From Zootoca vivipara (Eukaryota): DNA of 64,000 nt. The notes under the pieces were generated by a model that saw only the letters and a program-made list of their open reading frames with translations, was not told where the DNA came from and made no database searches. This document shows positions 1 to 64,000 of the stretch, piece after piece. A program made the translations under genes and the position numbers. The stretch lies in contig NC_083277.1 of the NCBI RefSeq assembly GCF_963506605.1, positions 8,060,001-8,124,000 of the forward strand. Reading direction: 5' to 3'. The stretch's first letter is position 1. Each line of letters opens with the position of its first letter.

Positions 1-465
1 AATTTAAGAAATTCAATAAACGCATCAGTAAAAACATCTATGAATGCTGGTATAATGCTGGACATTGCAAAGGCCTATGGATAAATCTCTGAAACGACAA
101 TGGGATATCAGGTCCGCCCAAAGCATGATGGAGAACAGCAACAACTGGGAAAAGAGAGACATAATATCTTGCAAGGACAGGAAGAAACACCACGGACAGA
201 ATAATTGCCATATGCAGGAGGAACAAGGATATAGTTTGAATGCCTCATTGTAATTCTATAAATAATTTAATGTGTCAACACGAATAGAAGTTATTAATAT
301 TGCAGTTGTTGTATAAGGGGTTATTATTTTGACCGGAATGTAATTGAAATTAATAAGATTTTGCAACGCAGAAATGAAGAAAATCATCCAATCATCAATT
401 CTAGCACATGGGGGGGTTGGGCACCTAAATTATACAATTTGGTATTTGAATGATTGGTATTAGTA

Positions 466-715
466 CCATCGTACCTTGGAAGTCGAACGGAATCCGTTCC
501 GGAAATCCGTTCAACTTCCAAAATGTTCAGAAACCAAAGTACAGCTTCTGATTGGCTGCAGGAAGGTCCTGCAGAAAATCGGAAGCCGTGGAAGCCCCGT
601 CGGACGTTCGGCTTCCAAAAATAGTTCGCAAACTGAAACCGTCACTTCCGGGTTTGTGGCGTTTGGGAATCAAAACATTCGAGAACTAAGCTGTTTGAAA
701 ACCAAGGTACGACTG
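466..715. mobile_element. Tc1/pogo (Tigger-like) MITE; inverted copy at 29094-29346
   Basis: TA-flanked TIR CAGTCGTACCTTGG (left copy degenerate). The two copies are reverse complements. Confidence 0.75.
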
Positions 716-1105
716 TAATTGTATTATAATTTGGTATTGCTATAATGAGGCTATTATTGAACTGGAAACTAATAAAAATTATTATTTTAAAAAATGACAT
801 TGCAAAGGCTTGTCTCAATGACACAGGCAACGTCTAATTGCAGGAATGATTCCTGTTGTGCATCTACGAGCAGGGAGTTCCACAGGCCACAGCCTGTCAT
901 ACTACCGGTACATAGTAAAGGGCAACCAAACCTCAGGGGTGATGAGGAATCACAATAAGTCTCCCAGTTGGGCCTTAAGGAGCTCGGTGCTCCTTAAGGC
1001 ATTTCTGGTCCAAATCGCTCAGAGCTCTGTAAATAAGCAGAAGCAGCCGACCTGCTCACAGGTGGACAACCACTTTGGTTCGATCACCGGCTCCCTGCTT
1101 TTTAC

Positions 1106-1435
1106 CTGCTGCTCCCGTCTCCTTGCTCCTCGCTGCCTCAGGATGAGCTCCTCCGGCTGCTGAGGGGGCCCCCATCCAGAATGAGGCGACTGGATGAGTC
1201 TCACGTGCTTCTGGCCGTGGGCTTCCCAGCACTGAGGCACCTCTTCGTCCAGCTCCTGCTTGACCTGCTCCGGCCCTGGCCATCCCAAAATGTCCCTCAG
1301 CCTCCCAGCCCGGATGACGCAAGGCCCTTTCGCCGGTCCGTCTTCCTCTTCCTCATCCTCCTCTTCCATTTTTATATGCAGCACTTGGTCTCCTGCCATC
1401 TGGAGGTTGGCCACCGCTGCCCGCTCAGCAGCCAT
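1106..1435 (-). CDS. ZNF-A first coding exon: paralogue of the SCAN-ZNF first exons but lacking the SCAN domain; remaining exons would lie left of the window
   Basis: MAAER...IKMEEED...VIRAG...VKQE...QCWEAH...SPHSGWGPPQ matches the N-termini of ZNF-B/C. It ends EELILRQRGARRREQQ followed by a CAG|GTAAAA phase-0 donor at 1106, like the EEQ|GT donors of the paralogues. Confidence 0.65.
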
Positions 1436-1665
1436 TTTGTCCTTTCCAGCCTTGTGTCAACGTCGGCCTGCACTGGTTGCCTACAGACCTCCTTCTTTTG
1501 CTGCGAGCATTGGGCAAACAGCACCAGTTCCTCAAACTGATCTCCCAGGGTCCTTTTTTTTTCTTCGATCGTGCTACAAATTATTTAGGGTATTTAGACA
1601 TACAGATGTCAGCATCACACACAAGGTTTTGCTCCTGCAAGGAAGATATACAGAAAACAGAAGGC

Positions 1666-1667
<2 letters not shown>

Positions 1668-1730
<63 letters not shown>
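1668..1730. repeat. (AG)n microsatellite
   Basis: About 31 perfect units. Confidence 0.95.
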
Positions 1731-1735
<5 letters not shown>

Positions 1736-2610
1736 CAATAAATTAACCCGCTAAACTGATATTCCATATCAGGAGTGGGAAATTTTTTTCATTTCAAGGG
1801 CCTTACTGTATATGCAAATTTTACCTTTGTTCAGTAGGCCAGTTTTTGCTCAAAGCTCTATAACCACATGATGGAATGATGGAAACAGTATAATATTATT
1901 TTTAGCAGGGCAGCTGACGAAGGAGAAATGTGAAAAAAAAGTCGATCACAGTAATGTGTGCATTATTTTCGTGATTAACCAAATCCTAAAAGGGAGCCAG
2001 TGATGCTTTTAAAACTAAACACACAAAAACACAACACACTTTCTTGTGGCTAGGACAAATTAACGACACCCGGTTCAGTGTCCTGTCCTGTTTCCTGGAT
2101 TTTGTAATATCTTAACCAGTCCGTGAAATGCAGGAAGTTTATTCTTTTGCACTGTCTTCCTGTAAGAAATGCAGCCAAGGCTCTTCAGTGGGGTTGGTGG
2201 ATAAATTTGATTCAGTCTGCATTTAAAGACGATCTTATGCGATTGGCATTTTCTGGGGGGAAAACAACATGCAAAACGAAACAGCCATCCTTTGAAATTT
2301 GCGCTTGTCCAATTTTTGCACTGCAGTCCTCCAGCCACGTAATGTGAACAAAAATGGATAAAGTGTGCGTTGAAATGTATATATTAACGTAAACAAAACA
2401 GAATTGTATTAGGAGAAACTGCATAAAAAACTGTGCATATTATGAGTAACTAGCAGTAAAATGAGAATTGATTTTCACAAGGACTTGAAAATATAAATTG
2501 CAAGCTGATGTGGAAATTTGGAGAACAGAACTAAACATTAGAAAGCAAGATACTGAAAGAAATTGAAATTAATTTCTATTCATCCCTACTCTTATGTATG
2601 TGCCATTAAT

Positions 2611-2759
2611 AGCCTGGATAGCTCAGTTGGGTAGAACGTGGTGCTGATAACACCAAGGTTACAGGTTCGATACCCGTATGGGACAGCTGCATATTCCTGC
2701 ATTGCAGGGGGTTGGACTAGATGACCCTCAGGGTCCCTTCCAACTCTACGATTCTATGA
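2611..2759 (+). mobile_element. tRNA-Ile-derived SINE with CR1-type 3' tail (other copies ~6883-7025 +, ~16564-16710 -, ~28605-28720 +)
   Basis: A-box TAGCTCAGTTGG and B-box GGTTCGATACCC, then GGGTTGGACTAGATGACC...CCTTCCAACTCT...ATTCTATGA. Confidence 0.8.
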
Positions 2760-2910
2760 AAAATATTAACACGCTGCATCCAAGCAACTCAAATAGATAT
2801 AGACTCCAAAGCACCTGGCATTCATAACACTTAATGCATCTGATGAAGGGGACTGTAGTAGCAGACAAAAACTTACAATAAATGTACAGTATTCAGTCAT
2901 TAAGGTTTCA

Positions 2911-2953
<43 letters not shown>

Positions 2954-3493
2954 TTTGTTGCAGACTGGCATACCTACCACAATTGGAATCAATAAAACGA
3001 ACACCACCATCACTTAGAACATTTCTAGATCCCAAACACACCCCGTCTCAAAATAAACACACAGCTTTTGTTTGGCATCATGGGCATAGCCAGAATTTAT
3101 GTTGGGGTGGGGGGGCAGGACACCCCCCTGTCACCATTCTCTGCCTGTCTGGCTCTGACTAGCAGATTCGGAATGAAGTGTCTTGACCACGTTTTCTTCA
3201 AAATTTACTATCTTTCGACTACAAGTGCTCAGAAAAACCTGTCAAAATCTTTCCATGGGGTCACGAAGAGTCGGACACGACTAAACAACTAAACAACAAC
3301 AACATTTTTATTTATTTACTTGATTTTTTGGGGGGGAAGACTGCTCTCCTGCCTACACCCATGTTTAGCATCCAAGTTAACTATAGTCCTGGCAATGAAA
3401 ATACCTTATCTCCATAGAAAGAGAACAGGGCAGGAAAGGGCTGTGGGCTAGTGACTCTCAGGGCAGAAAACTGTCTGCTTAACTGAATAATAT

Positions 3494-3831
3494 AATAATA
3501 ATTTATTATTTATACCCCGCCCATTTGGCTGGGTTTCCCAAGCCACCTTGGGGGCGGCTTCCAACAAAATATTAAAATACATTGGTCTGTTAAACATTAA
3601 AAGCTTTCCTAAACAGGGCTGCCTTCAGATGTCTTCTAAAAGTCTGGCAGATGTTTTTCTCTTTGACATCTGATGGGAGGGCGTTCCACAGGGTGGGTGC
3701 CACTACCAGGAAGGCCCTCTGCCTGGTTCCCTGTAACTTGGCTTCTCGCAACGAGGGAACCGCCAGAAGGCCCACGGCGCTGGACCTCAGTGTCCGGGCA
3801 GAATGATGGGGGTGGAGACGCTCCTTCAGGT
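3494..3831 (-). mobile_element. L2-type LINE 3' fragment (other copies ~15497-15760 +, ~25008-25325 -, ~25660-25884 -, ~38918-39096 +, ~42860-43020 -)
   Basis: ORF2 C-terminus RTLRSS...RAFxVVAPxLWNALP...FRRHLK plus the 3' UTR and (TAA)n tail. Confidence 0.75.
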
Positions 3832-3970
3832 ATACAGGTATACAGGTATAACTGAAGAGACAAACCAGGCTGACACTGAACTTGGGAGAACCCACGACTT
3901 AGAAGGAAGGCCTGGGAACAAGTATAGGGGTCTGGTTTTTGCTGGTGTTTTACTTTTGCAGGGGACGTTC

Positions 3971-4100
3971 CAGACCCTCCAACTGTCCCTATTTTCCAGG
4001 GACGATCCTGGATTTACAGAAGCTTTCTGATTTCATCCCGGAATATTCCGCTTTTCCTTAGGACGTCCCTCATTTCATCGCAGAAATGTTGGCGGGTATG
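3971..4100. mobile_element. Short TIR element; inverted copy at 31008-31146
   Basis: CAGACCCTCCAAC...GTTGG(C/A)GGGTATG termini in both copies. Confidence 0.6.
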
Positions 4101-5999
4101 GAGTGCTCACGCACACCCTTTGAAATGATACACCCAATAAAAGCCGGATTTGGCGCAGGATCCTTATACTGTACAGCATGTTCTTTTGCAGTTCACGATG
4201 AACCGCAACACAACTGCAGTTATATATATAAGTTACGGATTCGCTGACGTGGGGCTTTGTTTGAGCATTTTGCTCTGGCTTGGGTGGAAAGAGGGAGGGG
4301 ATGTTACTGCTGGCTGACACCAGCTGTTCTTAAACTCGCTTGCGCCTACAAGCATTCATTAAATTCCTTCCTCTCTATTTTTGCAATTCCAGTGAATACA
4401 ACTCTGCCCCGCTACCCCTCCATCGTAATAAATTGTAGCTGCATGCAACCCACTTGAGAGCTCACCTTTTTCGGGGATCTGCCCCTCCCCTTCTATGGGG
4501 AGCAAGGGGTCGGCTTCCTTCTGCTGCGCATGCAGCTACTGCCAGATTATCGATTATCTCTCCTGGTGCTGCTTGCAAGGATTCAAACAGGCCATTTCCT
4601 CCCCTGCCCCCACCAGGAAGCCGATTTCATGCTTCGCCAGCTGCACAAAACGGGGGGTTGCTATTTCTCAGGCTTTCTAGGCAACCGGAGGAGCTCGCTC
4701 GGTTTAACCCTACAGCGCCCCTCTGGCTTAAAAACGGTGCAGGGAAGAAGAGCTTTAGGAGAGGCCCCATCCGCACTACCCATTTGTAGCGCAATAACAC
4801 CTTGATCACTCATGAGATGGGAGTTGTAACATCTGGAAGGCTGCAGCTTCCCCTCCCCTGCTATAATGCTAATATTAAACCCATTCTCTGAATGTGGATG
4901 TTTAATGTAGTCAACTGGCCAACTTCCTGGAAAAAGAGGGAGATCTCAGTAGGCTTGGGCGGAGACAAAAGTTTGGAGAGAAAAAAGAAAAATAATAATA
5001 ACTGGTTGGATGAGGGAGAATCCTAAGGGGTGTGTATGTATGAAAATGGCTGTTGGTAGGGAAAGGCAATGGAGTATCCTGGAGGAAGGGCATGGCTGGC
5101 AAAAACCAGGCACAAAACAAGTAAGTGTACACACCATAGCCGTAGCCAGGGGGCAGGACAGGCAGCTGCTCCCCCACAAATAAAAAGTAAATAAATAAAA
5201 ATACTTAACTAACTGACCAATTGTGTTGCAGATACCGTAACTTGGTTCTGCCCCCCTTAACATAAAGCCTGCCCCCCCCCAAATAAATCCTGGCTACGTC
5301 CATTGCATACACTGCAACACTGGATTGCAGGTCCTATCGGCACATATTTCTTATTCATCTTAAATGAAATGAGCAGTGAACAATTGTATTTATTTATTCC
5401 TTTATTCTCTATTCCACTTAATCATCGACGTCTCTAATAAAATTGCAAAAAGATGAATCTGACAAAGTGGAATGATAAAAATTCACCATCAAATCTAACG
5501 AGAAATGCCTGCTGAAGAAAGAAGTTCTGTGCCATGCGCCTGAAGTTCTGCAGAGAGTATGGCTTAGAATCATACAATGGTGGAGTCAGAAGGGGACCCG
5601 AAGGGTCATCTAGTCCAACCCCCTGCAATGCAGGAACCACAGCTAAAGAGTCCCTGGCAGATGGCCATTCCAAACTCTGCTTAAAAACCTCCAAGGAAAG
5701 AGAGTCCATCACCTTCAGCAAAAGCATCCCAAGAACTATAAGGGTGTTAAACGTTGCTCTCATTCCCCTCATGGAGCTGACAGTTCCACAGAGTGGTTTA
5801 ACAATCCATGCCTTTCCCAGGGTTCTCTCTGCAAATTGTACCTCTGTGGGGAAAACACGGGTCGTCTCAGCAATTCTCAACACCCTTTAAAAAACTACAG
5901 TTCCAGAATAATTTGGGGGAAGCTGCTGCAAGTGGCATGTACGTCCAAGGGAGACAATGGAGTGTGCCTCTGGAGGTGAAGTCAAACCGCTGGAGAATC

Positions 6000-6643
6000 T
6001 GTCACTTTTGCATTTCTTAGTACAGAAAGTATTGATCTGATGTGTAGAGATCTTTCCTATTGTAATTAGTTCAAAATATCTGACGAAGTGTGCATGCACA
6101 CGAAAGCTCATACCAAAATAAAAACTTAGTTGGTCTTTAAGGTGCTACTGAAGGAATTTTTTTATTTAGTTCAAAAGGGTTCTGGAAACTTCTCTGCATG
6201 AAAGAAACAAGCAGAAGATTATTCCTTCAGAGAAGCTGAGTACAGCTGGCTTAAATTGGTCCTGTTATCTCTTTCTGTCAAGGTCCTGCTGACTATAATA
6301 ATAAGACCAGAAGGAGCCTGGGTTTCACATTTTCTATCTCTTTTCCTTCTGGTGTGGGGTTCTGTACATAGATACCGGTAGTGTTATAATAAGACTTAAA
6401 GTTACTGTAAGTTTCAGTTAAGTCTGCTGCAACTGGATTTCTTATGGACAGTGCCAATCCTTAATGTATTGGATTTGTGACCATGATGCTTATTTGCCTT
6501 CCATAGCAGTAAAGCTGTGCTTGAATGAAACACCATTGCCTCTGGACTATTTTTGGGGAATCTTGCAATGTGTTTAAGTTTTTACTCTGCTAACTATACA
6601 ACCGAGTTCTGCTCTGGATCAATATTGAGTAGAATTCATGACA
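6000..6643. mobile_element. Solo LTR containing a nested Penelope-type fragment
   Basis: TGTCA...TGACA termini with 5-bp TSD GAATC (5995-5999 and 6644-6648). The insert at about 6077-6165 is flanked by TTAGTTCAAAA repeats. Confidence 0.65.
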
Positions 6644-7189
6644 GAATCACAAGTAACTTGTACCTGCTGCCTCTCACAAGGTAAGGTGTAGTTGTGGCAG
6701 GCATTTGTAGATACCAGCCGAGGCTGTTCAGAATGGGGCCACTAATCTGCTGGCCATCATTTCAGAGATATCGAGGTCTTACAATAAAAGCAATCTGTGA
6801 TAACGCTGAACTAAAATATAAATATAAACTTTTCCCAAGGTTAGCATATCTACAGGAGGGGAGGGGAACCAGATGCCCTCCAGATACCTCCATTGGTTAG
6901 AATGTGGTACTGATGATGCCAAGGTTGCAGGTTCGATCCCCGTAGGAGACAGCTGCATACTCCTGCATTGCAGGGGGTTAGACTGGATGACCCTCAGGGT
7001 CCCTTCCATCTCTACAATTCTGTGATGCTGGACTCCATCTCCCATCATTCCTGACCATTGGCCATGCTGGCTGGGGTCACCCTACATATTTACAGGCCTC
7101 TGTGTGGGCGTTAGCTTCTTCCCCCGAATAATCCTGGGAGCTGTAGTTTGTAAGGGTGGCGAGAGCTGTTAGGAAGCAGAATTGGATAC

Positions 7190-7780
7190 GTGTTGGAAAT
7201 GCAAAGAAATGAAGGGAACGTTTTTTCATATGTGGTGGACATGTACAAAGGTAAAAGAATATTGGGAAATATGTTGAAAAAAAATATGTTGAAAATAACT
7301 TTTCCCAAAAGACCGGAGTCCTTTTTGCTGGGGGAAATCTAGACTGAAGCCCCTGAGTGTCAACAAAATTTATTTATGTATGCAACAACAGCAGCCCGAG
7401 TTTGGTTAGCCCCAAAATGGAAAGTGAGCGAGGTGCCAGGCAAAGAGGACTAGCAACATAAGATGGTAGAATATGCATTGCTTGCAGGTTTAACATATAG
7501 AATATGAAAGCAAGAAGAACATATATGGAAAATATTTATTGAGGATATGGAAAATAACGGTACACAGCTGAAAACGCTGGCAGCCTTAAGATAAAATCAA
7601 CAGTGTAATTAATGTTTGAGCGACGTAAAAGTTGATAACAGACTAAAATGGCGACAGCAAAATATGCAGGAATGAAAGATAAATAAAATGAACGGAGGAA
7701 ATAGAAGGACGGAAGTCGTGGGATATCTAACAGCATGTAAAATGCTTATTTTGAGATGTAAAACTGAAAATATAAATTAT
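7190..7780 (+). mobile_element. Degenerate L1 ORF2 C-terminus and 3' UTR
   Basis: CWKCKEMKGTF..MWWTC...PESFLLG...YATTAARV motifs, then an A-rich tail. Confidence 0.6.
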
Positions 7781-10289
7781 ATATAAAGAGTTGTTAGGCC
7801 TCCTATTCCCCTCACAAGAGCTCTCTGTAGGAAAAACACTGAAGCCTAATTTGATTAGCAGAATACCTGGCCTCTAGTGGGTGGGGCTTTCATGCTGTAC
7901 TCTAGAATGGCCCCTCCCTTCAGGCTGTCAGTTTAAAAAAAGGGTTCAACTGTCACTTACCTCAAAGTGCTTCGTTTCCCTCAGTCAGCATGTTACTATG
8001 CTACATTTCTCTACTATGAAAGCTTTGTTTCATATATATCCAGTTGAGCCATTCACCTCACTGGGTGAAAAGACAAACTCTGCTAAAGAAGGTGGAATAA
8101 CTTAAGCAGGACGAGTGAGGAGATATTTCTCTGACAGGAGGACAGATTTCTATCCCCCCACCCCACCCCCAGGAAGACAGACTGCCTGTTAGACCACTCT
8201 AAAAAAATAGAGCTCCGTGAGGGGAATAAGGGTCTCTAAACAACTCTAAGATTGCCATATTTCAAACAGTGAAAATCCGGACAGAAAAGTTGTTGAGGAT
8301 GTTGACCTTTTTTTAAAGCAAATTCACCAAAAGTTGACAAATGAAGTTTTTGAGCCATTTCTAAGGATAATCAACAACACTGCCAACATGGGTTGCCATA
8401 CGTCCCAACATTTATTATTATTATTATTAATTATTATTATTAGCCGATTTCCACTCAGACACTGCGTCCAGCTGTGGTATTCCAGACGTATGGCAACCCT
8501 AAGCAACTCTCACCACCCTTAACAGCTCCCAGGATTTGGGGAGCGGCATGATACTGCTTTATCGTTTCGATGACACCTCAGAGTAGAGACACTTAAATTA
8601 AGAAACATGTCTTAACTTTGGTCCAGTGGGTCAATTCCGCACAGGACTTCAATAAATCAGGGGTTCCCAAAATGTGGTCCGCAGGCTTCAGGCAGGCATG
8701 CCCAAAGTTAATTTCATAGTGACTTTTAAATGTATTTCTATTGCTGCTTTTATTTGTCGCATTGTAATTTATTGCATTACCATTTGAATGTTATTGGATG
8801 CAAACCGTCGCACAATTTAACAAATCCAAGCAGCAATGGAAATGTTCTTTTAAAATTACACAGCATCTAGCACAGTGGGTTACAATTGCTACAACAGGTA
8901 ACAAAATCATTAAGTGGCCCACCAACTCTTAGCAATTTTCAAGCGGTCCATATGGCACAGAAAGTTTGGGAACCACGGCAACTGGTATTTTTTCCAAACC
9001 AAAACCAAACAGAAATGGGGAATACATTCATATCCACAAAGGTAGTCATCACGGCACTCTGTAGTGTGGTCTTAAAAATGAAGATAACCAACTCATTTTT
9101 TATTTTACTTCTGGAAATATAAAGTAAGCCATACAGGTGGACGTCTTCAAAAATCAAGTTCAAACTACCCATCCTGTGGTAGGAAAACAGGTAACAGCTG
9201 TGGCAGGGAGGAGGTTGGAAAGAGAGAGAAAAAAAACAACTCCACAGATAGGCAAAAATGCAAATAGCAAATGAATCATTTCCAATCAATCAGTCAACTG
9301 TAAATGCACATTAAGAGGGAGACAGAAAGACATCTTCTTTAGCTGAAATCCAGAAGAGTGTCTGCTTGGATGGGACAGAGACCTGTAAGAAAATGTTGGT
9401 TCTGCAGTTGGACTGGTATGTTTGAGCTTCCGAGTCCCATTATTTTCTGACCTTGGTGTTCCAGTCCCAGCTTGTGTCAGTGGCAGACCTTAGGCTTTCA
9501 AATTTGAGCAGTGCCCTGACTGATACCAAAATTTGGTGCCCCTGCCTCTTGCCCTATGTTCTAAGTCATTGTTTTGGGGGGGGGGCATGCAGCGCCTTCC
9601 CAGCTCAGCACCCAGTGCGGGCGAACCAGTCGTATTCCCCTAAATCCACCTCTGCTTGTGAAGGTGCTCAGATAAACGAGCTTGTCAAATTGAATAGCTC
9701 TGGGCTCTTTTGCCTCTTCCTGGGCCGGGCAAAATCTGATCCTGTAGGAAAGTGTTTATTTGAAATGCAGCAGGAATAAAAAGGTATTTCCACACAAAAA
9801 ATTATTTGCCAAATGTACAACCTGGGCAACATCGAGGTCTGCAAACACTGCTGGAAACACGTCGTTGTTGAAAATAAGCAATTCTGTAGCCAGTGAAACG
9901 CCATGGTACACCTACATCAGCCTAACTTTCATCTGCCATCGTGTAATAAAACATGTCTCTCCTGCAGGTGCTGTAATTCTCCAATGGTTTGAACTTTACC
10001 CCAAAGGCACATGCCAACAACAAACCAAGGCTGTTCTGTTATTATGTTCTGCTATAGAGGAGGGGGTGGGTTTGCTCCTGACTGGACAGTGCTTATCTGA
10101 CATAATACGTGATTACTAGCTCCTGACTAGACGGTGCAGATATGACCTCACACCCTGATGTGTCAATTTGTCCCTTTTCTGAAAAATGATATGGGGGAGA
10201 AAGAGCAAAGATGGGTTTGCCCCATGTATTTGCAGTGGGGGCAGAGCTGAAGCAAACGGCTGTTGATCCCTCAGAGGAAGGAGCCCAAG

Positions 10290-10597
10290 TGCTCATCAAA
10301 TCTGCAGATGGCACCAAACTGGAAGGGGTAGCTAATGGCGCAGAAGACAGAATCAGAATTCAAAATGACCGCAACAGATTGGAGAACCGGGCGCAGGCTA
10401 ACAAAATGAATTTCAATGGGAACAAATGTAAGGTTCTGCACTTAGGCAGGAAGAACCAGATGCACAAATATAGGATGGAGGACATCTGGCTTACTAGCAG
10501 TACATGTGAAAAGGATCTAGGGGTCTTGGTGGACCACAAGCTGAACTTGAGTCAACAGTGTGATGCAGCAGCAAAAGAGGCTAACGCTATTCTAGGC
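10290..10597 (+). mobile_element. CR1 LINE ORF2 (RT) fragment
   Basis: LIKSADGTKL (degenerate FADDTKL)...MNFNGNKCKVLHLG...EKDLGVLVDHKL...CDAAAKEANAILG. Confidence 0.85.
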
Positions 10598-10875
10598 CAC
10601 CGCCTCAAGTATAGGCATTTGATGCATCCTGTTGTCTATGCCCTGTGCCCTGTGCAGGAACGTGCACACCACAGAGGCTGGGAGCTGAGCAATTCTGGAC
10701 GCACACATTCACAGCAAGTCAGGTTAGTCCACTTTTCTCTGCAGGGTAACCTCTGCTAGCCTTATGGCAAGTATGTGCAGGAGATTGGACGGTGGCTGCC
10801 AGCCATGGTGCAAAAGACTGAGAAAGACAGGATTTCCCATCATCAGCTGTGGGAGCAGAGAGCCAAGCACCCCCC
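10595..10875 (+). repeat. ~280-bp unclassified direct repeat, second copy at 21604-21884
   Basis: Near-identical colinear sequence at both sites. Confidence 0.85.
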
Positions 10876-12353
10876 CACACACACACATAACACAAACAGG
10901 TCTTCCCACACCATTCCCACAATCCAGTCATTTGGAAGGAAGTAACTCAGGACTTGCTCCTGGCAGCAAGTTGCACAGCCAGAGAGGGCCCACTCGGTTG
11001 TTCCTTGGGATAACGGAAAGTCCGCTCTGCCAACAGACCCACAAAATACTATAAAACGAAAAATCGTGGGGGGGGGGGGAAGGTTAAAAGCCCTAGATTG
11101 GTCAGCAGCCTGGATTTCTCTCTCTCCTTTTTAAGAGAAGGTGTCCGGTTCCTCATACAACGTAAAAAAAGCATTCTGTCTTGCACAGATTCCTTGACAG
11201 CACCAGGGTTTACTCCAAGGTTTGCTCAAGGTTTACTCAAGAGTTTCAGCGGCAATCTGAGTGTTTCTCTCCCATGTGGATTTTCTGACATAGATATATT
11301 TTAAAACCTAAGCAGTGTTTTTCTCCTGCACCACCGTTCCATATGCAGAAATTTCAGTAGCTGTGGAAGATTCCTGGAGCTCAGGGATAGAACCTGGCTT
11401 TGTATGGCTCCAGGACCAATTCATTGCTTTGTTTTGTTTTTAAAAAATGGCCTCAAGTGGCTACTAGTCAAGGTGGATATGCTCTGCCTCCACAGTTGGA
11501 AGCAGCAATGCTTCTGAATACGAGTTGCTGGAAACCATGGGAGGGGAGATTGCTATGGCGTTCATGTTTTGCTATCCAGTTTCTCACAGGTTGGCCACTG
11601 TGAGAACAAGATACTGGACTAGATGGGCTATTGGCTTGATCCAGCACACTATTCTTGGGCTCTTCTATTCGTAAGCGCTGGGAAAGTCTTTATCCTCTCA
11701 AGATCTTGGAATGCTGCAGCCAGTCAGAATAGAAAATAAAGGGCTGGATGGACAAATAATCTGAAAGGCAGCTTCAATGAGACCCCACCCCACTCCACCC
11801 AGTCTAAGATTCTGACTCTGCTCCTCTTAGGTTGATGAAGGAGGGTGCAAAAGATGAGCCAAGGCAATCTGTCACAAGGAGAGCAACTTACTGATGGTGA
11901 CCTGGAAGCTTTAAGAATTCTCTAGAAACACCACCACTTGGCCCACTGTTGCTCATTCTTAAAAGTTCGAGCAGTTTTCCTTGAAATTCCCTATTTTGGC
12001 CAGAAGAGGGTGATGATGCATCTGTCAAACCACCCTAGCATCCCGTATGCCCTGAGTTCAAAACCTGATGCAGACTCAAGTTCCACCTTTTCGACGCACA
12101 GAAAAATCTGAGCTCACAAGGGATGCTTCCCTTTGTCTAATGTATTTACCTCAGCTGATTCCTCCATGGCTTCACTGGTGAACAGCAAATTTTTGAGTAA
12201 TAATCAAAAAAAGCTTTTTGCAGCATGGTGTTTTGTCAGATATATTTTCCTCACCACCACCTACTGACTAATAAAATCCAATCTGTTGTTTAAGTCCATA
12301 CACTTTTATGGCTTCTGGAAGTGTATGAGCACATAATTCAGGATCTTGCTTCC

Positions 12354-38309: not shown

Positions 38310-38436
38310 GTGGTTTACCAGCAGGAGATGCCTGTGAATCTCCTTGAAGCTAATCAGCCTCCTTCAGAGACAGGAGAGGAGCAGCCTGGTCAAGCAGAGG
38401 TCAAGCAGGAGGGCAACAGGGTTGGCAGCTGCACGG
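38310..38436 (+). CDS. ZNF-D coding exon 2 (127-nt exon in the KRAB-A position)
   Basis: Acceptor TTTTTCCAG, donor G|GTAGGT, open frame VVYQQEMPVNLLEANQPPSETGEEQ..., phase 0 to 1. Confidence 0.75.
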
Positions 38437-39055
38437 GTAGGTTGAATTTTCCAGCTTTCAAATCCCCCCAAAATGAGGGGTGCTAAAAAGTTGTAACATG
38501 ACTTGGGGCTTCAAAAGATATTTTGGTGGGATTAATATAATTCAGTTTTGATTCCTCCGCGAAATGTCTGTAAAACTGCATAGAAATTACTCATCACGAT
38601 TGCCAAGTACTTGCAGATTTATTATATATTAATATTCTTTTTATAATTTATATCATTTAGCGTTGCGTGGCATTTTCAACCAGATTTCCTGCGATTGTTC
38701 CTGAGATCAAGGAGGAGGTTTCCATCTATGTTTACAGACCACTGGGTGCCATTTTGATTCAAGATGACACCACAAACGTTTCATAACTGCACTGATTTTA
38801 ACACATGGTTTAAAAATGGAAGAGATTTTATATGTTTCTTTGTAAGAATCCCTGAGCAGCCCTGCATAGGAGGCTACTCACAGGAAACAGTTTGCCAAAT
38901 GGACCTCTCTTAGTTCTTTGAAGGCCACCCTGTTTAGGGAAGTTTTTAATGTTCGATGTTTTATAGTGTTTTTAATATTCTGTTGGGAGCCACCCAGAGT
39001 GGCTGGGGAAACACAGCCAGATGGGTGGGGTATAAAAAATAAATTATTCTATTAA

Positions 39056-39096
<41 letters not shown>

Positions 39097-39104
39097 GCTC
39101 CCAG

Positions 39105-40111
39105 GTGACGGACAGATGAGAGAAATGGAGGATTCACAAGTGGAAATTGCAGAGCCGGTGGAGCTGCCAGACAAGGGGGAAGGAAAGTGTCCCCTACCAA
39201 CAACAGAGGAAGAGGAAGATGCTCCTTCGACGCAGCCTGGACCCAAGAGGAAGTTGGGAAAGGGCCCAGAGGAGAGTGTCGCTTGCGGAGAAGCCTCTGC
39301 CCACCTTGGCGAACCCGCAAACCAGCCAAAATCCCCCCGAGGCAAGCGGGAGACGACCTGCGGCGTTTGCGGGAAGAGCTTCAGCCGCCGCACGGGCCTG
39401 CTGGCCCACGAGAGGGTGCACACAGGAGAGAAGCCCTACAAGTGCCCGCACTGCGGGCGCAGCTTCCGCTCCAAGTCCACCCTGGTGGTTCACCAGAGGA
39501 CCCACACAGGCGAGAAGCCCTACCAGTGCCAGGCCTGCGGGAAGAGTTTCCCGGTGACCACGCAGCTCATCGAGCACGAGAGGACCCACTCGGGGGAGAA
39601 GCCCTACCAGTGCGCCGAGTGCGGGCAGAGTTTCCGCCAGCGCTCGCACCTCAAGAACCACCAGAAGATCCACACTGGCCTCAAACCCTTCAAGTGCTCG
39701 TACTGCGGCAAGGGCTTCAGCATCAGTTCGGACCTCATCCGGCACGAGAGGGCCCACACGGGAGAGAAGCCCTACCAGTGCCCGGACTGCGGGAAGCGCT
39801 TCTGCAACAGCTCGCAGGTCATCACGCACCGCCGGGTCCACACCGGGGAGAAGCCCTACAAGTGCCTGGAGTGCGGGAAAGGCTTCGCCGTCAGCCAGCA
39901 GCTCATCCGGCACCAGGCGGTCCACACGGGGGAGAAGCCCTACCAGTGCCTGGAGTGCGGGAAGACTTTTGGCGTCAGCACCCTCCTGGCCGGGCACCTG
40001 AGGATCCACACGGGGGAGAAACCGTACCAGTGCTCCGAGTGCGCGAAGTGCTTCCGCCTCCGCTCGACGCTCATCACACACCTGAAAATCCACGCGGCGA
40101 GAAAAACTTAG
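39105..40111 (+). CDS. ZNF-D coding exon 3: 9 C2H2 zinc fingers
   Basis: Fingers mostly TGEKP-linked. Acceptor CTCCCAG in phase 1. Stop TAG at 40109-40111. Confidence 0.95.
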
Positions 40112-40174
40112 GACCGGAAGGGGAAGGTCAAGAAGGAGAGAGAGGGAGTTTGTGTAAAGAGGAAATCAATGCTA

Positions 40175-40558
40175 GGTAAAAAGGTAAAGGACCCCTGGAC
40201 GGGAAAGTCCAGTCAAAGGCGACTATGGGGTTGCAGCGCTCCTCTCGCTTTCAGGCCGAGGGAGCCAGCATTTGACCGCAGACAGCTTTCCGGGTCATGT
40301 GGCCAGCAGGACTAAACCGCTTCTGGCGCAATGGGACACCGTGACGGAAACAAGAGTGCACGGAAATACCGTTTACCTTCCCGCTAGAGCGGTACCTATT
40401 TATCTACTTGCACTTGTGTGCTTTTGAAATGCTAGGTTGGCAGGAGCTGGGACAGAGCAATGGGAGCTCACCCCATCACAGGGATTCAAACTGCTGACCT
40501 TCCGATCAGCAAGCCCAAGAGGCTCAGTGGTTTAGATCACAGCACCACCCACATATCC
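40175..40558 (-). mobile_element. Sauria SINE in the ZNF-D 3' region
   Basis: ACCTTT-type tail (GGTAAAAAGGTAAAGG on +), TSD AATCAATGCTA. Confidence 0.85.
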
Positions 40559-43500
40559 AATCAATGCTAAGGAGGGCATGGAAATAATATGTCAACAGGA
40601 GGCTCTGGCTACATTCACAACCTTTAACAATAAGGTGTTGGGCTCTCCTTCCTTGGAGGTTTTTAAGCAGAGGTTGGATGGTCATCTGTTATGGATAATC
40701 TAGTTGAGATTCCTGCATTGCAGGGGGCTGGACTAGAGGACCCTTGGGGTCCCTTTCCAACTAGTTCTGTGATGCTGTGATCCCAGGGTGGTATACAACA
40801 TTAAGGACACATTTTGCGGAGCATCAATAATAAAAGCATAATGAAGGCATAATAAGAGACAGTAGAAAAATAAAATGATCATAATAGTGGTCCCCCCACA
40901 ACAGCTTTAACAGTCCATAGGTTACTTAATGGCTAAAGGCCTGGCTAAAGAGGAATGTGTTTCTTGGTGCCTAAAGACATGGAATGATGGCACCTAGCGA
41001 GCCTTTCTAGGGAGAGCATTCCACAATTGGGGAGCCACCACAAAAAAGGCCCCTTCTTGTGTTGCCACCCTCTGAGTCTCTTGGGGAGGGGGACAAAGAG
41101 AAGGCACTGTGCTACCACATTACACAGTCATGACTCCCCCCAATACTTGTGGTTAATGTCATTTTTTAAGATGGCTGACAGTTGTTGGGAGAGACCCCTT
41201 TTCCTTTCACAGTGCTACCACACCCAGTGAAGAGGGATTTTGGGGGGAGTAAGGGTTGTTCATTTTGTTTTATGATGTACTGTATATAAAACAGAGAGAA
41301 CGGTTGTAACGGCAGACAAAACTTAAAAGAGGAAAATAAAAGCTGTAAAATAGGCACATGGGTTGAAATAACAAAAGTCCCTGTGAAGGGGGGTTGACTG
41401 TTAAACCATGGGAAATTGTAGCTCTGTGAGTGGGACCAAGGGCCTACTGACAAATCAAGGGTATCCTTAAAAGAAGCACAACTCCCAGAATTATTTGGGG
41501 GAAGCCATTATTGCTTGAAGTGCTATCGTAGCACTTTAAACGTATGGGGTGTGTGTGGCTGCTGACCTACCGATTTAAGACTTCGAAATGTCAAAAGCGC
41601 TTCTCGTACAGTACCCTAGTTTGCACGTCGCATGAAGCCAAGCCACACAGGCTCCCAGAGATGCTTCACTCCTCGCCCAGTAATTTGCCGCTGTGCTGAG
41701 CTAAGCTTGGCTTGGCATGTCCCCCAAACCAGGGGTCATGGTTGAACTAGCCATGGTTCAGATGAATCATGATTTGGCCTGTGGTTTGCGGCTTTTAGTT
41801 TGGACAAGCTAGACCCACAAGCCCAGGTTGGGATGGAGTGCTAAGCTAAGCTACGGCTTACAATCATAGAATCCTAGAGCTGGAAGGAACCCCGAGGGTC
41901 CTCTAGTCCAGCCCCCTGCAATGCCGGAATCTCAACTAAAGCATCCATGGCAGACGGCCATCCAACCTCTGCTTGGATCAAACAGGACAAGGAAAGTGGC
42001 CACAATCTCCTCTCCCAGAGGAGCTAATCCAGTGTTTCCCCAACTTGAGTCTCCACCTGTTTTGGGACTACGATTCCCATCAGCCCCGACCACCCCCGTC
42101 CCTTATCACAGCTGGAGGGGCACATTTAGATCCTTCTGAACTACAACTCCCATCAGCCCCAGCAAGCATTACCAGTGGCCAGGGATGATGGAAGTTGTAG
42201 TTCAGCAATATCTAAGCATGTGGTTTGAACCTCGGGATTTCCTTATCCACTGCGGATTCCTTAGCGTTGTGCTCTGACTTTTGAGGAAGGCTGAAGGAGT
42301 ATTTGTGCAAGGAGATCCTTTGAAGAGCTACTGAGTAAGGAACGGAATAATATTGCTTGGAAGGTGGTAACTGGGCCATGGGTGTTTGTTTGTGTGGATA
42401 TTCAGCGCTTTAACATTTGACCCGTAGTGCAAATGGAAAAAACCACCAAGGAGGCAACCTGTAGGCAAATCGAGCCCAAGAGGGATGTTCAGCAAACCCT
42501 TCTTTCCAAATAAATAAGCTCCAAACCTTCCGTCTCGTGTTTTCTGTCTAGGTTGTGTGCTTCAGGGGGTGGGTGGGGGCAACCTTTTACGGGTCACGGC
42601 CCACCCAAAAAGGGCCTTGTGTTAGGCGAGGCGAAAAGCGAGGGGCCATTGTTTTCCCCCTCCTGCTGCCACCCCCTTTTATCTCTCCCTTTCTTTGACA
42701 GTTATGAGGGTGTGTAGGGAGCGAGCTTCTGATGGAGCTTTTGAAATTATTATTATTATTATTAACAATTGAACTGGATGGCCCTTGTGGTCTCTTCCAA
42801 CTCTATGATTCTACCTGCCCTTCACACCACGACCCCAGAGGGGGTTACAACCATTATTATAATAATAATAATATAAATATAATATAATATAAATTTATTT
42901 ATAATAATATAAATTTATTATTTATACCCCGCCCATCTGGCTGGGTTTCCCCAGCCATTCTGGGCGGCTTCCAACAAAATATTAAAATACAGTGGTCTGT
43001 TAAACATTAAAAGCTTCCCTTTATTGATTAAAACGCAATATCACAAACAGTTCAATAAACCCTTTTATCTCTCCCTTGCTTTGACAGTCATGAGGGTGTG
43101 TAGGGAGCGAGCTTCTGATGGGACTTTTGAAATTACTGTATTATTATTGACAATTTATTACCTGCCCTTCTCACCAAGATTCCAGGGAGGGTTACAACCA
43201 TTCAAATGCAATATCAAAAACAGTTCAAAACAAGTTACAAAAATAAGATGGGTCTTTAAAATATACAGGCGCCAAAAGCCAGGGTAAAAAGGTGTGTCTT
43301 CAGCCTTCACCAAAATTAGGTCTCTAGAAGGATCATTGACACAGACGGTGGGAGGACAAACATATGGCCCTCCAGCAGTTGCTGAACTACATCTCTCATC
43401 ACCCATTGGCCATGCTGGCTGCGGCCAATGGGAATTGTAGTTCAGCAGCATCTAGAGGACGAAAGGTTGGACATCCTTTTAAGGTGGGGGAGCCATGTAC

Positions 43501-43932
43501 TTTAGGTGGGTGGGTCTCAAAGGGGTGGGTAGAGTGCTGGCGGATAAGCCCCCTTTCTCCTTTGTCTTTACCCCTTCTCCCCCTCCTCACCAACATGAAA
43601 CGAAGCTGAGGGCTGCATCAAAATGGACTGAGGGCCACTTGATTATTATTTTTTAAATGGATTTCTTCCCACGAGGTGTTCCTTACATTCAATGTAAGAA
43701 ATGAAATATAAGAGATAGTGTAATAGGTACGAGGATTTTTGATACTAATTCTTTGTAATTATCTTTGTTAATAACTGAACATAATTTGGTAAAGAGTAGA
43801 GAAGTCCTTTTCCATCGGAAGGAGAAAAGAACAGAGGCCAACCAGAGAATATTGAGAAGCAACGCAGATAGTAAGCCTGATCTTTATTGAACTGTTGCAA
43901 CAGGGTTACAGGCAATGCAGAAATCTCTAGCC

Positions 43933-44068
43933 CAGGCATCCCCAAACTGCGGCCCTCCGGATGTTTTGGCCTACAACTCCCATGATCCCTTGCTTACAGG
44001 ACCAGTGGTCAGGGGTGATGGGAACTGTAGTCCAAAACATCTGGAGGGCCGAAGTTTGGGGATGCCTG
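43933..44068. mobile_element. 136-bp hAT MITE (unit 1 only)
   Basis: TIRs, TSD CTCTAGCC, empty site near 60415. Confidence 0.9.
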
Positions 44069-44451
44069 CTCTAGCCCAATGTTGGACTTGAACCCGTGAT
44101 CCTGTGATTAAGAGTCTCATGCTCTACCCTCTCAGGAAAAGCCTCCTGTCTATTACCCTGGAGAGCTGCTGCCAGTCCTTGTTGACCACACTGAACTAGG
44201 TGGAGGATGATAATGATGATTTATTTATACCTGGGCAGTGCGGGCATATGCTCCACCACTGGATGGGAATTGTAGTCTGAAGCAAACAGAGGGCACCAGG
44301 TTGGCAATTCTGAAAGCGTCTGTTTCAATCTTGCCAGCATGCTACAAACGAATTACGGTAAATTAGAAGTAGCAACCAGATTTTTAGGAGTTATCTTCAC
44401 GGAATCAAGTCCCGTTTGCTAAATCAGAACTCCCGTCCATTTCTCCAATTC

Positions 44452-44672
44452 AAAAGTGAAAAGGAAGCATTTGAATGAAAATGTTACAGTTATGAATAGT
44501 AAGCTAGGTGTATGTGTGTTTGTTTGTAATGAAAAACATGGGAAACAATCCAGAAGCATTCGCTGCTCCTTGAGAAAACATTCAGCAGCTGCAAACGCCT
44601 GGGGACATTTTTTTAAAAAAAAGAGAGGATAAAGGACACGTGATCACTGAGTCATTTCCGGAAAAGGAAACC
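44452..44672 (+). promoter_or_regulatory. TRIM copy 1 putative promoter: IRF-E-like, E-box, AP-1, ISRE
   Basis: AAAAGTGAAAAGG at 44452, CACGTG at 44637, TGAGTCA at 44648, GAAAAGGAAAC at 44661. Confidence 0.55.
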
Positions 44673-44730
44673 CTCAGTGGCTGAAAACTGGGAAGGCGGA
44701 ACTTAACTCGGTTTTTGGCACGAGGGAGGC

Positions 44731-45162
44731 ATGGCTGCTGCAAGGGGTCACATCCAGCGTCTATGTGATGAAGCCACGTGCTGCATCTGCCGGGATTATT
44801 TCAAGGATCCAGTGACCAGCCCAGAGTGTGGGCACAACTTCTGCCGATCCTGCCTGATCTATTGCTGGGGGAGATCGGAGGCAGAGGTTTCCTGCCCTCA
44901 GTGCAGAAAAGCAGTTCTGAGAAGGAGCCTTATCCGCAACCGGCAACTGGCTAACGTGGTAGAAATAGCCAAGAATCTCTGCCTTCAAGCGGGAAAGGAG
45001 GAAGGGGAAAAATGGAGGTGGAGAATCTGCGAAGATCACCAGGAGCCCCTGAAGCTCTTCTGCATAGTCCACGAAGACCCCATCTGCGTGGTGTGTGACA
45101 AATCAAAGGAACATGAAAATCACAAGGTGATTCCTCTGGAGGAGGCTTTCGAGGAATACAAG
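44731..45162 (+). CDS. TRIM copy 1 exon 1 (RING C3HC4 + B-box 2); TRIM27/RFP- or TRIM39-like E3 ligase, 483 aa over 7 coding exons ending at 54025
   Basis: LCDEATCCICRDYFKDPV...CGHNFCRSC...CPQC (RING) and CEDHQEPLKLFC...ICVVC...HENH (B-box). Donor AAG|GTAGGA. Confidence 0.92.
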
Positions 45163-45530
45163 GTAGGAGATCCCTGGATCTTGATGTGGAGAAATAGCTG
45201 TAGATTCTTCTTGGGAGGTTTTATTTTTAATTCTCAGGTCCAAAGCAGACATGGCATGAATTGGTGGTGGTTTATTATGTAAAAGGCAGCCAAGGGGAAG
45301 CCTGAGGGTTCCTGGATTGACTGAGAGGAGGGAGTTGAAGTCTTTCTGCCAAGGGGACAAAGGGATCTCTCTCCATGCCCCTGAGTAGCATCTGCAAAGA
45401 CTAAGTAGAAGTCTGTAAGCAGGGGGGGAAACTGGGTCCCTGAGCCCCATAGGGGTGCCACAGAAAAAAGGTAGCTGATCCAGGGAGTCATGGACACAAA
45501 AAGGTTGAAAACCTCTGGACTTTTATTTCC

Positions 45531-45890
45531 TCATTACCAAACTTAAAACCATGCAGAGATCTGGCCTGAATAGAGACATTGGATTCTTATCTCATTATAC
45601 ATGATAAAGCTGTTTTTAGCCATCTCACCCCTTGCTTTTTCCTGCAAGACCAATTGCAGTCGTTAACAGTCCTCAACAGGTTTGCCACACCTATCAGCCA
45701 ATCACCCATTCCCACCACCCTTCTGAGTAATACCCCTCCCCATCCTCTCACTATATATAAGGGTCCGGTGACTTCTGTTTCAGTGTATCTGAAGAAGTGT
45801 GCATGCACACAAAAGCTCATACCAATGACAAACTTAGTTGGTTGGTATCTAAGGTGCTAATGGAATGAATTTTTTTACTTTGTTTCGACT
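45531..45890 (+). mobile_element. Penelope-like element 3' fragment in TRIM copy 1 intron 1
   Basis: Encodes ...ITKLKTMQRSGLNRDIGFLSHYT* (end of a Penelope-type ORF), then the CTGAAGAAGTGTGCATGCACAC tail. Absent from copy 2. Confidence 0.7.
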
Positions 45891-46013
45891 CCAGTAAAGT
45901 ACAGTACTTTGCTATTACACTATAGCAAGGCCACTGGTCGCAAGAAACCAGCATACTATTCATCTTGTCTCTGTGTGTCTTAATCAAACTTGAGTTTTCC
46001 CTTTTCTCTTTAG

Positions 46014-46109
46014 GGAGAGATCTGTCGCCGCCTGGAGATTCTGAGGGGAGAGAGAGAGGAAATTCTGGCCTATCAAGCAGACCTGGACAGAAAGAGCAAA
46101 TACATCCTT
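46014..46109 (+). CDS. TRIM copy 1 exon 2 (coiled coil, 96 nt)
   Basis: Bounded by TTTAG and GTAAGT. Length of 96 nt is typical of B30.2-TRIM genes. Frame is open. Confidence 0.85.
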
Positions 46110-47013
46110 GTAAGTGTCACTATTGTTACTAGACAGGGGGAAAGCACTTGAAGAATCGAGTCAGGACTGAGGAGGGTTGGGGAAATCTGCCCATTTCAGC
46201 TTCTCCCCAATTCTCATTTTTCCATATCAGTCTGTTTATTAATGTATTATTCAGAAAATGAATCAGATGTTAGGGTAGCTACCTTCTTGTATAAATATTT
46301 TGATCTGTACTTTACCCTCATGAATACATTTTTTGTGAATATTACCTGGCTGGGTCAACCTTGAAAATATTAGAGGTGTGAATTTCAATGAAATGCAGCT
46401 AGATTGAGTTTATTTCCCCTTGTCATTTATTACGTGAATAGCAGTCAAGGAGAAGCCTGAGGAATTGTGAGCTGAGAAGGTGGAAGCAATTCAATTCAAA
46501 TCATGATTTACCATAAATATTACCAGTACTATAGGATTGTCTTTCTAAAAGTGTGCTTTCTTCATTTTTAGGAAACTCAGGCCATTTTGAACCTTTAAAG
46601 AAAACAGGGGAGCTATGGGGATGAACTCTGCACTTAGTCATCATCCTCCTCTTTCTGTTGCCTTCCTACACCTAAATGGCTCCAGTCTAAACTGAGGGGT
46701 GTTTTATGTCCATTGATGTTCTCTGGACAACTATGAACTCTGGTAATGCCATGCTCCAAAACATGCAGGAAATATCCGTGGCTAGGAAAAAAGCTGCTTG
46801 CTTTTTAGGCAGTAGCCCTCTGCAGAATAGAAGTCAACAGAAAGAGCAATGGAGAGGGCCGTCCCACAGAATAAATGTTTACATCTTTAGCCACTGGAGG
46901 TTTCATGTCTCTGAAAAATCAGAAGTGTCCTCCCTGTGGGAATTCTCACAATTCTCTTCCTGGTGTTTTGAAGGCTGACCATCTTCCACACTCAAACCTC
47001 CCCTTTTTTGCAG

Positions 47014-47244
47014 AAATTAACAGAAACGGAGAGGCTGAAGACTGTGGAGAAGTTCAAAGAACTGCACCAGTTCCCGGAAGAACAGGAAAAACATCGGCTG
47101 AATCATGTGGAAGAGGTGGAGAAGGAGATTGCAAGGAGAAGGGATGAGCAGCTGGCCAGACTCTCCAGGAAACTCTCCTCTCTTGAGAAGATCATACAGG
47201 AGATGGAGGAAAAGAGGCAGCAGCCAGCGAGTGAACTCCTGCAG
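47014..47244 (+). CDS. TRIM copy 1 exon 3 (coiled coil, 231 nt)
   Basis: Bounded by TTTGCAG and GTAAGA. KLTETERLKTVEKFKELHQF...EMEEKRQQPASELLQ. Confidence 0.9.
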
Positions 47245-48060
47245 GTAAGACGGTGGCAGGAACAGCCCAAGGCTCCAGGAAAAGGCTGCCTCCAATCCTT
47301 TCTGTGCCCCTTTCATGTATGCAAGGAGTGCAGGGGCTCAGTTGATGGAGCCTCTAGTCAGGTTTGTAATGGACAGGAAGACCCAAGAGACCTGGGATGC
47401 TTAACTCACCTGAATGCAGACTAGAGATTCTTCTGTGGTCTTGATGGAACTGGAGGTGGTCTTCTGCTCTTTGCTTGTGATTTGTGTCCGAATGCCTTCC
47501 CACTTGGCAACGCTGCCTTCCTTCCCTTGAGGGGCTGGGCTTCGCCAAGGATGCATTCAGGCCTCTTTCCGACATGAGCCAATCTCTTGACCAAGCTTCT
47601 CTTCCCGTTCTCTCCACAACCTCTGGGTTGATCCAATTCCCCATGGATACAGATCGGCCCAAAATGGTGCTCAGTCACAGTGACCAAAGAGCCAGACAGA
47701 GGGATTCATCCAGACTGCTGCTTGTCCCACCCCTTTCCTCCAGGAAAATCCACTGTTTGCTGCTGTTTTAGAGCAAACATCTGCCAGGTTTTCTCCAGAT
47801 TGACGTTTGCTTCGATGTTGCAGTAAGGAGCAGGCTTCTCATGAGGGAAAGTGGCAGGGCAAAGGCAAAACCCTTTGCCCCTGTGTTTTCTGGGCACAGG
47901 AAAAGCAGAAGTGTGGATGAGCCCAAAGAAACACTGAGGTGTTTGGATTTGAAATTTGGGGACTTCTATGGAAGTGCTTTTCCTCCACTCCAGGGTCTGA
48001 GGGGGTCTTCGTAGTGTGGCCTGTGGTGTGCAGTGAATTCCCTTCTCTTTTCCCCTCTAG

Positions 48061-48083
48061 GATGTGAGAAGAACCTTTCAGAG
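48061..48083 (+). CDS. TRIM copy 1 exon 4 (23-nt mini-exon)
   Basis: CCCCTCTAG|GATGTGAGAAGAACCTTTCAGAG|GTAAGT, the usual 23-nt DVR-type TRIM exon. Confidence 0.85.
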
Positions 48084-48894
48084 GTAAGTGGATCTGGCTC
48101 CTTTGCATTACCATCTCTCCATGAGGCCGTGATGCAAGAACCTCAAACATGGCCCTCCAGGGGCTGCAGGGGGGAGACTGTAGGACTCACTCCCTGCAGC
48201 ATCTCACAGGTAAAACAGGCCCCCCTCTTTGGAACTTGTAGCATCCCAATTCTCCCCATGAATTAGCGCTATTTCCTTTGTGAGGTTTGGTTTTACTTTT
48301 GCAATGTGTATAATTTGTTTTGTATTGGCCTGAATGTCCTTTTGATTAATCATTTGATTTGGTTGTGCACCTGTGGAAGATCTGTCTCATCTTCTGCAAA
48401 CATCTGATTCTAGAGCAGAGGTTAGCTAATATATCAAAGCCAGGGATCCATAAGCTCCAGAAACAAATATTTTGAGTTTACTCAAGTGTCACTTAAAGTG
48501 TCACTCATGTTCAGAGTAGAGGTTTTAAGGAACATTTCATGTTTCCCAACAGAAGTGAATCTCTGTTTCTTCCTCACAACTTCTCTGGGGACATCTAGAA
48601 AAAGGAAATGTGTGCTGTGCTGTCCTCACCCTCAGGCAGTTCCTGCCCTTTGATACCATATGATTCTGCTTCTTCTTTGAATAGACATCAGTGGGGAGAC
48701 TCAGAGGCCTGGGGTTGCTGTTTTGGCCCTTGGGGGTCTGGCTGAGGAGTCCGTAGTGAGGAAGAAACTCCCCACTCAGTGCCTGCCTGTCCTTCTAGGC
48801 TTTCCACAACCAGCCTCGTCCTCTCAGCTCCTTTCTTTTCCTTTAACAGAAATTGTGGATTTGAATGGGCTGACATTGTTATTCTTTTCACCAG

Positions 48895-49013
48895 GTATGA
48901 GAAAAGAGAGAGACCAGAGAAGCCACTGCTTTTCTCTCCAGAACTGAGGAACAGGATCTTGGAATCCTGTGAACTAAATCACCTTGTGGAGGATGCAATG
49001 AAACAATGGAAAG
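48895..49013 (+). CDS. TRIM copy 1 exon 5 (119 nt)
   Basis: Bounded by TTTTCACCAG and GTAATG. YEKRERPEKPLLFSPELRNRILE...MKQWK. Phase is consistent. Confidence 0.85.
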
Positions 49014-50083
49014 GTAATGAAAAATGGCTGCCAGGATTTCACACTGAGAATTCCATTTCTACCTTCAGAACTGAACATGCCAGGCTCTTATTGCATGGAA
49101 TTGAGGAACCCCAGGATAGCTTCCTTCTCGGTGCTCCAGCCTTCATTTCCTGTCCCCCAGAATGGTCCATGTACATTGTGACGCTGGAGCTTGTAAAGAA
49201 AGCCTGAACAAGAATGTAGAGCAAAGTCAGGATTGTTTCCACCCATGTGCATCTGTCTTCAGTTATACAGAACCTCCTTTTCCTTTTGGTTACCAGTCTA
49301 CACAATCTGGGGTTGTCCTTTTGGAGGTTCTCCTGCTCTGAATGGAGTCAAAGAGGCATTAAGAAGCCCCCAGTTCCTCCTCTGCTTCCTGCTCAGGCTT
49401 GTTTCTCAGCCGTGGAGCCAAGGCCTGAGCTGTCTCCTCCTCAGACGTCCCCCTGCAGCTGCCATATCTAGGGCTTCATCCTTCAAGAGCTCCTGAGAGT
49501 TCCCACATTGAGAGTGGAAGCAAGAGCACATGAGCCCCAAAGGGCACAATTCTGCTTGTTAACATCCTTAAAGATGTGTAGAAGGTTTGTGAGGAAGGAC
49601 TTGCCTTTGCGTGAGAGCTCTGCCAATCCTTCCTCATCAACCTTCACTTCTCTTTTATATTTCACAGTTATGGCTTTAATAATTTTCCCCACCACGTTAC
49701 TTGGGAAGATGTTAAGGCTGCCTCCATCTCCCCCTCTTTATCCTTTTACAGGATTCCTATTGCCCTGCCTCCCCTCCAGTCCAGGAATGTAGAGCCCAAT
49801 TTCAGGGACAAAGTTCAGAGACCCTCAGGGTTCATGTTGAATGTTTTTATTCTGTTATTTGTAAGCTTGCTTTATGATTGCTGAATTTTAAAGCTTTAGT
49901 TATTTTCATAGATTCTTCCTATGATTTTCTTGTTTTTAATTATTTTTTTGTACAATTTAATTAATACTTAATAATTGTACTTGAATTTAACGATTCCAAG
50001 TTATGAAGTGTTATTTTTGTATGGAGATTTATTTCTGGTGGAAGCGTGTTGCCCTTACACTTTATATCTTTTTGCTTCCTCAG

Positions 50084-50116
50084 ATGCTCTGTTATACAGA
50101 AAACCGATTCAGAAAG
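50084..50116 (+). CDS. TRIM copy 1 exon 6 (33 nt)
   Basis: TTCCTCAG|ATGCTCTG...CAGAAAG|GTAAAT encodes DALLYRKPIQK, phase 1-1. Confidence 0.75.
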
Positions 50117-51902
50117 GTAAATTTCCAAGGGAAGAACAATTTCACAGGAGGGATGGGGACTGATATTTCATGGGTGTTGAACCGTCTGTTCCGCAGACGT
50201 TGGGACCCCCATCAATTTTGTAACTCTGGGTAACAGTCCTCTAGTGGTGTTTCGGTTCTTTGAATGCCCCATGAATGAACTGGGAGAGGGTTTGAAGGCT
50301 TGGATTTGGGGCAGAGCTTGTCCCTGCAAAGAAACTGCACACCAGACTGAGTTCTACTCCTACCTATAGACTGTTATCCTGGTTTCCCCCTTAATTTTAT
50401 AGATTTTTCTTTCTTTCATAAATTTATATATTGCTTGATTGTAGGGAAAAGTCTCAGAGCCTTACAATATCTTACAAAAGCCCTTAAAGAGAATCCTGCA
50501 GGGTCAGTCCAATGTCCCTCTTGTCGAGTTCTCATGTATACGGAACTTCCCTTGCATTTTGTTTTCCCTCTACACAATCGGGAGAGATTCTTTTGGAGCT
50601 TCTCGAGATTTGTTTGAATTTCCCCCTTGTGAAGTGTGTTAAAAAGGGCACCCACAAGCACTTAGTCCCTCCTCCACCTCCTGCCAGGCTGGTCTCCCAG
50701 CAGCAGAGCCAAGGCCTGATCCGCCTCTTCCTCAGAGTTTCAACCTCACCAGCCATTTCTCGTGCTTCAGCCATCCCAATCTCCTGAGAGTTGCCACAGT
50801 TCTCATGAGATCAGCCCCATTCCACAAGGGAGGACTTCCCATTGCACGAGACCCTTGGAATTACAGTACAATGCTCTGCCGATTCTTCCTCTGCAGTCTG
50901 GTTTGTCAGCATGCTTGGAAATTCCAGTTTCAACAGCTTTTCCCCACCAGTTTACTTGGGGCAGATGTTAAACCTTCCTCCAGCCCTCCAGTTCAGATCC
51001 CCATTTTATTCGTTGATTTTGAATGATTGTATTTTGCCATTTTCTAGTATGGTTTACCATTTCTGAGTTTGAAAGGATCCCAAGGATCATCTAGTCCAAC
51101 CCCCTGCGATGCAGGAATTACAGCTAAACATGTTAACTGTTTTAATTCCTTAGGCCTAGTGATATTAAATTCTTGAGAATAATCTTTTGGAGAATATTTA
51201 ACACCACTGCTTAGGCTTACAGTTGTCGCCTTTGCAGTTATTTGTTCTATGATTTCATCTTTTGCTTGAAATAAGGAAACAACAGGTGCTTATTTTATGG
51301 GTATGTCTTATTTTCGGGGAAACAGGATAGGTTGGCATGAGTCCATTAGACTCTGATCTAAGGCACCCGGCTAAGCTAGTTTGCAGCAGAGAATCTCAAC
51401 AGAGCAGCATCTTAAGCAAGTGACATAATGTATAAAACTCTTTTCCTGTGGCTGAACTAAAAGGACGCTGGTTCAGCTACAAGATCTTGGAGAAGGAGTC
51501 TGGGAGGGCAAGAGTTAACATCCCCCTGCCCTTAAGGAGAGCCCATACGCAGATGTTAAACAGTTTAATCAATTGTTCTGCGCACACTTACGTTCACAAA
51601 GAGGTGAACATGAACCCAAATACTTTCATGTGGCAAGCGAGGGAGCAATATGTATTATTATCATTCTTTTGTTGTTGAAAGTTAAGAGCATTGCTACTAG
51701 CAATATATCACAGCTTCTATAGCCTACATAAAGTAGGGGTGTTTAAAATGAGTGTAATAGAAATCCATGGTTAAAAGTAGAAGTTGGCAGATGTGTCCTC
51801 TTTTCTGCTCTTCAAAATATGGCAATCCTACACTTGCCGACTTAGCCCCTAACTGGTAACCTTTTGAGTTATCTCCCCCCTTTCCCCCAGGAAGGGAACT
51901 AG

Positions 51903-52884
51903 TCTTCTATATATATAAAAATGTAAAAGGGTCTGTGTGTGTGCGTTGACCTTTCGCCACAACCGCTTGACCGATTACGTTCAAATTTGGACACAACGTC
52001 AAATGAGAATGTCTAACACCATGCCCATTGGGAAGACAGATGTGACACCTCCACAACGTAAAACCTCCAAAACCTGGTCATTTGGAACCCTCAAAACACA
52101 CAGCCGGGGGAGCTGGGAAATAGAAGCCAAAGCTGAGGCTAAGAGTGCCAAAAATTGACGTCATCACCCGAGCAAATGAAAGCAGCAAAACGGCCATTAT
52201 CAGACAAAGGCAAAACGGCCAAAGCAACAGCCACAGCCACAACCCACAACCCCAGGCACCGTCCCTGACGAGGCAACCCACCACTGACACAACCGCCGCT
52301 GCCGCCACCACCATCAAAAACCCAAATCTCAACACACCAAAGGAAAAAACCCCACAACCGCAGCCGCCACCGACTACACAGAACAGACCTTGCCACAGGT
52401 ATAAACACCCCCTCTCCCAAAAAACCGCTCCCACCAAAAATGCCACAACTATCGAAACCCACACCCACAAAAACCCACAGCGGACTCCGTTCGACCCCTC
52501 CGACACAACCACAGTCACAACGTAACCCACCAACAGCTCAACCACCCCTGCCGCAGCAAAAGGGGGGGGGAATCACAGGGAGGAACCACAACAACCTGAA
52601 CCACAGACACCATGTCCCCTGCCACCCGCGCGACCAGCCCCCCCCCCCCAAACCCTGCTGCCACCCCCACCGCCTCCACTAAAGGTTGGGGAAAATCACA
52701 GGGAGGAACATCAGCAACACGGCCGAACCCACCACGTCCCCCGCCACTGACGCGACCCCCCCCCCCCCGAAAAAACAAGGAACAGTGAACAAACTCTGCT
52801 GGCACCCCCACCTCCACGACCCCTGCAAAAGGGTGGTAGGAATCACAGGGAGGAGCCACAGCAATGTGTGGCCGGGACAGCTAG
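51903..52884 (+). mobile_element. Non-autonomous Helitron-like element in TRIM copy 1 intron 6
   Basis: 5' TCTTCTATATATATAAAA. 3' hairpin GCCACA-gcaatg-TGTGGC (52855-52872), 8 nt before CTAG|T. No TSD seen. Confidence 0.75.
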
Positions 52885-53507
52885 TATGGTATATATTAAA
52901 TCCAAAAGAGAAGCATGGAATAAGCAGTCCTTTGAAAAATTGCCCTGCCACCTGCCTCCTCTTCCCTGGCGGCAAGCCCTACACTTCCAAAATGAGGAGG
53001 AAGGCACAGAAGAGACCAAGTTGGTGAGGGAGCTGGAGGGCAGGAATAAACAGGCTCCCCTCTTCTTCCTTCTTTCTTTCTTGTTCCAGGGGAGTCCCCC
53101 ACCCCGAGGTCCCTAAAGGCCAATTCCCACAGATATTGTCAGAGGAAAGCAGCTTCTCTCCTCTCCTGCCTCCTCCAATTCTCCTCTCTTTCCCCTTCAC
53201 TAACACAGAAGAGCTGAGTAAAAGGTTTCCTGGGTGGTTTTTCCTCTTAGAAAATGCCTGGGTTGAGAGGAGGGCAGGAAGAATACACACTGAATATAAG
53301 AAAGTGAAGGAAATTGATTTAAAAACCAACAAGGAAGATGAGAGTCTGCAAGGAGTCTCAGTCTTGCATGCGATGCAAATAAATCCCATTCATCTGAAGG
53401 TGAATCTGGATTTCTCAGGTGCTTTTTTTGTTTTTTTCAGGATGTCCGTTTCTGTCTCTCAGTTCACTCTGCCTAATTTTCTCTTTCCCTCATCATCGTT
53501 CCCACAG

Positions 53508-54025
53508 CAAATGTGACTCTGGATCCAGACACAGCCCATCCCAGGCTCATCGTGTCCGAGGATCGGAAAAGCGTAAGATGGGAAAACGAAAAGCAAGACC
53601 TGCCCAACAATCCTGAGAGATTCAGCAACTTGTCCTGTGTGTTGGGACGTGAGGGATTCATAGCAGGCAGACATTTCTGGGAAGTCAATGTGGAACGTGG
53701 GGAAGAGTGGAGTGTGGGGGTCGCCAGGAAGTCTGTGAAGAGAAAGGGCTGCTTCTCCTTAAGCCCTAAAGATGGGGTCTGGGATGTGGGGAAGTCTGGA
53801 GGCAAGTACTATGCCTGCACACCCCCTTCTTCCTCTCCTCTATTCCTGAGTTGGGAGCCCAGGAGGATCCGGGTGACTCTGGACTATGAAGGGAGACGTG
53901 TGTCTTTTTCTGACGCTGACTCAGGAGCCAAACTCTACGCCTTCTCAGGAGCCTCATTCTCTGGAGAGACCCTCCTCCCTTTCTTTTATCTGTGGAGAAA
54001 TGAAACCCACCTCAGTATCTCCTGA
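53508..54025 (+). CDS. TRIM copy 1 exon 7 (PRY-SPRY/B30.2 domain)
   Basis: ANVTLDPDTAHPRLIVSEDRKSV...GRHFWEV...WSVGVA...IRVTLDYEGRRVSF...PFF. Acceptor CCCACAG. AATAAA at 54209. Confidence 0.95.
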
Positions 54026-54607
54026 GGAAACTAAATCTGCCTCTCGGGCCCAGCAGGAGTTTCTCTCCAGACCAGAGTGACCGATATAAAAAACATTTAC
54101 CCACCAAGAGCACGTTGGGCAGTTTTTCAAGGACCCTTTTCTTTCTTTTCCCCATAATTCCCTTTGCCGCTTACTTCTTAAAGAGACAGTCACACTTTTA
54201 ACAGTCCCAATAAACAATCTTCTCCTCAAACGGACTCCCTCCCTTCACCCACGTCAGGCAGAATAGCCAAATTGGTGGCTGTCCTTGCCTCTTACGTGAG
54301 GGAGTTTCATAGTTTTACTTTTTTTGTCAGTCCGGAATCTTCCAGCCTCTGGGACTAAATGGACCTTTGGCCTGATCCAGGATGGGTCTCCTTATTTTCT
54401 TTGCCAAGTATGAGAAAAGAGAGTGGAGTCATATTCCTCCCATTTGTGGAGATCACACTTCCACATCTGTACACTACAGCGTGAGTCACTGGGAGCTGTT
54501 GTTGTCAGTGTGGGTCTGTGGCTGCTCTTGCGATGTGTCCTTGGCCTTCATTCTGAACCATCAAGCCGAGATGTTTCATAATGGAGCCTAGAACATTTGG
54601 GGACTTT

Positions 54608-55879
54608 TTTTTTAAAAAAAATACTTTTTATTAGATTTTCCAATTAAAACACAATTATATCACATCAATTATTTCAAATTATACAAATACATATCAATTA
54701 AACCAAATATTATGCCAAATCATAAAAAAATTGTGGCTTCCCATGCTTCAAAATCTGGGGATTCTAAATAACTGTCCACACTGCCATCCTAATCCTGATG
54801 TCAAAATCTTCCTCATAGTCCAAAATAGTCCCGATCTTTTCCCAACAATCCTAGATATTATTTTCTCTCTTGTCTTTTTGTCAAAGCTTTTGAGATGAGC
54901 ATCAAACGAGCTTTAACACAAAATTGTTCTCTATTTTTTGTCAAATAATCTTTATTGAATTTTTCAAATATACACAAACAAAACATTACCTTCATTAGTA
55001 TTTCAAATTCCAATTATTCCAGAGTTATATAAAAATTAAAAAAGGATAAAAAAGGAAAAAAAAGAAAAGGGAAAAAGGATTACTAATAATAATCTCACTT
55101 TCATGTTCATTTCTAGTGTTGTTCTGTGACTTCCCTTCTTTTTCTGTTTCTTACTGTCATCATTTTCTTTGGCGTTGTCTCTTTCATTGTTCAAACTTGC
55201 TTTATACTTTTTACTCAGGTTTTACAGATATATTTAACTTATCTATGTACAATTTGTTGTTACTTGAATTTATGACATAATAAAGTCTTTACAACACTCA
55301 TTGTTCTCTGTGTGGGGTTTTTGTCCAGTCCAACCTCCCCATAAATCCTCCTCTTATCTGGAGTGCCTCTCCGGCCACGTTGACAGTCAAGCACAAGCAA
55401 GCGCCAACTTGAAAGACTCAAATCGTATTCCATCTTCTCCTCAAAAAGTCCATCAATCACAGAAATGCAGCTTTTTCAGGCGGGGGACAGCCGATTCAGA
55501 TTATGCACAGTCTCTTATAACAGATTTATGGCTCTCCCCGCCCTTTAGCTGCACTCTGCCTCCTGAGACTCCAATTAGGCGACTCTTATCACTCGAATTC
55601 AAAGTGTGTCACACCTCATAATTCCACTCTATAATCATTCAGATGGTATCCAGGCAGAAAGCACACCCGGCTGGGGAGGTTTTACTCTTACAGCTTAACA
55701 AAACAGCTTCCAAAAACATACAAAATGACAATCTTCTATTTATATAAATTTATATAAGTTCCAATAGCCACACAGTTCGTTCCCATTTCTCATTTGTTCC
55801 AAATAATTTAGGCAGTCCGTCCGGGAAGGTGGTAAATGCATCTTAAATTATGAAAATAAAAAGTTAACTTCCCTTTTCG
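54608..55879 (-). mobile_element. L1-type (TPRT) insertion with 19-bp TSD
   Basis: TAGAACATTTGGGGACTTT at 54589-54607 and 55880-55898, with a T-run at the left end. Confidence 0.7.
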
Positions 55880-55948
55880 TAGAACATTTGGGGACTTTAC
55901 TGCGGTAATTAACTTTGGGAGGAGTCTTGCTTCTTTAAAACAAATAAT

Positions 55949-56014
55949 AAGTGCTTCCGCCTCCGCTCGACGCTCATCACACACCTGAATATCCACGCAG
56001 CGAGAAAAACTTAG
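55949..56014 (+). pseudogene. Orphan half zinc finger plus stop codon copied from the end of ZNF-D (start of the duplicated block)
   Basis: Near-identical to 40046-40111 (KCFRLRSTLITHL(N/K)IHAARKT*), with no upstream fingers. Confidence 0.85.
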
Positions 56015-56073
56015 GACTGGAAGGGGAAGGTCAAGAAAGAGAGAGAGTTTGTGTAAAAAGGAAATCAATGCTA

Positions 56074-56430
56074 GGTAAAACGGTAAAGGACCCCTGGTCC
56101 AGTCAAAGGTGACTATGGGGTTGCAGTGCTCATCTCTTTCAAGGCAAGGGAGCCGGCGTTTGTCCACAGACAGCTTTCTGGGTCATGTGGCCAGCAGGAC
56201 TAAACCGCTTCTGGCCCAAGGGAAACCAGAGCGTACGGAAATGCCATTTACCTTCCTGTCACAGCGGTACCTATTTATCTACTTGCACTGGCGTGCTTTC
56301 AAAATGCTCGGTGGGTAGGGGCTGGGAGAGAGCAATGGGAGCTCACTCCGTTGCGGAGATTTGAACCACTGACCTGATCGGCAAGCCCAAGGAGCTCAGT
56401 GGTTTAGAGCACAGCGCCCCCCACATATCC
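56074..56430 (-). mobile_element. Duplicated copy of the Sauria SINE
   Basis: Same TSD and flanks as 40175-40558. Confidence 0.85.
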
Positions 56431-57941
56431 AATCAATGCTAAGGAGGGCATGAAAATAATCTGTCAACAGAAGGCTGTGGCCACATTCACACCTTTAACA
56501 AAAAAGGTGTCCCTCGGGAGGTGTTGGGCTCTCCTTCCTTGGAGGTTTTAAAGCAGCGGTTGGATGGTCATCTGTTATGGATCATCTAGTTGAGATTCCT
56601 GCATTGCAGGGGGGTAGACTAGAGGACCCTTGGGGTCCCTTTCCAACTCTACCGTTCTGTGATGCTGTGATCCTAAGGTGGTGTACAACATTAAGGACAC
56701 ATTTTGCGGAGTATCAATAATAAAAACATAATGAAGGCATAAGAAGACACAATAGAAAAATAAAATGATCCTAATAGCGGTCCCCACACAACAGCATTAA
56801 CAGTCCATAGGTTACTTAATGGCTAAAGGGCTGGCTAAAGAGGAATGTGTTTGCCTGGTGCCTAAAGACATGGAATGATGGCACCTAGCGAGCCTTTCTA
56901 GGGAGAGCATTCCACAATTGGGGAGCCACCACAAAAAAGGCCCCTTCTTGTGTTGCCACCCTCTGAGTCTCTCGGGGAGGGGGACAAAGTGAAGGCACTG
57001 TGATGCCACTTTAAACAGTCATGATTCCCTCCCCCCAATAATTGTGGTTAGCGTCATTTTTTAAAATGGCTGACAGTTGTTGGGAGAGACCCCTTTTCCT
57101 TTCACACTGCTACCACGCCCAGTGAAGAGGGATTTTGTGAGGGGGAGTAAGGATTGTTCATTTGTATATAAAACAGAGAGAACGGTTGTAACGGCAGACA
57201 AAACTTAAAAGAGGAAAATCAAAGGTGTAAAATAGGCACATGGGTTGAAATAACAAAAGTCCCTGTGAAGGGGGGTTGACTGTTAAACCATGGGAAATTG
57301 TAGCTCTGTGAGGGGGACCAAGGGCCTACTGACAACTCAACGGTATCCTTAAAAGAAGCACAGCTCCCAGAATTCTTTGGGGGAAGCCATTATTGCTTGA
57401 AGTTGCTATCGTAGCACTTTAAATGAATGGGGGGCGTGTGGCTGCTGACCCACCGATTTAAGAGTTCGAAATGTCGAAAGCGCTTCTCGTACAGTACCCT
57501 AGTTTGCACGTTGCACGAAGCCAAGCCACACAGGCTCCCAGGGACGCTTCACTCCTCGCCCAGTAATTTGCCGCTGTGCTGAGCTAAGCTTGGCTTGGCG
57601 TGTCCCCCAAACCAGGGGTCATGGTTGAACTAGCCATGGTTCAGATGAATCATGATTTGGCCTGTGGTTTACGGCTTTTAGTTTGGACAAGCTAGACCCA
57701 CAAGCCCAGGTTGGGATGGAGTGCTAAGCTAAGCTACGGCTTACAATCCTAGAGCTGGAAGGGACCCTGAGGGTCCTCTAGTCCAGCCCCCTGCAATGCC
57801 TGAATCTCAACTAAAGCATCCATGGCAGATGGCCATCCAACCTCTGCTTGGAAACCTCCAGTCTGGAGCAGCAGCCAATCAAACAGGACGAGGAAAGTGA
57901 CCACAATCTCTTCTCCCAGAGGCCACACATTCATGCTAATC

Positions 57942-58077
57942 CAGTGTTTCCCCAACTTGAGTTTCCAGCTGTTTTGGGACTACAATTCTCATCATCCCCG
58001 ACCACCGGTCCTGCTAGCTAGGGATGATGAGAGATGCAGTCCCAAAACAGCTGGAGACCCAAGTTTGGGAAATGCAG
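57942..58077. mobile_element. Related hAT MITE subfamily (truncated counterpart at ~42030-42100)
   Basis: CAGTGTTTCCCCAACTT...AAGTTTGGGAAATGCAG ends and the same GGACTACAA core. Confidence 0.7.
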
Positions 58078-58857
58078 AGCTAAGCCAAGGTTTGGCTTGG
58101 CATGACACGTGAACCAGGCTACCTTAACAACAACCCGGTAAGGTGGGTCAGCACGAAACCATTCCCATAGCGGAAAGACGAGATAGATTGGCTAAGGCAG
58201 GGGTAGCTTAAGAATACCCCTTATCACAGGTGAGGGGGGGCATTTGGATCCTTCTGAACTACAACTACCATCAGCCCCAGCAAGCATTGCCAGGGATGAT
58301 GGGAGTTGTAGTTCAGCAACATCTAAGCATGTGGTTTGAACTTCGGGATTTCCTCATCCATAGTGCAGATTCCTTAGCGTTGTGCTCTGACTTTTGAGGA
58401 AGGCTGAAAGAGTATTTGTGCGAGGAGATGCTTTGAAGAGCTACGGAGTAAGGAAGGGAATAATATTGCTTGGATGGTGGTAACTGGGCCAAGGGTGTTT
58501 GGGTGGATATTCAGCGCTTTGACATTTGACCCATAGTGCAAATGGGAAAAACCACCAAGGAGGCAACCTGTAGGCAAATCGAGCCCAAGAGGGACGTTCA
58601 GCAAACCCTTCCCTCCAAATAAATGAGCTCCAAACCTTCTGTCTCATGCTTTCTGTCTAGGTTGTGTGCTTCAGGGGGTGGGTGGGGGCAACCTTTTACA
58701 TGTCAAGGGCCACCCAAAAGGGCCTGGTGTTGGGTGAGGCCAAAAGCGAGAGGCCATCCTTTCCCCCCCTCCCTCCTGCTTCCACCCCTTTTCTCTCTCC
58801 CTTCCTTTGACAGTCATGAGGGTGTGTAGGGAGCTAGCTTCTGAAGGGGCTTTGGGA

Positions 58858-58899
<42 letters not shown>

Positions 58900-59075
58900 A
58901 ATTTATTACCTGCCCTTCACACCACGACCCCAGGGAGGGTTACACCCATTAAAATGCAATATAAAAAACAGTTCAAAAAAAGTTACGAAAATAAGACGGG
59001 TCTTTAAAATATACAGGCACCAAAAGCCAGGGTAAAAAGGTGTGTCTTCAGCATTCACCAAAATTAGGTCTGGAA

Positions 59076-59211
59076 CAGGCATCCCCAAACGGCGGCCCTC
59101 CAGATGTTTTGGCCTACAACTCCCTTGATCACTAGCTAACGGGACCAGTGGTCGGGGAAGATGGGTATTGTAGCCCAAAACATCTGGAGGGCCAAAGTTT
59201 GGGGATGCCTG
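59076..59211. mobile_element. 136-bp hAT MITE (unit 2 only)
   Basis: TIRs, TSD GTCT(G/A)GAA, empty site near 43320. Confidence 0.9.
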
Positions 59212-60338
59212 GTCTAGAAGGATCATTGACACAGACGGTGGGAGGACAAACATTTGGCCCTCCAGCATTTGCTGAACTACATCTCCCATCAGCCATTGGC
59301 CATGCTGGCTGCAGCCAATGGGAATTGTAGTTCAGCAGCATCTTGAGCACCAAAGGTTCCCTAGACCTAATTTATGCTACTCCTTTATTGATGGTCCAAG
59401 GTTTTACACATCTGAGGGAAGGTAAGTGGTGGACATCCTTTTAGGGTGGGGGAGCAATGTACTTTAGGTGGGTGGGTCCCGAATCAAAAGTGAGTGTGTT
59501 GGCATCAAAATAGGGTGCTGGCAGATAAGCCCCCTTTCTCCTTTGTCTTTGCCCCTTCTCCCCCTCCTCCTCACCAACATGAAACGAAGCTGAGGGCCGC
59601 ATGAAATTGGACTGAGAATTTTTAAAGAAATGCAGTCACCTTACTTCTTGTGCCATCTTGGCTTGTGACAAATGTCTGATGTTTCAAGGAGGCACCCTGG
59701 CAAAGGGACTGCTCAAAGCAGAAGGGGTATAACCTCCGACACACCATCGCTCAGGGTGAGCTCTCTCTTGGCCAGCATCGAGGGGATGCTGTGGCAATGG
59801 TATCGTTCAATAAAGATCAGGCCTACTGGCTGCTCAAGGATTCTTGGAGGTCTAGGTGGGTCTGTGGAGTGTTGGGAGAATTTGCATTGGCTAAAATTCC
59901 CCCTGGTATTTTTTCGTTATCAGTGCTGAGGGCTGTTAGGCGGCACCCCGTTCCCTTCCGAGAGCTACAATTCCCAGGGAAGAGAGATGAATTGTTAAAC
60001 CACCCTGGGAATTATAGTCCTGTGAGGAGAATTGGGCGGGGGGGGGGGTGTTTTCCTAAAATCCCTCTTTAAGGTGGAGTGAGAGGCCCCAGCTGCGCTA
60101 TACACTTAAACCACTACCACAGCATTTTGAACATATCTGTGCATGCACACAAAAGCTCATACCAATGACAAACTTTGTTGGTCTCTAAGGTGCTACGAAG
60201 AGTCGGACACGACTAAACAACAAGGGGCTACTGTGCAGACCAACACGGCTACCTACCTGTAACTAGCATTTTGAACTGTCCTTGTTGTAGAATTGTAGAG
60301 TCATAAGGGACCCCAAGGGTCATCTAGGGGTACAAATA

Positions 60339-60389
<51 letters not shown>

Positions 60390-61006
60390 GTCCAACCCCC
60401 TGCAATGCAGGAATCTCTTGCCCAACGTGGGACTTGAACCCGTGATCCTGTGATTAAGAGTCTCATGCTCTACTGTCTCAGGAATAGCTTCCTGTCTATA
60501 AACCTGGAGAGCTGATGCCAGTCATTGTTGACCACACTGAACTAGGTGGAGGATGATAATGATGATGATTTATTTATAACTGGGCAGTGCGGCCATATGC
60601 TCCACCACTGGATGGGAATTGTAGTCTGAAGCAAACAGAGGGCACCAGGTTGGCAATGCTGAAAGCATCTGTTTCAATCATAAGTTCTTTTCCAGCATGC
60701 TAAAAACGAATTAAGTTAGAATTAGCAACCAGACTTTTAGGAGTTCACTTCACAGAATCAAGTCCCGTTTGCTAAATCAGAACCCCCGTCCATTTAGGGC
60801 AGAGTCAGATTTTCTCCAATTCAAAAATGACAAGGAAGCCTTCGAATGAAAATGTTGCAGTATGAATAAGACAGCTTACTAGGTATGTGTGTGTTTGTGT
60901 GTAATGAAAAACAAGGGAAGCAATAACAAAAGCATTCGCTGCTCCTTGAGAAAACATTCAGCAACTGCAAAGACCTGGGGACATTTTTTTAAAAAAGAAA
61001 GATAAA

Positions 61007-61063
61007 GATCACGTGATCACTGAGTCATTTCCGGGAAAGGAAGCTCTTCCGGGAAAGGAAACT
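61007..61063 (+). promoter_or_regulatory. TRIM copy 2 putative promoter: E-box, AP-1, two GAS sites, Ets-IRF composite
   Basis: GATCACGTGATC at 61007, TGAGTCA at 61021, TTCCGGGAA at 61029 and 61047, GGAAAGGAAACT at 61052. Confidence 0.55.
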
Positions 61064-61105
61064 GTGAAAACTGGGAAGGCGGAACTTAACTCGTGTGAGG
61101 GAGCC

Positions 61106-61570
61106 ATGGCTGCTTCTGGGGATCTCATCCAGCGTCTCCGTGATGAAGCCACGTGCTGCATCTGCCGGGATTATTTCAAGGATCCAGTGACCATCGCAGA
61201 GTGTGGCCACAACTTCTGCCGGTCCTGCCTGACCCATTGCTGGGGGGAATCGGAGGCAGAGGCTTCCTGCCCTCAGTGCAGAAAAACAGTGCAAAGAAGT
61301 GGCCTCATCCCCAACCGGCAGCTGGCTAACGTGGTAGAAATAGCCAAGAATCCCAGCCTTCAAGAGGGAAAGGGAGAAGGAGGGGGGGAAGGGAGAGTGT
61401 GCGAAGAGGCCGAGGGAAAGGGAGAAGGAGGAGTCTGCGAGGAGCACAAGGAACCCCTGATGCTCTTCTGCAAAGTCCACGAAGCCCCCATCTGTCTGTT
61501 GTGTGACAAATCAAAGGAACATGCAAATCACAAGGTGATTCCTCTGGAGGAGGCTTTCGAGGAATACAAG
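61106..61570 (+). CDS. TRIM copy 2 exon 1 (RING + B-box)
   Basis: GCCATGG Kozak start. Paralogue of 44731-45162. Donor AAG|GTAGGA. Confidence 0.92.
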
Positions 61571-62044
61571 GTAGGAGATCCCTGGATATTGATGTGGAGA
61601 AATAACTGTAGATTCTTCTTGGGAGGTTTCCTTTTTAATTCTCAGGTCCAAAGCAGGCATGGCATGAATTGGTGGTGGTTTATTATGTAAAAAGCAGCCC
61701 AGGGGAAGCCTGGGGGCTCCTGGGATGGCTGGGAGGAGGGAGTTGAAGTCTTTCTCTCTGCCAAGGGGACAAAGGGATCTCCCTTGATATCCCTGAGTAG
61801 CATCTGCAAAGACTATGTAGAAGTCTGTAAGCAAGAGGGGACTAACTCGGTCCCTGAGCCCCACAGAAAAAAGGTAGCTGGTTCAGGGAGTCATGGACCC
61901 AAAAAGGTTGAAAACCTCTGGACTTTTATTTCCCCCAGTAAATTACATTGCTATTACAGCAAGGCCACTGGGTGCAAGAAGCCAGTATAATATTCATCTT
62001 CTCTCTTTGTCTCAATCAAACCTGAGTTTTTCTTTTCTTTTCAG

Positions 62045-62140
62045 GGAGAGATCTGTCACCGCCTGGATATTCTGAGGAAAGAGAGAGAGGAAATTCTGGC
62101 CTATCAAGAAGATCTGGTCAAGAAAAGCAAAGATCTTCTT
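62045..62140 (+). CDS. TRIM copy 2 exon 2 (96 nt)
   Basis: Bounded by TTTCAG and GTAAGC. Paralogue of 46014-46109. Confidence 0.85.
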
Positions 62141-62687
62141 GTAAGCACCACTCTTATTATTAGGGAGGGAACAAGCACTTGAAGAATCGAGTAGGGACTG
62201 GAAAGTGATGGGGAAATCTACCCATTTCAACTTCTCCCCATTTCTCATTTTTCCATATCAGTCTGTTTATTAATTTATGATTCTGAAAATGAATCGTATG
62301 TTTGGGTAGCTACCTCCTTGTATAAATATTTTTATCTGTACTTTAACCTCAGAAATACATTTTTTGTGAATATTACCTGGCTGGGTCAACCTGGAAATTA
62401 TCAGAGGTGTGAATTTCAAAGGATTGCTCTGTTTTGGTCTCCATATTTTTTCAGCAATAGCAAATTAGGTAAGTTCACCTTTGAATGAAGCTAAATTGAG
62501 TTTATTTCCCCTTGTCGTTCATTATGTGAATAGCAGTCAAGGAGAAGCCTGAGGACTAGTGAGCTGAGAGGGTGGAAGCAAATCAGTCCAAATCCGACTT
62601 TACCATAAATATTACTAAAGAATTGTGTTTCTAAATGTGTGCTCTCCTTCATTTTTAGGAAGCTCTGGCCATTTTGAACCTTTAAAT

Positions 62688-62823
62688 CAGGCACCCCCAA
62701 ACTCAGCCCTTCAGATGTTTTGGGACTACAACTCCCATCATCCCTAGCTAACAGGACCAGTGGTCTGGGATGATGGGAACTGTGGTCCCAAAACATCTGG
62801 AGGGCCGAGTTCGGGGATGCCTG
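62688..62823. mobile_element. 136-bp hAT MITE (unit 2 only)
   Basis: TIRs, TSD CTTTAAAT, empty site near 46593. Confidence 0.9.
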
Positions 62824-62983
62824 CTTTAAATAAAACAGGGTTGCTATGGGGATGAACTCTGCACTATGTCCTCCTCCTCTTTTTCTGCTGCCTTCCTACA
62901 CCTAAATGGCCCCAGCCTAAACAGAGGGGAGTTTTATGCCCATGGATGTTCTCTGAACAACTTAGAACTCTGGTTATGCCATG

Positions 62984-63557
62984 TGTCAGGATGTTTTTGC
63001 GGCTACTCTCGAGTAAAAGCGCCCGAGTCCGTGCTGTCTTTAACAGTTTTATTGTGCATAGTATTTACAGTGCAGAGAAAGCTGAAAACATGACTGTCTA
63101 GTCCAGGCATCCCCAAACTTTGGCCCTCCAGATGTTTTGGACTACAATTCCCATAATCCCTGACTACTGGTCCTCTTAGCTAGGGATCATGGGAGTTGTA
63201 GGCCAAAACATCTGCAGGGCCGCAGTTTGGGGATGCCTGGTCTAGTCGCTCCCAGAATCTGGCAATGGACTCCGCCTGTTTCACGCCCAGCATAAGAGCT
63301 TGGGCACCCCAAAACGGCAACCCCATACCCTACGTTTGGGTGCCTTACTCAATTTGGGCGCCGGAAGGGGCTGTCTTCCTTCATCCCCTTGCTGGTCAGG
63401 CTGGGGCAGGGGCTCTCTAGCGTCACTGAGCCCTTCCTCCACCGCAGCACCAGTGACCTCAATCTCCTCTCCCGACCTGCTGCTGCTGCTGCTCTCGCTA
63501 GGCGATGTGCTTGTCAGGAGGAGGGGTGGAGGCTCCCTATACTGAAGTCCCCTGACA
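62984..63557 (-). mobile_element. Solo LTR (probably Gypsy-type) with nested hAT MITE
   Basis: TGTCAGG...CCTGACA termini, 5-bp TSD CCATG, empty site in copy 1 near 46749, AATAAA on the minus strand near 63050. Confidence 0.8.
63104..63239. mobile_element. 136-bp hAT MITE nested in the solo LTR
   Basis: Perfect TIR CAGGCATCCCCAAACT, TSD GTCTAGTC. Confidence 0.9.
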
Positions 63558-63715
63558 CCATGCTCCAACACATGCAGGGAACATCCGTGGCTAGAAAAAG
63601 AGCTCCTTGCTTTTGGCTGTAGCTCTCTGCGAAATAGAAAGCATTCTCATCATTCTCTTCCTGATGTTTTGAAGGCTGACCATCTTCCACACTCAGACCT
63701 CCTCTTTTCTTGTAG

Positions 63716-63946
63716 AAATTAACAGAAATGCAGAGGCTGAGGACTGTGGAGAATTTCAAAGAACTGCGCCGGTTCCTGGAAGAACAAGAAAAACGTCTGC
63801 TGAATCATGTGGAAGAGGTGGAGAAGGAGATTGCAGGGAGAAGGAATGAGCAGCTGGCCAAACTCTCCAGCAATCTCTCCTTTCTTGAGAGGATCATCCA
63901 GGAGATGGAGGAAAAGTGTCAGCAGCCAGCGAGTGAACTCCTGCAG
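63716..63946 (+). CDS. TRIM copy 2 exon 3 (231 nt); gene continues beyond the window
   Basis: Bounded by TTGTAG and GTAAGA. Paralogue of 47014-47244. Confidence 0.9.
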
Positions 63947-64000
63947 GTAAGACGGTGGCAGGAACAGCCCAAGCCTCCAGGAAAATGCTGCCTCCAATTC

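What the first reader, a model, noticed from the sequence alone, without database searches (positions are those of the whole stretch)
61007..61063. A single-base difference plus an 18-bp duplication give TRIM copy 2 tandem GAS and Ets-IRF sites instead of the ISRE
Seen: copy 1 reads TTCCGGAAAAGGAAAC. Copy 2 reads TTCCGGGAAAGGAA twice at 18-bp spacing (61029 and 61047). The A/G difference trades the canonical ISRE for a perfect GAS (TTCN3GAA) overlapping a GGAANNGAAA Ets-IRF composite, and the GAS is doubled. Established: tandem GAS sites support cooperative STAT binding. Inference: the duplicates may be partitioned between type I IFN/IRF and IFN-gamma or cytokine-STAT responses.
Basis: partly seen in the sequence, partly recalled or inferred. 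Interest (0 to 1): 0.7.

Follow-up and report, generated by a model that had tools for sequence, protein, structure and literature searches.

The report
Doubled STAT site in TRIM promoter
One of about 40 sister immune (TRIM) genes carries a real 18-base duplication that doubles a STAT-type site most of its sisters already have once, which likely tunes its interferon response rather than creating a new kind of switch.

Summary
The 18-bp duplication is in the assembly and in contigs of 3 of 3 DNA samples laid, and in 1 of 40 paralogous promoters. But GAS is the family state (29 of 32 core promoters), so copy 1 lost it; copy 2 did not gain it. The GGAANNGAAA match is also family-wide (25 of 32) and lies only in the second repeat unit. 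The family's canonical ISRE sits 36 bp further downstream and is replaced in BOTH copies by a GC-rich module. That module is found in 8 of 32 promoters, does not form one clade, and goes with a CG-centred GAS (7 of 8 vs 0 of 21), likely through short gene-conversion tracts. A STAT1-leaning copy 2 is plausible, a clean IFN-I versus IFN-gamma split is not supported, and no binding or induction was tested.

The parts
61010..61015 (+). E-box CACGTG (family cassette, copy 2)
   Evidence: sequence; shared by most paralogues; name recalled
61021..61027 (+). AP-1/TRE site TGAGTCA abutting the first GAS
   Evidence: sequence; family-wide; name recalled
61029..61046 (+). Repeat unit 1: GAS TTCCGGGAA (61029-61037) followed by AGGAAGC; IRF half-site GAAAC changed to GAAGC
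61047..61064 (+). Repeat unit 2: GAS TTCCGGGAA (61047-61055) overlapping GGAAAGGAAACT (61052-61063; EICE pattern and one-base-spacer ISRE type); CT indel polymorphism behind 61061
61066..61085 (+). GAAAACT plus GC-rich module GGGAAGGCGGAAC, in the position of the family's canonical ISRE GAGAAAGYGAAAC
61106..61570 (+). TRIM copy 2 exon 1 (RING, B-box); 7-exon model gives an open 494-aa RING-B-box-coiled coil-PRY/SPRY frame ending beyond the window
   Evidence: copy-2-specific RNA pieces
62045..62140 (+). TRIM copy 2 exon 2
   Evidence: AG/GT ends; spliced joint in reads of the family
63716..63946 (+). TRIM copy 2 exon 3
44648..44672 (+). Copy 1 cassette: AP-1 site, then TTCCGGAAA (GAS lost by G>A at 44662) overlapping GGAAAAGGAAACC (44660-44672; two-base-spacer ISRE / EIRE pattern)
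44683..44702 (+). Copy 1 GC-rich module replacing the canonical downstream ISRE, identical to copy 2's
44731..54022 (+). TRIM copy 1 gene, 7-exon model, open 483-aa frame

Best explanation
A local 18-bp duplication doubles a STAT site (GAS) that most sister TRIM promoters carry once, and it likely lets two STAT1 dimers bind side by side at a promoter whose canonical ISRE is replaced by a GC-rich module. Shown: the family cassette is E-box, AP-1, GAS overlapping a one-base-spacer IRF site, 8-bp spacer, canonical ISRE, then the ATG about 30 bp on; both window copies lack the canonical ISRE; copy 1 lacks the GAS through one G>A change that lengthens the overlapping IRF site to a two-base-spacer ISRE; copy 2 has the GAS twice. 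Inferred: the cassette is the proximal promoter; the ancestral promoter was a GAS+ISRE composite answering both interferons; the GC-rich module moved between paralogues by short gene-conversion tracts; the duplication arose by slippage after copy 2 split from L002. Predicted: copy 2 depends more on STAT1 homodimers (strong early response to IFN-gamma-type or other STAT cytokines, but also some response to type I IFN), copy 1 more on IRF/ISGF3: a quantitative shift, not an on/off partition.
For: Duplication real and in 3 of 3 samples, unique among 40 promoters. GAS in 29 of 32 core promoters and in 3 of 5 distant paralogues; canonical ISRE exact in 15 and with 1-2 mismatches in 6 of 32, GAS-to-ISRE distance unchanged in 21 of 21, which points to a constrained cassette. 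Same overlapped GAS/ISRE layout is listed for human IFI35 and PARP14, and PARP14's overlapped site worked in reporters (PMC10287828 passages and Table S4). 18 bp lies within the 18-21 bp STAT1 range (PMC2897888 passages) and is 1 bp shorter than the standard tetramer probe (PMC4284922 passages). Both genes have open frames; copy-2-specific RNA pieces (0-1 differences; nearest paralogue 4-12) in 3 of 3 contig runs guessed to be RNA. Depth is zero over 61032-61085 in 4 of 4 runs and about 1 read over 60924-61031 against 22-120 in exon 1, fitting a start just downstream of the cassette. Related squamate TRIMs are interferon-induced and STAT1 signalling works in iguana cells (PMC12262214 parts 1-2).
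Against: No binding or induction data for this promoter. The 18-21 bp enrichment is only moderate and 18 bp is its edge; 18 bp is a trough for STAT5 tetramers (PMC4990345 passages). Spacing changes occur in 3 of 8 promoters that lost the ISRE and 0 of 21 that kept it (p 0.015; 0.056 if L001+L002 count once), equally readable as relaxed constraint. Unit 1 has already diverged in its IRF half-site and the 3' edge is polymorphic. In the two raw-read runs copy 2 is rare (1 of 48 and 12 of 321 laid reads at 99+% likeness; about 6% of each run read, tissue and state unknown). Two retrocopies include the whole cassette, so some transcripts start upstream of it. Mammalian motif rules are applied to a reptile.
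Confidence: 0.5

Rival explanations
1. Neutral turnover: once the canonical ISRE was replaced the cassette was freed from spacing constraint, and the duplication and copy 1's G>A change are slippage and drift with little effect on expression.
For: Indels in the spacer only in ISRE-less promoters (3 of 8 vs 0 of 21); a segregating CT indel at the unit edge; units differ at 1 of 18 bases; 18 bp is not a peak spacing; the four changes marking the ISRE-less type are all A>G, as GC-biased conversion would favour (recalled).
Against: Both 9-bp GAS cores are intact in 3 of 3 samples; three neighbours (L001, L002, L005) each ended with a stronger GAS or ISRE pattern, not a decayed one; both reading frames are open.
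Confidence: 0.33
2. One reading: copy 1 answers type I IFN through ISGF3/IRF and copy 2 answers IFN-gamma or IL-6-type cytokines through STAT tetramers, with little overlap (subfunctionalisation of an ancestral composite).
For: Ancestral cassette holds both elements; copy 1 keeps only an ISRE-type site identical to PLSCR1's; copy 2 has two GAS; in human composite promoters the GAS left alone leaned to IFN-gamma and the ISRE left alone to IFN-alpha.
Against: Those same mutants still answered both interferons; copy 2 keeps a one-base-spacer site one base from the DDX58 ISRE; copy 1's site ends ACC, not the IRF9-favoured ACT, and fits the IRF3-leaning EIRE; 21 other paralogues keep both elements, so no two-gene complementarity is needed; the best tree pairs copy 2 with L002.
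Confidence: 0.1
3. The purine-rich repeat works mainly through ETS-family or other constitutive factors (GGAA cores in both units and two more in the GC-rich module), giving lineage or basal expression rather than STAT induction.
For: Four GGAA cores lie within 61035-61084; unit 1's change makes AGGAAG; EICE-type sites are bound by PU.1-IRF8 in myeloid cells.
Against: The GGAA inside each GAS is preceded by G, a poor ETS flank (recalled); the TTC half of the GAS is conserved in 29 of 32 paralogues, which ETS binding alone would not need.
Confidence: 0.07

Closest known systems
GAS+ISRE composite ISG promoters (human IFI35, PARP14, TRIM69; PMC10287828)
   Same: The family cassette has a GAS overlapping an IRF site plus a separate ISRE; copy 1's site equals the PLSCR1 ISRE, copy 2's second unit is one base from the DDX58 ISRE.
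   Different: Here the cassette exists in about 30 paralogous versions with different elements lost or doubled; none is tested.
Tandem GAS / STAT1 tetramer sites (MER41B 21 bp; 2xGAS probe 19 bp; PMC2897888, PMC4284922)
   Same: Two full TTCN3GAA sites in direct repeat within the 18-21 bp range.
   Different: 18 bp is the short edge for STAT1 and a trough for STAT5 (PMC4990345); origin is local slippage, not a transposon.
Reptile MHC-linked C-IV TRIM expansions (67 genes in fence lizard; PMC10445537)
   Same: RING, B-box, PRY/SPRY; cluster of at least 38 loci at C2:6.3-12.1 Mb next to MHC class I at 4.7-6.1 Mb.
   Different: Orthology to named genes not tested; promoters were not described in the passages read.
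harbingerTRIMs (PMC12262214)
   Same: Squamate interferon-induced TRIMs with gene conversion among paralogues.
   Different: 0-5 paralogues at a Harbinger locus that the paper treats as separate from the MHC TRIMs; conversion reported there is in PRY-SPRY coding sequence, not promoters; membership not tested.

Membership tests
GAS element | TTCN3GAA | tested here: met
   61029 and 61047; copy 1 TTCCGGAAA does not match
STAT1 tandem (tetramer) site | two GAS at a tolerated centre spacing (18-21 bp enriched) | tested here: met
   18 bp against PMC2897888
STAT1 tandem (tetramer) site | cooperative binding of two dimers | not testable with these tools
   needs EMSA/ChIP
STAT5 tetramer site | centre spacing near 15-16, 20-21 or 25-26 bp | tested here: not met
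   18 bp is a trough in PMC4990345
Tandem EICE | GGAANNGAAA in both units | tested here: not met
   only unit 2 matches
Canonical ISRE, copy 1 | GAAANNGAAA | tested here: met
   44661; 13-mer identical to PLSCR1 ISRE
Canonical ISRE, copy 1 | IRF9/ISGF3-favoured 3' end GAAACT | tested here: not met
   ends GAAACC against PMC6954429 section 19
Canonical ISRE, copy 2 | GAAANNGAAA within 170 bp of the ATG | tested here: not met
   none; a one-base-spacer site is present
GAS+ISRE composite ISG promoter (family cassette) | GAS and ISRE close together near the start | tested here: met
   21 of 32 core promoters hold both, 36 bp apart
GAS+ISRE composite ISG promoter (family cassette) | induction by both interferons | not testable with these tools
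   no treated samples at hand
Subfunctionalised duplicate pair | the two genes are sisters | tested here: inconclusive
   best tree L001+L002 99/93; L001+L005 not rejected, p-AU 0.19
Subfunctionalised duplicate pair | complementary loss of ancestral elements | tested here: not met
   both lost the same downstream ISRE; copy 2 lost nothing that copy 1 kept
MHC-linked C-IV TRIM | RING, B-box, PRY/SPRY and position beside MHC class I | tested here: met
harbingerTRIM | orthology and Harbinger-linked locus | not tested
   no sequence comparison made

The most novel reading that the evidence does not exclude
The TRIM array keeps two interchangeable promoter states, ISRE-on and a GC-rich ISRE-off module, that are swapped between paralogues by gene-conversion tracts of a few dozen bases; ISRE-off genes then re-wire under selection (copy 2 doubles the GAS, copy 1 and L002 each make a new ISRE-type site), so that conversion shuffles inducibility across an antiviral gene family independently of protein sequence.
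Probability: 0.2. Interest if true: 0.62.

Novelty: new member of a known kind. Interest (0 to 1): 0.32.

Why it matters
As it stands it is one more case of interferon-element turnover in a duplicated immune gene family. Its value is as a natural allelic series: about 30 nearly identical promoters differing by single elements (GAS+ISRE, GAS only, doubled GAS, ISRE only) make the grammar of reptile interferon responses directly testable, and would show whether gene conversion moves regulation as well as coding sequence among antiviral TRIMs.

Tried and rejected
Assembly artefact: rejected. Pseudogene for either copy: rejected at frame level (one search was a first try with wrong exon edges). 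'GAS gained by copy 2': rejected. Single origin of the GC-rich module by whole-gene descent: rejected on exon 1 (29 rows; L022, L026, L028 left out; p-AU 2.8e-5) and intron 1 (27 rows; L025, L033 also left out; p-AU 2.8e-5); both trees are poorly resolved and the coding region may itself be converted. An extra genome match to the GC-rich module (C2:8.50 Mb) has no cassette or TRIM start beside it; dropped. Run search: no RNA holder listed, no evidence either way. IFN-gamma Pfam search found nothing, controls also blank: uninformative. No earlier scan findings. Literature searches for the same case listed no paper on ISRE/GAS turnover in reptile TRIM promoters; the library lacks most subscription papers, and supplements of PMC12262214 (iguana ISG table) were not read and may bear on whether this cluster is interferon-induced. 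No position-weight scoring was done (no matrices at hand); only consensus patterns. Offsets printed are off by one (ATG is 61106). Helical-phase idea (+10, -10, -11 shifts) is weakened by the CT allele (+12) and left as a remark.

Full report
Observation. Pairwise alignment shows the rest of the cassette identical between the copies, and a net +10 bp in copy 2, since the duplication comes with loss of an 8-bp spacer. Two TTCN3GAA within 30 bp arose in 3 of 2000 shuffles, and the doubled pattern has 2 matches genome-wide. Contigs from 3 of 3 DNA runs (three samples, two studies) span both units; one equals the window, two add CT behind 61061, which completes unit 2 to a full 18-mer. Contigs show presence, not absence, so fixation is not shown.

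Context. Both genes are RING-B-box-PRY/SPRY TRIMs with open 483- and 494-aa frames under 7-exon AG/GT models. MHC class I genes lie at C2:4.7-6.1 Mb and the paralogues at 6.3-12.1 Mb, matching the reptile MHC-linked TRIM expansions described in PMC10445537 (passages).

One search gave 41 matches from 40 of 81 candidates scored, so counts are lower bounds; I examined 40 distinct loci (one duplicate and one second fragment dropped) and of them core (dropped: L032, L034, L035, which lack the cassette, and five distant genes L036-L040). The shared cassette is E-box, AP-1, TTCCNGGAA running into AGGAAAC, spacer, GAAAACT, then GAGAAAGYGAAAC about 30 bp before the ATG. TTCN3GAA is present in 29 of 32 core and 32 of all 40 promoters, GGAANNGAAA in 25 of 32, a doubled GAS in 1 of 40. 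The distant genes have both a GAS (3 of 5) and the downstream ISRE (5 of 5), so the composite is the likely ancestral state. Copy 1's A is therefore a loss of GAS; it turns the overlapping one-base-spacer site into a two-base-spacer site identical to the PLSCR1 ISRE in Table S4 of PMC10287828 (supplement) and fitting the EIRE pattern (PMC6954429 section 19). Copy 2's second unit is the unchanged family element, one base from the DDX58 ISRE; the first unit has lost the IRF half-site.

The canonical downstream ISRE is exact in 15 and near-exact in 6 of 32 promoters, lost in 3, and replaced in 8, including both window copies, by GGGAAGGCGGAAC or a near variant. Seven of these 8 have TTCCG at the GAS against 0 of 21 ISRE promoters (Fisher 5e-6, not corrected for kinship). 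The 8 do not form one clade on exon 1 or intron 1 (p-AU about 3e-5 each), and sister promoters L012/L013 share private spacer variants yet differ by the module alone. Short gene-conversion tracts are the likely cause (inference); GC-biased conversion would explain spread without selection, all four marker changes being A>G. GAS-to-ISRE distance is unchanged in 21 of 21 ISRE promoters (two read by hand) but altered in 3 of 8 module promoters. Three neighbours then differ in different ways: copy 2 doubled the GAS, copy 1 made an ISRE-type site by substitution, L002 made GAAATTGAAA by deletion. This fits compensation or relaxation equally.

Is it the promoter, and is copy 2 used? In 4 of 4 runs laid at 86% likeness there is no depth over 61032-61085, and about one read over 60924-61031, against strong exon-1 depth and spliced joints; indels may hide some paralogue reads, and contigs cannot show a start. 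Pieces with 0-1 differences from copy 2 and 4-12 from the nearest paralogue occur in 3 of 3 contig runs guessed to be RNA, so copy 2 is likely transcribed. In raw reads it is minor (1 of 48, 12 of 321). Two intronless retrocopies carry the whole cassette, with 5' ends about 185 and 210 bp before the ATG, and L025 reads run through it, so upstream starts also exist.

Mechanism. Shown: motif content and its history at pattern level. From literature: STAT1 forms competition-resistant tetramers on a probe with a 10-bp gap (PMC4284922 passages; ours is 9); induced STAT1 tandems outside repeats are moderately enriched at 18-21 bp (PMC2897888 passages); 18 bp is a trough for STAT5 (PMC4990345 passages); human composite promoters with either element removed still answer both interferons, with a lean (PMC10287828 passages); iguana cells have STAT1-dependent ISGs including TRIMs (PMC12262214, parts 1-2 of 4). 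Inferred: copy 2 leans on STAT1 homodimers, copy 1 on IRF/ISGF3, as a graded shift (0.5). Rivals: neutral turnover after ISRE loss (0.33), strict partition (0.1), ETS-driven basal role (0.07). Names of E-box, AP-1 and ETS flank rules are recalled.

Novelty and verdict. Tandem GAS, overlapped GAS/ISRE composites and reptile TRIM expansions are all known; this is a new instance. My searches listed no description of this promoter series. Interest 0.32; the boldest reading, conversion-driven swapping of ISRE-on and ISRE-off states with secondary re-wiring, has probability about 0.2 and would merit about 0.6.

Noticed in passing
L022 / L046 (G000:C4:35.25 Mb): Intronless retrocopy with an open frame of about 494 aa, polyA signal, A-run and likely target-site duplication; it carries the GAS+ISRE cassette, so it may be an inducible retrogene. 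A spliced joint in DNA run X2 fits such retrocopies.
   Followed up: partly
L045 (G000:C6:7.38 Mb): Second, decayed retrocopy that also includes the cassette from about 185 bp before the ATG.
   Followed up: partly
L025 (G000:C2:8.92 Mb): Upstream of the GAS it has different DNA with several CCAAT boxes; its reads dominate run X21 and extend about 100 nt or more through the cassette, suggesting an upstream promoter.
   Followed up: partly
L016, L019 (G000:C2:6.67-6.72 Mb): Upstream of about -210 they have CCAAT and GC-box-like sequence unlike copy 2; the retrocopy L022 shares their 5' part.
   Followed up: no
window 61061: CT indel polymorphism at the 3' edge of repeat unit 2 in 2 of 3 samples.
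   Followed up: partly
L012 vs L013; L006 vs L007: Close paralogues that differ by the ISRE versus GC-rich module: candidate micro-conversion events.
   Followed up: partly
window 47071 and 63773: A GAS-pattern 9-mer sits inside coding exon 3 of both copies; probably coding constraint.
   Followed up: no
window 12357-40176: Several C2H2 zinc-finger and SCAN-like reading frames on the minus strand lie just upstream of the TRIM pair; part of the 40-46 kb region is duplicated at 56-62 kb.
   Followed up: no
L020, L026, L028, L035: Paralogues with a stop or truncation in exon 1; L020, L026 and L028 still keep GAS and ISRE.
   Followed up: no
L044 (G000:C5:49.81 Mb): An unrelated 25-bp tandem duplication also makes two TTCCGGGAA sites.
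   Followed up: no
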